A stretch of 64,000 bases of DNA from an uncultured virus (IMG/VR IMGVR_UViG_3300033146_001398) (taxonomy: Duplodnaviria; Heunggongvirae; Uroviricota; Caudoviricetes): IMG/VR virus record IMGVR_UViG_3300033146_001398. One strand, 5' to 3'. Numbering within the stretch: the stretch's first letter is position 1; every line of letters begins with the position of its first letter. Of the stretch, positions 1 through 64,000 are shown piece by piece. The position numbers and the translations under genes were made by a program. The notes beneath the pieces were generated by a model, which saw nothing but the letters and a program-made list of their open reading frames with translations, was not told the DNA's origin and ran no database searches.

Positions 1-1939
1 CTTCGGAAGGAGTACTTATAGCTTGATTAATAACATCAAGATAAGTATATTTAGTTCCATCACCAAAAGTTAAATCACGACTTATAACATATTGAGAAGC
101 TACAAGTGATTGTATACTTTCATCCCAAACAGTACCATAATCGTTAGTTTCAGTATTAATCATAGACTTAATTTCTCTGAAAGTTAAAGGATAATCAACA
201 CCACCACCAGTTACAGTTTGAGGTAATATCTCATATTGATTATAAGTATAACCAGTATCTCTTGATGTGTCAGAAGAAGCCTTAAATAAAATTGCTATAT
301 ACTTTACATTAGTAGAATCAAAACTTGTTCCACTTTTTGTTAAAGGAGTATCTTCACTATTAACATCAATATAAGAGTATTCTGGTGCAGCATTTTGTGC
401 GTTAGGTTCATACTTATTAGATATTCTCCATAACTTCCATTCATTAGAAGAATCTATTGCTAAAAAATAGGTTCCTTCAATATTAGTATTACTGTATCGT
501 CTAGTCCACAACGCTAATTTATTAGATGATAAATCTTTAGTTGTTGCAAAAGATTTACTTAACCCAACATAATTAGTTTTGTAACCTCTAAAACCACTAG
601 ATGTTGAATCTCTCCAATAACGATTAGACCCTTCAGCAGTATAAGTATCATTATATTCAGTATTAATCATACCATACTCAGTTAAAGTTGGTGTAACAAT
701 TCCTGTACTTAAGGAAACTTGTGTACCTTGATTCAATGCTTTGGAATCAGTCCATACTTCATACCAATGTCCTTCAATATCTGTATCAGCAATAATATGT
801 TCATGTAGATAATATATCCCATCACTAATACCAATACCACTAGCACCCACAATATTATATATTCTGTAATCTGTTAATTTTATACTACTTTTAAAATAAT
901 TTGTAACATCAATTTGATAAGAGCCAGTTCCATAAGTTTGACAAGTGTTAGCTCCACAAGTAGCAACATTATTATCAGGAACACCAGTACCAGAGTAATT
1001 AGTCATAACTAAATATCCTCTTCCACCACTAGTTGTTTGATATTGTCTATACTCAGCAAATGTTGCAGTATCACCATTAGCCCAAGTAATAGCATCACCA
1101 GGAGTACAACCAGCCATTGTTGAAGCTTGGTCTACTCTAAATTGCCATTGATTTGTTCCACTGAAAACTGTTGCGGTAGGGGATTCAACCTCTGGAGCAG
1201 AACCACTTGATAACGCTTTTCCACTAGTATAAACAGCAGCTCTCCAACCAGCATCTGATTGAGTTAAAGTTAAATTTGATAAAGCTCTAATAGGAGTAAT
1301 TTCTAAAGGTTGTAAAGGTGTGCCAGTTCCTCTATCCATAACAATAAACCCAGTACCAATACTTTGGTCATCTCCAGGAATTGAAGCAGTGAAACTTGGA
1401 ATAACACCAGCATCTTCAACTTTTACATACATATTACTGTCATTATATGAATATAATAATCTTACAGAAGATTCAGTTGTAGGAGTTATATTATCTGCAT
1501 CTGAATGACCCATATAATAAACTAACTGATTACTTGCAGTAGCAGTTAAACTAGGATATGTTAAAGTTGTACTACTTCCAGAAGATAAAGCATTAGCACC
1601 AGAGATTAAAGGTGTAACTGTATTAGCACCGCGAATAACTAATCCATATAAATAAATATATAAACTAGTAGAGTCTGTGTACATTGTAGAAAATTGTTCA
1701 TTATCAGTAGTAGCAAATTTGTACCAAACTTGGTTTTCCATTGTACCACTTTCTTCAGCATCAAGATAATTAGTCCAACCAGCATCATTCAAAAATAATC
1801 TGTCGTCATCATTAGCACACCAGCATATTATTAACAAATCTCCAGTTTTAACACTATTTATTACAGGTAAAGCTATATCTTCTATTCCATCACCAGCAGC
1901 AGTCCAATATTGTGTTTTAAATTCTACTTCGAAAGCCAT
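1..1939 (-). CDS. Large virion fibre/adhesin-like protein, partial (runs off the window; >640 aa)
   Basis: Not in ORF track; ATG at 1939 (MAFEVEFKTQYWTAAGDG...VKTGDLLIICW...); Thr/Ser/Gly-rich beta-type composition; lies in fibre gene cluster. Confidence 0.75.
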   Translation of the reverse strand, partial: MAFEVEFKTQYWTAAGDGIEDIALPVINSVKTGDLLIICWCANDDDRLFLNDAGWTNYLDAEESGTMENQVWYKFATTDNEQFSTMYTDSTSLYIYLYGLVIRGANTVTPLISGANALSSGSSTTLTYPSLTATASNQLVYYMGHSDADNITPTTESSVRLLYSYNDSNMYVKVEDAGVIPSFTASIPGDDQSIGTGFIVMDRGTGTPLQPLEITPIRALSNLTLTQSDAGWRAAVYTSGKALSSGSAPEVESPTATVFSGTNQWQFRVDQASTMAGCTPGDAITWANGDTATFAEYRQYQTTSGGRGYLVMTNYSGTGVPDNNVATCGANTCQTYGTGSYQIDVTNYFKSSIKLTDYRIYNIVGASGIGISDGIYYLHEHIIADTDIEGHWYEVWTDSKALNQGTQVSLSTGIVTPTLTEYGMINTEYNDTYTAEGSNRYWRDSTSSGFRGYKTNYVGLSKSFATTKDLSSNKLALWTRRYSNTNIEGTYFLAIDSSNEWKLWRISNKYEPNAQNAAPEYSYIDVNSEDTPLTKSGTSFDSTNVKYIAILFKASSDTSRDTGYTYNQYEILPQTVTGGGVDYPLTFREIKSMINTETNDYGTVWDESIQSLVASQYVISRDLTFGDGTKYTYLDVINQAISTPSE

Positions 1940-1940
1940 T

Positions 1941-2093
1941 TTATACAATCACATCCATTCTATGTTTATAAGAAGTCTCAATACCATTAATATTGACACC
2001 ACATTTTGCACAAGAAGAAGGTTCATAACCATCCTCTGATAATTCTACATCTTGAATTTTCCCACATTTTAAACATTTACATCTTCTTCCCAT
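1941..2093 (-). CDS. Zinc-ribbon microprotein (50 aa)
   Basis: MGRRCKCLKCGKIQ...SSCAKCG: two CxxCG motifs; exactly fills the gap between neighbours. Confidence 0.7.
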   Translation of the reverse strand: MGRRCKCLKCGKIQDVELSEDGYEPSSCAKCGVNINGIETSYKHRMDVIV

Positions 2094-2101
2094 TTTTATA
2101 C

Positions 2102-2479
2102 CTAACTATAATTCTTTTCTGTTAATACACCAGCAGTATAACTGAAGGTGCAAGTTAATGTTGTACTATCCGAAATCCTAGTTATAACCCAACTAGTTAA
2201 AACCCCGCTTGTGTAAGTAAACACTTTAGTGTAAATTGTTGTAGGAGTAACATCATTGTAATCAATACTTGTTAAAACTCCACTGGTATAATTAAATTCG
2301 GCAGTAATATACCCAATCTTAATTTGTGCTTCTAATTCAGCAACTAAAGATAAATCCCCACCACTCGAATTATCATCAACATATTTCTTAGATGCAAACG
2401 CTTCATCGTTAGTACCCATATCAGTAATAGCATCATACTCAGCTTCTCCTTTTACATTAGTATTAACTTTAATATCCAT
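2102..2479 (-). CDS. Putative virion structural/fibre-associated protein
   Basis: SKKYVDDN fibre-junction motif (also in 5460..7133); three F-x-Y-T-(S/A)-G-V-L-T repeats. Confidence 0.65.
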   Translation of the reverse strand: MDIKVNTNVKGEAEYDAITDMGTNDEAFASKKYVDDNSSGGDLSLVAELEAQIKIGYITAEFNYTSGVLTSIDYNDVTPTTIYTKVFTYTSGVLTSWVITRISDSTTLTCTFSYTAGVLTEKNYS

Positions 2480-2481
2480 TT

Positions 2482-2778
2482 TTATTCAAACAACTCCCAA
2501 TTCATACTCTCTGGTAAATCAACTTCAATGCCTAATGCTGCAACTAATTTCTCATATGCAACTCTTAAATCATTCCAGTTATTGTATAACGTTTCGGCGT
2601 CTTCTCCCATAAAACTTAATGCATAATCATTAATATATTCTTTAGTTTCATTATTATAATACGTGAATATTAGAGTAATACTAAAATTGCCTAAGTTGTC
2701 TTTTGATACATTTGAATCACTAAAAACATATTGAAAATCATCTCTTTCATCTACAAATCCTTTTCCTTCTATATTCAT
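2482..2778 (-). CDS. Hypothetical acidic protein in fibre cluster
   Basis: Likely start MNIEGK (ATG 2778) just after upstream stop. Confidence 0.6.
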   Translation of the reverse strand: MNIEGKGFVDERDDFQYVFSDSNVSKDNLGNFSITLIFTYYNNETKEYINDYALSFMGEDAETLYNNWNDLRVAYEKLVAALGIEVDLPESMNWELFE

Positions 2779-2782
2779 TTTA

Positions 2783-2929
2783 TTATACCCACGCAACCCA
2801 TTTTTCACTATCTGTTATTACTACAAAACTATTAGTACCCAAAGTTGGCCACCATCCATTTGGATACCATTCTTGTTGAGAATCGTTATTTAATTCTACA
2901 ACAACTCCACGATACATTAATACAGCCAT
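2783..2929 (-). CDS. Small Trp-rich hypothetical protein (48 aa)
   Basis: MAVLMYRGVVVELNNDSQQEWYPNGWWP...; fills intergenic gap, AAAATG start context like neighbours. Confidence 0.55.
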   Translation of the reverse strand: MAVLMYRGVVVELNNDSQQEWYPNGWWPTLGTNSFVVITDSEKWVAWV

Positions 2930-2931
2930 TT

Positions 2932-4722
2932 TTATACATCCTCTATTGTGAAGTCATCTAAATACCATGGAATTGTATTACCATTAGGAACAATACCTAA
3001 ACTTAATTCACCTTCTTTAACAACATCACTATCTAATACAGTTAATTCAACTTTAACCCAATTTAAACTACCTGTTGTAATAGTTGCGCTTGTAAAATCT
3101 CTGATTAGTAACCCATTATTTCTTGCTTTAAATTGAATAGTACCAACCCATCCTGAGTCCATCTTATAATAAAAACTAATCTTTTTACCAGTACCAACCT
3201 TAACATAAGTAGAAAATACTTTACCATCTTTTTCAAGATGTGTATATGTGGATTTCATCTGAATTTTCAGACTTGGATAGCTGCTGTGAACATTGGTAGA
3301 TTTAACAACACTGTATTTAGGATAATAACTTCCTTCTGCGAAATAATAATCTGCATTAGTTCCACTTAAAATATATCTTGGTTCTGATGCATCTCGTGTC
3401 AAATTAGGGTCGTAAATTAGTTTATTTTCATAACCAGCATCAATGCTACAATCTATTACTTCATTGCCAAGTGTTTGTAAAGCCGCTTCAAAAGCGTAAC
3501 TGCTTGGATTACCAAAATCACAATTTATAGCTTTAATTCCACCACAATAAACGTCAGTTTGAATACAATCATTAGAATTACGATGGATGTTATTTATACA
3601 CATAACGTTCGCAGCTTGTAGCAAATTTATATCATCACCAGTACAATCATGAAATTCACAGTTTTGAACTATTAACCCGTCTGCACCAGCAGCTGTTTTT
3701 ACCCCATCAGCACAATTATAAAACTTTATACCATCAATTAATAATGGAACACTGCCTACATTTAAACCAACAGTACAATAATATATTTCTAAATCTTCAA
3801 AATAATGACCGTACGGGCTGTTAGGTGACCAACCTCGAATACCAGCAGACATCGCATATATTTTACTTCGAATAAATCTTTGACCATAATGAGAAACACC
3901 CATAAGAATATAAGTTCCTTTATCACCAATAATAATTGAATCAATAATATCATATTTAAGACCATACATAAAATATCCTTGTGCACCTTCACTTGCAATA
4001 ATACAATTTGTTGCAGTAGTAGGAACTGAACTATTACCTGAAACCCAAGGAGCACGATAACTCCATAAGAAACAATTAGTGAAATTAGTTGAATAAACAG
4101 TACTATCTTTAATATAGTTACACTCAACCATATTTAATCTATCAATATTACAGTATTGTAATTGACCTGCAGCCTGAGCATCAATACCATTATAAGTAGT
4201 CATAGAACCATTTGGTTTTACCCAAGTTTCACCGTTTTGAGTAGTTTCAGTATCATATCCACCTCTAAAAGTAATCCTATCTACATTACGAGTACTCCAA
4301 ATAATAGAAACATTAGTTTGGTCGTTTGTTGCAATATTTACTTTTAAAATACTAGAAACTGTTTCAGTTAAACCATAATAATAACATTCCCAAGTAATTC
4401 TTGTACTTGTGATAGCTTCAATTCTTCCGAACCTTTCCATTAAAACACCATCAACAGTACCATTACCAACAGCACTTGGTTTCCCCACATAATCCCCCAC
4501 ACTTAAACTCCCAGTTAAATCTGTCGCAGTTTCAATGTATCTGCTGTTATTAGTAAAAGTACAATCAGCAGTAATAACAGTGTGTGCACTTGTTTCTTTC
4601 ACATTTATTTCATCATCTGATGTACAAAATGTTAGTACGTAATTCATAGTTTTATAAGGATTCGCATAACTCCCATCTCCTGTGGAATTATCTCCACTTA
4701 CTAAATCTACCCAATATATCAT
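2932..4722 (-). CDS. Right-handed beta-helix (tailspike/pectin-lyase-like) virion protein with C-terminal carbohydrate-binding-like domain
   Basis: N-terminal YWVDLVSGDNSTGDGSYANPYKT typical of beta-helix starts; repeated N-C-x-F/I-x-N-C rungs; C-terminal W..VELT..WYLDDF jelly-roll-like. Confidence 0.7.
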   Translation of the reverse strand: MIYWVDLVSGDNSTGDGSYANPYKTMNYVLTFCTSDDEINVKETSAHTVITADCTFTNNSRYIETATDLTGSLSVGDYVGKPSAVGNGTVDGVLMERFGRIEAITSTRITWECYYYGLTETVSSILKVNIATNDQTNVSIIWSTRNVDRITFRGGYDTETTQNGETWVKPNGSMTTYNGIDAQAAGQLQYCNIDRLNMVECNYIKDSTVYSTNFTNCFLWSYRAPWVSGNSSVPTTATNCIIASEGAQGYFMYGLKYDIIDSIIIGDKGTYILMGVSHYGQRFIRSKIYAMSAGIRGWSPNSPYGHYFEDLEIYYCTVGLNVGSVPLLIDGIKFYNCADGVKTAAGADGLIVQNCEFHDCTGDDINLLQAANVMCINNIHRNSNDCIQTDVYCGGIKAINCDFGNPSSYAFEAALQTLGNEVIDCSIDAGYENKLIYDPNLTRDASEPRYILSGTNADYYFAEGSYYPKYSVVKSTNVHSSYPSLKIQMKSTYTHLEKDGKVFSTYVKVGTGKKISFYYKMDSGWVGTIQFKARNNGLLIRDFTSATITTGSLNWVKVELTVLDSDVVKEGELSLGIVPNGNTIPWYLDDFTIEDV

Positions 4723-4730
4723 TTTTTATC

Positions 4731-5165
4731 TTACTCCTTTGTTACCCATAAATTTAGGGCCACTTTTTGTATTGTTGAATCATCTATTACATTAAAACAT
4801 AAAACATCTCCTTGGTTATAATTTTGACCACTTAACGATAAATAGTTTGAATCTAGTATGCTGTTTGCTACAATTGGAATTGAACCACTTGCTTTCCAGA
4901 CATCGAAGCTTATATTGCCACTTTCTCCAGACCCACTTGTAATACTCCAACTACTAACTGTACAATTGTATGGAATGTCAATATAAAATTTAACACCTGC
5001 TACGATAACACTACCATCACCAGCATCTCCACTACAACCTATTGCATCTTTTTTTGCATCAATAAAATTGATGTTACCCAATCCGCCTATTTTTCCGATG
5101 TTAATCACCCCATCAAATTTTACGTTTGAATATATATTAATATCCCGCCCAGTCTGCAACAACAA
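4731..5165 (-). pseudogene. Fibre-associated structural gene that appears to have lost its ATG (deletion junction near 5145)
   Basis: Only a TTG overlapping the upstream gene; DINIYSNVK resembles the start MDIKVNTNVK of 2102..2479; IDIPYNCTVSSWSI...FDVWK domain is typical of virion proteins. Confidence 0.5.
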
Positions 5166-5463
5166 AAGAGTCCGTGTATTGCATTAATGAATCAGGGTCA
5201 ATTGAACCAATTGCTTCCCAACTTGCAGTTAAAGTATAATCATCTGCAATTAATCTATATAAACCATTGTTTGAAGTTGTCGAATCTGAATGCACTGCGA
5301 CTATCATTCCCTTATATGTATACACACCACCATCATTCGCAGTCCATGTTGCAGTTAAATATAGATCAGCCTTTGTATCTGCAATCATTCTTGCATCAAT
5401 AGGAGCTGCTTTTTGAGCTTCAAAATTTGCTGAAAATGATGCTACACCTTTTTCTCTGCTCAT
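5137..5463 (-). CDS. Fibre-associated protein, possibly C-terminally truncated
   Basis: Start MSREKG overlaps upstream stop; APIDAR...YKGMIVAV...GLYRL module seen in virion fibres; ends abruptly at ADWAGY. Confidence 0.65.
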   Translation of the reverse strand: MSREKGVASFSANFEAQKAAPIDARMIADTKADLYLTATWTANDGGVYTYKGMIVAVHSDSTTSNNGLYRLIADDYTLTASWEAIGSIDPDSLMQYTDSFVVADWAGY

Positions 5464-7133
5464 GTTGTGTACCACCTCAATTGTCTTGCACCAATCGTAC
5501 TTCCGTTATGTGTGTATTTAGTATAAGTAATTACATTTCCTTGAACTGTATGAGTAGTTGCACTTTGTGTAAACGTAAGAAGACTGTTAGCTTTACTTCC
5601 ACCAATCCACTCCCAAGCACTCGATACTGTATTATAAAATTGAATCCCTGTTATTGCAGACCAACCAGTCGGGAAGTCCACCTTCTGCTTATCAGAGCCT
5701 GACTCTGCTATGATGTCAGTTTGCACATAACTACTATTCATTAAAGCTAAACTTTGTTTGGTCATTACAGTTATAGTTGCTGTAGTTGCGAAGTAAGGAT
5801 AAACTCCTGTAATCGTTCTAGTAGTATATGATGTATTTCCCGCAGCCAACGGTGTTGAGTAATTATTATCATAACTTGATTTTGGTTGTACACCTCCATC
5901 GTAAGCAACTCTTCCTTGCCATGATTGAGCACCGGTTACAACTGTGTAACCAGTAATTGGTTGTGAATCTGTTAAATCTGTTTTAGTTTGATTAGATAAT
6001 CCAGGTCCTGTAAATTGATATTCGTTTGGTAGCCCACTTCTAAACGGACTTGTTGCTGTATATTGGGGATTTATGCTTCCCCTACTAAATGCAGATGAAA
6101 ACGTTATTGTTAATATGTCACCAATCTCTCGTAGCCCTGTGATGGTGCTAACGAAAGTTGAATTGGGTGCTGTAAGTACTGGGAACTTTTCTTCTTTTAT
6201 TAGTTTGTCCCACATTTCAGTTGTTGTGGCATCTGTAAAAGTATCGCCATCTGTTATTCCACCAACAGTTCTTTCTGCATCACCCGTATAAGTTACTTCT
6301 GGTGCGTTATCATCTACATATTTAGTAGTTGCAACCGCCAATGGAACTGCTCCAGTTGGTTGTGTTTTCATAGTGAATAGGTCAGCTTCATTATTAACAA
6401 TAAAAGATTTAGTTAACATATTACCTTGTAATAATAAATTGGATTCAGTTCCAATAGCTAATTGATTTGGACCAGTAACAGATGCACGATAACCCAAGCA
6501 AATAGATTTTTGAATGTTATTATATCCACCACCACCAGCGCCATCTCCAATAATTGTGTTATAGTTGCAACCATTATAATATCCGTCAGCAGCGTAAGAA
6601 CCAATAATAACATTTCTGTTTCCTTCTTGCGCACCAGAGAAAGCACGATAACCAATTATTGTGTTCTCAAACGATGTTGGGTCCATATATCTCCCAGCTC
6701 TGTATCCAATTACATTACTTCTAACTAATTGAATAGTGCTAGTACCCATTGCTAATGATTCAAACGCATAAGGTACTTTCCCATCTAGTTCATTTTGCAA
6801 ATCTGTTTGGTTACTTAATGAACCAGTTATTTGCCCCCATGTTGCACCGCCTAGCTCGTTTCCTGAGATTGTCCAATTTGTTCCGTTCCAGTATATTTCA
6901 TCTCCGTTTTTAAAAGACTGTCCAGTGTTAGTTTTAGAAGCATCATTGTCTGTTACATCAGCTTTAATCTCATACCACCAACCGTTTGTAACTTCAGATA
7001 ATAAAGGGAAATTAGAAGGTATACTAATAGCACCTTGTGGTACTAACGCACCTTTTAAACCAGTTATGTCTCCAATTACATGATTATGCATGAAAACTTC
7101 GCCTTCTAAATAGTCGTATGTTGGTTTAACCAT
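5460..7133 (-). CDS. Fibre protein with trimeric-adhesin-like N-x-x-I-G repeats
   Basis: WGQITGSLSNQTDLQNELDGK fibre motif; NVIGYRA/NTIIGYRA/NVIIGSYA/NTIIGDGA repeats; ATTKYVDDN. Confidence 0.75.
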   Translation of the reverse strand: MVKPTYDYLEGEVFMHNHVIGDITGLKGALVPQGAISIPSNFPLLSEVTNGWWYEIKADVTDNDASKTNTGQSFKNGDEIYWNGTNWTISGNELGGATWGQITGSLSNQTDLQNELDGKVPYAFESLAMGTSTIQLVRSNVIGYRAGRYMDPTSFENTIIGYRAFSGAQEGNRNVIIGSYAADGYYNGCNYNTIIGDGAGGGGYNNIQKSICLGYRASVTGPNQLAIGTESNLLLQGNMLTKSFIVNNEADLFTMKTQPTGAVPLAVATTKYVDDNAPEVTYTGDAERTVGGITDGDTFTDATTTEMWDKLIKEEKFPVLTAPNSTFVSTITGLREIGDILTITFSSAFSRGSINPQYTATSPFRSGLPNEYQFTGPGLSNQTKTDLTDSQPITGYTVVTGAQSWQGRVAYDGGVQPKSSYDNNYSTPLAAGNTSYTTRTITGVYPYFATTATITVMTKQSLALMNSSYVQTDIIAESGSDKQKVDFPTGWSAITGIQFYNTVSSAWEWIGGSKANSLLTFTQSATTHTVQGNVITYTKYTHNGSTIGARQLRWYTT

Positions 7134-7401
7134 ATGTTAAACTCTCCCTATCGTCAAATATATTATCAAAGTCTGGGTTTGAATCTGCAAGTAGTACGGA
7201 TACCGGATTTGTTGCAGTGTCAATTTTTTGTATAAACCAAGCTGGTTCTGATGTAGCTGTACCTGGCATTGCTTTACCAACATATGTTGTAGTAGTAATA
7301 GTTCCTGTGGCGATTAATGTAATAAACGGTGCTACTTTAAGTGTTCGTCTTATAGAACTAGAATAACTATTCTCTTGTATTGTATCATCTGCTTTTGACA
7401 T
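7126..7401 (-). CDS. Small virion structural protein
   Basis: YVGKAMPG..TSEPAWFIQKI...FDNIFDDRESLTY pattern common in phage structural modules. Confidence 0.6.
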   Translation of the reverse strand: MSKADDTIQENSYSSSIRRTLKVAPFITLIATGTITTTTYVGKAMPGTATSEPAWFIQKIDTATNPVSVLLADSNPDFDNIFDDRESLTYG

Positions 7402-7440
7402 TGTTTTTGACCACTATTTGTTATACGCTGTTAAGCGTGA

Positions 7441-7731
7441 TTAAAGCATACTTTGTGATATATCTACAATAATATTATATTTTATTAAGATTTCTGTAGA
7501 CCAACCTGGAAATTTCTTTACTGTGTTATTTGATATACTTAATTTATGCAGATTTCTAATAGCAACTATAACTAAATAATCATTATTTTCAACAATAGTT
7601 TTAATTTCAGCAGTAAAATACTCTTTAGATTTTTCGTCTTCATCATACGCTAACTGAATAACATCTTTAGCTGTAGCTTCAGCACTAATAAACCTTGTGT
7701 TATCAATTACAGCGTGTAAATTTATATCCAT
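7441..7731 (-). CDS. Hypothetical protein
   Basis: ORF with late-type promoter motif 22 nt upstream. Confidence 0.6.
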   Translation of the reverse strand: MDINLHAVIDNTRFISAEATAKDVIQLAYDEDEKSKEYFTAEIKTIVENNDYLVIVAIRNLHKLSISNNTVKKFPGWSTEILIKYNIIVDISQSML

Positions 7732-7752
7732 ATAGAGAATTTATTAAATTTC

Positions 7753-7768
7753 ATATTTAAAAATAATT
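7753..7768 (-). promoter_or_regulatory. Putative late promoter motif AATTATTTTTAAATAT
   Basis: Identical 16-mer at 7753, 13870, 15601, 54872 (truncated copy 63987; variant 19316), each upstream of a minus-strand morphogenesis-region gene. Confidence 0.7.
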
Positions 7769-7780
7769 AAAAAATAATAA

Positions 7781-8212
7781 TTAATTAAGGTTATTTATAA
7801 TTTTATCGTTAGAATCTTCTGTAGACTCAACAGTAAAATCAACTGATTTAGGTTCTTCAGCAATTTGTTCTTTAGTGGCTTCTTTAGGTTTATTATCTAT
7901 CTCTTCCTTAGAGTCCTTTAAAGACTCTTTTACTACTTTAACAGCTTCCTTTCTGTCTTCTGTAACCATTCCTTTAACCGAGGTGTCAATATTTTCCTTA
8001 ATCTTATTAACTACATCAGAATCGTTTCTTTTATCCTCTACGATAATTAGAATACCTTGTTGAATAAGTCTAGAAATCTCAGAAAATTTTTCATCTACTT
8101 CTAATACTGTCTCTTCTTTATCAAGAGTGTTATTCTTTTTATAAAATATATATCCATTATGTGTTGTTAGAAAATCATTAGGATATTTTTCGTTTAACTT
8201 TACAACTATCAT
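7781..8212 (-). CDS. Hypothetical protein with charged C-terminus
   Basis: 143-aa ORF preceded by TATA motif 8232..8249. Confidence 0.6.
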   Translation of the reverse strand: MIVVKLNEKYPNDFLTTHNGYIFYKKNNTLDKEETVLEVDEKFSEISRLIQQGILIIVEDKRNDSDVVNKIKENIDTSVKGMVTEDRKEAVKVVKESLKDSKEEIDNKPKEATKEQIAEEPKSVDFTVESTEDSNDKIINNLN

Positions 8213-8227
8213 AAATTATAAATTATA

Positions 8228-9055
8228 CTAACTATTTATATATTTTTTCTTTTTAAATACGAGCAAATATTCATGCGCTTTAGCAGTCTTTTTATATTTT
8301 TTTGCTTGCCCAAAATAAAATGCTGCAGTATGAAAAGGTATATTTTGTATCGCAATAATATCATGAACTATTAAAATATCTTTTAACTTCTGAATTAAGT
8401 CAGAATGTAAAGTTATATATTCTCCATTATGTCTAAAATCGCCTATAACTATAGCAATATACGCGTCAGCTGCTAAATAAGGAAGACACCCTACTAATCT
8501 AACAACAAGTTCTTTTAAAAACAAATCATAATTAGTTATAGCAGATAATTGACCATCTTCGTTGCCGTACTTTTCTAAATGCCAATATGGCGGACAAGTA
8601 AATAATAAATTAAATTTATTTAGCCAATAATTGCCTAATATTGAAATATTTTTGCAATCATTATTAAAAACAGTAGCATTTACAGCGTATTTAGTTTTAT
8701 TTTCTACAACTGATAATTTACTATTAATATAATCAGACACGGGTTTACTAATATCAAAACCAATATATTCTCTATTCATTGCTACAGATACTAATGCTCG
8801 TGTGCGTCCAGCAAATGGGTCTAATATTTTATCATTCTCTTCACTCCAAAAACTTATAATATTTTTCGCGACAGCAGGAGAAAATTCACTTAATATCTCA
8901 GTGTCATCAAAAAAATTCACAAAACTATCTTTTAAGTGCTCACTATTCATATCGTTATATTTATTATATAACCAAAAACTAGAATAACTTGTATCTCGTT
9001 TTGCAAATATTTTATCTTTGCCTAGTAAATCATTTTTAGCGTTTTTAATTACCAT
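8228..9055 (-). CDS. DNA amino-methyltransferase (m4C/m6A type)
   Basis: SAM-binding motif I ILDPFAG and catalytic motif IV FTCPPY; HEYLLVFKK C-terminus. Confidence 0.85.
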   Translation of the reverse strand: MVIKNAKNDLLGKDKIFAKRDTSYSSFWLYNKYNDMNSEHLKDSFVNFFDDTEILSEFSPAVAKNIISFWSEENDKILDPFAGRTRALVSVAMNREYIGFDISKPVSDYINSKLSVVENKTKYAVNATVFNNDCKNISILGNYWLNKFNLLFTCPPYWHLEKYGNEDGQLSAITNYDLFLKELVVRLVGCLPYLAADAYIAIVIGDFRHNGEYITLHSDLIQKLKDILIVHDIIAIQNIPFHTAAFYFGQAKKYKKTAKAHEYLLVFKKKKYINS

Positions 9056-9980
9056 CGTCTAAGAACCTCTTAACATCATCTAATACTTTATATTTATCAT
9101 TAGCCCATTCATGTTCCCAAATAATAAATGTAGAATAACCTAGTTTAGTTAACAACTCAGCTCTTAAAGGCTCAATTTCTAAATTTCTTTTTACTTTTAA
9201 ATGAGACTTTAATAATTTTTTATCATTACGATATTCTGGGCAACATATAGGACATGCGTGATAATAACATCCGTTATACTCTATTATTTTTTTTTTTAAT
9301 TTAAAATCAACAGTGTACCACATAATTTGAAATTGATGTATTATTTTATCATTTATTTTTAACAACTCTTTATATACTTCTTTTTCTGTTTGAGAAGTTT
9401 TCTTTGTTGCTACACGAGCCAAAGAAATCGACATTTTTCTTACAGAGTCAGAAGTATATTTAGTAAGACCTTTAGACCACCCACATTTCTTAGAATATGC
9501 TAAAACTCTAGAATCATTTTCTTTATTTAAACCGAAATTCCAAGGACTTTTGCCAATATTAGCTTTAGATATTTTTAATCTTGCTTCAGAACTTAAGTGT
9601 TTATCTTGCATAGGATTTTTATTAACTTTATAATATTCTTTAAGAGTCTTAGATATTTTTATTTTAGTTTTACTAGACAGTTTTTTATTTCGTAAACTTA
9701 TACTTAAATTTTTTCTATGTTCAGCAGTTAACACTTTGTTTAAGCTACCTTTAGAAATATTTTCTTTATGTTGTTTACTTAAAATTTTTCCAGTGTGCGC
9801 TATACTGAGTTGTTTTCTATGTGCTAAACTTAATTTTTTTCCTTTGTTCCACGCACTACAAACACCAATAGTACCTTTATTCCATGCTTTCTTTCCTATC
9901 TTTGAGCATGATATAGAACAATAACTAACAGTTTTTCTCATGTCTTTTTCAGTTCCACAATGTAAACATTTTTTTAACAT
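9045..9980 (-). CDS. Putative homing endonuclease: NUMOD3-like repeats + Vsr/DUF559-like nuclease
   Basis: AWNKG/PWNFGL and H-S-x-E-x-R/K-x-K-I-S repeats; YTVDF..IIEYNGCYYHAC..IIWEHEW. Confidence 0.8.
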   Translation of the reverse strand: MLKKCLHCGTEKDMRKTVSYCSISCSKIGKKAWNKGTIGVCSAWNKGKKLSLAHRKQLSIAHTGKILSKQHKENISKGSLNKVLTAEHRKNLSISLRNKKLSSKTKIKISKTLKEYYKVNKNPMQDKHLSSEARLKISKANIGKSPWNFGLNKENDSRVLAYSKKCGWSKGLTKYTSDSVRKMSISLARVATKKTSQTEKEVYKELLKINDKIIHQFQIMWYTVDFKLKKKIIEYNGCYYHACPICCPEYRNDKKLLKSHLKVKRNLEIEPLRAELLTKLGYSTFIIWEHEWANDKYKVLDDVKRFLDDGN

Positions 9981-10018
9981 AGTAATAGTATTAACTTACT
10001 ATTTATATATTTTCTCTT

Positions 10019-11029
10019 TTAACTCTCTAAAAATTTTCGTATCTTATTAAATACATTCTCTCTGTTTTCTTTCCATTCATGTTCCCAAATTTCTAACAGT
10101 CTATAATCGTATTTTTCATACATTTTAATTTTTTTATTATAATTATTAATTGTTTGATTTGCTCTAAAATGTTTTTTAGTATCCTGTAGTACGTTAGGAC
10201 AACATGTCTGGCATCCGTGCCAATAGCAGCCGTTGTATTCTATTATTTTTTTCTTTTCTTCAAATCTGAAATCAGGTTTACAAGAAAAATTTGTAAATTT
10301 CATTTTAGTATCATGTAAAAATACAAAATTATTTTTAAGTAAAAAATCATTAATTTCTAACTCAGCAATAGAATTTCCCATTGTTGGTCTCAGCGAAGCT
10401 TTATCTGATTGTCTTTGTCGCATTAAATCGTATTTTTCAGCACCTAAATATTCAGATGTAGTTATATTTAATTTTCGTAACATATTATAATATTTTTGTG
10501 CTCTTTTACTACCATTTTTACTTTGTTGCAAACGTCCAGCGTCAGTAGCAAAATATTTTTTCATCCCATCACTAACATTCTTTCTAACTATATCATAGGT
10601 TCCATTTTCTTTTTTATTTTTAATTGACAAACTAATTGCTTTTCCTCGTGTTATTCTAGCTTCTACAGTTTGTATCTTACCTTCTAATAGCGCTTTTTTA
10701 ACACCAGTAGAAATCTTTTGTTTATATTCATCTGTAGTTCTATTTGTATTTTTAAAATTATTATTTAATGTGTAGCGTTTATGCCACTCTTCAGGATTAT
10801 CTTTTTTTATTTTATCTAGAGAGGCTTTTTGAGAGTTAGACTGTACCCGCAGTTGTTCGCAATTATCTTTTGTTTTTCCCTTCCATTTACATGGTCGTTG
10901 ACTAACAAGTCTAGAATTAGGATATAATAATTTATATTGAGCAGTAGTTAACTTATGTTTTGCTTTTATATGCGATGTTAGTATCAACGCTTCAAAACCA
11001 CATACTTTACATATTATTTTATTAACCAT
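10019..11029 (-). CDS. Putative homing endonuclease: C2H2 Zn finger + Vsr/DUF559-like nuclease
   Basis: CKVCG..HIKAKH; KPDF..IIEYNGCYWHGC..EIWEHEW; paralog of 9045..9980. Confidence 0.8.
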   Translation of the reverse strand: MVNKIICKVCGFEALILTSHIKAKHKLTTAQYKLLYPNSRLVSQRPCKWKGKTKDNCEQLRVQSNSQKASLDKIKKDNPEEWHKRYTLNNNFKNTNRTTDEYKQKISTGVKKALLEGKIQTVEARITRGKAISLSIKNKKENGTYDIVRKNVSDGMKKYFATDAGRLQQSKNGSKRAQKYYNMLRKLNITTSEYLGAEKYDLMRQRQSDKASLRPTMGNSIAELEINDFLLKNNFVFLHDTKMKFTNFSCKPDFRFEEKKKIIEYNGCYWHGCQTCCPNVLQDTKKHFRANQTINNYNKKIKMYEKYDYRLLEIWEHEWKENRENVFNKIRKFLES

Positions 11030-11100
11030 AGAATATTATAAATTATACTAATTTATAAAACTTTTTATTAGATACATTAGAAAGTTAAAAAATAAAAATA

Positions 11101-11118
11101 AAAGCTTAATTAAGCTTT
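11101..11118 (-). terminator. Palindrome plus T-run after head decoration gene
   Basis: Perfect 18-bp palindrome AAAGCTTAATTAAGCTTT, followed on minus strand by TATTTTTATTTTTT. Confidence 0.5.
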
Positions 11119-11386
11119 ATTCGTAAAGAACTCTTACAACAATTAAAGCATCAGTAGTAGCTGCTGTTTCTAAAGTTAAGACATTAGTTGCATATGACAC
11201 TTGTAATGCTGCGCCAGTTGCTGCAACGTGTGCACTAACTGCTTTAATGGTAGTTACAACTTCATTGTTGTTATCACCATTTAAAGTAATTGTTTCATCA
11301 GTTGACGCTTTTGCTTCAACTAAAAGTTCTGATTTTCCTGCGTAACCCTGTAAAGGAGTTACTGTAATATCTGTAGCTTCTGCCAT
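11117..11386 (-). CDS. Putative head decoration/minor capsid protein
   Basis: Ala/Thr/Val-rich 89 aa directly downstream of MCP; GAGGT SD. Confidence 0.6.
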   Translation of the reverse strand: MAEATDITVTPLQGYAGKSELLVEAKASTDETITLNGDNNNEVVTTIKAVSAHVAATGAALQVSYATNVLTLETAATTDALIVVRVLYE

Positions 11387-11421
11387 TTTTATTATTTTAC
11401 CTCATATTTATTTAAAAATTA

Positions 11422-11450
11422 AAAAATACTGCAATTAAGCAGTAATTTTT
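11422..11450 (-). terminator. Hairpin at MCP stop
   Basis: TACTGC-aattaa-GCAGTA flanked by A/T runs. Confidence 0.4.
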
Positions 11451-12409
11451 GAAACACTAGTTGTGTACATCATTGCCATAACATATGACATAAGTGCAAC
11501 CACTTCTGTGTCATATAGCTTACCCGGAATTCTGCCTTCAAAAGTTTCTAAGTTAGATTCTTTAACTAAGATATTTCTTTTCTTTTCTAATACAAGTGCT
11601 TGCGCAGATGTTAAGAAAGGAGTTACAACAACTTCCATATTACCAAACATAAGTGGCATAGTTGCAGCATTTACTGGAGCACCAGGGATAGCTGAAGCAT
11701 AGTACATAGCTGATTTTACATCAGTATCTTTTCTAAAAGCTCCCCAATTTGCAGCACTAATTACTAAAGCATCTGCAATAAAACCGTATTTTACACCATT
11801 ACCATATGCTGAGTTATTAACTGCAGTTTCTGCATCAATTACAGCATCGTAGTCAATTCCACCAGTGATAGCAGATAGTGTAGTTCCAGCAGCTAATCCG
11901 TTTAAAATATCACTAGCTAATTTTCTAGAGATTGCATCAGCAGCATTTTTCAATACATATTGTGCAAATCCAGTCATTCCTCTTTTCAGTATTTCCCAAG
12001 TTAGAGAAGTACCAGCAACAACTTTTCTACAAGTTACAGTTACAGCGTCAATTCCTTCATCGAAGTAATTAACAACAGCTCCTTCAGAAACTTCAACAGC
12101 AATAGTTGGAGCTAATCTAGGTAACTGCATAGCACCGAATCCACCTTTATTAATTAAGTCTTCGTTGATTTCAACTAAGTCTAAAACTTTATCAATTTTT
12201 TCGATAGCTGCAGTGTATAATGTAGTAGCTAATAGGTTTGTATATGAACCTGCGTTATTTGTAGTTGTTTGTCCTGCTTCTGAAAAAGTAATTCCAAAGG
12301 ATTCTTTTAAAGTTTCGGGGCAGTCGTCTTTAAATGCTTCTGCAAGCATCTTACCAGCTTCTTCACTAATTTGTGAACCGCCAGTTTTCGTAATTTCTGT
12401 ATATAACAT
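11435..12409 (-). CDS. Major capsid protein (HK97 fold)
   Basis: 324 aa after the protease; AVEVSEG, VTVTCRKVVAGTSLTWEIL, AISRKLASDIL, LMFGNMEVVVTP match HK97-type patterns. Confidence 0.9.
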   Translation of the reverse strand: MLYTEITKTGGSQISEEAGKMLAEAFKDDCPETLKESFGITFSEAGQTTTNNAGSYTNLLATTLYTAAIEKIDKVLDLVEINEDLINKGGFGAMQLPRLAPTIAVEVSEGAVVNYFDEGIDAVTVTCRKVVAGTSLTWEILKRGMTGFAQYVLKNAADAISRKLASDILNGLAAGTTLSAITGGIDYDAVIDAETAVNNSAYGNGVKYGFIADALVISAANWGAFRKDTDVKSAMYYASAIPGAPVNAATMPLMFGNMEVVVTPFLTSAQALVLEKKRNILVKESNLETFEGRIPGKLYDTEVVALMSYVMAMMYTTSVSKITA

Positions 12410-12420
12410 TTTTATTTACC

Positions 12421-13845
12421 TCAAAATATTTTACTAACTGCACTTGAAAAGTTTTCTGTTTTAGTTGTTTTATAACCAACATTAGCTAATCTCATGCTTT
12501 CTTTTTTCTCAACGATAGGTGCCTTTGGTTCTTCTTCTTCATCTTCTTCAGATTCGTCAGACTCTTCCTTAGTTTCTCCATCTACTGATTCTTTTTCAGA
12601 TTCTTCATCTTCAACAGCTTCAGCTTTTGGCTCTTCTTCAGACTCTACAGCTTCGTTCTTAGTAATTTTATCTTCTTTACCATCTTTGTTTTGACTATCG
12701 CCTTCTCCAGGTTCTTGTGGATTTGCGTCAGTTTTAACATCAGGTGTAGTTGTTGCATCTTGTTCTGTTTGTGGTGTATCAGATTCTTCTTTAGTATCTT
12801 CTACTTCAGTTCCATCTTCTTTAACAGCGTCTTCATCTTCAGATTCTGATTCAGATTTAGTTTCTTCATCTTCTTCATTTGATTCTTCAACAGTATCTTC
12901 AACATCAGTGCCAGCTTCTTCTAAGCTTTTAACTCTATCATTTAATGCTTCTACAACATCTACTAATTTGTCCATGTCAGAAGGTTGTTCAGCTTCTTCA
13001 GAAAGAGACTCTTCCTCCTTAACAGGTTCTTCTACTGCTTCCTGTACTTCTTCAGGAGCTTGTTCTTGTTTTAATTTATCTTCTTCTGCCATTTTATTAT
13101 CCTCATCTACAGATTCTGCTGTAGTATTGTAATAATCGTTATTTTCTTTCAAGTGGTCTAATACTAATTGAGCTACTTCATTTTTATCTAAATCAGGGTG
13201 CTCTTTAGTTTCTTTTTCTAAACCTTGAGTGAATGCATGTACGCTAAATTCTTCGCCAACTAATTCTTCTTTCTTACTAAATTTAACTTTAGTAGCTCCA
13301 GGGTTATTAGCTGTAGTTTGTCCACAATCTTCTTTAACTATTTTAAAAGCTTCAGCCAAAGCGACTTCCATTGAAGATTGATTATACCCAGGGACTTTTA
13401 CTACACTAACTTCTAAAGGTTCACCAATAAAAGCTCTTGTGTATACGTTACCTTCATTGTCCTTTTCAGACTTTTGTGCATCTGCTTGAATTTGAATTGA
13501 GACTTTATTTAAAAAGCCTTTTTTAATAGAACTAGCATATTCAGATTCTTCATCTATTTCAGCTTCATAATAAACACCAGCTATACCAGCATCATCATCT
13601 TCTTCTTTAATCCAAGTTTTTTTAATCTTACCAATTGGTTTTTTGCCGTCATCGATAATATGATTATAGTTTAAACATACATCTTCAAATTCTTTAGCAT
13701 GAGTTTTTACAGAATCCCAATCATATAAAACACCATTTCTGGACACTTTATCTCTTGGAAGCAATAAACCTTTAACTTTAAAATCTTCAGATACAGTACC
13801 AATAGGTCTTAAAATTTCACCTACAACATTTGTTACTTTTACCAT
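12421..13845 (-). CDS. Prohead protease fused to acidic scaffold, with inserted DUF5661-like domain
   Basis: SRNGVLY, LNYNH, PIGKI, KVSIQ, LEVSVVKVPG (HK97-type protease); GLEKETKEH..DHLKENNDYY; Glu-rich tail. Confidence 0.85.
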   Translation of the reverse strand: MVKVTNVVGEILRPIGTVSEDFKVKGLLLPRDKVSRNGVLYDWDSVKTHAKEFEDVCLNYNHIIDDGKKPIGKIKKTWIKEEDDDAGIAGVYYEAEIDEESEYASSIKKGFLNKVSIQIQADAQKSEKDNEGNVYTRAFIGEPLEVSVVKVPGYNQSSMEVALAEAFKIVKEDCGQTTANNPGATKVKFSKKEELVGEEFSVHAFTQGLEKETKEHPDLDKNEVAQLVLDHLKENNDYYNTTAESVDEDNKMAEEDKLKQEQAPEEVQEAVEEPVKEEESLSEEAEQPSDMDKLVDVVEALNDRVKSLEEAGTDVEDTVEESNEEDEETKSESESEDEDAVKEDGTEVEDTKEESDTPQTEQDATTTPDVKTDANPQEPGEGDSQNKDGKEDKITKNEAVESEEEPKAEAVEDEESEKESVDGETKEESDESEEDEEEEPKAPIVEKKESMRLANVGYKTTKTENFSSAVSKIF

Positions 13846-13884
13846 TTTTAATTTAATTTTATTAATTTAATATTTAAAAATAAT

Positions 13885-14190
13885 TTATTTTTTAACCTTT
13901 TTAGCCTTTTTACCAAATATTTTAGGTTTTGACACTATTTTAGGTTTTGGCGCTATTTTAGGTTTTGACACAACTTTAGGTTTTTCTGCTACTTTTACAG
14001 GTTTAGCGCTAAATCCTTTTATTATTTCGTTAATATTAATTTCATTATCAACATCTGAAGGAATAAAGTTCTTTCTGTCATTTGTTTCGTTCATTGTGTG
14101 CACATTATAATTTTTGATTAAATCTGCAATACCATAACCAACTATAACACTTTTAGTTATATGATGTTTAACTTCTATATTTTTTACCAT
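13885..14190 (-). CDS. Basic protein with KPK repeats (possible DNA-condensing/head protein)
   Basis: KPKVVS-KPKIAP-KPKIVS-KPKIFG, then KKAKKVKK. Confidence 0.65.
   Translation of the reverse strand: MVKNIEVKHHITKSVIVGYGIADLIKNYNVHTMNETNDRKNFIPSDVDNEININEIIKGFSAKPVKVAEKPKVVSKPKIAPKPKIVSKPKIFGKKAKKVKK
13918..13989. repeat. Four tandem 18-bp coding repeats
   Basis: tattttaggttttgacac / tattttaggttttggcgc / tattttaggttttgacac / aactttaggtttttctgc. Confidence 0.9.
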
Positions 14191-14193
14191 TTT

Positions 14194-15282
14194 TTATTCT
14201 ACCTTCACTTCTGGATTATCTGAAATCATTGCTTTTTCTTCTTCAGATAACTTATCATAATTCTTACTGAATGTAGCTTGAGCTCGTTGATTTCTGTAAT
14301 TTAAAATATCTTCTTCGCTTGGATTAGTTTCAATTGCAATTTCTTTTTTGCAAATAGACTCATGTAGTCTTTCCAGCTTTGATAGTGATTCTTTAGAATA
14401 TTGTTTCGCTAATTTAACTGCTTTACTTGCGTCCTTTTGACTAACTGTTACATAACCAAAATCAGATTTTGATGCTACAGATTTAATACCGTGTTTTTTC
14501 AAACGCGCAACACCACCTGAAACGTTTTTACCGACATATACATCAATATCGTCACTTGCTTCAGAGAATGATTCTTTACCAATGAATTGCAATAATTGTT
14601 TATCACTAATGTTTTTTACTTTTGTAAATTCTTTTTGCATATCTTTAACAATATCAGTATTTGATTTTCCTTTTCTTCTTTGAGCACTAACATAATTCAT
14701 TATTTTGTAAGTATCAGATTTTATATCAGATGTTTTGATTTCCTTCACAACAGACTCATGTAGTCTTTCCAGCTTTGTTTTTTCCTTTTGACAAACACTT
14801 TCATGTAGTCTTTCTAATTTTGATTCCATTTTATTACCTATATTCTTTTCATATTCAGCAACATTAAATACAAATCTATTCTTATTTGATTTTGCCCAGG
14901 GAATGTTATAACCTTGTCTTAAAGATTCTTTTGCATATGATGGGAATGTTAAGTCAACAATTTGTTTGTTATTAGAAGCGTAATAATGAACTCTAGCTAA
15001 GCCGCCAAATGCATTAGATACTTTTTTAACTTTAAAACCATCAACACGTTCTGCTACTTTATTAGCTGCCTTTCTGCAATCTCCAATCGTGTATACATTA
15101 GAATATAATTTAATAAATTTTTGTAATGGTAATTTATTATTAGCTTCTGACATTTGAACTAACGCAACATTATCTTCACCATCTTCAACTATATCTACTA
15201 CTCTTCCTTTCTTACCGTCGATAATAGCTTTGTCGTCTAAAGCAATTTCAGAATGTAATTTTTCTAACTTACTTTGAACCAT
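14194..15282 (-). CDS. Head-module multidomain protein with four (S/T)KLE(R/K)LH(ES/SE) repeats; includes a Cys-His-Asp papain/transglutaminase-like segment
   Basis: Repeats visible in protein; 26-bp identical DNA at 14356..14381 and 14752..14777; GDCRKAA...HYYAS...IVDLT. Confidence 0.7.
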   Translation of the reverse strand: MVQSKLEKLHSEIALDDKAIIDGKKGRVVDIVEDGEDNVALVQMSEANNKLPLQKFIKLYSNVYTIGDCRKAANKVAERVDGFKVKKVSNAFGGLARVHYYASNNKQIVDLTFPSYAKESLRQGYNIPWAKSNKNRFVFNVAEYEKNIGNKMESKLERLHESVCQKEKTKLERLHESVVKEIKTSDIKSDTYKIMNYVSAQRRKGKSNTDIVKDMQKEFTKVKNISDKQLLQFIGKESFSEASDDIDVYVGKNVSGGVARLKKHGIKSVASKSDFGYVTVSQKDASKAVKLAKQYSKESLSKLERLHESICKKEIAIETNPSEEDILNYRNQRAQATFSKNYDKLSEEEKAMISDNPEVKVE

Positions 15283-15548
15283 TATTTCATTAACCTCTTC
15301 AAACCATCTAATGTAGATGCTGAATAAATATCATAATTATGGGAGACTAAAATAAATTTCTTAGAACTATCATCATATATAACGTCACCATTAGGTGTAC
15401 GCTCAATAACTTTAGTTGATTCAGAAAGACATTCTTTTTTAAGATGTTTATTAACGAATCTATATATTAAGTATGCTAAAGCAGCAACTAATATCGGATT
15501 CTTTAAGTACTTTTTGATAAAGAATTTTGCGTCAGTTAGAAGCGACAC
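15282..15548 (-). CDS. Small protein with hydrophobic helix, head module
   Basis: GTG start with GGTGGAG SD; NPILVAALAYLIYRFV; late motif at 15601. Confidence 0.6.
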   Translation of the reverse strand: MSLLTDAKFFIKKYLKNPILVAALAYLIYRFVNKHLKKECLSESTKVIERTPNGDVIYDDSSKKFILVSHNYDIYSASTLDGLKRLMK

Positions 15549-15633
15549 TTACTCCACCCTCATATTATTTTTAATCATAATATGAATTTTATTAAAATTC
15601 ATATTTAAAAATAATTAAAATAATTAAAATAAA

Positions 15634-15834
15634 TTAAACTTTTTTGTACAAATAGCTCTTATTAGTATGCCCAGGAATTATGGTGCCTCTAACCTTTTGT
15701 ACAGCTTCAATTCTGATAAGCCATTTAAAAAAATTAAAAAATTCAGTATTTGACATATCAAACTTAGCTCGAACCTCTTTACACGTCTTCCATTCAGATA
15801 AAAATTCTAATAGTACGTCCACTTCGGGTCGCAT
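15634..15834 (-). CDS. Winged-helix DNA-binding protein
   Basis: LLEFL..KTCKEVRAKF.MS......KWL....VQK..wing YLYK. Confidence 0.6.
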   Translation of the reverse strand: MRPEVDVLLEFLSEWKTCKEVRAKFDMSNTEFFNFFKWLIRIEAVQKVRGTIIPGHTNKSYLYKKV

Positions 15835-16322
15835 TATTTAGAATCCTCCTTTTCTATAATAGGATTTGACCATAAATTAATAGCTTCTTTCATATCTTTA
15901 ATGTTCTTTTTATGTTTATTAGTATGCATAAGAGTTTGGTTTTCTAACGTTAACTTAAGTTTCTCTTTTTCTTGCTCCTTATCAGCTACAGTATCTAAAC
16001 TAGATTTTTTGTATTCTTGATATTCCTTTTCAAGTTTAGCAGCACGGTCTTCTACACTTAATAAATCCATCTCAGCAATACGTGCAACTACATTATTATA
16101 TGTTGTATCTATCTGATCGTACCCGTTCTTCAGTGCGTTATCAAACATTTCAGCTTGAGTTTTTAAGAACTCGCTACTTTCTTCTTTAGACTCATTCCAT
16201 GCTTTTAACATTAAATTTACGTTTTTCTTTGGATAAATTACTGATGTTGTGTGCACATAATGTAACGGGTGCCGTATAACTTCATTATTACTTACTCTCA
16301 TTTCTGGTTCTTCTTTATTCAT
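15834..16322 (-). CDS. Hypothetical coiled-coil protein
   Basis: 162-aa ORF coupled to neighbours. Confidence 0.6.
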   Translation of the reverse strand: MNKEEPEMRVSNNEVIRHPLHYVHTTSVIYPKKNVNLMLKAWNESKEESSEFLKTQAEMFDNALKNGYDQIDTTYNNVVARIAEMDLLSVEDRAAKLEKEYQEYKKSSLDTVADKEQEKEKLKLTLENQTLMHTNKHKKNIKDMKEAINLWSNPIIEKEDSK

Positions 16323-16323
16323 T

Positions 16324-16515
16324 TTAATCTCCTAAGACTTTTTCAATTACAGGTTTTACTGACAGAAATATTCTATCAGTCTTGTGTTCGATTGCTGCTA
16401 CTTTAGTATCGAACGCAAAAAGTTTCTTATTAAAAATTTCTTGTAGTCCTATAATCGTATTTTGATTATCTGAAATCTTCTTTAATACTTTCAATATTTT
16501 ATCTGTTTGGTCCAT
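16324..16515 (-). CDS. Hypothetical protein
   Basis: 63-aa helical ORF with AGGT SD. Confidence 0.55.
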   Translation of the reverse strand: MDQTDKILKVLKKISDNQNTIIGLQEIFNKKLFAFDTKVAAIEHKTDRIFLSVKPVIEKVLGD

Positions 16516-16527
16516 TTTTATAATTAC

Positions 16528-16854
16528 CTATGAATTTTTGTCATCAGTCCATGAAATTCTAACGCCATCTTTTGTTAAAAACGGAATGCGCCCAAGTTCT
16601 TTTGCTTTCTTTCTACCAGCATCCCAGATATGCTTTTTATCTCTTTTTCCTTCTTTATAATCTTTTAGCATTTTTTTAGACATATTGCTGCAAATTTCAT
16701 TTCGTTTATTTGATGCCGACCAATGATTTATTTTTACTCTTCTACTCATCTCTGCAGAATTACATGAATAACAAATATTTTTAATATATTTCCCCCACCG
16801 ATTTTTAGATACAACCAAATTTTCGATAGTTCCACATTTTAAACATTTTTTCAT
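16528..16854 (-). CDS. Zn-finger basic protein resembling a homing-endonuclease N-terminus, no nuclease domain
   Basis: MKKCLKCGT similar to MLKKCLHCGT of 9045..9980; second CxxC. Confidence 0.55.
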   Translation of the reverse strand: MKKCLKCGTIENLVVSKNRWGKYIKNICYSCNSAEMSRRVKINHWSASNKRNEICSNMSKKMLKDYKEGKRDKKHIWDAGRKKAKELGRIPFLTKDGVRISWTDDKNS

Positions 16855-17471
16855 TTTAATCCTTTATAACTTGCAATATAATGACATCTACAATTTGGTC
16901 TAGTGGGAATTCGTTTGTCTGCGTTTTTAAGTAAGTAATCTATTTTAAACTCTTTATTATTCAATTTACGGTGGTCTAAACCAACCTTTGAATCATTTCG
17001 TGTTTTATACTTAACATAAATAATGCCAGCCTTCTGCCACATTAAAAGTTGAGTTACAGCTTTTATATTTGCTGCTTCAGTCTTCGCGACTACAGCAAAG
17101 TCGCTTGCAGTAAATTGTTTATCAGGGTCCGTTACTTTAGATTTTAAATCTCTGTAAATAGACACAGTACTTGCAGGCTTCTTAGAGATGTTATCTTTAT
17201 CTAGTATTTTTTTCATATAACCAAATAAAGAATGTTGAATCCTAGCAACCCGAGACTTCCCCCATTTCCTAGCCGACAAATGTTTTCCAATCTCAAAACG
17301 ATTCGCAAACTTGCTAACGAAATCCGATAATTCTTTAACGCCATCAGAACTACTTATGCTTTTATAGAATCCTTCGTCCTCATTATAGAACTTAGGCAAA
17401 GCTTTCACAGTGTTCCTAATCTTAGTAACCCCATGTAAACTCTCTATTCGTTCTGAATAAGTCTTTCTCAC
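16851..17471 (-). CDS. Head morphogenesis protein (Mu gpF/SPP1 gp7-like)
   Basis: VVAKTE..., YKTRNDSKVGLDH..LN, PTRPNCRC; follows the portal. Confidence 0.85.
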   Translation of the reverse strand: MRKTYSERIESLHGVTKIRNTVKALPKFYNEDEGFYKSISSSDGVKELSDFVSKFANRFEIGKHLSARKWGKSRVARIQHSLFGYMKKILDKDNISKKPASTVSIYRDLKSKVTDPDKQFTASDFAVVAKTEAANIKAVTQLLMWQKAGIIYVKYKTRNDSKVGLDHRKLNNKEFKIDYLLKNADKRIPTRPNCRCHYIASYKGLK

Positions 17472-19057
17472 TTTTTATGTATTGCCTTTTTAATTGCTTT
17501 AACTAATTTAGTCGGAGTTCCTTTATCTTTTGTTTTATTCATTTTCTCAACAAAAGGATTCGTTGGATATTCAGATTTATCAACAGGGAAGTATTTTACA
17601 GACTCTGATATACGTTCTGTAGTAACTTCTTTAATCTCAGACAAATAAGTTTCTCTAAACTTAGTATACTTCTTATCGTTCTTAGTTAATTTTTCGACCA
17701 TCTTTTCTGTTTCATTTATAGAAACTGTAACCTTATCTAAAGGTGGCGCGTCTCCCCAAATATCTCCGCCATCAACAGTGTCATATCCAGCAGCTTTTCT
17801 GTATTCATTAAATGTACACGCTCTATTATTATATAGTTGAGCAGCCCAATTAAACACGTCATCTCTACTGTAAAGTTCAGGAGCACCAAGACTAATCTCA
17901 GTCGTTTCTGAATCTAAGTAATCAAATGTGTCAGTCAAATCTTTAATAATTATTTTATTTAAGAACACAGTTAAACTATTTTGCATTGAAGAAAGTGATA
18001 AAGAAAAAGGTACTTTAGCTTCTTGTGCTGTTGCTAAAGAACTGTCTTGACTAAATGCTGTCATGTAGTTAGGTGTCAGTCCTCCGCCAATATCTTTTCT
18101 AATATGCTCGATTTGTTGCATCATATCATCATCAGTACCAGTAAAACTTAAGTCTTCTGATACAAACTTTCTATTTACAATCAAATTATCTTCTTCTTCA
18201 AGAGCCATCAAATCATCTTTAATACCGTCAATCTCTGTCATATCAATAGGTTCGCCGTTATCAGAATAAAATCCAATAATCTTTTTACCTAATGCTCTGA
18301 ACTTTGCTCGTAAAGACCAATTTTTAAGAATCGCTTCTTCTGTATCAAAGTCGTCAACAGCAGCAGTAAGTAAACCACTACCATACCAAGGTACTCTAGA
18401 CCAGCCAAGAGTGAATTTTATATATTTGTTTTTAGGATAAGGAATCGCCCACACAAAGTTTCTTTGTAAATAAGAACCTCGCATATAATTTATTGGGTAG
18501 TACCTTGCAGTTCTATCACCAACAGTTCGAACATCATACGGAACTTCTAATAGCCAGTACTCGTCATCATTATCTGTATAAACATTTTCATATATTGTAG
18601 AAGGGTCAGGAACGTTAAACAAATTATCTAAGAATTTCTTACCTCCTTTATATTTAGCGTACACTGGTTCTAAGTATGCTGTACCAGCCGCTAACCATAG
18701 ATTTACAAAGTTTTCTAACTCTGTTTTCAAATTAACTCTCAAGTCGAACCAATCATCAATAAACTGTTTAGTTTTATCATCATCTGAAATAACCTTCAGT
18801 TCACTTATTAAAAATAATACAAGTTGATTTATTTGAGACTTTATAAAAGGTCTATCTTCGAGCATCTGTAAAACTTTATCTATCCTGTAGTTAGGAGTCT
18901 TTACACTTTCTTTGTTTAGTGTTAATCTAAATTTAGAAGTTCCTAAATCAGATGCTGTTCTACCGTCTTTACCTAATTTAGGTGCTACATGTGAATTACC
19001 ATACACAGCGCTATTTTGTTCTTTAAACAAACCGTCGAATAAATCTTTAAATTTCAT
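17468..19057 (-). CDS. Portal protein
   Basis: 529 aa after TerL; GTAYLE, WYGSGLL, CTFNEYRKAAGY..VDGGD. Confidence 0.9.
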   Translation of the reverse strand: MKFKDLFDGLFKEQNSAVYGNSHVAPKLGKDGRTASDLGTSKFRLTLNKESVKTPNYRIDKVLQMLEDRPFIKSQINQLVLFLISELKVISDDDKTKQFIDDWFDLRVNLKTELENFVNLWLAAGTAYLEPVYAKYKGGKKFLDNLFNVPDPSTIYENVYTDNDDEYWLLEVPYDVRTVGDRTARYYPINYMRGSYLQRNFVWAIPYPKNKYIKFTLGWSRVPWYGSGLLTAAVDDFDTEEAILKNWSLRAKFRALGKKIIGFYSDNGEPIDMTEIDGIKDDLMALEEEDNLIVNRKFVSEDLSFTGTDDDMMQQIEHIRKDIGGGLTPNYMTAFSQDSSLATAQEAKVPFSLSLSSMQNSLTVFLNKIIIKDLTDTFDYLDSETTEISLGAPELYSRDDVFNWAAQLYNNRACTFNEYRKAAGYDTVDGGDIWGDAPPLDKVTVSINETEKMVEKLTKNDKKYTKFRETYLSEIKEVTTERISESVKYFPVDKSEYPTNPFVEKMNKTKDKGTPTKLVKAIKKAIHKK

Positions 19058-19272
19058 GCTCTTCTAATGCCTCTAAGTCTTTTAATTATGTAGTTAAAAA
19101 TTAAGAATACTGAGTATGATATTAAGAAAGATTCAAAGATACTACGGTTAAACACAAAGAACAACAATACTGCAGTAAGCAATGGTTCAACTTCTAATGC
19201 TAATATCTTTTTTAAAATAAACCTTAATTTTTGTATAATTCGAACTTTTATAAATTTATTTTCTCCTTTCAT
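19054..19272 (-). CDS. Small two-TM membrane protein
   Basis: Two hydrophobic segments flanked by basic residues. Confidence 0.55.
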   Translation of the reverse strand: MKGENKFIKVRIIQKLRFILKKILALEVEPLLTAVLLFFVFNRSIFESFLISYSVFLIFNYIIKRLRGIRRA

Positions 19273-19318
19273 AATATTACCTTTTACTTAATAATTTATA
19301 TATTTTTTATTTTGTTAT

Positions 19319-20956
19319 TTAAAAATAATCATTTTTTCTGTTATTTCTACTTTGTTTTTTAAAATAACTTAATTTTTGACTAAGTGTCATTCCTGTGTTT
19401 TTGTTAATATTCTTCATTAACTTATCCTCGCTGGTCCTAGTAGTGTGAGTATCTGTTTTAAACAAGTTATGTTTAGATTTAATTAATGCCATCGCGTCAG
19501 CCCACAATATATCAGAGTGTCCGTCCTTTCCACCAGTAGGAACGTTAAAACTGTAATCAATAGAATTTATGTGTTTAGTTTGGAGACTGTCAGGTAGTAA
19601 GAACACTTGCCCGTCTTCCATCATTCTTCTCAGATTTGTTACCATTACCTTACGGATTGGCGCACTATCTTTATTAACACCAATCTTTATTGAAGACGCA
19701 AAATTAATCCCAACAATAAGCGAGCCGTGCTTTTTCTTAAGATACCCGACGAGTCCAGTACCTAAACCAGTCTCGTCAACTCGAACTGAAACTACATTAG
19801 GGAACATGTGTATCAATTCGTTCATATACTCTTCTAACTCAGGAATTCTCTTGCCGTTAAAATAATGCAAGTACCGTTGTAAGTAGAACGTTCCTTTCTC
19901 TGTGGTCACTTCTTCAAATACACTAGCAGCAAATAAATCTGTCTTTTCTGCAACATCACACGCGATGTATATTGGATTATCAGTTTCGTTGTAAATGTAA
20001 CCGGCGTCACGTTCAATAAAATCTTTAACATTAAACAATTTATCTCTAATGCAACGTTGAATGCAAGCGTATGATATAAAGGATAAAGAATCGTCGAGAA
20101 AGTCACACTGTTGTTCTTGCATAAATACATTAATGTCTGCGCGTCTCTTAACTTCTAGCTTCTTTAATACAATCCAAGGAGCAACTGACACCAATTCAGG
20201 TTGTTTTAATATTGATTTTGCTCTATCAAATTTAGTAGGGTCGAACACTGGGGTCTCCATCAAATAGAAACCAATCTCTTTTCCTTCTATCCTGGTTCTC
20301 TCAACTAATTCGAAGAACATGTTCTGTCTCCCGCAAGGAGTTGATGCTATCATAAACGCTCCCTGGCCACTCTGCATACAATTTTCAGCAGCGGCCCACA
20401 ATTTCTTATCATTTTGTTGAAACGCGAACTCATCTATTATGCCTCGCAATAATCTACGACCTCTTATTGCGTCACCTGCAGATGAACTCGGGTAAACTTT
20501 AATCACTGACCCAGTAGATTTAAACCTAATTATAGAACCTTTTTCACTAAATTCAGCATCTTCTCTAAGCTCTTTTATATTACAGTTTTTTATGAGCCAT
20601 TTAGCAACGTCCAACGAATCTAGACCTCCTCTCTCATCTTGCGAGATTATGGGAACTATTTGATTATTAAACATAGTTGCAGTCATTATTAGTTCTATTA
20701 AACTCGAATATGTAAAAGAAATACCCCTTGCTTTAATTTGTAAAATATGAAGAGCGTCGCCCCTAAGAACATTAAAAGATTGACTATGAAATTCTATTTG
20801 GTATGGCGTCATTATATACGGTATTGGCTCCATATAAACATCAGCCATATTAAATGATTGCTGAAGAAACTTACAATAATTAGACTGGTTCTTTGAAAGT
20901 TTTGAAATATCAAACTTATACCAAGACTTTACTGTTTTTAATTCAATTTTTTCCAC
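19319..20956 (-). CDS. terL: Terminase large subunit
   Basis: PYQ, KARGISFT (Walker A), IIDEFAF (Walker B), ASTP; RNase H-like IACDVA..D, VDETGLG, HSDILWA; GTG start. Confidence 0.95.
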   Translation of the reverse strand: MEKIELKTVKSWYKFDISKLSKNQSNYCKFLQQSFNMADVYMEPIPYIMTPYQIEFHSQSFNVLRGDALHILQIKARGISFTYSSLIELIMTATMFNNQIVPIISQDERGGLDSLDVAKWLIKNCNIKELREDAEFSEKGSIIRFKSTGSVIKVYPSSSAGDAIRGRRLLRGIIDEFAFQQNDKKLWAAAENCMQSGQGAFMIASTPCGRQNMFFELVERTRIEGKEIGFYLMETPVFDPTKFDRAKSILKQPELVSVAPWIVLKKLEVKRRADINVFMQEQQCDFLDDSLSFISYACIQRCIRDKLFNVKDFIERDAGYIYNETDNPIYIACDVAEKTDLFAASVFEEVTTEKGTFYLQRYLHYFNGKRIPELEEYMNELIHMFPNVVSVRVDETGLGTGLVGYLKKKHGSLIVGINFASSIKIGVNKDSAPIRKVMVTNLRRMMEDGQVFLLPDSLQTKHINSIDYSFNVPTGGKDGHSDILWADAMALIKSKHNLFKTDTHTTRTSEDKLMKNINKNTGMTLSQKLSYFKKQSRNNRKNDYF

Positions 20957-20958
20957 AG

Positions 20959-21801
20959 CTATTGTACCTCAGCCAGCATATTCACACACTCAACAAAACT
21001 CTCTTTGTCTGTTAATAAAATTAAATCATTTTGTTTATAGCCATTGTTATCTAATAACAATCTACGTCTAGTATAGTACTCAACACTTGTTTCAGAACTT
21101 CGCCATGTTTCTGGATGTATTTCTACAAAAATATTTCCTATTTTAAAATCTATTCGTTTTAGTCCTATATGAAATTCAGAAACAAAATTAACATTATTTG
21201 CTATTAACAATCTAACAAAATCACTTTCATACAATGACGCGTATTGTACCCCAGCAACTTTATTTTTAGGATTATTTGTTAATGACGCTTTTCTACAACG
21301 TTCAGCAGACTTAGCTTTATTTTCTTTCGACCACCAGCCAATTTCAGTTTTAACTTGTAATTCTACACCTTTTTTTCTTTGCTCTGTTGTAAAACACTCT
21401 TTACCTTGTTCTCTCCATTGTTTTTGACACGCGGTTCCGCCTTTTTTTGCTAAAATAGTTTGCGAGACAGAATTATAAAAACCTAATTTATTTTTTTTAG
21501 AATATTGTATATAACATGAGTGAGAACAAAATTTATGATGTCGAATTTTTTTACCGCACCCATAACAATTATATAGTATTATAGGATTTTTTTTAATCCA
21601 TTGTGCAGAACTTCTTGCTGACAACGCCTTTTGTATTTTAGAATTATAAAAACCTAATTTATTTTTTTTAGAATGTATTTTATAACATTGCATTGAACAA
21701 TATTTTGTATTGCTTGTTTTAGCTGCACATTCAACACACGTATTAGTTTTAGTGTTCTTGCGCAATCCTTTATTCCATGGTATACCGCCTTTAATTACCA
21801 T
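20959..21801 (-). CDS. Putative homing endonuclease (PD-(D/E)XK/DUF559-like) with duplicated Zn-binding unit
   Basis: PWNKGL; two CxxC..CSxxCY..SKKNKLGFYNS units (35-bp exact repeat 21469..21503 / 21640..21674); RIDFKIGNIFVEIHP. Confidence 0.7.
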   Translation of the reverse strand: MVIKGGIPWNKGLRKNTKTNTCVECAAKTSNTKYCSMQCYKIHSKKNKLGFYNSKIQKALSARSSAQWIKKNPIILYNCYGCGKKIRHHKFCSHSCYIQYSKKNKLGFYNSVSQTILAKKGGTACQKQWREQGKECFTTEQRKKGVELQVKTEIGWWSKENKAKSAERCRKASLTNNPKNKVAGVQYASLYESDFVRLLIANNVNFVSEFHIGLKRIDFKIGNIFVEIHPETWRSSETSVEYYTRRRLLLDNNGYKQNDLILLTDKESFVECVNMLAEVQ

Positions 21802-22061
21802 TATTTTTGTACATTCAACTCGTATCCAGACTCTTTTTCCATTACCGCGTACTTACCATTCATAGCAATAAAAAAAACGTTGCCTTTGTACTCTTCTCTT
21901 TTTAGTTCGTCGTTTAATTCGATTTCGCAAGAATCTATGCCAGTGCTCACTAAGTAATAAGTGTCTACAATCTGCTTAAGTTTAGCAAAAAATAATTGTC
22001 CGACTAGCACACCAGCTTTTTTAGTATCTATAAGTTCGTTAAAATATACCTTTACCTTCAT
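21801..22061 (-). CDS. Hypothetical protein
   Basis: 86-aa ORF with GGGTG SD. Confidence 0.55.
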   Translation of the reverse strand: MKVKVYFNELIDTKKAGVLVGQLFFAKLKQIVDTYYLVSTGIDSCEIELNDELKREEYKGNVFFIAMNGKYAVMEKESGYELNVQK

Positions 22062-22216
22062 TTTTTATAATACACCCTTTTAAATATTTTTTTATTCGTT
22101 ACAATAAAATGCGGAGAACAATACAAAATTAACTCCTCTACAGTTGTCGTTACTAAACAACCTTTTTTAACTATAAATTTAATTTGTTCTTCAGTGAGCT
22201 GTATATCACTTGTCAA

Positions 22217-22366
22217 TTAATTCGAAGACTCCTTAAGTTCTTTAATTTTGTCTCTCAATATCTTAGTTAAAGAGTATCTGTTATCTTTTAACCACTTAAA
22301 GTCGACTTCGTCAACGTAGAAACTTCTCTGTATCTGCGGGTTTAGGTTCGTTTTTGCTCTAGCCAT
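22217..22366 (-). CDS. Ribbon-helix-helix-like regulator (49 aa)
   Basis: QRSFYVDEVDFKWLKDNRYSLTKILRDKI; not in track; TATA motif 22395..22412 upstream. Confidence 0.65.
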   Translation of the reverse strand: MARAKTNLNPQIQRSFYVDEVDFKWLKDNRYSLTKILRDKIKELKESSN

Positions 22367-22507
22367 TTTAGTTATTAGTATTGTTTATATTGTACTATTT
22401 ATATATTTTTTCTTTTTTAAATATAAATGTGCAGACACTCCCAATCTGCGTGTATGCGTTTTCTTCCAACTGAATGGCATTCAAAGCGTTTCGACGAACT
22501 ATAAAAA

Positions 22508-22641
22508 GCAAAGAGTGGGATTCGAACCCACACAACCCGTCCGAGCCTCACGTTAACAAGCTTCGGTTTTACGCATTGTATTCAGCCATTTAATAGACGA
22601 CTACGCTAACGTTGTATCCCCGTCGTCTATCCATTCTTTGC
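22508..22641 (-). ncRNA. tRNA-like RNA (134 nt): canonical acceptor and T arms, two extended internal arms
   Basis: GCAAAGA/TCTTTGC 7-bp stem; GTGGG-TTCGAAT-CCCAC; ATAGACGAC/GTCGTCTAT 9-bp arm; followed by TTTTT. Confidence 0.6.
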
Positions 22642-22689
22642 ATTGAGCTCCTGCTACCTCGCAAGCTCTGGTAGTTCTCATTTTATCCT

Positions 22690-23136
22690 CTAAACCCCTT
22701 TCTTCAGGGTTATGTGCGTTAATAACAATAAAGATAATTCATATTTATCTCTTCTAGCACCTAGCGGATGGTCTCGTAAATTATCTTTTAAGTCTGCTAT
22801 CTTAATTTTTCTAGCCAAGTTTGTAATGATATTATCACATTCTAACAAATATCTTATGTAATCACAATAAGACATGAAATCCTTTTTAGTTAACATTGCA
22901 ACAGCAATTTGAATATCAATTGTTACGAACTCTTCTTTTCTTAATTCTTCTTCTGTAACATCTGTGTCTTCTACAACATCATGTAAAACTGCAGTTATTT
23001 TTTCTTCCCAAGTATCTAAGGAATCAGCAACACGCAATGGATGAGTTATGTAAGCATCACCATTGCTACGCTTTTGTCCAGCATGAGCTTTAGTTGCAAA
23101 CTCTACAGCTGCCTTATAATCTTTTTCTGTGTTCAT
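22690..23136 (-). CDS. HD-domain hydrolase, RelA/SpoT hydrolase (Mesh1-like) family
   Basis: AHAGQKR..G..YITHP..VA, AVLHDVVEDT, LTK, IKIADLKDNL; likely start MNTEK. Confidence 0.9.
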   Translation of the reverse strand: MNTEKDYKAAVEFATKAHAGQKRSNGDAYITHPLRVADSLDTWEEKITAVLHDVVEDTDVTEEELRKEEFVTIDIQIAVAMLTKKDFMSYCDYIRYLLECDNIITNLARKIKIADLKDNLRDHPLGARRDKYELSLLLLTHITLKKGV

Positions 23137-23364
23137 TTTAAATATAAATAAAGGTTGACCAAACCTTAAGGGGTAATACACGATGAAAAACGAGGTTAAT
23201 AACTCCTCTTTTGACGGTCTATCAAAAATCCAGTGCCAGCGCCCAACTTAGGTAACCTCTTGGATAATTGGTTGCGACTACAAATCAAGACTTATTTTTA
23301 ACCTCTGCAGGCGGAGTTGCACCTCTCATGAACTGCTTGACTTGTGACATTTCTGGTTTGATTA

Positions 23365-23481
23365 TTAATTATGCGGATGTTCCATCCTCCGTGATATTTC
23401 CATTGAACAATCAATACATATTCTAGTGATTGGGTCCCACTCTTCTTTGGGTACATCGTTCTTACATAAATGACATTCCAT
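23365..23481 (-). CDS. Zn-finger microprotein (38 aa)
   Basis: MECHLCKNDVPKEEWDPITRICIDCSMEISRRMEHPHN. Confidence 0.55.
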   Translation of the reverse strand: MECHLCKNDVPKEEWDPITRICIDCSMEISRRMEHPHN

Positions 23482-23544
23482 GATTATAAAAAGCAGGGCG
23501 ACCGTGAGGATTAAGCGCTGCCAATACCTCTTGTCGTTGCCTCT

Positions 23545-23784
23545 TTAAGCTTTAGGTTCTTCTTTAACTTCAGCTACAGGTTCTTCTTTAACTTCTACTG
23601 TTGCGTCAGCTTTAGGTTCGTTACTTATTTCAGCTCTTCGATTAATTTCACTCACGAGTACATTTAAGTTTCCTTGTTGAATTCTAATTGTTTCGTTAGC
23701 TTGACTAATAAGCCCTATTGTTTGCGTGTGCATCTTATGTAACTCTAATTCAGTAAAGTCTTGTACATTTTTGTTTTGTTCCAT
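23545..23784 (-). CDS. Hypothetical coiled-coil protein
   Basis: TATA motif 23807..23824 upstream; EVKEEP repeated. Confidence 0.65.
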   Translation of the reverse strand: MEQNKNVQDFTELELHKMHTQTIGLISQANETIRIQQGNLNVLVSEINRRAEISNEPKADATVEVKEEPVAEVKEEPKA

Positions 23785-23810
23785 TTTTAAATTTTTATTT
23801 TTAATACTAT

Positions 23811-24032
23811 TTATATATTTTTTCTTTTTAGTAACAAAGCACGATTCACCTTTATAGACCGAGTAACCATAGCTTCAGCTTCGTCATTCGAAATAACTTT
23901 ATACCCAGCTGCATTAGTGACACCTTTTCTTATAGCGTACCCGTCACAGCGGGTACATTTAAACAGACCGAATTTTTCGGCTACTAAAGATTTACCGCAA
24001 CCAGCAGGACACCAATGAGTATATCCTTTCAT
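23811..24032 (-). CDS. Zn-ribbon protein
   Basis: WCPAGCGK...FKCTRC. Confidence 0.6.
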   Translation of the reverse strand: MKGYTHWCPAGCGKSLVAEKFGLFKCTRCDGYAIRKGVTNAAGYKVISNDEAEAMVTRSIKVNRALLLKRKNI

Positions 24033-24718
24033 TTAGCATCAGTGTCGGTAACGTCAATTATAGTTTCCATGACTTCCTTAATACTCAACCCACCTGAGAT
24101 GTTTATGTTCGTATCTTGTTTATTTAGTTTACTATCGAGAAACTGTAGTGTTCGCAATTTAGCCTCTTCGTATTCTTTTTGTGCTTTAAGTAAGGGACTT
24201 ATCTCTTCATATGGATTATCATTACGATCGTACCTTGTAATAGTAGTACCATCGTACCCGATGTCTCGACGGAGTCTAAAGACAATTAAATGTAAGTTCA
24301 AAATTATTTTGATTGCTTCAATAAAGATAGGGTCATCTTTAGATGAATCATATCGATTTAAGAAGAAAGTAATCATCTGATCGATTTCAGCTCGTTCGTG
24401 AGGGCATGAGATTTCATTCTCAATGCAATATTGTGCAGCAGCCTTAGTTCCATTATCTAAAGCAGTATCGAGCCTCATGTCGACTGTTAGAGGGTCATCT
24501 AGTCCTTGGTCCTTCAAAAGTATTCGTTCGCGTGTTGCGTACTCCAAACGAAACGCATCGTAAACTTCACGCTGACAACTGCAAACTTTATTATGAGTCG
24601 CTGTACAAGGACTCAAGACGGCGTTAGACAATATTGATTTAACATCTGTTTTTACAGTGATGTCGCGAGTCTTTTGAGCTTCCAAGACATCTCGCAATTC
24701 TTTACATATAATTTCCAT
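24029..24718 (-). CDS. Putative terminase small subunit
   Basis: First gene of leftward block; ISPLLK helix and DTNINISGGLSI C-terminal strand typical of TerS; Cys-rich N-terminus. Confidence 0.5.
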   Translation of the reverse strand: MEIICKELRDVLEAQKTRDITVKTDVKSILSNAVLSPCTATHNKVCSCQREVYDAFRLEYATRERILLKDQGLDDPLTVDMRLDTALDNGTKAAAQYCIENEISCPHERAEIDQMITFFLNRYDSSKDDPIFIEAIKIILNLHLIVFRLRRDIGYDGTTITRYDRNDNPYEEISPLLKAQKEYEEAKLRTLQFLDSKLNKQDTNINISGGLSIKEVMETIIDVTDTDAK

Positions 24719-24736
24719 AATTTATTTAGATTTGTA

Positions 24737-24754
24737 CTATTTATATATTTTTTC
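24737..24754 (-). promoter_or_regulatory. Archaeal-type BRE-TATA promoter GAAAAAATATATAAATAG
   Basis: Exact 18-mer on minus strand at 8232, 22395, 23807, 24737 and on plus strand at 25272, 35378; always upstream of a start. Confidence 0.8.
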
Positions 24755-24759
24755 AAAAC

Positions 24760-25270
24760 GCACGAAAACGCAAGAAAAAAAATTTTGCATAGATGTGACA
24801 GGGAAGAAATTCAAAGAGGAAAAAGAGTTACTAAATATAATATAATAATAAAATATAATATTTTACTTAATATATCTAATATATACCTTTTCTTTTATAA
24901 ACTAACTAATAGTAATCGTTTTGCTAAAAATTTTGGGACGTTTTTTGGGGCAGTGTTACGACTTTTGTTACTTTTCGAAAACATGTCGTCAAACCCTTAA
25001 AAAGCAGTTTTTCGGCAAAGTTACGCTTCAAAAAAATATTTTTGTAACGCGCGTTACGCTTCGAGCCCAAAAAAACGATTAAAGACCTCTCTATTAAGAA
25101 TACTTGCTCGACACGCTCTCTCGAGTTCGAAAAAAGACTCGTAACGCTTTCAGTTTTGAAACTGTTACAAAGCAGCCAAAAACTATTACTTTGCACTTTG
25201 TTTATAAACGAATTCGTAAGGGTATTTTTATGTTCTTGCTCAAATAGCCACTACTTTATGACGTCTAAAA
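24760..25270. other. Non-coding divergence region: candidate replication origin and/or packaging site
   Basis: Between divergent promoters; AT-rich tract 24830..24915; repeated GTTAC/GTAAC; palindrome GTAACGCGCGTTAC 25044..25057. Confidence 0.55.
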
Positions 25271-25271
25271 A

Positions 25272-25289
25272 GAAAAAATATATAAATAG
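25272..25289 (+). promoter_or_regulatory. BRE-TATA promoter of replication operon
   Basis: GAAAAAATATATAAATAG. Confidence 0.8.
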
Positions 25290-25344
25290 CACGACAAAAA
25301 GAGTAAATATCACTTAGTACAATCAAAAAAATCGACTATTAACA

Positions 25345-25560
25345 ATGGACCAAAAAAAAGAAACTTCTTTTAAGAAGTATAAAATAATTTACAAACCTTT
25401 GAATGAGAAAGCTATATATTTCTTTACAGATTCTTATGAAATAGTAGATAATAATGCATCGATCAAATTCTTTTACGACAGACATAATGAGTTTAAAGTA
25501 TTTCCATATGTTTTGTGCCAAGTAAAAGTACTTGATAATAGTGGGGAGGATTTAAGTTGA
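25345..25560 (+). CDS. Hypothetical protein
   Basis: 71-aa ORF overlapping the MCM start. Confidence 0.6.
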   Translation: MDQKKETSFKKYKIIYKPLNEKAIYFFTDSYEIVDNNASIKFFYDRHNEFKVFPYVLCQVKVLDNSGEDLS

Positions 25561-27836
25561 CTGGTTCTGGTTCGCGATTTTCTAGTAACATAAGTACGCA
25601 ATTAGATAAAAAGATAAAACAAATAGTTAATGGATATTATAAGAAGAACTGTTCTCTTTACATCGATATCTCTGAGAATTTAGGAGAGATATTATTAAAT
25701 AACAAATGGAAGTTTGATACTGTATTTAAAACTCGAACGATTCAAAAGAAATTATTAGATAGCGGACATCGTATTGAGACATTTAAAAAGTTTAATCGTA
25801 TACCATCAGATATTACAGAATTTCCTGCTGACTTTATAGCATTAATAAAAGAAGCTAAAGAAGAAGCGCTGAACAAACAGGCTGAAGGTTTGGAAACTGA
25901 GTTATTTGAGTTTAAATCTTGTGACTTGGCAGTTACTCCTGATGGTTCTGACGGTATAAAACCTAAGAGTATTTTTGATGTCTTTTCGTACTACACTAAT
26001 TTAGTAGTTGATAATGATATTAAATATGTTTATAATAATAAAGTTGACGTGATGAAAACTGTGAACGATTTAAATATTTATAAGATTAAATTAAAAGTTG
26101 AGGCTGCTGTAGGTCAAGCCGTGATACCTTTACATTATAAAGGATATTGTCATAAGAAAGATAAGTTTGGTGGAATCTGCGGTAATGAAATATTAGTTGG
26201 ACATCATCAATTAGCGACTACTATTAAATGTAATGTCTCCGCTAAAGATAAACCAGATGCTGAGTCCCATACAGTCAACGTGAGTAAGCTAGAACCTATA
26301 TATAGAATGTATTACATATATTTATGTACTTATAAAAATGATACCGGTAAAGAAATCGAGCACACTTTCTACAGCATGTATCCTATTGAAGATGCTATAG
26401 TGAATGCGAATTGTATAAATTGTTCGTTTGGTTCTAGTGCTACTAAATCTAGTTACACTGTGATTTTATCTACAGTAAAGTCTGAGTCAGATTTAATAAC
26501 TATTAAGAAGAATATAATAGACACTGAGACTCACACTAGAAGTTATCTACATTCTATTTTTAAAAATATTCAAACTTATTACAAGAAATACCATGGTATT
26601 GAGATGACTAATAAGAATCGTTATATTGCTTTCGTAATATTAACTCAACTAATTAATAATAAATATAATGACCATATACAGAACGCACAAATATGGGGTA
26701 GTTCGGGAAGTGGTAAATCTTATTACGCTGTTATGCTCCCGCATCTGTTCACGCCTAAGACTGGATATTATAATGGTATGACTATATCTCGTGTTGGATT
26801 TATAGGTGGTCAAGACTCTGTGAATGGCGTGAAAATATTTAGAAGTGGTGCAATAAGTAAAGATGATTTGAGTATTGTTGAAGAAGGTGCGAGACCGTTA
26901 GATGGGTATCATGACCCTAGTAATATGAGAAGTTTTAATATTTATGAGTCTATAAAAACTTTGAATCCTGATATGCCGATTGATATTGGTATTCAAGGTA
27001 GTAAACCCGTAGATTGGCGGAGTAGTTTAATATTTATAGGTAATATGGAAGGTTTAGAATCGACTAAGAATTATAAAAGTTTAGTTAGAAGAGAATATAA
27101 GAAGTTAAGTGGTGGTAAGAAGTTTAATAATAATTTGCCTGTCTTTGCTAATATGAAATATTATAAAGATAACTCTGAAGCTTTGGCTCGAGCTCATAAG
27201 TTAGTTAGAGACGATATTTTAGGCGACGTTAATTTCTTAACTAGATTACCGAGTGCTGAGCAGAGTAGGTTCGATTTTTGTGTGTATTTAATACCAGATA
27301 ATAAAAATATAAAACACGCGCTACCGTCTAACACTAAGAACATGTTAGTACACCGTGCTAATTTTATTAAAGAGTTAGACGATATATTTAGATATGATGA
27401 AAAGCTTAAACCGTCTGTTACGCTTATAGACAGCGTTCACGAATATTTAACTACAGAGTACTCGAAACAGAATAATAATTATGATTTAAAGAATTCGACT
27501 CAACATGTGTATAATAGAGTATTTTATAACGCGCTGTATCATACGTTTAATGGTAGAGTTTATTTTAACGCTGAGTTAGAGTGTGCTTTAAACGAAGACG
27601 AGAAATTAGAAATTTCTACTTGGTTAAGATATAATTATAATTTATTAGATACGGCTGAAGCTTCTTATTTAGCGAGACCTGAGTTTAATAATACAGATGT
27701 TATAGTAGAGAATATTGAAGAGTTAAAAGAGATTAGCAGTGATAAAGTTAGCAAGTATTATAGTGATAAAAGAAAAGAAGAGTTTAAAAGCGGCTTGATG
27801 CCTGAAGATAGTATTTTTGATGGAGAAAAAAATTGA
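25557..27836 (+). CDS. mcm: MCM-family replicative helicase
   Basis: Cys-rich Zn region; GSSGSGKS; ISRVGFIGG; SGAI...IVEEG (Walker B variant); FIGN; SRFD arginine finger; TTG start with GGAGG SD. Confidence 0.88.
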   Translation: MTGSGSRFSSNISTQLDKKIKQIVNGYYKKNCSLYIDISENLGEILLNNKWKFDTVFKTRTIQKKLLDSGHRIETFKKFNRIPSDITEFPADFIALIKEAKEEALNKQAEGLETELFEFKSCDLAVTPDGSDGIKPKSIFDVFSYYTNLVVDNDIKYVYNNKVDVMKTVNDLNIYKIKLKVEAAVGQAVIPLHYKGYCHKKDKFGGICGNEILVGHHQLATTIKCNVSAKDKPDAESHTVNVSKLEPIYRMYYIYLCTYKNDTGKEIEHTFYSMYPIEDAIVNANCINCSFGSSATKSSYTVILSTVKSESDLITIKKNIIDTETHTRSYLHSIFKNIQTYYKKYHGIEMTNKNRYIAFVILTQLINNKYNDHIQNAQIWGSSGSGKSYYAVMLPHLFTPKTGYYNGMTISRVGFIGGQDSVNGVKIFRSGAISKDDLSIVEEGARPLDGYHDPSNMRSFNIYESIKTLNPDMPIDIGIQGSKPVDWRSSLIFIGNMEGLESTKNYKSLVRREYKKLSGGKKFNNNLPVFANMKYYKDNSEALARAHKLVRDDILGDVNFLTRLPSAEQSRFDFCVYLIPDNKNIKHALPSNTKNMLVHRANFIKELDDIFRYDEKLKPSVTLIDSVHEYLTTEYSKQNNNYDLKNSTQHVYNRVFYNALYHTFNGRVYFNAELECALNEDEKLEISTWLRYNYNLLDTAEASYLARPEFNNTDVIVENIEELKEISSDKVSKYYSDKRKEEFKSGLMPEDSIFDGEKN

Positions 27837-28218
27837 AAGAATTGAATGAATTAGTGGGGGATTTACAGGAACTCTTTTATCCACTCTCTGTAAAAGATGA
27901 AAAAGACGGGTATACTATTGTTACTGTGATAGATGATAAAACAGTCGGTGTGACGTTGGCGCACAATATTGGACGCGCGTTACTTCGTTATAGTACAAAA
28001 GATAGAAATAGTGTTGTAAATAATATTAAAAAGAATATTAGTTATAGTATTAAAAGAAAAGTGTTATATGATTTTTTAAATTCAAGTAAAGAAGATAACG
28101 GCGAGCAGTATATTGTAGAAATGGCATGTCCTGAAGATAAAAATATTATTGTAATGCACCCAAAGAATTACGCAGAATATTTGAGAGAAAAAAATTGAAA
28201 GAATTGAATGAATTAGTG
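27823..28218. repeat. 34-bp perfect direct repeat flanking ORF 27833..28198
   Basis: gagaaaaaaattgaaagaattgaatgaattagtg at 27823..27856 and 28185..28218. Confidence 0.95.
27833..28198 (+). CDS. Hypothetical protein
   Basis: 121-aa ORF, TTG start overlapping MCM stop. Confidence 0.65.
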   Translation: MKELNELVGDLQELFYPLSVKDEKDGYTIVTVIDDKTVGVTLAHNIGRALLRYSTKDRNSVVNNIKKNISYSIKRKVLYDFLNSSKEDNGEQYIVEMACPEDKNIIVMHPKNYAEYLREKN

Positions 28219-28341
28219 AAACTAAGTAGAGAAACTAATAAATTATTAAAAAAGTCGAATAGAATTATAACTATAACAAACGTAGTAAATATATTTACTA
28301 TTATTGTAGTAGTATTTGCTGTAATAATAAGTAAGATATAA
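28195..28341 (+). CDS. Small membrane-anchored protein (48 aa)
   Basis: MKELNELVK...IFTIIVVVFAVIISKI; starts in second repeat copy. Confidence 0.5.
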   Translation: MKELNELVKLSRETNKLLKKSNRIITITNVVNIFTIIVVVFAVIISKI

Positions 28342-28343
28342 AA

Positions 28344-29489
28344 ATGACAGACCTAATAAGTTTAGAGTATTTAAAACTCTATACAAAAGATTGGAATAAG
28401 AAAGATTTTATAGAAGTACGTACGATGGTGAATAGCATCGAAGGTTCTACTAATAATTTTTATAATAATTTTAGGTCTATTTTGCTTAAGAATTATAGAT
28501 GTAGTAAAAAAATAGTTAAAGAGCTTAATGGTAAGGAGAAAGAGTACATTTATATTAAGTTATTTGATAAAATAATTGCAGTGACAAAAAATAATTGTCA
28601 AATTTTTATTAGAGTTGAATTCTTAGATAATTTTAAATTATTATTTAGTTATTTAGAAGAAGCTAAGAATGTTAAAGTTTGCTACAGTGTGAATAGTAAA
28701 GTGATTGCTTCTGATTTATCTATCGCAGGTGGTTATGATTATATGAAAACGGTTAATTATTTGCAGTTTGATATCGAAGAGACTTTTAAAACACCTTATT
28801 ATGATGGTAAGGAAGCTAAGTTCGATATGTTTGTTGATATTATAACTAAGAAATTATCTTCGTATGGCTTAACAGATTACACTAAAGTTTATTCTGGTAA
28901 TGGCGCTCATGCTATTTTTAGAATTAAAGAAACTAAAATAACTGACGGGAGAAAAGACTGGTACAAAGAGTTCTTTGGTTTTATTAGTGATTGTTTTAAT
29001 GGTCAAGAGTTTAAATTAGATTTAGTTAAAGATTTCACTCGTGTATTAGGATTGCCGGGAACTTTGAATTGTAAATGGAATAAAAAAGTAAAATTAGTTA
29101 ATTTTAGTGGTGTTACTAATACTTTTAAATTAAAAACTAAAAAGAAGAGGAAATATAATGTAGATAAAAGTAATATTAAAATATTAAGTTTTAAGTCTGA
29201 TGATGAACGAGAGGCTAAGTTTTTAGAAGAACCTTTAGTAAAAGCATTATTAAACGAATGCTGGCCTAAAGGTGAGCGTAATTTAAAACTAATATTTCCG
29301 TTAAAATTATTATTTATTTTATATGGTTATGACGAGCGAGATGAGTTCGTTAATTATATCTATTCTGAAGTCGATTTAGTTCAGGGCGGTAAGATATGTC
29401 GAAACTTCCCGGTGAAAGCTGAAGGGTTCCCTAAAAACTTTGTTAATTCTTTCTTTATTGAACTTGGATTGCCTATTATTTATAAATAA
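28344..29489 (+). CDS. Archaeo-eukaryotic primase (AEP) with helical C-terminal domain
   Basis: LQFDIE, YSGNGAH, D..KDFTRVLGLPGTLN; C-terminal KGERN. Confidence 0.85.
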   Translation: MTDLISLEYLKLYTKDWNKKDFIEVRTMVNSIEGSTNNFYNNFRSILLKNYRCSKKIVKELNGKEKEYIYIKLFDKIIAVTKNNCQIFIRVEFLDNFKLLFSYLEEAKNVKVCYSVNSKVIASDLSIAGGYDYMKTVNYLQFDIEETFKTPYYDGKEAKFDMFVDIITKKLSSYGLTDYTKVYSGNGAHAIFRIKETKITDGRKDWYKEFFGFISDCFNGQEFKLDLVKDFTRVLGLPGTLNCKWNKKVKLVNFSGVTNTFKLKTKKKRKYNVDKSNIKILSFKSDDEREAKFLEEPLVKALLNECWPKGERNLKLIFPLKLLFILYGYDERDEFVNYIYSEVDLVQGGKICRNFPVKAEGFPKNFVNSFFIELGLPIIYK

Positions 29490-29502
29490 ACTAAATAAAA
29501 AG

Positions 29503-29561
29503 GAAAAGATATATAAATAAGCATTATATTAATTATACTATTATAAGGTGATTAAAAAATG
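29503..29561 (+). promoter_or_regulatory. Promoter-leader-RBS block (copies at 39290..39345 and 45661..45716)
   Basis: GAAAA..TATAAATA..ATATTA.TTATACTATTA..AAGGTGA..AAATG shared by three unrelated genes. Confidence 0.8.
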
Positions 29562-29964
29562 ATAATTGTTAAAATACGACAAACGATAAAAAACAAAGTA
29601 TTCAAAAACAATGTTGGATTAGATGTGATAGCTTTAGACAATTCAAGTTTAAGTTTTTCAGCTGAGTTTATATTTCTAGGTTTCACAAAATCAGGTAATA
29701 TGATTTTAGGCGATGTTCATTCATCAGGCCCAAAATTAGAAGATTATAAATGGAACAAAAGATTTGCAAAGTTTCATTCAGGAAGATTCTGGGTAAACGG
29801 AAACAGGTACAGTGTTGGTGTAGAAGAATGAACTCTAAAGAAACTACAGAACGTGTAAAGGAGTTAAAATCTCAAGGTTTCACGACATCTGAAGCTATTG
29901 CTGAAGTTCAGAACGAAGAAGTTCTAGCAGAATCAAAAACACCGTGGGAAGATGAGGAAGAAAG

Positions 29965-30396
29965 ATGAAAATTGTATTAAATAAATGTTATGGTGGCTTT
30001 GGATTAAGTCCAAAAGCACAAGAGTTGTATCTAAAGAAGATTGGAAAGAAGGCATATTTTTATAAGCAAATAGGTTATGCCCATAACAACGATGAAAAAC
30101 ATATAAAAATTAGCACAGAGGAAGCACAACATAATAGTAGTATATCTATCTCTACATATACAAAAGATATGGGTGAAATAATAACAAAACATGTTGATGA
30201 ATTTTATTGGTATGAACGGTTTGACGATGATAGAAACAATAAGGAACTTATTGAAACAATAGAAGAACTTGGAACAAGTGTTGCATCTGGACACCTTGCT
30301 AAATTACAAATAGTAGAAATTCCTGATGGTGTTGAATGGGAGTTAGACGAGTATGATGGAATTGAATCTATACATGAAACACATAGGAGTTGGTAA
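29965..30396 (+). CDS. Conserved phage hypothetical protein
   Basis: KIVLNKCYGGFGLS...LIETIEELG..ASG..AKLQIVEIPDGVEW..EYDGIESIHE pattern common in tailed viruses. Confidence 0.75.
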   Translation: MKIVLNKCYGGFGLSPKAQELYLKKIGKKAYFYKQIGYAHNNDEKHIKISTEEAQHNSSISISTYTKDMGEIITKHVDEFYWYERFDDDRNNKELIETIEELGTSVASGHLAKLQIVEIPDGVEWELDEYDGIESIHETHRSW

Positions 30397-31376
30397 AGAT
30401 GAACACTAAACTAAGAAATTACGCTAAAGTTGGTGCATGCGAGTTTCCTGCAAGGACAGAGGCACAGATTATTACGGCGATTGAAAAATGTGTAGTTAAA
30501 AGAAAAGATGGTATGACTACGCCTTTTTTACATAAGTTTCAATTAATGGAAGAACTGGGTTTAAAATGAAATCGTACAAAATATTACAAGAAGTTGATAG
30601 TAATAAACACTATTTAGAATTTAAAGTGTTTGATGAATATATTAATTGTAAAGTGCTTGTAAGTATTGCAGGACAAAAAATAGGTGTATTTGCTAGTACA
30701 GGGACAAAACATATAGAAAGCATAAATTGGTATGATGTGTATCTTGCAGTAATACAAGGTAAGTTAGAACCAGTAGAAGAATATTACAATGAAGAAGACG
30801 AGGATGACTAATGACGCACATAAAGATAATATTTTTGAGGGATCAGCTTGAGGATATACGACAGGAAATAAATGCATTGATGGAAAGAAAAAACGAACTA
30901 ACAAACGATTTGATTCAGGAGTTAAAATGAGAACTATAGAAATACCGCTTAGAGATTACGCTGTGATGTTAATTACGAGTTTAAGTTATGGTACATTATT
31001 TATATTTACACTTTTAAAATCAGCTGCAACAGACTTTGTAATAACTATGTCTTTTAATAGTTATAAAGAAGCTGTTGCGGAAGTAATAATAACTTTAGTG
31101 TTAGTATTAACAATATTTAATATGTTTGTGAACATTAGATTTCACAGAATAGGGAAGGTAAAAAAATGATGCTACAACAACATTTAGACATGCTTATCAA
31201 AGCAAGGAATAATCTTGGCCACTCAGATTATGTTAAGATGTGGGGAGAAAACTTAGGCAACCACATATGGCGTCAAGAAGGTAGTGATTTGTTAAGAATT
31301 TGGTCAAGTGGATTAACAACAAGACAAAAAGAATGTTTCGTAAATTACATTCTTGAGAAATTTAAGGAAGATTAAA

Positions 31377-31628
31377 ATGAAAAATAAGAAAGGACGAACA
31401 TTAAATGAATACTTAATAATTTTAGCAGTTTTAATTGTAATTGCTTTAGTTGTTGCAAGCGTACTTGGAGGATTTCCAGGCATGGGTGATGAAATTACTT
31501 ACGAATTACCAAACAAAGTTGTTTGTAATGAATTTCATACTTATAATAATATTGTTACGATATGCGATTGTGATGATGGAAAAACATATATTAATCCAGA
31601 ATTTTATAGGGAGATAAAAAATGAATAA
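31377..31628 (+). CDS. Archaeal pilin-like protein with class III signal peptide
   Basis: MKNKKG/RTLNEYLIILAVLIVIALVVASVLGGFPG: basic leader, Gly -1, Glu +5, hydrophobic helix. Confidence 0.75.
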   Translation: MKNKKGRTLNEYLIILAVLIVIALVVASVLGGFPGMGDEITYELPNKVVCNEFHTYNNIVTICDCDDGKTYINPEFYREIKNE

Positions 31629-31864
31629 GGATATGCAAATGAAACACATTGTGGTTGCTTTAATTGCAACATACGAAGATTTAGAGTTACATAGTTTACA
31701 CATAATCTTAGATGATGGAAATTACGAAGATAAAGATATCATATTTTGCATAGACTATTGCAAAAAAGAAGAAGATTATATTGGTTATGAAATAACAAAA
31801 AGACTAAGAGATTTTACAGTTGAAGAAAGAAAACAAATTATAGAAAGAAGTTGGGAGATAAAAA

Positions 31865-32263
31865 ATGAATAAGAAAGGACAACATGAAGGACTATATATT
31901 TTTGTTGGTGTACTATCAATTATCATTGTGATTGGTATATTAATGGCAACAATGACAAGATACACTGTATGGCAAAAAGGACTAAAAGGAGAAGCGTCTT
32001 TACGGGAAGCCGAATGGGACAGACAAATACAGATTAAAGAAGCAGAGGCTAATTTAGAAGCTGAAAAACTTAACGCACAATCAGAAGTTGAAAGAGCTAG
32101 AGGTGTTGCTGAAGCAAACAAAATTATTGGCGAAGGGCTAAAAAATAATGAAGAGTATATTAAATATTTATGGGTTAAAGGTTTAAGTGATGGTAATTCA
32201 GAAGTTATTTATGTGCCAACAGAAGCAAATATTCCTATAATGGAAGCTGGTAGAATAAAATGA
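31865..32263 (+). CDS. Membrane protein with SPFH/band-7-like coiled coil and KKGQ class III-like leader
   Basis: MNKKGQ + TM; GEASLREAE..EVERARGVAEANKIIG..YIKYLWV..VIYVPTEANIPIMEA. Confidence 0.75.
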   Translation: MNKKGQHEGLYIFVGVLSIIIVIGILMATMTRYTVWQKGLKGEASLREAEWDRQIQIKEAEANLEAEKLNAQSEVERARGVAEANKIIGEGLKNNEEYIKYLWVKGLSDGNSEVIYVPTEANIPIMEAGRIK

Positions 32264-35158
32264 ACATATTTAAGAAAAACACATTGAAGGTAAAAGCAAA
32301 AGAGGCTAACGAAGTCTTAGAAGCTTTAGGAATAGAAGCACACACTGAAAGTGGAAAACAAATCAGGTCAGCTATTGCAATGGAATTACTTGGTCAGAAA
32401 TATGATATGATGGACAAACATAGTAAGGCAAGTTTTGTTAAACAGAACGGAGAAGTTCTTGGACAAGTTAGAACTATGTTGATTGAAGAAGGTGTTTTAA
32501 GTAATCCTGGAACACAAGCAAAACAAATAACAAAAAGGAAATAAGATGAATATAAAATATTGCGATGTTTGCAAAAAAGAAATAACCAGTAAAGTTTATG
32601 TTGGAAATGTAATTATTAAAGGTTGGTTCAAAGGTAATGCAGGTGGGACTTCAGAAGGAGTAACTATTGAAAAAGATATCTGTAAAGATTGTTATGAAGA
32701 GTTGTTTGAAAATGACTAAAACTAAAAGAAAAGCGAACAAAGAACGTAAGCAAAGGCGACGACTTAATAACATAGTAAAGGAGTCTATGCAGTTCCAAGG
32801 TGTTGCATTAACTGTTGCAGACATGTCAAGATTACAAAGAGAAGAAGGGCATGAGATGTGTGGATATTTAAGAACAGTACATTATGATGGTCAGAGTTAT
32901 CAAGGCTATTGCCCTATATCAAATAAATCTTGTAATCACGAACATGTTAACTATGCAAATGATTGTGATGTTTATAAGAAGAGGTTTGGAAGATGAAGAT
33001 TGAATTAGATAATCAATGGAGTAAAAAGAGCGAACAGTTTGATGTACTATTTTTCGGCATACACAAAGGCAGATATTTATTTTCAATTATGATAGGTGTA
33101 TTAGGATTTGGAATAGACTTTGATTTCATAAGAGGAAAAAGATGAACTTTAAATATATTGATATTGAACAGTTTAAAGACACCGATTCATATGGTATTTA
33201 TGATAAGAATGGAGAATACTTAGCTTCAATAAAAAAAATAAGAGTTGGTGCTTGGATGACTTATTGTTTAACTGAAGTTGTTGCACAAGATGTTTATTTT
33301 TCTGCAAGTTGCTTAGATGATGTACGAAAAACGATAAAAGAGCTAAATGCAAAAGCGAACAAAAAAGGGTGAAGATGAAAAAGCATAGGTGTCTAACTTG
33401 TAACACTGCGTTTGAACCTGATAGTTCAAACGATTTGTTTTGTAAACCGAGTTGTGCAAAAAAGATTACACTAAAGAAAATGATTGAAATTGGAATAGGA
33501 AGATGAACCCTGAAGAAATGGAAGAGTTAATGGAAAGAGAAGGTTATGTTGATAGCATGGGCGGAAGAGTTCCTCTTGAGAGAATGTTATCAGAGTTTAA
33601 AGTACAGTTTGAGATTGATTTAGTTTACAGGAACTCTAAAGATATGGTGATATACATAGAGAGACAACCTGATAAGAGTTACCAAGTTAGGAGCTACATA
33701 CCTGATGAAGCTTTTGGGAGAAAAATAGAATGAATAAAGATTTAAGAAAAGTTAAAAGAACAACATTAGATGTGATGTTGAAATATATTGATATGGGTAT
33801 GTTACCTGTAACTGTACATCATGCGTCAAATAAGTTTAATCAAATGTATTTAGATAAACATGAAGAAGAATTTAATGTAGCATGCGTTAATTTAACATTA
33901 GGAGAGTATGAAGCAAAAAGACTTGAAGTATACGATAGATACTTGGGGTCCTTCAGATGAATAGAATACAAAGAATAATTGCAAAAATGTTTAAGATAGA
34001 CTTTAAACCAGTTAACATAACCGACTGCAATTTTTACGGAGTTGGTTTATCTGTCGATTTTGATGATTCAAAAGCAGTAAAAACTTCAGAATTACAACAT
34101 GCTTTTGGGAACAAAATACAAAACATGACAATATTAGGTAATGATTTTGTTAAAGACATTATTGATTCAAAAGCAAAGTTAGAAAGAAAAGTAAAAAGAT
34201 TAGAACGGAAATTGAGAAAATGATAAATAGAGAATTGTTTAAAGATTACATCCCTATATTTGAAGAATTTGAATGTGAAGAGTGCGGTAAACTTATCTTT
34301 ATGGGAGAGGGAGATTTAAACTGTTGTCATTTCTTATGCCCAGAATGTTTTAATAAATTGGGAAAAGAGATACAATGAGATACAAAGAATTTAATTTAAT
34401 GCAGATGGAACGTTTAGGTTATGAAAACCCTACTGACCATGAAGTTGAGTTATTTTCTGTACTTGGTCCTAAGTTATATAATAGATTGATAACTTGTGGG
34501 TTTAATGTTGCATACGCTGAGAGAACACTACACCAAGGCCCTGTTGAAGATTCATATCAAAGAGATATGTTATTTAATCAAAACTTAATAACAAGCCTAG
34601 CACATCAGAGAATGTGTGTAGAAAAAACAACTAATGTTTGGTTGAAAGAATTTCTTGACAACTTTTCAGAAGTGTCTTGTTTGGAGGCGTTCAGGGAAGC
34701 AATCGCGTTCCAAAGACTTGATGATGTTATAAAAGGTAATGACCAGAAATTATTGAAATAATATTTATGAGAGACTAAATGGCAAAAAATAAATGTGAAT
34801 ATTGTAAAGGTAAATTAACACTTACCAAAAAGGCGGGAACTGACTTTAATAGGTGTGACAAATGTTCAGCTTTATTTGAAACACCTAGAAAATCAGACAG
34901 GAAAAAAAATTATATAAGAAATATTTTAAGACTGGAGAAATAAATGGCATACGTACCAAAAAGAAAATTAGAATTTAAAGCTCTTAAAAATACTCTAAAT
35001 ATAAAATTAGGTTATACAGATTGGAAACCTATTTATACGTACGGTAATGAAGAAGAGCTCTACAAATATAATGTAGATAATGCGAAAAATATAAATAGTA
35101 AAAAATTATTTAGACTATTGAAAGGAACTAAAGTTCTAAAATGTAGCGAGGTAATTGA

Positions 35159-35377
35159 ATGAAACCTTTAGAGTAGCGAGTAAAAAAAATAGAACATAAC
35201 AAATATTTAATTCGTTTTGGACATTCTTCTTTGTTTAGAGAGTTTAGTTTGGTTAGGGCTCGTGATACTAGATATAAAAATAACAATGGGTCTATTACTC
35301 TGTTTAGTAACGTGTCATTACCTAATTCACTCGTAGGCAAAAGAGTTAGATTAGTTTTAGAAGTATTAGAAGATTAA
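35159..35377 (+). pseudogene. Small gene with in-frame TAG at codon 6
   Basis: GAGGT SD, ATGA overlap; MKPLE*RVKK...SLPNSLVGKRVRLVLEVLED. Confidence 0.5.
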
Positions 35378-35413
35378 GAAAAAATATATAAATAGTTAAT
35401 AAACAGAACAAAT

Positions 35414-36013
35414 ATGGTAAATAATTTTTATGAAATTGTAAAAAAAGTAAATTCTATGACGAACTCTCAAGTAAGAGCACAAGTTATATTATTACTTTTA
35501 GAGACAGACAGAGAAGGAGTTAATGATTTAATTAAATTTTTGTTAGATTCAGACTTTTTTAAAATGCCTGCGAGTACAAAATGGCATTTACCCGAAGAAG
35601 GTGGGTTAGCGAGACATAGCTTATCTGTGTATAATTTTTTTAAACATATATTAATTGAACTCGGTGTATTTGACACACATAAGAACTCTATCGTCCTCTC
35701 AGCGCTACTACACGATGTATGTAAACATGATAGTTACAAATTAGTAGAAGATAAATGGAAATACAACCAAACAGATGATAATAGACATGCACAAAAATCA
35801 ATAAATATTATTACTAAATTAATAAATTTGAAGTCGATTGAAGAAAAAATGATTAAATATCATATGGGTATTTATATGACCACTGAATTTTTAGCAGGTT
35901 CAACATACGCGACACCCGAATATAGTTTGAATGATATGAGTATTGCATTTGATAGTGATTTGGCTAAATTGATGCATTTCGCGGACAATCTTAGCAGCAT
36001 ATATGGAATGTAA
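35414..36013 (+). CDS. HD-domain phosphohydrolase
   Basis: PASTKWH...GGLARHS, ALLHDVCK, H, YHMG, HFAD. Confidence 0.9.
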   Translation: MVNNFYEIVKKVNSMTNSQVRAQVILLLLETDREGVNDLIKFLLDSDFFKMPASTKWHLPEEGGLARHSLSVYNFFKHILIELGVFDTHKNSIVLSALLHDVCKHDSYKLVEDKWKYNQTDDNRHAQKSINIITKLINLKSIEEKMIKYHMGIYMTTEFLAGSTYATPEYSLNDMSIAFDSDLAKLMHFADNLSSIYGM

Positions 36014-36106
36014 TTAATACACAAAAATGTGAAAATATTTATAAATTATAATAAATTTACTGAATTTATTAACTAAATTGGTTTAAAAACTAAAAATGGA
36101 GAAAAA

Positions 36107-36802
36107 ATGGTAGAAAATACTAAAAAAGAAGAAAATATTTTTGAAAAAGATGCTGAAGCAGTTACTGAAACAGTTACTGACGAAGAACAAATTGTGTTAG
36201 ATTCTGTTGCAGAAACACCTGAATTAGTTGCACCTGAAGAAGAGGTCGAATATGAAATTTCTGATTTCAGCGACCAACCTCAATATGATGTAAAATTCAA
36301 TGAAGCTGACACAATTACAAAAGATGACATCGTGTTATTAAAAGATGTTGTGACCATAACAGAAGTTATTGTTCCACCACCAATTATGAAAGATGCTACA
36401 GGTAAATTTATACCTGCAAAACCTTTTAACCCTAAAAATCCTGATGCAATTGGTTATAAAGTAAAAATGCAACTTAAATACTCAGGTGTTGGTGAAAAGT
36501 ATATTTCAATATTATCTAATGTTAGATGGTACGCTGGCGTTGATAAAAATACTGGTAAAAGAGTTCTTAGCCCTTGGATAGATACAAGAATTAGTAAAGA
36601 AACATGTAGGTCTGATAAAAAATCTACTGTATCTAAATTGTATTACAAGTATTGTATGTTTAAAAATTTAGAACCTGGTAAAGTACTAGCAAAAGAATTC
36701 AGAGAAGGTTTAGTTGGAATGAAAGTTCAACTAGAACAATGGTCTGACGTGTATGAAGGTAATAACGTTTTTAGAGTAGACATACATAGTTTCGTAGAAT
36801 AG
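36107..36802 (+). CDS. Hypothetical protein, possibly ssDNA-binding
   Basis: Acidic N-terminus plus beta-rich core; own promoter; upstream of nuclease-helicase. Confidence 0.5.
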   Translation: MVENTKKEENIFEKDAEAVTETVTDEEQIVLDSVAETPELVAPEEEVEYEISDFSDQPQYDVKFNEADTITKDDIVLLKDVVTITEVIVPPPIMKDATGKFIPAKPFNPKNPDAIGYKVKMQLKYSGVGEKYISILSNVRWYAGVDKNTGKRVLSPWIDTRISKETCRSDKKSTVSKLYYKYCMFKNLEPGKVLAKEFREGLVGMKVQLEQWSDVYEGNNVFRVDIHSFVE

Positions 36803-36996
36803 GTATTAAAAATGACTAAAAAGAAAGAATCTAAAAAGAGCACTAAAAAAAATAGTGTGTTAGTTATAGAGTCTATTGTAACTATTAGTAAAACACCTAT
36901 TAAAACTAGACTCTTATTGGGTCTTTCTGTTTTGCTAAATATATTTTTGGTGTTTTACACCTTTTTATTTTAATTTTATTTTTATGAGGACCAGTT

Positions 36997-39303
36997 ATGA
37001 ATGATACTAAAATAATAGAAGACATAAATATCCGCTTCAATATATCACCAAGTGCGTTAAATTGTTATTTTAAATGTGCTTTAACGTTTTATTATAACTA
37101 TATTGAAAAAGCAGAAGAGTCAGATAAAACTCATGAGTGTTATGGTCTTGGTGGAAATGTAGTTCATAATGTTCTAGAAGAGTACGCGTTAGATAAAAAA
37201 ACAAACTTACTAGAATCTTTTAATGCGAAATGGTTAGATAAAGATTTAGATAATTTAACTGGTTTCTATGGTCATAAACTTAAAAAAGCTGCATATATAG
37301 ATGCTGTACTTAATAGTAAAAAAGCGTTAGATGACGTGTATGACGTAATATGTCCTGAAGAAGAATATAAAATTCCTACTAGATATTCTCATGTTAATTT
37401 TAAAGGTATTGTAGATGTTCAAGCTAAATTAAAACAAACTATAGAAATAAAAGCTGAAAATACGAAAGGTGAAACTAAAAAAGTTATTTTAAATAAAGGT
37501 GACTTTGTAGTTATGGATTATAAAACGTCTTCAAACATGGCTGAAAAAGGCGATAATGGTTTTAAAATTCAAGGTTTATTTTACAGTTGGATTATATGGA
37601 AAGTAAAAAATATATTACCAGTCGCAACTATTTTTGAGTATAATAAAATAAATAAAAAGAAGGCGTATATATTTAATGAACAAGATTTAAAAGATTTTGA
37701 AATTTTTGTAAATGAAACATTAGACACTATAGTTTCTAAAGGTGGTGATATTAATAATTACGAACCAGGAAATTGGGATGATGTATTTAACGGTCATAAA
37801 TCATTATGTGCAGAAGAAATTAGAAGACGCTCAAATATTACTACTATAACATTAAAATTAAAAAATAACAGACTATTTTTTAATCCGTTAGAAATTAATA
37901 AAATAATACTAGATATGTTAGACAAAAGATGGACGTATAGTTGTGAAAGACATCAATATTCAGATGCATTTAAAAAGAAAATATGGGACGGTAAAAAACA
38001 TTTTTTACGTGAGAAATCTTTCCCTGCTCCTTTTATTAACGATTTTTATAAAGTATTGAAGATGTATAACGAACATTATAAAGCTGATATACAAATAAAA
38101 GTAGAAGATTTAAGAGACACTAAAGTAACTAATATATCTTTTAATACTATATTTAAAGAAAGTAAAATTGAACCGAGATATTATCAAGTAGAAGCTACTA
38201 ATATTTTTGCTTCTGAAAAAATTTATAACGTGGGTATATTTCATGGCGCATGCGCTATTGGTAAAACTATAAGTGCTGGTTCGATAATTAGAAAAGTTAA
38301 TAATAGAACATTATTTTTAGTAAATAGAAAAGAGCTCGCAGTTCAAACTAAAAAATCTTTTGAGAATCAATTAGGTGTTAAAGTCGGTTTATTAATGGAG
38401 GGTGAGTTAGAAGTTGATAAACAAATTACAGTCGGAACTATTCAAACAATAGATGCAATACTTAAGAGAAAAGATAAAACAACAAAAGCATTAGAAATGT
38501 ATTTATATAATGTGAATACAGTGATATTTGATGAATGTCATAACGTAAAGGACAGTGGGCAATATGGCCGACTTAGTAAAAAACTCAAAAATGTTAATTT
38601 AATAGTTGGTCTTTCGGGGACACCTGTTAAACGAGGACCTGATACACTTGAACTTAACAGTTTATGTGGGTTTGTTGAGTACTCATATTTAAAAGATATT
38701 GCGATAGAAGAAAAATACATTTGTCAGGATAAAATTTATTTTATCGAACATAATGGTTGTACTTGGGGTGTAGACTATAATGATAGTTATGTTAATAACA
38801 TAGTAAAAGGCGAGTTAAGAAATACTATGATAGCAGAACTTACTAATAAATTAAAGAAAAATAAAAAAATATTAATACTAACTAGACGAGTTGAGCATGC
38901 TAATGTTTTACAAAAACAAATTGAAGGTTCATATATAATAAACGGCACAACAGATTCTAAATACAGAAGTGAAATGTACGAAAATTTTGGGAGCACTAGA
39001 GGTACAGTATTAATTGGTAGCGTTCAAATATTTAGTACTGGTGTAGATATTCCTGATTTAGATGGAGTTATATACGCAGTTGCTAGTAAAGATAGCAACG
39101 AAGTAATACAAAGTATAGGCAGAATACATAGAAAAATAGAAGGTAAAGATGTTGGATTTTATTTTGATTTCTCAGATAGTGGTTGTGAATACTTAGAAAA
39201 CGCAACGAAAGAAAGACTAAGAATATTAGATGAATATAACTATAAAGTAGAAAAAATTAGATTCACTGATTTATTAGACAAATTTGAAAGAAAAAGTTTA
39301 TAA
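36997..39303 (+). CDS. Cas4/AddB-like PD-(D/E)XK nuclease fused to SF2 helicase
   Basis: ISPSAL..Y..C, GNVVH..LE, KGIVD, MDYKT, Q..FY; RYYQ, GKT, DECH, GLSGTP, TGVDIP, QSIGRIHR. Confidence 0.9.
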   Translation: MNDTKIIEDINIRFNISPSALNCYFKCALTFYYNYIEKAEESDKTHECYGLGGNVVHNVLEEYALDKKTNLLESFNAKWLDKDLDNLTGFYGHKLKKAAYIDAVLNSKKALDDVYDVICPEEEYKIPTRYSHVNFKGIVDVQAKLKQTIEIKAENTKGETKKVILNKGDFVVMDYKTSSNMAEKGDNGFKIQGLFYSWIIWKVKNILPVATIFEYNKINKKKAYIFNEQDLKDFEIFVNETLDTIVSKGGDINNYEPGNWDDVFNGHKSLCAEEIRRRSNITTITLKLKNNRLFFNPLEINKIILDMLDKRWTYSCERHQYSDAFKKKIWDGKKHFLREKSFPAPFINDFYKVLKMYNEHYKADIQIKVEDLRDTKVTNISFNTIFKESKIEPRYYQVEATNIFASEKIYNVGIFHGACAIGKTISAGSIIRKVNNRTLFLVNRKELAVQTKKSFENQLGVKVGLLMEGELEVDKQITVGTIQTIDAILKRKDKTTKALEMYLYNVNTVIFDECHNVKDSGQYGRLSKKLKNVNLIVGLSGTPVKRGPDTLELNSLCGFVEYSYLKDIAIEEKYICQDKIYFIEHNGCTWGVDYNDSYVNNIVKGELRNTMIAELTNKLKKNKKILILTRRVEHANVLQKQIEGSYIINGTTDSKYRSEMYENFGSTRGTVLIGSVQIFSTGVDIPDLDGVIYAVASKDSNEVIQSIGRIHRKIEGKDVGFYFDFSDSGCEYLENATKERLRILDEYNYKVEKIRFTDLLDKFERKSL

Positions 39304-39342
39304 ATAAGTATTATATTATTTATACTATTAAGGTGATTAAAA

Positions 39343-39906
39343 ATGGGAACTTTAAAAATTACGTCAATGGAAATAACTGAATATCAAGAGTTAATAACAA
39401 AGAATAATAAGAAAAATAATTATTCAACTACTGAAGATTTTGGAGCTGATAAAAAAAGAATCGAGGAATTGCGTGTAATTATTTACGACAATGTAAAAAA
39501 ATTATTAGATAATAATAAGGAAGCTCATAAAAATATACAACTTGTAATAGATTTTTCGTATTTAAAAAGTACTATTAACACATTAGATACTAAGTATGTG
39601 GTGATGAGAACAAATTATGATGAATTCTGTAACGCAATAGATAGAAATGTTGTACACAAAAAAGAGTTACGAACAGAGATTAGTAACTGTAATGATAGAA
39701 AAATTAAAAAAGAACTTAATATTAAATATGATTTACTACTTAAAGAGTATAGAAAAATAAAAGAAGAATTAGATATTAATGTAAAAAATAAAAAATTGCA
39801 TAGAGAATTAATGAATGAGTTGAGAGTGTTCTATAAAAAATCTAAAATTAATATATTAACAGATGAAGAAAAAATAAAAGTTAAGGAGTTACTTAATGTC
39901 GAATAA
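39343..39906 (+). CDS. Hypothetical coiled-coil protein
   Basis: Own promoter-RBS block; overlaps PolB start. Confidence 0.65.
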   Translation: MGTLKITSMEITEYQELITKNNKKNNYSTTEDFGADKKRIEELRVIIYDNVKKLLDNNKEAHKNIQLVIDFSYLKSTINTLDTKYVVMRTNYDEFCNAIDRNVVHKKELRTEISNCNDRKIKKELNIKYDLLLKEYRKIKEELDINVKNKKLHRELMNELRVFYKKSKINILTDEEKIKVKELLNVE

Positions 39907-42826
39907 AGAAGTATTCATAAAAGCGAAAGAAACTGCTAATGGCATTGTTGCTAAGTTTAGAATAGAAGATAAATATATTTTAAAAATAATAAATTTTAGA
40001 AATTACTTTTTTATAAAGGAAGAAGATATACTTGATGACGAGACTGCTTGGAACTATTGTAAATCTGAAGCATTTTCAGGTGTGAATATTTCTACACCTA
40101 ATGGTGTATTCGTAAAATTATATTTGAAAAATAATTTTTGGCGAAATAAGTTCAGACAAAAATTAGAAAATAATTTTGGCATCAGTGTTTTTGAAGGAGA
40201 TATAAACGCTGTAAAACATTGGTTAATAGAGAACCAAGAAATGAAACTTAACGCACAAGATTTAAGAATAACATATTTTGATATTGAAACTGATGATAGA
40301 GGAGAATTTTGTAAAGAAGAAGATGGTACAGTAATAGCAAAAGGACCAGTAATGTCGTGTGCTATACGTGACAATAAAAATCCGACTGAATTTTTAATAA
40401 ATGAAAATGTAGATGATATTGAAGAAGAGAAAAAGTTCTTAATAAAATTATTTGAAAAATTAAAACACACTGATGTTTTAACAGCATGGAACGGTAAAAA
40501 ATTTGACTATCCTTACTTAGAACAAAGAGGTGAATTTCATGAATTATTTGGTTCGTACGGTGAAGGTGGACATATTGATTTCAGACTAATTAATAAATTT
40601 GATGAAATGATTAAGATTAAAAAAGTTAGAGATTATGATTTTAAATCTTTTGCTTTAAATAGCGTAGCTAAACAAGTCTTAGGCGAAGGTAAGATAGATT
40701 TCTCTGATGCTGTTGAAGGTGGGAACGGTAATTTTTATCGACTTTGGGCAACTAATAAAAAATTGTTTGAAGAGTATAATAGAAAGGATGTTGATTTAAT
40801 GTTTGATATTGAAAAAAAATTTAAAGATATGCTTATTCATTTAACCTGTTCAGACTTATGTCATTGCCCTATAGAAGACACTATGTTTAATTCTATGATG
40901 TCTGATTATTTAATGTTAAATAAATATAAAGATAGAAATTTAATTGCTCCTAGCAAACCTAATGAAGCCGAAATACTTAGACGCAAAGCTAAGGGTGGTA
41001 TTTCTGGCGGATATACATTTTGTTTTACTCCAGGTCTACATCAAGGCGTATTAGTATTTGATTATAAATCACATTATCCATTATTAATAATGACATTTAA
41101 TATTTGTACTTCAACATATGTTAGCACAGAAGAAGTTGATTGGAATGAGCTATCAGAAATAATGGGTTGGACAAATGTAAAATATATGTTGCATGCGCAT
41201 AAAATGAGTAATACGTGCAAGAACAAAAACAATAAATATAATGATAGAGACTGGCGAAAAGCAATGAAACAGTATTGTGAAGACAACCAATTATCTGAAG
41301 AATATTTAAAATTTGATACAAAATTAGAAGAACTAATGTGGCATATGCTTGATAAATATGTAGGACATAAATATTCAGATTATGTAAAAGAAAATAAGTT
41401 AATATATAGCCCTGCTGATTTTAATAAAGATACTAACGGTTGGCATTTTCACTTCCATCGTTTGTTTACAAGAGAAATTGGCGTAGTTCCTGAAATTCAA
41501 GATTTTGTATTAGAAAATAGAGATAAAATAAAATATGAAATAAAAACTAAACTAGCTGAAGATTTTAATTTTAAAAATACATTTGAGTTTAGTAGCTTGA
41601 ATGGAAATCAATGTGGTATTAAAACAGTTGGTAATGCTCTGTTCGGATTTTTAGGTTTTTTAAAATCTCGGTTCTATAAATATGATGTTGCTGATACTAT
41701 AACAACAGGCGGTAGATGGATTATTAAGAAGTCTATAATTTTTGCAAAGAAGAACGGATTTGAAGTAACTTCGGGAGATACTGATTCAATATTTGTTAAG
41801 AACATTAATTTTAATGGTACATATAATGATATGAATAAATTGTATTACGAATATTATAAAACATTATTTAAACCTTTTAACTGTAATATGACCAAAGAAG
41901 TTGTAGTTCCGCAAACTGAACTTGAAATTATAAATAAAGAACCTGTTAAAAAAGAAACACTACCTTATTATTGTGTATTTGAATGGGAACACACATACAA
42001 AGCTATAATAATAGTTGCTAAAAAACGATATTACTTTTTAGAAACAGGAACAGATAAAGAAGGTAAAGAAGTTCTTGGTCTTAATACAATGGGCGGCGCA
42101 TTTAAGACGAGAGATACAAATCCATTAGCAGCAAAATTACAAAAAGAATTATGTTTTGATGTTTTAACTAATGCGTATGATAGAAATAAATGGATAAAAA
42201 TATTGACAGAGTTAAAAGTGAAAGTATTTGATTATAGATTAGAAATAGAGTATTTAACGTATAGTAAAAATTATTCAAAACATTATAATACATATGGTAA
42301 ACCAATGTTAGATGGTAATACAGGTATACAAAAGACTGGTTCAGATGGAAAGCCGAGATTTGCTTCGATTCCAGCTCACATAAAAATGATTACACGGCTA
42401 GACTCTGAAAATAATTTAGATTATGATGTTGGTGATGTGATAGAATATATAATTGCAAAACCAAAAGTTGTAGATTTCTCGTGCTCTCTTAGAACTAAAA
42501 AAGATAGAAAAAAATTTAAAAAATATTATGATAAATTTAAAGCAGAAAATCCTGTTTTTGATATTACTCGTTTAGAAGAATATCTTATTAGAAATTGGGT
42601 AGATTTTAAACCAATTTTAGCTAGTTCACAAGAAGCGATAACAGTTAAAGAATACAAAGCTGGAGCAAAATACTCAACAGACGATTATTTTTCGCGTATT
42701 ATTGGTCCGATTATTGAAATATTAAATGTAATAGATAAAAAAGCTATAAATAAAGAGTATATTAATTGTTGGGATTTAACAGACAAACAAATAGAACGAA
42801 TTAATAAAGATACTATAGAGAAATAA
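39896..42826 (+). CDS. polB: Family B DNA polymerase with 3'-5' exonuclease
   Basis: FDIET, WNGKKFDYPY, YNRKD; FDYKSHYP, KTVGNALFG, SGDTDS, KKRY. Confidence 0.95.
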   Translation: MSNKEVFIKAKETANGIVAKFRIEDKYILKIINFRNYFFIKEEDILDDETAWNYCKSEAFSGVNISTPNGVFVKLYLKNNFWRNKFRQKLENNFGISVFEGDINAVKHWLIENQEMKLNAQDLRITYFDIETDDRGEFCKEEDGTVIAKGPVMSCAIRDNKNPTEFLINENVDDIEEEKKFLIKLFEKLKHTDVLTAWNGKKFDYPYLEQRGEFHELFGSYGEGGHIDFRLINKFDEMIKIKKVRDYDFKSFALNSVAKQVLGEGKIDFSDAVEGGNGNFYRLWATNKKLFEEYNRKDVDLMFDIEKKFKDMLIHLTCSDLCHCPIEDTMFNSMMSDYLMLNKYKDRNLIAPSKPNEAEILRRKAKGGISGGYTFCFTPGLHQGVLVFDYKSHYPLLIMTFNICTSTYVSTEEVDWNELSEIMGWTNVKYMLHAHKMSNTCKNKNNKYNDRDWRKAMKQYCEDNQLSEEYLKFDTKLEELMWHMLDKYVGHKYSDYVKENKLIYSPADFNKDTNGWHFHFHRLFTREIGVVPEIQDFVLENRDKIKYEIKTKLAEDFNFKNTFEFSSLNGNQCGIKTVGNALFGFLGFLKSRFYKYDVADTITTGGRWIIKKSIIFAKKNGFEVTSGDTDSIFVKNINFNGTYNDMNKLYYEYYKTLFKPFNCNMTKEVVVPQTELEIINKEPVKKETLPYYCVFEWEHTYKAIIIVAKKRYYFLETGTDKEGKEVLGLNTMGGAFKTRDTNPLAAKLQKELCFDVLTNAYDRNKWIKILTELKVKVFDYRLEIEYLTYSKNYSKHYNTYGKPMLDGNTGIQKTGSDGKPRFASIPAHIKMITRLDSENNLDYDVGDVIEYIIAKPKVVDFSCSLRTKKDRKKFKKYYDKFKAENPVFDITRLEEYLIRNWVDFKPILASSQEAITVKEYKAGAKYSTDDYFSRIIGPIIEILNVIDKKAINKEYINCWDLTDKQIERINKDTIEK

Positions 42827-42828
42827 AA

Positions 42829-43140
42829 ATGGACGAAGTTATTAAAACACAAAAATTATTTCAACAAATGTTGAAAAACGATATCACAACACAAGAGTTT
42901 AAAACTACATGTGTGATGGGACTTTTAGAAGAGTCAATGGAAGCCTTAAAAGAAACACCTTTTAAGAAACATAAAAAAAATCAGAAATTTAATAGACTTA
43001 ATTTCATTAACGAATTAGTTGATGTCCAATTATATTTATTAAATTTACTACTAAGTTGTGATGTAACATGGGAAGAATTTAGACTAGATATTGAACGGAA
43101 ACAACAGATTAATTTCGACCGACAAAAGAATAACTACTAA
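42829..43140 (+). CDS. All-alpha dCTPase/dUTPase (T4 gp56/dimeric dUTPase-like)
   Basis: EESME, PFKKHK, ELVD, KQQINFDRQKNNY C-terminus. Confidence 0.8.
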   Translation: MDEVIKTQKLFQQMLKNDITTQEFKTTCVMGLLEESMEALKETPFKKHKKNQKFNRLNFINELVDVQLYLLNLLLSCDVTWEEFRLDIERKQQINFDRQKNNY

Positions 43141-43212
43141 ATAATACTTAAAGAGAAGTTTTATAAATAACACCAGTATTAGTTATACTATAATATTAAA
43201 TGAGAGTGAAAA

Positions 43213-43503
43213 ATGAAATTACAAGAACTAAACGCGAAAAATTTAAAAGATACTGCGTACTTTGAGGCGCTACAACATGCTGTTTCTATACGATTAGATA
43301 GAAAAAAATTATATGGTGATGGTTTTTTAACGAGTAAAGACAGATTCTTTATGGTTATGCTTGAAGAAAAATTAGCAAGAGCTACGCATATGTTTGATAA
43401 TGCTACAGCTGGCAACTATGAAAAGATTGAAGATACGTTATTAGATATTGTTAACTATTCGTTAATGTGGCTTCAAGTTTTAGGTAACAGAAATAAAAAA
43501 TGA
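43213..43503 (+). CDS. Nucleotide-modification-associated domain protein (DUF1599-like)
   Basis: YGDGF...KLAR...EKIEDTLLDIVNYSLM. Confidence 0.75.
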   Translation: MKLQELNAKNLKDTAYFEALQHAVSIRLDRKKLYGDGFLTSKDRFFMVMLEEKLARATHMFDNATAGNYEKIEDTLLDIVNYSLMWLQVLGNRNKK

Positions 43504-44459
43504 ATAAAAAACTAATTGGATTTTATAAAGTAGGCAAAGCAATTGAGATGTCTCAAGAAACAGATTTTGCTGGTTGGTCACATGAACCAATAACACTCGC
43601 AAAAATATTTAATAAAAACGATGTAAACGTTACAATGCTCAGTGATGTAGTTGGTTTTAATCCTTGGCCAAAAATTAATAAAAATAATTATTCAAGTATT
43701 ATTTTATTTTGTGGACCATTTAGTTTAGCGCAAAATAAAAATATTATTAAAGATTTAAGAGAACGAACAGATAATTTGATTTTATTTGTATCTGATTTAA
43801 AATTAGTTACTCCAGAATATTTTGAAGTTGAATATGAAAGTATATTTTGGAACGCGAGAAGAACGGACGTACAAAAACTTGATTCAGCATATGGTAGTTG
43901 GGCGAAAGATAAAAAATTAAACTATAATTATTGTCCAGAATTTTCGTATTTTGAAGATAATTTAGTTAGTATTGTTGATAAACCTGAAGGTAGAAAGAAT
44001 TTAGTTTATTTTGCAGGTGGCGAACGCAATAGAACTAAAGATTTTTTCGAATACGTTTATAGACCAGACACTAAATTACATGTTAAAAATTTAACACTCG
44101 GTTATGATTCACGTGTTGGTAGAAAAGAGTACTTAGAAACACTTAGAAATTCTAAATATTCTGTAGTTTTTGCTGACGACCAATATAATCGAAATGGTTT
44201 TATTAATACTAGACACTGTGAAAATATTTCAAATGGCGTAATATCATTTGCTGTTGATAGTTTTGATAAAGATAATATATTAGTTTCAACAAATGATAAT
44301 AGACGTGTTAGTAATTATTTAGAATTCAGAAAAAAAATTATAGACTTTGAAAATAATCCAGCAAGTAAAGCACTATGCTTAGAATCTCAATTAGCAGAAA
44401 TAGAAAAATATAAAGACGGTAAGATAATTTTTGAAGCATATGAGGAAAAATTAAAATGA
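43500..44459 (+). CDS. bgt: DNA glycosyltransferase, T4 beta-glucosyltransferase homolog
   Basis: Collinear motifs vs recalled T4 BGT: SHEPITL~SSETIYL, FVSDLKL~LFTDIRL, DDQYNRNGFINTRHCE~DKNYNDNFITLRVWE, FDKDN..RVSN..E~FDTKH..YVNN..E. Confidence 0.8.
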   Translation: MNKKLIGFYKVGKAIEMSQETDFAGWSHEPITLAKIFNKNDVNVTMLSDVVGFNPWPKINKNNYSSIILFCGPFSLAQNKNIIKDLRERTDNLILFVSDLKLVTPEYFEVEYESIFWNARRTDVQKLDSAYGSWAKDKKLNYNYCPEFSYFEDNLVSIVDKPEGRKNLVYFAGGERNRTKDFFEYVYRPDTKLHVKNLTLGYDSRVGRKEYLETLRNSKYSVVFADDQYNRNGFINTRHCENISNGVISFAVDSFDKDNILVSTNDNRRVSNYLEFRKKIIDFENNPASKALCLESQLAEIEKYKDGKIIFEAYEEKLK

Positions 44460-45193
44460 TTGAAAGAGATACAAACCAAATATATTCAGATGCATTAGTT
44501 GATGTGTTCACAAATGGTACTGAAGTTTCTCCAAGAGGGATGCTAATAAAAGAGAAATTGGGGTATAGTTTAACATTAGACCCAAACGATAATATAATTA
44601 CATTAGATGGTTTTAAAACTAATGTTGATTACGCGAAAGAAGAATTGAATTGGTATTACGCTGCTACTGATAGAATAGATTGGAGTCCGCGAATAAATAA
44701 AATATGGAAGAAATATTCAGATGATGGTGAGACTGTGAATTCTTCTTATGGCCATAGAATTTTTGGTGAACATAAAGATTTTGTTAATCAATGGGAATGG
44801 GTTAAAGAAGAGTTAAAACATGATGCTGAATCTAGACGAGCTGTAATGAATATTAATTATTCAGGTGATAAAAATCATAACACTAAAGATATGCCGTGCA
44901 CTATGTATTGTCAAGTATTTATTAGAGATGAGAAATTATTTTGGATTACTAATATGAGAAGTAACGATTTATATTTTGGGTTTAGAAATGACTTTTACTG
45001 TTTTGCTGAAATGCAAAAACGTATGGCTGACGAACTTGGAATAGAAGCAGGTGATTATATACATAATGCCGGTTCAATGCATGTTTATGAAAATCAATTT
45101 GATAAAGTTCAAAAATTATTAGATGAAAAAAAATTTGGATATTATTCAAAATTTGAGTATGATAATAAATTAGGCGAATTTAAACATATGTAA
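44456..45193 (+). CDS. dCMP hydroxymethylase (thymidylate synthase superfamily, T4 gp42-like)
   Basis: VNSSYG, SRRA, DMPCT, MRSNDLYFGFRND (Asp at the dCMP-specificity position), GSMHVYE. Confidence 0.85.
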   Translation: MIERDTNQIYSDALVDVFTNGTEVSPRGMLIKEKLGYSLTLDPNDNIITLDGFKTNVDYAKEELNWYYAATDRIDWSPRINKIWKKYSDDGETVNSSYGHRIFGEHKDFVNQWEWVKEELKHDAESRRAVMNINYSGDKNHNTKDMPCTMYCQVFIRDEKLFWITNMRSNDLYFGFRNDFYCFAEMQKRMADELGIEAGDYIHNAGSMHVYENQFDKVQKLLDEKKFGYYSKFEYDNKLGEFKHM

Positions 45194-45194
45194 G

Positions 45195-45674
45195 ATGACT
45201 AAACTATATTGTGGTATTGACAACGGCAAATCAGGAGGGATTACTATTATAGATTCGAATGAAAATATAATAAAGAAATATATTATGCCTCTTAACGAAG
45301 ATAATATGTATGATATACCAGAAATAGTAAAAATTTTAACAGAGTTTAAAATAGATGTGTATTCAATCGAACGTACTTGGGCAAACAGAATAAATGGTTC
45401 TAAATCTAATTTTCTTAGCGGGTTTCATGTTGGTGTTGCTCATGGTATTGTCTCTGCATTAGGTTATGACTGGGTATCTCCTGTTGCTAGAACATGGCAA
45501 AAAGAAATACTTACTGGAACACAAGCACGAGATACAAAAGAAGCTAGTATTAATTTTTGTTTAAAAAAGTGGCCAGACGAAGATTGGAAACGAACTAAGA
45601 GATGTAAGAAGTGTCATGATGGTTTGACTGACAGTTCTTGTATTGCATTGTGGGCAAAAAGAAAAGATATATAA
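45195..45674 (+). CDS. RuvC-like Holliday junction resolvase
   Basis: GIDNGKSGGI, IE, WQK, K..S, DGLTDS.CIA. Confidence 0.85.
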   Translation: MTKLYCGIDNGKSGGITIIDSNENIIKKYIMPLNEDNMYDIPEIVKILTEFKIDVYSIERTWANRINGSKSNFLSGFHVGVAHGIVSALGYDWVSPVARTWQKEILTGTQARDTKEASINFCLKKWPDEDWKRTKRCKKCHDGLTDSSCIALWAKRKDI

Positions 45675-45713
45675 ATAGCAATATATTATTTATACTATTA
45701 ATAAGGTGAACAA

Positions 45714-45968
45714 ATGGAACTAACATTAAAAAAATTAAAAGAATATAAACCTGGAATTTTTCGGGGCGGATTTTATACAGACGACGAAGGACAAGATAAA
45801 AAATGGGTAGCTGTTAGAGGCGGATATCATGATTGGTGTATTTATGTTGATGGGTTTTTTAAAACTAATGAGCAAATAGCAACAATGGGTAATAAAATTC
45901 ATGACGAAACAGTAATTAAAGCTCTAGTTATTTGTGACAACGAAGCATTTCAAATGTATAGACATTAA
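45714..45968 (+). CDS. Hypothetical protein
   Basis: Own promoter-RBS block; WVAVRGGYHDWCIY. Confidence 0.7.
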   Translation: MELTLKKLKEYKPGIFRGGFYTDDEGQDKKWVAVRGGYHDWCIYVDGFFKTNEQIATMGNKIHDETVIKALVICDNEAFQMYRH

Positions 45969-45969
45969 A

Positions 45970-46179
45970 ATGGTAAAAAGAACAGAAAAGGATATTGCGT
46001 GCAACGTTGCTAGAGCGCGAGCAGTAAAAGAAAGAGAACAAAGACGTAAACATTTCTTTCCTCATTGTATTGGTTTGTTTCCTGAATGCGCGAATTATGA
46101 TAAAAAAGCTGATATATCTGAAAGACCTGAATGTAGACTCTGTCCATATGCAAAAAAGAAACAACAGGGGACATTTTAA
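45970..46179 (+). CDS. Small Cys-rich protein
   Basis: Likely start MVKRTE; PHCIG.FPEC...ECRLCPY. Confidence 0.55.
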   Translation: MVKRTEKDIACNVARARAVKEREQRRKHFFPHCIGLFPECANYDKKADISERPECRLCPYAKKKQQGTF

Positions 46180-46181
46180 AA

Positions 46182-47588
46182 ATGAATTATATAACTTATT
46201 TAGAATCAATTGATTTAGCTAGAGGTACTAATAATAAAAAGGATATTCTATTAACCTCGCTCAAATCTGACATTAAAAATGACATGTATAGATACTTATG
46301 TGTAGCATTTAATGATGAAACCTTTAATTTTAGTGCAACCACAATAGAAAATATTTGTGATATTGATAAGGATTTTAAATATGAAGACCCTGGAACTCTT
46401 GTAGAAGATACTTTTAACGGCACAGAAGTACTAGATATAGACAAGTTTGAAAATACAGCAAAAACAATTAAACTATTTAAAGGGAATAAACTTAAAGAAT
46501 ATCTAAGAATATTATTTGATGCTGTACAACCAACAGATTGCAAATGGATAGTTAGAGCTTTATTACATAATTTAAGATGCGGTCTTAATTTAGAATCAGC
46601 TAACAAAATATTTGTACAAGCCGGGTTCCCAAAAATAGAAAAGTTTGGTGTGCAATTATGTGATTCAATTGAAGTTCCAATTATTAGAAAAGAATTTAAT
46701 AAGTTAAATGACGTTGAATCAACTGAATTTATACGTGAATGTTGTATTGCAACTGAAAAAATGATTAAACCACCTTATTATGCTTGTATTAAATACGATG
46801 GTATGCGTGCAATCTGCGAAAAAATAGGTGATAAAATAACATTCACTTCAAGACAAGGAAAAAATATAGATTATGTTCCAGAATTAGTTGAGTATATGAA
46901 AACTTTTGACTTTGACTTTATATTAGATGGTGAAATAGATTGCTCAGATTTCAATTTAGTTCAATCTAGAATCGGACGAAAAGCAGAAAATATAGAAGAG
47001 TTGCCTGAATTACATTATAGAGTGTATGATATATTAAGTTTAAAAAACGAAACAAAAACAGACACACCTCAAATGTCTCGAACAGCATTATTAATTACAA
47101 CTTTTGCAGAAAGTGATAGATTAAAATTAGAAGATAATTTATTGATAACAAACAATTTAGAACTTGAACCTATATTAAAAGGTGTATTACGAACAGGTGA
47201 AGAAGGTTTAATTATTAAAGACCCATTAGCTGATTACACGAAAGATGGTAGAGAAGCTTGGTTAAAATTAAAACCATGCTATGAATCTACATTAAAAGTA
47301 TTAGAATGCGGGTATGGTAATGGCAAGAACTCTGAAAAAATTAGTAGATTATATGTAACTGATGAAACAGGTTCACTAAAAACTTGGGTTGGTACAGGTT
47401 TAACAGACTCAGATAAAGAAGTTTGTATGTCAATGAATAATGATAACAAACTTATTAATAGTTTTGTAGACGTAATATTTCAAGAAGTAACTAAAACAGA
47501 TAAAGGTTTAAGTTTAAGATTCCCTAGATTCTCAAAATTTAGAGATGATAAAGATATAGCAGATAGTATAGAAATTTATATTAAATAA
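46182..47588 (+). CDS. lig: ATP-dependent DNA ligase
   Basis: KYDGMR, SRQGK, LDGEI, YDIL, EGLIIK, WLKLKP, VGTGL, LRFPRF..RDDK. Confidence 0.95.
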   Translation: MNYITYLESIDLARGTNNKKDILLTSLKSDIKNDMYRYLCVAFNDETFNFSATTIENICDIDKDFKYEDPGTLVEDTFNGTEVLDIDKFENTAKTIKLFKGNKLKEYLRILFDAVQPTDCKWIVRALLHNLRCGLNLESANKIFVQAGFPKIEKFGVQLCDSIEVPIIRKEFNKLNDVESTEFIRECCIATEKMIKPPYYACIKYDGMRAICEKIGDKITFTSRQGKNIDYVPELVEYMKTFDFDFILDGEIDCSDFNLVQSRIGRKAENIEELPELHYRVYDILSLKNETKTDTPQMSRTALLITTFAESDRLKLEDNLLITNNLELEPILKGVLRTGEEGLIIKDPLADYTKDGREAWLKLKPCYESTLKVLECGYGNGKNSEKISRLYVTDETGSLKTWVGTGLTDSDKEVCMSMNNDNKLINSFVDVIFQEVTKTDKGLSLRFPRFSKFRDDKDIADSIEIYIK

Positions 47589-47639
47589 CTAAAGGTATTA
47601 AGTGACAATTGTCGTATATAGCAGTTGTAGAGGGTAAAA

Positions 47640-47999
47640 ATGATTAATAGCGAAGAACTAATAGATAATTTAGAAAGTAAAGAAATAGAAGCTCAAAACG
47701 AAAGTAATTTAAATAGTCAACAAGTAAGAGATGTTAGAATAGATATCGATAGACTTATTACAGAATATTTAGATAAACAAATTCAAGTAAAAATTTTAAG
47801 TGAAAAATTAGATACACTAAAAGCTGAAATTAAATTAATATGCAACGATGAAGAGTATTCGTCAGACGTAGGAAAACTAATAATTAATAATACAAGCAGG
47901 ACAGCAATAAATAAAGCTTTAGCAGAAAATGTATTAGGCGACCGAATATCTGAAATAATGAAAAAAACTGAATACACAACATATCAAATAAAAAAATAA
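47640..47999 (+). CDS. Hypothetical coiled-coil phage protein
   Basis: 119-aa ORF with GAGGGT SD. Confidence 0.6.
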   Translation: MINSEELIDNLESKEIEAQNESNLNSQQVRDVRIDIDRLITEYLDKQIQVKILSEKLDTLKAEIKLICNDEEYSSDVGKLIINNTSRTAINKALAENVLGDRISEIMKKTEYTTYQIKK

Positions 48000-48013
48000 C
48001 TATATTCACTCTG

Positions 48014-48078
48014 CCGGAAGAGCATAGACATTTGTAATCACCTTATGAAGTTCTTTTCTTGCTCTTCCGGTTCTTTTT
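48014..48078 (+). terminator. 11-bp stem-loop with T-tail (terminator or sRNA)
   Basis: CCGGAAGAGCA / TGCTCTTCCGG, 35-nt loop, then TTCTTTTT. Confidence 0.6.
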
Positions 48079-48162
48079 ATTTAAAATTAATAGAAAGATT
48101 TATATATACTATAGTATAAGTAATACTATAATAAAAATTTTATTTTTATTAGGGCGATTACA

Positions 48163-48396
48163 ATGAATGAAAACATAAAAAAATTGGTAAGATTTGCAAA
48201 GACAAATTTTGTGACAGACGACGTGTTAGTTTATATAGATATAACTGACGGAACTAAGACTATTATTTCTCAAAAAAATATTGAAGATAACGAATATTTA
48301 ATTATTACCACCGAAGATTCAAGTAACATGTTAATTAGAAATATGGCGTTCAAATGGAATAACAATACTTGCAAATGGATTGGTAATTTACAATGA
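48163..48396 (+). CDS. Hypothetical protein
   Basis: TATA motif near 48093; first gene of sugar operon. Confidence 0.6.
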   Translation: MNENIKKLVRFAKTNFVTDDVLVYIDITDGTKTIISQKNIEDNEYLIITTEDSSNMLIRNMAFKWNNNTCKWIGNLQ

Positions 48397-48641
48397 GAGG
48401 ACTTAAGAAATTAGTACATGCGTTAATAAAAGAAGAATTAAATTCTAACTTTATTTTAAGATTATCTAATAATCAAGTTACAACACATTTAGTTGTTGTA
48501 CCAAAGAAGAAAGAAATTAGAATAAATATCGAATATCTAAAAGCGCATAAAAGTTCAATAAAAAGTATTGTAGCTAAAGCACGCGAATTATTATTTGAAG
48601 AAAAAGAACGAGTACACTATTATAGATTTGAGGAAATTTAA
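48393..48641 (+). CDS. Hypothetical protein
   Basis: ATGA-coupled ORF. Confidence 0.6.
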   Translation: MRGLKKLVHALIKEELNSNFILRLSNNQVTTHLVVVPKKKEIRINIEYLKAHKSSIKSIVAKARELLFEEKERVHYYRFEEI

Positions 48642-49490
48642 ATGGATAAAGATTTATCATTAGTTCGTGTCGTCGAGATAGAGCTAAATAGTTTCTGCAA
48701 TCGAACATGTTCTTGGTGTCCGAACAAATTTATTGATAGAACAAAATCACAAAAAATAAATTTAAGAAGTTATAAAAAATTATTGCTTGACTTAGTATTT
48801 TTTGAGGCTGGTAAAAATTCAGGGTTAACCGTATCTTTTTCTAGAAATAATGAACCATTCTATGATATTGAACATTTAAAATTTATGGTTGACCTTGCTC
48901 GGAATTTACTCCCATCAAATACACGATTAGTTTCAAATACAAATGGTGATTATCTAACTAATAAAAGTTTTAAAAATTTAAAGTTAGATGAAGTTAGTAT
49001 AATGGATTATAATTCTGATGGTTTAGAGAAATGTGTACTAAAATTAAATAAGCTCGGTGCAATTAATATTGATGCAGATTATCCATTTATTAAAGCAAAG
49101 ATAGAAGATACTGATATTTTATATTATGTAGATTGGTCTAAGTTCCATAAAATAGAAGATAGAGCAGGTTTGCTAGGTGACGTGTCAAAAGGCGAGATAG
49201 TCCCTAGAAAAGCTAAATGTCTAGAACCTATATATTTTATTGCAATAGATTATAATGGTAACGTGATGTCTTGTTGTAATCTAAGAAGCGATGCAAAACA
49301 ACATAGCAAATTAATATTGGGAAATATATACGCTCAAGACATTAATAGCATCTATCATAGCAGAGCAGCAACAAAGTTTAGAAAAAAATTAAGTAGCGGA
49401 CATCGTTTATTTTATCCTAACGTGTGTAAAACTTGTACTAAAAAGCCTGGTAGATATACCAGAGATAAAGGAGGAATTAATTATGAATAA
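48642..49490 (+). CDS. Radical SAM protein with SPASM/twitch domain
   Basis: CNRTCSWC, NEPF, TNGD; C..P....IDYNGNVMSCC...LGNI...CKTC. Confidence 0.9.
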   Translation: MDKDLSLVRVVEIELNSFCNRTCSWCPNKFIDRTKSQKINLRSYKKLLLDLVFFEAGKNSGLTVSFSRNNEPFYDIEHLKFMVDLARNLLPSNTRLVSNTNGDYLTNKSFKNLKLDEVSIMDYNSDGLEKCVLKLNKLGAINIDADYPFIKAKIEDTDILYYVDWSKFHKIEDRAGLLGDVSKGEIVPRKAKCLEPIYFIAIDYNGNVMSCCNLRSDAKQHSKLILGNIYAQDINSIYHSRAATKFRKKLSSGHRLFYPNVCKTCTKKPGRYTRDKGGINYE

Positions 49491-50139
49491 ATGCGGAATA
49501 TTTATGCCGGGTAGATTAGGAGGCCAGAGACTATTAAATAAATTAATATTGCCAATGGGTGATACTTGTTTATGGGAAATAGCATGCAAGAAATTATCTC
49601 AAATTTCTGATGTAGACGAAAAATGTGTATTAATTTGTAAAGAAGATACAGCACTAAATTATATTGCTAATAAATACAATTTAAAAATTATTTATCGTGA
49701 CCCTGAAACAGCAGCAAAAGATAGCCCACTCAATTTTGTTTTTAAAGATGTAGAGAAAATGGAGTCAGATGTAATTATGTTCTTAAATCCTTGTCTGCCT
49801 TTTCTAAAAATAGAGAGTGTTTTATATGGATTTATGTTTATAACTGAATTTAATAAATATGTTGAGTCAGTAAAAGAATTTAATAGTTGGATTTATGATG
49901 AACATAGTGTAGCTAATATAGAGTTAGATTACACAGAGATGAACACTAAATTTTTGCCAGCACAATTCGAAGCTGCGCATGCATTTAGAATTTTTGATAA
50001 GAAATCATTCTTAAAAGATGGAAATATGTCTGCAAAAAATACTTGTCTTTGTTTACTTAATGCTAACGAATGTATTGATGTAGATACAAAAGAAGATTAT
50101 GAATTTGCAAGGTGGAAATATGAAAAAAATAATAGTTGA
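49483..50139 (+). CDS. neuA: Acylneuraminate cytidylyltransferase-like protein
   Basis: MPGRLGGQRLLNK, R....A.D, LNPCLPFL, IDVDTKEDYEFA. Confidence 0.8.
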   Translation: MNKCGIFMPGRLGGQRLLNKLILPMGDTCLWEIACKKLSQISDVDEKCVLICKEDTALNYIANKYNLKIIYRDPETAAKDSPLNFVFKDVEKMESDVIMFLNPCLPFLKIESVLYGFMFITEFNKYVESVKEFNSWIYDEHSVANIELDYTEMNTKFLPAQFEAAHAFRIFDKKSFLKDGNMSAKNTCLCLLNANECIDVDTKEDYEFARWKYEKNNS

Positions 50140-50491
50140 TATAGATGGAACAATTTGCACTCAATGTGAAGATTATAATAATGCAAAGCCGATCATAAAC
50201 AGAATTGAGGAACTAAATAAATTATTTGAGTCTGGTGTAGACATAGTATATTTCACTGCTCGTGGTACTGAAACATGTATTGATTGGCGAAAAATAACTG
50301 AAGAACAATTTAAAAAATGGAATGTTAAATATACTAAGTTATTATTTGGGAAACCATCAGGTGATTTATACATAGATGATAAAGCATTTACGTTAGAACA
50401 ACTTGATATGTATATTAAGTTAAAAGATAATAAAAAACAAAAGCTAAAAAATATTATTCAGAAGGCAATAGAAAATGGAAAAAGAAGATAA
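50120..50491 (+). CDS. HAD-family phosphatase
   Basis: Start MKKIIVDIDGTIC; FTARG; GKPSGDLYIDDK. Confidence 0.85.
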   Translation: MKKIIVDIDGTICTQCEDYNNAKPIINRIEELNKLFESGVDIVYFTARGTETCIDWRKITEEQFKKWNVKYTKLLFGKPSGDLYIDDKAFTLEQLDMYIKLKDNKKQKLKNIIQKAIENGKRR

Positions 50492-51329
50492 AATTATTTG
50501 CGAGATTGGAATAAATCATGAAGGTATAGTAGAAAACGCATTAACTATGATTAGACAAGCTAAACATGCTGGTGCTGATTTTGTTAAATTTCAAAAAAGA
50601 AACCCTGATATTTGTGTTCCAGAAGAGTACAAAAATGATACAGTTATTTTTAATAACAAACGCATGACATATCTAGAGCAAAAGAAAATATTAGAATTTG
50701 ATACTTATGATTATAATATTATTGATAACTTTTGTGGTGAACTAAATATAAAATGGTTTGCATCAGTGTTTGATATAGATAGTTTAAAATTTATTAGTCG
50801 ATACAAATCTGCTGGTATTATAAAAATACCTAGTTCTCAAATATGTAATATAGAGCTTCTTACTCAAACCCGTAAGGTTGCTCTCAAAAATAAGTTAGAA
50901 GTATTCATTTCAACTGGTGCATCAGAACTCAGTGATATACAACGAGCAGTAGAATTACTTGGCGAAACTTTAACAGTCATATTTCACACTACGTCAATTT
51001 ACCCTTGCCCTGATGATACACTTGATTTAACAAAAATAACTGAGCTACAAAAAATGTTTCCTGATAAAAATATTGGGTACTCAAATCATTATTCAAACGG
51101 TTTTCCAGCAATAGTTGCTAAAACTTTAGGTGCTACTTATTTCGAATTTCACGTTCAGGGTGTGTATACTAAAGAAATATGTGATAATTTAATGTCTTTA
51201 ACGTATGATAATTTTTGTCAGATATGTAGCATACTTAAAAAAATGAATTATTGGAACGGCGAAGCGATATTTAAGGCTAAAGATGAAGAATTAGCGAAAT
51301 TACGTAAACAACAATATTTTTTAGATTAA
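50475..51329 (+). CDS. neuB: N-acetylneuraminate/nonulosonate synthase, no C-terminal AFP domain
   Basis: CEIGINHEG, GADFVKFQKR, ASVFD..S, KIPS, ISTG, H..S.YP, GYSNH, EFH. Confidence 0.9.
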   Translation: MEKEDKIICEIGINHEGIVENALTMIRQAKHAGADFVKFQKRNPDICVPEEYKNDTVIFNNKRMTYLEQKKILEFDTYDYNIIDNFCGELNIKWFASVFDIDSLKFISRYKSAGIIKIPSSQICNIELLTQTRKVALKNKLEVFISTGASELSDIQRAVELLGETLTVIFHTTSIYPCPDDTLDLTKITELQKMFPDKNIGYSNHYSNGFPAIVAKTLGATYFEFHVQGVYTKEICDNLMSLTYDNFCQICSILKKMNYWNGEAIFKAKDEELAKLRKQQYFLD

Positions 51330-51346
51330 TCATAAGTTTTATTTTA

Positions 51347-52126
51347 TTACTTTTTCTTTTTTATATTTGACCAATATTCTTCATATTTTTGGTCATTAAT
51401 TAACGGTGACGCTTTTATTTTTTTATTTTCAAATAATTTATCTCTAAACACTGCAGCTAGCTCAGATATTCCCGTCGATAAATCTTCAATATTATTAATC
51501 ATTTTTACAGTATAATTGTCTATAAATGTATATCCGTTGGCTGTTAGATGTCGCAAATGAGATTGAAAGAATTCTTTTTTTCTTGGAAAGTTCTTATGTA
51601 TAACTAATGGCAATCTTAATCCAAATTTTTCTACTTTTGTATTCCGTCTAATATCTAGTTTATCAAATGGTGTGTTCTCTCCTATATTAAGTAGAGGTTT
51701 ATATAAACTCATATTTTTTTGTTCTAGTTCAGTTGCTTCATAGAAAAATACTAAAATTTTTTTATTAATATCTGTTTTTGCTATTTCACGAAATGCTAAA
51801 CATCGGTGATAACCAGCAGTAATATAATATTTATTTTCTATTTTTACACAATATAGCGGCCAGTACGTTCCGTTCTTTCTTATATCTTCGACAAAACTAT
51901 AATCACTGTTAATATCAGATTCTATAAATTTATCTCCTTCGCTTACAATATTTTGCAAATCTGTTTCATCGCCATAAACAAAAACATCGTTAGGACTAAC
52001 AAATTTTGCTGTATAAACATTTAAAGAATCTATTAATGTTTTATTTAAAAAAAAATTATATAACTCTTCAAATGAAGAGTTTTGTAAATCATCTAAATCT
52101 TCTTGTTCTATATTTGATAATTCCAT
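51347..52126 (-). CDS. ParB/Srx-like domain protein
   Basis: EDIRKNGTYWP....YYITAGYHRCLA; likely start MELSN. Confidence 0.65.
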   Translation of the reverse strand: MELSNIEQEDLDDLQNSSFEELYNFFLNKTLIDSLNVYTAKFVSPNDVFVYGDETDLQNIVSEGDKFIESDINSDYSFVEDIRKNGTYWPLYCVKIENKYYITAGYHRCLAFREIAKTDINKKILVFFYEATELEQKNMSLYKPLLNIGENTPFDKLDIRRNTKVEKFGLRLPLVIHKNFPRKKEFFQSHLRHLTANGYTFIDNYTVKMINNIEDLSTGISELAAVFRDKLFENKKIKASPLINDQKYEEYWSNIKKKK

Positions 52127-52127
52127 T

Positions 52128-53006
52128 TTAAGGTACATCAATTACATCAACAGCTGCGCAAGTATTTGCGCCATTCGTTGTTAGAATTATATAATATGAA
52201 TTATCTAACGAAATTGAATAATTGGTCAAACTATTAACACTTGCAGTTAAAGCTGTGCTGGCTGTAGCAGACGCAGAACCGTAATTGTGATTGTGATATG
52301 CTGCACCAAGTCCACCTTCAGGATGGAGTTTTACAGCTGCAAATGTATAATTAGCATCACCGTAGTAATGGAATGAACCAAAAGTTCCAACACCACTAGA
52401 GTAAGCTGTTATATATGAGCTAGAACTAGTACCAGTACCACTACCACTCGATTGCATTAATCTTATAACATCAGTAGCGTCAGTTAATTCTACCTTTGCG
52501 TATTGAGTAGCGCCTTCAGCCCAAGTAAACATTCCAACTAATCTTGAATTAATACCAACTGCAGGTTGGTAATTTTGTGTTCCGGTCGCACTGTGCAACA
52601 TAAAACCTTTCCCAATAGCAATTCCTTTATTTGATTCAGCTGTTGAAGTATATTCTACAAAACATGCTGCGCCTGTCCCAGTTACAGTAAAAGTTAAATA
52701 TAAACCATTGTGAGTGTGAATACCACGACTCATAGTTCCACCACTATAATTAATATTACCAAGTTTTGCAAACGGTGTGTTTGTTGCTGTACCCGAATAA
52801 GACCCACAACGCCCCCAAGATATATCACAAGATGCACCAGCTTCAAATAGTATTATTGAATTTGTACCGTCTGTTAAATTAACAGTTATTGTTGACGATG
52901 CGTCTGTAGAACCACGCAAATTTTCAAATCTCCATGTAGTACCTGCTGGTGGTTGTATGGTTTGAGTACTAGTAACCATATATTTTATTGAATCTCCTAC
53001 TACCAT
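52128..53006 (-). CDS. Putative receptor-binding/tail-tip protein with two internal repeats
   Basis: TQTIQPPAG..VNLTDGT / TQNYQPAVG..VELTDAT duplication; Gly/Ser/Thr-rich. Confidence 0.6.
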   Translation of the reverse strand: MVVGDSIKYMVTSTQTIQPPAGTTWRFENLRGSTDASSTITVNLTDGTNSIILFEAGASCDISWGRCGSYSGTATNTPFAKLGNINYSGGTMSRGIHTHNGLYLTFTVTGTGAACFVEYTSTAESNKGIAIGKGFMLHSATGTQNYQPAVGINSRLVGMFTWAEGATQYAKVELTDATDVIRLMQSSGSGTGTSSSSYITAYSSGVGTFGSFHYYGDANYTFAAVKLHPEGGLGAAYHNHNYGSASATASTALTASVNSLTNYSISLDNSYYIILTTNGANTCAAVDVIDVP

Positions 53007-53007
53007 T

Positions 53008-53127
53008 TTATACTGACCTCATTTGTAATGATATTATTGTATCGAAAGCAGCTACTAAATCAACTGCTTCTAATATATCTCCATCAACCCAATCTATTCC
53101 ACCTAATGAATCTAATTTAATTGTCAT
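53008..53127 (-). CDS. 39-aa paralog of the N-terminus of the adjacent tail fibre
   Basis: MTIKLDSLGGIDWVDGDILEAVDL vs MAIKNTELGGTDWVDGEILYAIDM. Confidence 0.7.
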   Translation of the reverse strand: MTIKLDSLGGIDWVDGDILEAVDLVAAFDTIISLQMRSV

Positions 53128-53128
53128 T

Positions 53129-53575
53129 TTATTTTACCCTCATAATAAACACGACTTCGTAATAAGTTGGTAATGTTGAAGTTGCAGTAGTATTACCATT
53201 ATTTCCAACACTATCTGTCGCTGGATCGCCATCGACAGACGTAGCACTTACACTGTGAGTGTGTGTTTCACTTCCACCTGTACCACCTGAAGTTGTTTGC
53301 CCTCGTAAAAATCTTTCTGTTCCTGAACTACCATTTAAATCTGGTATTACTTGACCGTTAAGAGGACTACTAGCGTCACTTAAAGTTTGACCATTACATT
53401 CAACAAATCTATCTGATAGCAAACTTGGTGTGCCAGTTAGACTTTTATTCCATGCTAGTATTGCACCAACTGGCACATAACCAACTTTGTCAACAGTATC
53501 ATTCATATCAATTGCATATAATATTTCACCATCAACCCAATCTGTTCCACCTAATTCTGTATTTTTAATTGCCAT
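53129..53575 (-). CDS. Short tail fibre with collar domain
   Basis: VPVGAILAW, VECNGQ, PDL..RFLRG, GGTGGSETHTH, LPTYYEVVFIMRVK. Confidence 0.85.
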   Translation of the reverse strand: MAIKNTELGGTDWVDGEILYAIDMNDTVDKVGYVPVGAILAWNKSLTGTPSLLSDRFVECNGQTLSDASSPLNGQVIPDLNGSSGTERFLRGQTTSGGTGGSETHTHSVSATSVDGDPATDSVGNNGNTTATSTLPTYYEVVFIMRVK

Positions 53576-53899
53576 TTAATCTTTTTCTCCTGCTAAATAT
53601 AAAATATCTGCAACTCTAACTTCATTATCAACTACAATCTCTATTGATGGAAGCCCCAAAATATTAGAAAGCATCTTTATTCTGCCAAATAAATCTTCTT
53701 TCGTCGTGACATTAATAAATGCCCTATAATTTGGTATTCCAAAAATAGCTATCGGTGAAAATGGATAAACATCTTTTGTCATATAATATCTAACGTAATT
53801 TTCTAATAATTTTGTTAAAGTTTTAAGTCCTTGCTCTGTAAACATATCTTCTTCATATCTAGTACGAACTTCTGCATTGTTTATATTTGGTCGTGTCAT
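53576..53899 (-). CDS. Hypothetical tail-module protein
   Basis: 107-aa ORF within tail operon. Confidence 0.6.
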   Translation of the reverse strand: MTRPNINNAEVRTRYEEDMFTEQGLKTLTKLLENYVRYYMTKDVYPFSPIAIFGIPNYRAFINVTTKEDLFGRIKMLSNILGLPSIEIVVDNEVRVADILYLAGEKD

Positions 53900-53929
53900 T
53901 TTTATATTATCCTATCTTTAGCGCCTTAT

Positions 53930-54850
53930 TTATAATATACGGTCTTTAATCATAAATATAAATTGGTCATTTATTGATTTACTTTCATCAGCAAACTTAG
54001 CAATATTAGTCGGTAATTTAACTGTATCTGAATTCATTACTATTAAACTATTAATATCAAAACCATTTGCTTGTGTTGCCAGTAATAATACTCTAGTTAC
54101 TGATTCATAATTAGTATAATCAAGTGTAGGATAGCCTAAAACAAAATTTATATATGTGTCTGATTCGTCCCATTGTCGTAATAAATCGTAAATAACATCT
54201 CCAGCAGCAAAAGTATCTGTAGCATTATTAGTTGTTATTATTATTCCAAAACTATCTAAGGTTGCTGTAGTTCCAGTTTCTGTTAAATCACTGAGTATTC
54301 CGACTGGTAGCCAATTCCAACCCACAATTAACTCACTCGCTTCATAAGTTTTTGAATAGTAATTTGACGTTACATCATCACCATATCTAAATTCAAGACA
54401 AGTTCCAGTAGTTTCAAATTTAAGTAACGCAACTGAATCTTTAATATAAAACCATTGACCTGCGTATTCAGCAGAATCTAAATTATTCGTTAAAGTAGTT
54501 ATAGCCCAGCTTGCAGTAACTGAACTACTATCTTTAATTAAATTTTGTGCTGTATTGTCAGTAGTTCCAGCACCAGTTTTAAAAATTAATATATTATTAG
54601 TAGTATTAGTTCCGGCTCCAGACCCAGTCATAGTATTACTGCCATCGTCATTTACTGTTCCATCTGCGAGTGGAATTGGTGTAGTGAGTCCAGTATTAGT
54701 TAAACTTAGGCTATTATTGTTAATACCAAAGCCAACATATTTACCTACAGTGTAAAGTGTCGAACTCAGACTAGCATTCTCAGTATACATACGATTAAGC
54801 ATAATCTTTTTATTTGTATTCGGTTTTATTGTTGTAGTGCTCAAAGCCAT
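53930..54850 (-). CDS. Putative baseplate/tail-tip protein
   Basis: YVGFG..N......TGLTTP and QANGFDI..KF..ESK patterns; late motif at 54872. Confidence 0.6.
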   Translation of the reverse strand: MALSTTTIKPNTNKKIMLNRMYTENASLSSTLYTVGKYVGFGINNNSLSLTNTGLTTPIPLADGTVNDDGSNTMTGSGAGTNTTNNILIFKTGAGTTDNTAQNLIKDSSSVTASWAITTLTNNLDSAEYAGQWFYIKDSVALLKFETTGTCLEFRYGDDVTSNYYSKTYEASELIVGWNWLPVGILSDLTETGTTATLDSFGIIITTNNATDTFAAGDVIYDLLRQWDESDTYINFVLGYPTLDYTNYESVTRVLLLATQANGFDINSLIVMNSDTVKLPTNIAKFADESKSINDQFIFMIKDRIL

Positions 54851-54885
54851 AGTATTTATTCCTTATTATTTATATTTAAAAATAA

Positions 54886-57231
54886 TTATTCAAATTTTAT
54901 ATTAATTGCTGGTTTTACCAGTTTATCTTCATCATTATACGTGTTTTTAATCAGTATGTTATCTGAACTTGAGCCAGACCAAGTTTGTAATTTAACACCG
55001 AAACCGTTCGAAATTCCAGTTAGCGTAGTCTTTTGACCATCTTCAAATTCTTGCCAAGTAGTACCACCGTCAAATGATAAATTTGCACTATTTTTATCTA
55101 CAGAATCAATATTTAATATCTTATTTGTCTCATCATCATCTAATATTTTATTAAATATCATTGGTTTTGTTACAACACCATTAAACATTGTATTAACACC
55201 ATGATTTGACTTACTAATTCTTAGGTTTTGTGTACCATATGCAGTGTATATAATATCACTACCAATACTAACTGTTTCGTCTTTCACTAATATGTTATTA
55301 GAATATATTAATAATCTCATATAACCATTGCCACCAGAAGCGTCTGGATGATAATATCCAATTGTTTTATATATAGTATTTATCACCGGTGCTGACATAG
55401 TTAATGTATATGTTGGTCCGGATGCGTCATTCATTCTCCCACAACTAAAAACTAAAGCACTATTTGTATGATAAAAGTTCCAATTATAATGGTTCATACT
55501 AAATGAAGAATTACTTGGTAAATGGTTCAAAAGAACTTCTTGATAAAATGTCATATCACCAGAGTCAAATTCATTTACTGTACTGTTAACATCTAAATAT
55601 GTTCCATTATCTTCTGACCCTGTAGATTGTCCCCAGAACTCATACCCAGTTATTGTGTTACTGTTAACATCTGTTTTTGTTACTAATGGATTATCTAACT
55701 TATGTTCGCTAGTTGCATTATATAAATTTAACATATCATCGTCTGTTAATGCAACATTATTTAATATAATAATTTCATCATCTGTTTCTGGTTTACCTGT
55801 TTGATACAAATTCTTTGTTGTAAACGTATCAATATTTCCTGATGAAATTGTATTACTTGCAGTTTGTACTCCATCAACATATCTCTTAACTGTCGTGCCG
55901 TCCCATACAACACCTAATGTATGATACACGTCATATTCATCTAATATATCTGTACCACTATATTTTGTAACTCCTGATTTCTTTATCGCCCACTGGTATG
56001 CATTCTTATTACCTGGAGACCAAGTTGGTTCATTATAACTATATAATAAAGAACTTCCTATAGAAGATGATAATTTTGATATTGCACTATCTGTTGCCCC
56101 TTTATTCATTTTTGTAATAATTACTACAGTTAATTTATCACTTCCACCTAATGTCATTGGAAAATCTATTTCTTGCCCAGCAGTATCTCCAGTGTAAGCA
56201 CTATCTTCATTACCAAATCTATCAGTTGTTAATGTTGCACCAGTTACAACACCATCATTGCTATTTACACTTCCATCTGCTGCAGGATTACTAATATCTG
56301 CTGTAGTTAAATTTCTTATTTGTGATATATTATATAAATTTAAAAACCCATTATCAGTTATTGTATTATCAGTAATTAACGCGTCGTCCATCGAGCCTTT
56401 AAGTGGAAGAGACGATGTCCCACCCGCACCAAATTGTAGTTTTGTTCTAACTGTCGTCGACGTTCCCGTTGATGTCATCGCGCAAGTTTCTTTAATTCCA
56501 TCAATAAAAATATCTACATCACCTAATACTCTGGCAGTGCCAGGTGTTATTGTGTTATTTATTCTAAATCCAACTTGATGATATTCGCCCGATGTTAAAG
56601 ATGTAGTTGAATCCCAAAATGCACCAGGTGTACCACCTATAAGAAAACGTAATGTGCCGTCAGACATAATATAAAAATATGAAAATGTTTCATAAATACT
56701 TAATGTTTGCGGTGATGTATGAGGCACATATCTAATAGTAAACAACTGGGACTTAGTATCAAAATTATCAAGCGAAAAAACATTTTTATGAAGATTACCA
56801 GACGTAAACTCACATGCATTATTACTATTCCCGAATCTATCATCAACTAAAGTTATTGTGCCTGTTGCCATAAGGTCATTATTATTCTCACTTAAATCAG
56901 TATAATCACCAACAAATGGATAATACGCTTCAGTATTACTTGCGATAGCAGGTGTTTCGCCACTATAATTAAACGGATAATATGCAGTTGTATTTATATA
57001 ATATTGTCCGCCAAAAGAACTTTCACTATAGTCGGATACGGTGCCTAAGTTAGGTTGCTCGTCTAAATTTAAATATAACTCGCAATTTTCAAAAAACCAA
57101 TTAATAGCCGACACAAAACCATTTTCTACAACACCAAAATCTAATGTTGCAAAAGAATAATCGTTATATCCATATGCCACGTAAGTAGTTTGTAATTTTG
57201 CTCCTATTTTTGTAAATTCTATTTCTCCCAT
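54886..57231 (-). CDS. Virion protein with multiple LamG/concanavalin-like domains
   Basis: AYYPF.G...D, DRFGN.N.A, KGSMDD, YHTLGVVWDGTTVKRYVDG, FNGVV. Confidence 0.8.
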   Translation of the reverse strand: MGEIEFTKIGAKLQTTYVAYGYNDYSFATLDFGVVENGFVSAINWFFENCELYLNLDEQPNLGTVSDYSESSFGGQYYINTTAYYPFNYSGETPAIASNTEAYYPFVGDYTDLSENNNDLMATGTITLVDDRFGNSNNACEFTSGNLHKNVFSLDNFDTKSQLFTIRYVPHTSPQTLSIYETFSYFYIMSDGTLRFLIGGTPGAFWDSTTSLTSGEYHQVGFRINNTITPGTARVLGDVDIFIDGIKETCAMTSTGTSTTVRTKLQFGAGGTSSLPLKGSMDDALITDNTITDNGFLNLYNISQIRNLTTADISNPAADGSVNSNDGVVTGATLTTDRFGNEDSAYTGDTAGQEIDFPMTLGGSDKLTVVIITKMNKGATDSAISKLSSSIGSSLLYSYNEPTWSPGNKNAYQWAIKKSGVTKYSGTDILDEYDVYHTLGVVWDGTTVKRYVDGVQTASNTISSGNIDTFTTKNLYQTGKPETDDEIIILNNVALTDDDMLNLYNATSEHKLDNPLVTKTDVNSNTITGYEFWGQSTGSEDNGTYLDVNSTVNEFDSGDMTFYQEVLLNHLPSNSSFSMNHYNWNFYHTNSALVFSCGRMNDASGPTYTLTMSAPVINTIYKTIGYYHPDASGGNGYMRLLIYSNNILVKDETVSIGSDIIYTAYGTQNLRISKSNHGVNTMFNGVVTKPMIFNKILDDDETNKILNIDSVDKNSANLSFDGGTTWQEFEDGQKTTLTGISNGFGVKLQTWSGSSSDNILIKNTYNDEDKLVKPAINIKFE

Positions 57232-57232
57232 T

Positions 57233-58948
57233 TTATACCGTCCAAGTTATTCCGTCACTTTCTACACTGTCATAAAATTCATCATCATATAATATTTCTT
57301 TAAAAATATTATCGCCAGGTACTAAAAATAATAATAATTCAGTAGAAGCGGGTTGTCCTAGAGCATTAGTTCCAAGAACACCTGCAACAGGAGACCCCAA
57401 TACAAATCCAGCTGAAACAGTCTCACCAATTTTTGTATCACCAATAGTATCTCTACCTATTACAAAACCATTATTCATTAATCGTTTATAACCAGCAACA
57501 TATCTATTTTCCATATTAAATTCAAAATCTAAATTAAATATATTAATTAATAAATCTGTAGTTCTAGATTCTTTTTCTTCTAATCTTTTTATTCTATCTG
57601 CTGCGTTAGTCTCAAAATCATATGTTCTAGAAATTTCATCACCTAACGTAACTTCATCGGGTTTATAAGGGTAAAACCATTTAAGTGTAGATATTAACAT
57701 TGTTTCATCTATATTATTAACACTATCAACTACTCTATACTTCCTACCAACTATAACTTCACTTGCACCTGTTATTTCTACAGTTGAACTTTTAAATGGC
57801 GTAGAATATCTATCTAAATAATTGTTCATAAAAACTTCTGCATCTTGAGCTGTTTTAATATCATCTTTTTTAATTGTAGTTTCATGTAAACCGTATGAAT
57901 CAATAGAGTCTAATCGTGTCCCGCTAACAGCAGAAGGTAAGTTATATGTATATTTTATTTCAATATTATTTGTGCCTACAAGAGGCTTAAAACTTGGTTC
58001 AGTTCCTTTGCTTGTATCTTCAAAAAATATAGATTTAACTCTAAAATCTGGATCGTAAGTATAGTCGAAAGAACCAGAACTTGAGCCTGTTTTTCCACCT
58101 GTTTTTAAATTAGTGCTCGTGTTAGATGGTTTGACACCACTTGCAGGTGTATACGAACCAACACCAACATAAATTTCCATAGATATAGGAGTAAATGCTA
58201 ATTGTATAGTTTGCGCGTCTGTATTATCTCCGTCGTGATATATAGTTTCTTCTACAGCTTGCATCGCAGCATCTACAAATAATTTGTTTACTATCTTATT
58301 GTAATCAATATCCCATTCTGGTTGGTTAACAATATTTGTTCCTACTTCTAAAACTGTTGTTTCTTCTATAAAGCCCACTGGTTCAAAATAAATTTTATCA
58401 GTATTAGGTTCATAATAAGTTTGCCAATCCATAGAAACAGTTAAATCGTCACAACGTTCAAAAACCATATTATGATTACAAATAAATTTATCTAAAGTGT
58501 ACACGTCACCAGTTGGTTGAATGGTTGAAGAATCACAATCTAACTCAGCATATCTAGTAATTAGTGTAGTAAATATATCACTAATAATTCCAGCTTCGTC
58601 ATCTATATTTTTATCGAAAGATGTCGTGGCTTCTCTAGTTTGAGCTTGATAATATTTATCTTTGCAACTTAAAATAACACCATGCGGAGCAATTGTATAA
58701 TTAACTGCAAAGCCTCTGAACTTATAATTTTCTGTAGCAGAAGAAACACCGCGCTGTACTGTAATAATAGCGTTACCTAATTCACTTTCCAAATCTATAA
58801 TATTGAATATAGAAGAGTTAAGAACAATCATGCAGTCTGCAACGACTCCTTTATACTCTCCTTCGCCGTCCGCTTCTACAACATAGGAAGTTATGTCAGT
58901 AGAGTTAAGCATAAATTTATACTTATCAGGACTATTTTCTAATACCAT
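57233..58948 (-). CDS. Baseplate hub/Tal-like protein
   Basis: Likely start MVLENS; FRGF, IVNKLFV, SIDSYGL.E..I, vtLG; follows Dit-like gene. Confidence 0.7.
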   Translation of the reverse strand: MVLENSPDKYKFMLNSTDITSYVVEADGEGEYKGVVADCMIVLNSSIFNIIDLESELGNAIITVQRGVSSATENYKFRGFAVNYTIAPHGVILSCKDKYYQAQTREATTSFDKNIDDEAGIISDIFTTLITRYAELDCDSSTIQPTGDVYTLDKFICNHNMVFERCDDLTVSMDWQTYYEPNTDKIYFEPVGFIEETTVLEVGTNIVNQPEWDIDYNKIVNKLFVDAAMQAVEETIYHDGDNTDAQTIQLAFTPISMEIYVGVGSYTPASGVKPSNTSTNLKTGGKTGSSSGSFDYTYDPDFRVKSIFFEDTSKGTEPSFKPLVGTNNIEIKYTYNLPSAVSGTRLDSIDSYGLHETTIKKDDIKTAQDAEVFMNNYLDRYSTPFKSSTVEITGASEVIVGRKYRVVDSVNNIDETMLISTLKWFYPYKPDEVTLGDEISRTYDFETNAADRIKRLEEKESRTTDLLINIFNLDFEFNMENRYVAGYKRLMNNGFVIGRDTIGDTKIGETVSAGFVLGSPVAGVLGTNALGQPASTELLLFLVPGDNIFKEILYDDEFYDSVESDGITWTV

Positions 58949-58949
58949 T

Positions 58950-59453
58950 TTATATATAAGCAACATACAAAGATAAACTAAAAGGTTGTTTATCGGGGCT
59001 TGCTTCTTCTTCTGTAAAACTAAAATTTGTAACATAAATTTTTGTAACATTAAGTGTTGCAGGAATTATCGCACCTTCAACATTTGCTGCTGTAGGAATA
59101 GATGAAGATTCAACACTTAAATCTTCATAATTACTAGTAAATGCTTTAGCAGTTTGTAAGCCGTTTTGTAGCGCTTCTAGCCAGTATTTCATTTGTTTTA
59201 TAGAAGTTATTTGCGGCGCGTTAGTACCTGTAACAACAGTTGTTTCAGATGAATATAAAATACCAGTGATACTAATCATTTTATTAGACCCGTTAAAATC
59301 ATTACCTATATTAGCTGCTGGTCCTGAGCCAGGCATTACTGTTTGTGTAACATCTGAAGTAATTGTAGAACTAATAGAATCTATCATCGCTGTTTCAAAA
59401 GTAAAAGTATGGTCATTCGCGCCCACTTCAATAGTTATAGTTACATCTGTCAT
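58950..59453 (-). CDS. Distal tail (Dit)-like protein
   Basis: 167 aa right after tape measure; ISITGIL, IYVTNFSF..FSLSL. Confidence 0.65.
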   Translation of the reverse strand: MTDVTITIEVGANDHTFTFETAMIDSISSTITSDVTQTVMPGSGPAANIGNDFNGSNKMISITGILYSSETTVVTGTNAPQITSIKQMKYWLEALQNGLQTAKAFTSNYEDLSVESSSIPTAANVEGAIIPATLNVTKIYVTNFSFTEEEASPDKQPFSLSLYVAYI

Positions 59454-59456
59454 TTA

Positions 59457-61433
59457 TTATGCTCTCCCTGTCTTACTAGACCTTTTCATTCGTTCTATTC
59501 TGTTTAAAGCTGAATAGTATTTACCAGCCCAACTTTCTACTCGTTTAGCAGCGTCTTTAGCTATATCAGCTACTTCATTCATACCTGTAGCGAAGTTTTT
59601 AGACGAATCTATCATATTTGTCATCCCATTTTTATACGACGTTACAACAGTTCCTTCTGTACCTAACGCTTTTGTAGTAATAATATTCATATTGTCAGTC
59701 ATATTTAAAAAACCATCTTTTGTATTTGTGTTAAGTATACTCATAGCTTTTAGTGTTGTATCACCTACATTACTAGTCATATCAACAAAATTATCAGATA
59801 CTGTTGCATTAAATAATTCCATTTGTTTTGACGCAGTAGCATTTATAGTGTCGAACGAACTGTCCATTACGTTTATATTGGTAGTCTTTGTATCACCAGC
59901 TGCACCATCATCAGAAAAACTAGCACTAGTATTAGTACCTAATATTTTCATTTGTTCAGTAACAATTGTATTCATATGTTCAAGACCTTTTTCAAAATTA
60001 TCTGGAATTATTGAGTTACCATAATAATTAGTCATCAAAGTATTTTCATGTTCAAGACCACTTTTTCTGCTATTATAATCTTTTAATGCAGCTTTACTTA
60101 TTTCTTCACTCCATCTATCTTGAAATATTCGCACTTCTTTTAATTTAGCTGCGTTTTCATCTGTATACAACTTAGCTAATTCAGCTTTACTTGATTTAAA
60201 AGATGCAATAATTGACATAACAGGATTTATAGACTCTAATAGCGATCTATCTTCAAAATTAAAAAATCCTTTTATCATTGCTTTAAATCTATCTCCAGTA
60301 GTAACATCAGAAGTAGTAACTGTTTTAATTAATGTTTTTCGTTCTTGTGCCATTAATGCATCTCGAGATGATAAATCAAGTGCTAGCAATGCATCATTAA
60401 CTTCTCTAATTCCTGCAGCGTATTCAGCCAGAGGTTCTTTAGCTTCTTTTGCTGCTTTAATAAAATCATCAGTTGCACTAATAATAGAATCGTCATCTCC
60501 TGTTAGTACAGCAGCAACAAGTTTTACACCATCTTGTGTTTCTTTTCTAACTGTATTCCATATTTTTTCTAATTCAACAATATCAAAACCTTCACCAAAT
60601 AACTCAGAAATGTTTTTCATTTTCTGACTAACAATACTTTCAGATTTAGTTATAGCCTCATCAATAGTATCATAAGAATCTTTTAAAATTCTAAATGAAT
60701 TTGCAAATAATACAGTTTCTGTAACGCCTTCAGCGGCAGCAGATTGCCATTTAGTCATCGCAGTAGCAAACTGTTCTCCTAAACCAAGCATATCTGCGAT
60801 TGGCGATATTAAAAAATCAGTAAACCCACTAAACATTAGTCCAGCAGTGTCTAAACTTCCTTTCATACCTTTAGTTATTAACGTATTTCCAGCTTCGTCA
60901 TTACCTTCAAGCTTTTCTTTCATACCTTGTGCAACTAATGAGTTAGCTGCAGCCATTCCTTGAATCGCTATTTTTCTAAACGGCATCATAAAAGCATTCA
61001 TTGCTTGAAGAATTGGTCTCATCATTGCAAAAATTGGCACTATTAAAAACATAAATGCTTCACTAATAGGTTTTAAGAACGTTTTTAAAAAGCCGCCTAT
61101 TTGACTCAACATTTCCATAACAGGAGAAAATAAAGAAACAGCGCCAACTACAGCTATTAAAGATAGTGATACAGTTTTAAGAAAACTTAAACCACTTTTA
61201 AGCATCTTCATTGCACCTCCTAACATATTTCCTAAACCACCTGACTTTCCGCCAGAATTTGTAGAACTTGATTTAGAATCTGGAATAACTGATTCAGCTG
61301 TTTTTAAAGAATCTGAAACCATATCAACGACTCCTTTACCGATTCCACTCATTAAAGACTCTAGTTGTTTAACTAACTTATCATCTTGTAATTCCACAGG
61401 AATTTTCATTGACATTGATATATTTTCAGCCAT
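59457..61433 (-). CDS. Tape measure protein
   Basis: Helical Ala/Gly/Met-rich with amphipathic LKPI..PI repeats; follows chaperone. Confidence 0.85.
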   Translation of the reverse strand: MAENISMSMKIPVELQDDKLVKQLESLMSGIGKGVVDMVSDSLKTAESVIPDSKSSSTNSGGKSGGLGNMLGGAMKMLKSGLSFLKTVSLSLIAVVGAVSLFSPVMEMLSQIGGFLKTFLKPISEAFMFLIVPIFAMMRPILQAMNAFMMPFRKIAIQGMAAANSLVAQGMKEKLEGNDEAGNTLITKGMKGSLDTAGLMFSGFTDFLISPIADMLGLGEQFATAMTKWQSAAAEGVTETVLFANSFRILKDSYDTIDEAITKSESIVSQKMKNISELFGEGFDIVELEKIWNTVRKETQDGVKLVAAVLTGDDDSIISATDDFIKAAKEAKEPLAEYAAGIREVNDALLALDLSSRDALMAQERKTLIKTVTTSDVTTGDRFKAMIKGFFNFEDRSLLESINPVMSIIASFKSSKAELAKLYTDENAAKLKEVRIFQDRWSEEISKAALKDYNSRKSGLEHENTLMTNYYGNSIIPDNFEKGLEHMNTIVTEQMKILGTNTSASFSDDGAAGDTKTTNINVMDSSFDTINATASKQMELFNATVSDNFVDMTSNVGDTTLKAMSILNTNTKDGFLNMTDNMNIITTKALGTEGTVVTSYKNGMTNMIDSSKNFATGMNEVADIAKDAAKRVESWAGKYYSALNRIERMKRSSKTGRA

Positions 61434-61439
61434 TTTATT

Positions 61440-61649
61440 TTATTTACTAAACATTTGATAAACTGTATCAAACTTTTTCTCCCATTCTAATATCCCATGA
61501 GCAACTAATTCTAGTTCTAACGGGTCTTCTTTACGTAATTGCGACGGTAAGCAATTAAAAGCTTTACATAAATATGAAATACCTTTAATTTCTCTTGCAA
61601 TCCCACTAACAGGATTACCTTTACTTATCGACGCAGTTAATCGTTTTTT
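61440..61649 (-). CDS. -1 frameshift extension of tail assembly chaperone (GT-like)
   Basis: Slippery A-AAA-AAC at 61643..61649; -1 frame open to 61440, encodes LCKAFNCLPSQL; no own start. Confidence 0.85.
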   Translation of the reverse strand, partial: KKRLTASISKGNPVSGIAREIKGISYLCKAFNCLPSQLRKEDPLELELVAHGILEWEKKFDTVYQMFSK

Positions 61650-62020
61650 ATTGCATTAACTTCTTTTTCTTCTTCAGGTGTGTTTAATTTTTGAATCTCG
61701 TCATAAATCGCTTCAATTAAAATATGGTCTGTTCCTCGTATTGCTCTAGTTCTAAACTTAGTTTCTGCTTCACTTAAACCACCTGCAACGTCAGTAATTG
61801 TTTTCAAGCCTAAAGACTCTGCTTCTAATATACCATATATTAACCAAGCTAATTTAGCTTTTGCTGGATTCATTGTTGCTTTCTTTTTACCTGTTGAATC
61901 AATTTCAATAGTAAGTGATTCAGCAGTCATGTCGTTTTTAAATCCGAAATTCATTTTCCAGATTGTAATTACGTCATTTTCGCCCATACCGGGTAGTCCT
62001 TTTAATTCTTTTGTGTCCAT
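61637..62020 (-). CDS. Tail assembly chaperone (G-like)
   Basis: Between tail tube and tape measure; ends IKND at slippery site. Confidence 0.85.
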   Translation of the reverse strand: MDTKELKGLPGMGENDVITIWKMNFGFKNDMTAESLTIEIDSTGKKKATMNPAKAKLAWLIYGILEAESLGLKTITDVAGGLSEAETKFRTRAIRGTDHILIEAIYDEIQKLNTPEEEKEVNAIKND

Positions 62021-62034
62021 TATTATTTTATACC

Positions 62035-63045
62035 TTATACATCTACTTCAGTTATATAAACTAACTTAGGTGTGATTACTATATTTTCTTTACTAACATT
62101 TGGATAATCTTCTTGTAAAGGATTTTCTCCAATTTTACATTGTAGACAAATAATATTAATTATTCTGTCAGCATCTTTTTGTAATTTTACAGTTATGCTA
62201 GCAATTTCTGTAGGAATTCCTAAAGTTGTTGCATCACCCATAAAGTCGTCCATAAAAGCTGTTCCTTCTCTAGTCATATTTAATTTTAGTGAGAAGTCTC
62301 TACCTTTTTCTTTACTTTCTTTAGCAATATCAGAGCCCATTCCCCATAACAATTCTAATTCATTAGTTACAGATAATTCAAATGATTCTGTAATATTATT
62401 AATTGGTGAACCAGTTGGGTACTCAAATGACGCGTCTATAAAATGATAAGGGTCTTCAGTTGGTAAAGCAATTGGGTCGTCTAAAGTAGTGCTACCTTTT
62501 AAATCTGCAAATGCACCATCTAAAGCAACAGTACACGGTTCTCCAACACTTCCTGATACTGTACAACTGCCAACTTTCCAGCCAAGCATTTTCCATACTT
62601 TATCTACAGCATCCCCACTACCATCAAAGTAATAGTTAGTTGATATAGATAGTGACGGAATTTTTAAATAATTTCTTTTATCACTATCTGTAGCTGCAGT
62701 AGCTTGTGGATAATTAAACGGTGAAGCCACACTTCCTGCGCCTGAAACAGTTCCAAGAACATATTTCATAAAATCAAATGTTACTGGATTAAATGATACA
62801 TTAACAGAACCTTCAAATTTTCCTCGAACAATTCGTTGCGTATCTCTTGATGTTAACTCTGTATTTGCAGACGGCAAATTACCACTAATACCTTTAATTT
62901 TAATTAAGCTTCTAGATAAGTTTGAGCCGAAACTTTGTAAAAAATTAAAAGACTTATTTAATGCTGCAGGTTCTGTTGCAAATGTAGTTTCTTCTCCAAA
63001 TACTACATATTGATCGATTCCAGTTCTAATTGTATTTTGTGCCAT
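62035..63045 (-). CDS. Major tail tube protein
   Basis: FGEETTFAT, EGSVNVSF, LKIPSLSI, GWKVGSCTVS, ESFELSVTNEL. Confidence 0.85.
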   Translation of the reverse strand: MAQNTIRTGIDQYVVFGEETTFATEPAALNKSFNFLQSFGSNLSRSLIKIKGISGNLPSANTELTSRDTQRIVRGKFEGSVNVSFNPVTFDFMKYVLGTVSGAGSVASPFNYPQATAATDSDKRNYLKIPSLSISTNYYFDGSGDAVDKVWKMLGWKVGSCTVSGSVGEPCTVALDGAFADLKGSTTLDDPIALPTEDPYHFIDASFEYPTGSPINNITESFELSVTNELELLWGMGSDIAKESKEKGRDFSLKLNMTREGTAFMDDFMGDATTLGIPTEIASITVKLQKDADRIINIICLQCKIGENPLQEDYPNVSKENIVITPKLVYITEVDV

Positions 63046-63233
63046 TATTCTTCTTCCTCTATAATTTTTGGTGTTACTTTCTTAACTTTAGTAACAATTT
63101 CTTTAAATTTGTCGTTGTATCCCTCAGGAACGGTGTCTACTTTGTCCCCAGAATTCAGAACTTTTACTATAACGTCATTGCCGCTTTTTACTGCAACTTT
63201 CAGTTTTTCCGCTCCTGTATATTCGTATACCAT
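63045..63233 (-). CDS. Small protein preceding tail tube
   Basis: 62-aa coupled ORF. Confidence 0.6.
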   Translation of the reverse strand: MVYEYTGAEKLKVAVKSGNDVIVKVLNSGDKVDTVPEGYNDKFKEIVTKVKKVTPKIIEEEE

Positions 63234-63241
63234 CTTTTTAA

Positions 63242-63922
63242 TTATGCAAATTCTATTACTTCAAATTTATCAGGTATTGCAAAACTAATAAATTTGCTAA
63301 AAGTTTTCTTTGTGTTGTCGCTAAAATTATCATATTCAGCAACACTCGTTTGAGTGATAAAAGAGAAATTGTAAAAATTTTTACAATTTTGTCCTAAGTA
63401 ATTTTTAATATAATTAATTAATACATCAATATTATATGTGTCAGAATCTACTACTTTTATTTGTAATAAACCTTCATGTTTATTAGCATAACCAGCGCCG
63501 CCCGTAGCTCCGCCAGGTGTAGTATTAAAATTAAGCATAAAACCTATTCTAGGATATGAATTTTCTGTTAAGTCATCACGTGGAAAATCTTGATAAATAA
63601 AATTACCAGTAGTATTTTCGCCATATATTACAGTTAATGTATCACCACTAGAAGCGCCACTAATAATTTGTAATGAACCTATATTAGGTCCTTGTAGTAT
63701 TACAGTCCACTCAGTCCCATATTTTAAAGATACTGCGTTAACTTTAATATCTTTAATAAAACTTAATCTAGAGCTCAAGAAATAGTATCCAGTAGCATCG
63801 TATGTAAGAGATTTAGTTACTTCTTCTATTCTGGTTTTTACATCATAAGAATTTATATTTGCTCTAAGACTATTAAGAATCTCTTTCTTCATATCTATTA
63901 TATCTAATGTAGTGTTTACCAT
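63242..63922 (-). CDS. Putative tail terminator/neck protein
   Basis: IYQDFPR...YPRI...LQIKV..D; upstream of tail tube. Confidence 0.65.
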   Translation of the reverse strand: MVNTTLDIIDMKKEILNSLRANINSYDVKTRIEEVTKSLTYDATGYYFLSSRLSFIKDIKVNAVSLKYGTEWTVILQGPNIGSLQIISGASSGDTLTVIYGENTTGNFIYQDFPRDDLTENSYPRIGFMLNFNTTPGGATGGAGYANKHEGLLQIKVVDSDTYNIDVLINYIKNYLGQNCKNFYNFSFITQTSVAEYDNFSDNTKKTFSKFISFAIPDKFEVIEFA

Positions 63923-64000
63923 AATTAACCAGCTCTTGCTAATACTAGGCTCTTGCCTTAATAATATATTAAATTTACATATATCTATATTTAAAAATAA

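Follow-up and report, generated by a model that had tools for sequence, protein, structure and literature searches.

Results

A tRNA-like element at the end of a predicted viral transcription unit

The DNA analysed here is a stretch of 64,000 nucleotides from an uncultured virus, referred to below as the window. The virus is tailed, as its genes for a terminase, a MuF-like protein, a capsid protein, a prohead protease and a tail tube protein indicate, and its large terminase and portal are normal. Judged by its sequence it infects an archaeon, because it carries BRE-TATA promoters, repeated about 25 nt ahead of start codons, as well as a family B polymerase, a Holliday resolvase and an MCM-like helicase (the last a feature-based lead held with high confidence). 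Two homing-endonuclease-like genes lie beside the capsid gene (window 9045-11029 and 20959-21801, minus strand), and a 280-aa ORF before the terminase gene resembles such genes by eye, with no family match. A sugar-modification cluster (48642-51329, plus strand) encodes a SPASM protein, a cytidylyltransferase, a HAD phosphatase and NeuB.

On the minus strand, 1.55 kb upstream of the terminase gene, lies a tRNA-like element of 135 nt (Table 1). A motif scan found no promoter of the element's own; it is the last part of a unit that starts near 23821 and contains a 79-aa gene, a structured intergenic region, an HD gene and a putative 26-codon ORF. An ORF of this kind, with a Shine-Dalgarno sequence (SD) and entering the 5' half of the element, had been noted in the initial annotation, and it exists (22681-22601); ORFs that are 20-45 codons long and preceded by an SD of this type number 15 in the window. 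The intergenic stretch at 23170-23545 (minus strand) is G+C-rich and contains hairpins, T runs and a T-loop-like word near 23320; it folds no better than shuffles, and it gives a permuted-tmRNA call in ARAGORN at -ps70 only.

The HD protein, whose best solved match is 7smg, has in our alignment no counterparts of D24, D116 and R119 of Aph1 (residues as given in the accessible part of PMC10083569). The initial annotation had placed the element next to a SpoT-type hydrolase, and the neighbour is indeed small-alarmone-hydrolase-like (HD_4); a functional link does not follow, as no similar element occurs in the best 80 of 196 related viral HD loci, eight of which have a tRNA and one another stack that resembles an ordinary class II tRNA. 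Coupling of the element to the hydrolase was therefore rejected. A second HD protein is encoded at 35414-36013.

Table 1. Features of the tRNA-like element and its transcription unit (window coordinates; element position p = 22642 - window position).
Feature	Position	Strand	Remarks
Nearest upstream BRE-TATA-type promoter	23800..23821	-	would give one transcript through 79-aa gene, HD gene and element
HD_4 small-alarmone-hydrolase-like gene	22690..23136	-	upstream neighbour
26-codon ORF, putative	22601..22681	-	starts 8 nt past HD stop, ends at element position 41
Small hairpin in 5' leader	22645..22668	-	
Whole tRNA-like element	22507..22641	-	135 nt
Acceptor stem, 5' strand GCAAAGA	22635..22641	-	7/7 Watson-Crick pairs with 22508-22514
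Hairpin 1 (element 11-50)	22592..22631	-	10-bp stem, 20-nt loop; holds insert 1 (about element 17-52)
Loop 1 segment (element 30-38)	22604..22612	-	predicted kissing helix with element 84-92
Unpaired linker	22580..22591	-	12 nt, with D-loop-like GG
Hairpin 2, interrupted (element 63-110)	22532..22579	-	16 bp
Anticodon-loop-like heptamer TT-GTT-AA (Asn)	22553..22559	-	displaced
Variable-arm-like hairpin	22534..22547	-	5 bp, long-V tRNA-Asn register; alternative to hairpin 2
T arm	22515..22531	-	5 Watson-Crick pairs, canonical loop TTCGAAT
Acceptor stem, 3' strand, and discriminator U	22507..22514	-	
T run TTTTT	22503..22507	-	possible archaeal terminator
Next BRE-TATA-type promoter, downstream of element	22396..22409	-	

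The acceptor/T-arm stack

The upper half of the element agrees with that of a canonical tRNA (RF00005): a 7-bp acceptor stem, a 5-bp T stem and a canonical T loop form a stack of 7/5 geometry in which 12 of 12 pairs are Watson-Crick. A check of the sequence places G1 at 22641, C72 at 22508 and the discriminator, a T (U73), at 22507, and no CCA is encoded; the perfect minus-strand stack, the T run after it and the lack of CCA are thus all present as the initial annotation described them. Its acceptor/T-arm stack without a decoding arm at a transcript boundary is also the arrangement of a t-element. Only two T-arm-like sites in the window form four or more of the five stem pairs; that of the element is the sole 5/5 site and the only one of the two with an acceptor complement. 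The 5' heptamer occurs nine times in 128 kb (both strands), and a complement within 90 nt has a chance probability of about 0.6%. The stack is genuine and beyond chance.

The fold of the whole element (-45 kcal/mol) was equalled by 0 of 200 and 0 of 1000 shuffles. Folded alone, the interior gives a weaker signal (36/1000 shuffles as stable), as do hairpin 1 (35/1000) and hairpin 2 (19/1000). With 47% G+C against 31% in the window, the element ranks in the top 0.06% of 135-nt segments and marks the G+C peak of the window.

The interior and a predicted loop-loop pair

Below the stack lie two hairpins. The first had been described as a 9-bp hairpin with a 20-nt loop; the loop stands, and the stem is one pair longer, with nine Watson-Crick pairs and one G-U pair. 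On either side of it stands one copy of AATGG, a direct repeat of 5 nt (element 7-11 and 52-56). Hairpin 2 is made up of an anticodon-stem-like 5' strand (element 66-70), a second insert (72-83), the anticodon loop, a 3' strand and the variable arm. Although no standard D loop or 7-nt anticodon loop had been seen in the initial annotation, an Asn-type heptamer and a D-arm-like stretch, TGGCTGAAT at 22588-22580 (minus strand), do exist; what holds is that both are displaced from their tRNA positions. TGGCTGAAT is identical to positions 8-16 of the tRNA-Asn with a long variable arm (long-V) of phage phAPEC8.

Loop 1 (element 30-38) is complementary over 8-9 bp to the loop of hairpin 2 at 84-92, which is the Asn anticodon loop. 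The duplex is worth -10.3 kcal/mol, and shuffled loops do as well in 25 of 20000 cases (196/20000 with a wider loop, 20/20000 in a separate test); when the null covers all loop pairs, 9 of 2000 shuffles match it. The first loop is accordingly modelled as kissing the anticodon loop, a predicted pair that the earlier reading had overlooked and that occurs in 0 of 5 other odd tRNA-like elements compared. Pairing of insert 2, by comparison with its shuffles, is within chance (541/5000 as good). Because the two-hairpin fold (-45.0 kcal/mol) is more stable than folds in which the anticodon and variable arms of a tRNA are retained (-30.3 and -32.7 kcal/mol), and because of the loop-loop pair, the anticodon would lie outside its own stem in the unspliced RNA, where by this model it is probably paired away. 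As a single sequence without an interior homolog among the sequences searched, the element offers no covariation support for the kiss or for hairpin 2.

Both loops hold 6-nt palindromes, and a homodimer is predicted at -101 kcal/mol, against -90 kcal/mol for two monomers. The packaging RNA of phi29 associates hand in hand, and the complementary palindromic loops and the position upstream of the terminase gene would suit a structural RNA that associates with itself through its two loops and serves packaging. We regard such a role as extremely improbable, given a large terminase and portal of normal type, the lack of any such element in the majority of relatives and the ordinary tRNAs that several of them carry in its place.

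Searches for known RNA families

At normal thresholds neither ARAGORN nor Rfam reports the element, and the default, relaxed, intron, tmRNA and mitochondrial modes of ARAGORN give merely low-threshold calls that disagree with one another. The ARAGORN, intron-aware and Rfam searches proposed in the initial annotation thus recovered no ordinary and no intron-containing tRNA. At low threshold Rfam detects the T arm alone, and the 3' half is not reported by its tRNA model. A contiguous cloverleaf with a D arm and a 5-bp/7-nt anticodon arm is absent from the element. The core of a canonical tRNA includes U8, R9, A14 and the G15-C48 pair; the best reconstruction of the element has A8, U9 and G15 opposite U48, and so lacks U8, R9, G15-C48 and also G73.

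Other identities were tried and rejected. A3-U70 in place of G3-U70, the missing CCA and an RF00023 match confined to the T arm do not fit a tmRNA or mini-tmRNA. As for an intron-encoded box C/D guide, a single CTGA occurs (element 57), at a distance of 18 nt to the antisense segment, and no C box is present even with one mismatch. Neither Y RNA (YrlA) nor any other Rfam family matches the element. Two viral tRNA-Leu(UAA) share its last 24 bases and have a 5-bp stem word in common with hairpin 1, and nothing else of them fits; the tRNA-Thr(UGU) of relatives have G1-C72, C2-G71 and U73, and no Thr loop closes a stem in the element.

Likeness to phage tRNA-Asn with a long variable arm

The interior is probably not arbitrary, to judge from its sequence: the final 53 bases agree in register with phage long-V tRNA-Asn(GUU), with about 36 and 12 extra bases interrupting. 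A pattern scan built from the element returned 19 loci, one of which (L154) holds an ordinary long-V tRNA-Asn(GUU) that is identical to element 83-135 at 36 of 53 positions without a gap; the L154 record, 38% complete, contains no terminase of this virus's family and no MCM. When 88 tRNAs from all loci were compared in a register anchored on the T arm, the best three were long-V tRNA-Asn, with 18, 14 and 12 of 28 positions, and the next scored 11. Such tRNAs are common in phages (L107, L140, L154, L155, L166 and L169-L173), and five of the ten collected are annotated in GenBank (PVP-SE1, phAPEC8, PSTCR5, phi1_175008 and Tr1); the scan pattern itself favoured long-V tRNA-Asn, L173 was reached by a similarity chain from L154, and only L155 is fairly independent. 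A literature search found no paper devoted to long-V phage tRNA-Asn(GUU).

With these tRNAs the element shares the anticodon-loop heptamer (YU-GUU-A), the spacing to the T arm, the 5-bp variable hairpin and D-arm-like words, the loop, variable hairpin and T arm standing in class II register, a likeness that is subject to selection bias. In three hand-picked sequences, 14 of 15 cells of the variable hairpin are paired, and three of its five pairs show changes on both sides. A model built from nine long-V tRNA-Asn without L154 places the variable arm and T arm of the element in register, but at only 13.9 bits, a score that does not exceed those of other non-canonical stacks (12.8-16.3). In contrast to these tRNAs, all nine of which in our alignment carry U8, A14 and G73, the element has two inserts, no U8, U73 instead of G73, an archaeal host and an anticodon stem that closes only once 12 nt have been deleted.

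A scripted deletion of element 17-52 and 72-83 yields a D stem with 3 of 4 pairs, a D-loop GG, an anticodon stem with 4 of 5 pairs and the Asn loop in exact register, and ARAGORN calls the product tRNA-Asn at its default threshold. The consensus score of this product was reached by 90/3000 and 223/3000 shuffles, and by 0 and 1/3000 when a bulge-helix-bulge (BHB) was also demanded, under nulls that were shaped with the result already in view. When the test was loosened, ARAGORN made a call for 69 of 300 shuffles too, and for the element itself it made Val, Thr, Phe, Tyr and Asn calls. An alternative D-arm mapping, in which element 54-62 (tRNA positions 8-16, as in phAPEC8) goes with 79-82, fits about equally well. 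From these sequence comparisons we consider descent of the element from a long-V tRNA-Asn fairly probable.

Such descent would also leave room for a recently broken tRNA-Asn pseudogene, in which hairpin 1 is a small inserted element, the rest is drifting with no current function and the match between the loops arose incidentally, from an inverted copy or from two palindromes. The AATGG direct repeat combined with perfect 9-bp inverted ends, the 6-nt palindrome in each loop and the many deviations in the core speak for it; its slot is optional in relatives (L028, for example, has no element), and viral tRNA pseudogenes and undetermined tRNAs have been reported, among them putative pseudogenes in haloviruses (PMC13532342, as far as its accessible text goes). 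Yet all 12 top-half pairs are Watson-Crick and the T loop is canonical although about seven core features have changed, no other part of the window has as high a G+C content, and the loop-loop match is rare in shuffles. We hold a pseudogene to be unlikely.

The question of splicing

No clear BHB had been found in the initial annotation. This has to be corrected: a strict one is present at insert 1 (element 17-52), in a slipped register that a GAC repeat makes possible, with a 4-bp centre, two 3-nt bulges, two outer and five inner pairs, exactly at the junction that restores the D arm. The register costs about 15 kcal/mol (+2.0 against -13.1 kcal/mol for the perfect helix), and insert 2 has neither a BHB nor a bulge-helix-loop (BHL) motif, so that the element does not have the BHB or BHL at every intron that marks archaeal BHB introns. 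The best product of two-step splicing guided by BHB scored 12.5 of 17, a value equalled in 5 of 100 shuffles; four real tRNAs scored 16.5-17. Up to three ordered relaxed splices gave 19,748 products with 14 weak cloverleaves, none with the Asn loop.

These results bear on a reading of the element as a pre-tRNA-Asn with two introns, one in the D loop (16/17, 36 nt) and one of 12 nt at 31/32 or 32/33; a broad-specificity host endonuclease would turn it into a functional long-V tRNA(GUU), and until splicing the antisense loop would guard the anticodon. The position of the strict BHB and the ARAGORN call for the two-deletion product speak for it, as does the use of Asn, which makes up 7% of codons in the window. 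Two types of archaeal endonuclease are reported to cut relaxed motifs at non-canonical sites (PMC3239211, accessible part), and an HFTV1 tRNA with a putative 5-nt intron is described as expressed and ribosome-associated in the available text of bioRxiv 10.64898/2026.09.13.751334; we therefore keep a spliced tRNA under consideration, at low odds. It is made rather improbable by the energetic cost of the BHB register, the bare second insert, the lack of any splice product with the Asn loop in a cloverleaf, and a product that would have no U8, R9, G15-C48 or G73 when U8, A14 and G73 are constant in the aligned long-V tRNA-Asn.

Archaeal pre-tRNAs with several introns, as portrayed in the accessible parts of PMC3239211 and PMC4033280, have BHB or BHL motifs and insert sequences that pair with the anticodon loop; the element resembles them in its slipped BHB at a D-loop position and in the pairing of its insert, and differs in a strongly disfavoured BHB register, a motif-free second insert and the absence of a splice route to a tRNA. 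In Lak megaphages, too, viral tRNA genes carry inserts, described as enigmatic introns, whose removal is unexplained, but, according to the available portion of PMC6784885, these are bacterial genes that tRNAscan detects and that show conservation from one genome to another, whereas the element has a damaged core and no relative that we could find.

Relatives of the locus

Terminase relatives were fetched as 17 loci from viral contigs and 35 from metagenomes, and 28 of the 30 closest were scanned, two near-duplicates being left out; many had little upstream DNA. The nearest relatives have the terminases P0002 (78%), P0003 (66%) and P0005-P0007 (55-56%), on contigs of up to 78 kb. Acceptor/T stacks upstream of the terminase gene and on its strand occur in 6 of the 28. 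Canonical tRNAs are found there in L032 and L037 (identical tRNA-Thr), L042 (tRNA-Thr) and L027 (tRNA-Val), and three stacks are non-canonical, with unrelated interiors: that of L009, a second element of L027 and that of L035. A further stack match in L030 looks like chance, and Rfam confirms three tRNAs among 13 loci. With tRNAs or look-alikes in 6 of 28 relatives, the region appears to serve this group of viruses as an optional tRNA slot; L028, with 72% terminase identity, shares a small downstream gene with our virus and has no element. Pattern searches, BLAST and terminase scans found no homolog of the interior in the fetched loci, viral contigs, genomes or GenBank phages, and the genome pattern search for the element gave one match, in a bacterial tRNA cluster.

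The 119-nt tRNA-like gene of L009 (9826-9944, plus strand) belongs to a related virus and lies 2 nt ahead of its terminase start; it has a perfect top half, a 5-bp D-like hairpin, a long variable arm, two small hairpins in place of the anticodon region, no U8 and no Rfam match, and a 68-codon cysteine-rich ORF runs 36 nt into it. L027 presents a row of structured RNA (406-731, plus strand); besides a structured stretch and the tRNA-Val it comprises a long hairpin and a tRNA-like element of 69 nt that has neither U8 nor U33. The 76-nt top-half element of L035 (137-215, plus strand) has a C discriminator, an encoded CCA, a T run and one internal hairpin.

The unrelated interiors of these stacks could mean that the top half alone matters, as a t-element-like processing site or a 3'-end tag of the HD-gene transcript, with the interior being filler or mRNA structure and its likeness to tRNA-Asn a chance one. 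The element does close its transcription unit, ahead of the T run and the next promoter, the model scores are weak and the looser null is permissive (69/300), and an upstream ORF also enters the L009 element by 36 nt. The register match to long-V tRNA-Asn and the loop-loop complementarity argue against it, and the downstream gene has its own promoter, so that a tRNase Z cut is not needed for a 5' end. We find this improbable.

Discussion

The reading that we prefer, and to which we give roughly an even chance, is that of a tRNA-Asn-derived, non-decoding RNA that is excised by the tRNA-trimming enzymes of the host and has its anticodon masked. A viral gene for a long-V tRNA-Asn(GUU) would have received two insertions that remodelled its lower half, while its top half stayed perfect. 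Transcribed as the last part of the unit from the promoter near 23821, it would be cut out by host RNase P (or a protein substitute) and tRNase Z, which would read the top half only and release a stable RNA of about 135 nt, to which CCA is possibly added. The loop-loop pair would lock the anticodon away and block decoding; the most likely job of the RNA would be to occupy those tRNA-binding proteins of the host that recognise the elbow and the acceptor end, and the element would also fix the 3' end of its own transcript. Hard to square with an RNase P cut is the ORF that enters the element by 41 nt, as another enters the L009 element by 36 nt, since the cut would truncate both.

The initial annotation had already proposed a non-decoding look-alike handled by RNase P and tRNase Z, which is our best reading as well; the decoy for anticodon nucleases that it offered as an example is doubtful, since the predicted pairing would hide the anticodon, and a decoy for proteins that bind the elbow and acceptor would suit better. 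Phage tRNAs are reported to counter tRNA-cutting defences through supplementation (PMC11555353, accessible part). As an alternative to mimicry it had named a tRNA with unusual introns; an ordinary intron-containing tRNA failed the splice tests, but the two are not exclusive, as the body looks like a tRNA-Asn with inserts. A bolder and quite unlikely variant is a caged viral tRNA, whose inserted hairpin carries the antisense of its own anticodon loop, locks that loop in a kissing complex and hides it from anticodon nucleases and ribosomes, the RNA acting either as a decoy for top-half binders or as a store that is uncaged by ordered, non-BHB removal of the inserts.

The nearest known systems share parts of this design. 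T-elements reportedly occur in plant mitochondria. Those of Haloferax, in the 5S rRNA leader, are cut by RNase P and tRNase Z (PMC4326828, in its accessible part) and, like the element, which would be an expected substrate of both enzymes, combine a tRNA top half without a working decoding arm with a transcript boundary; the element differs from them, as that source describes them, in being viral and in having a folded interior of 103 nt, a tRNA-Asn remnant, a loop-loop pair and no known neighbouring RNA to release. TRNAs with variable arms and unexpected anticodons are on record (PMC4033280, PMC5389517, available portions), as are enigmatic introns of phage tRNAs (PMC6784885, likewise in part). 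Allo-tRNAs and irregular tRNA polycistrons share with the element a long variable arm, U73, a non-matching anticodon and a possible non-translational role; in the accessible text of PMC5389517 their branches are 8/4 or 9/3 and their anticodon loop is open, as opposed to the 7/5 branch and masked loop here. A literature search that covered few subscription journals found no viral tRNA-derived RNA that masks its own anticodon.

Since tRNA finders overlook such genes, archaeal viruses may hold a hidden layer of tRNA-shaped RNAs. If the top half and the self-masked anticodon are functional, the virus has converted a tRNA gene into a non-decoding RNA matured by its host. The element would then be a small, testable substrate for the role of viral tRNA look-alikes and for archaeal splicing beyond BHB; if it is a pseudogene, the matter is one of minor annotation.

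Several further tRNA-like genes were encountered in the loci. Oversized ones in phages (L055 3000-3135, L060 3000-3142 and L164/L165 about 1490-1593) combine a normal D arm with an anticodon region that is extended or made up of several hairpins. Odd tRNA-Ile-like genes in L056-L059 (around 3001-3122; 472-593 in L059) adjoin an abiF RNA; in an alternative fold, the D arm and the 3' strand of the acceptor can base-pair with their leader. Viral contigs also contain 78-80-nt tmRNA-like pieces without a coding part (L150 1535-1612, L151 and L154 1078-1157), and those of L150 and L154 score 59.7-63.9 bits with the Rfam tmRNA model.
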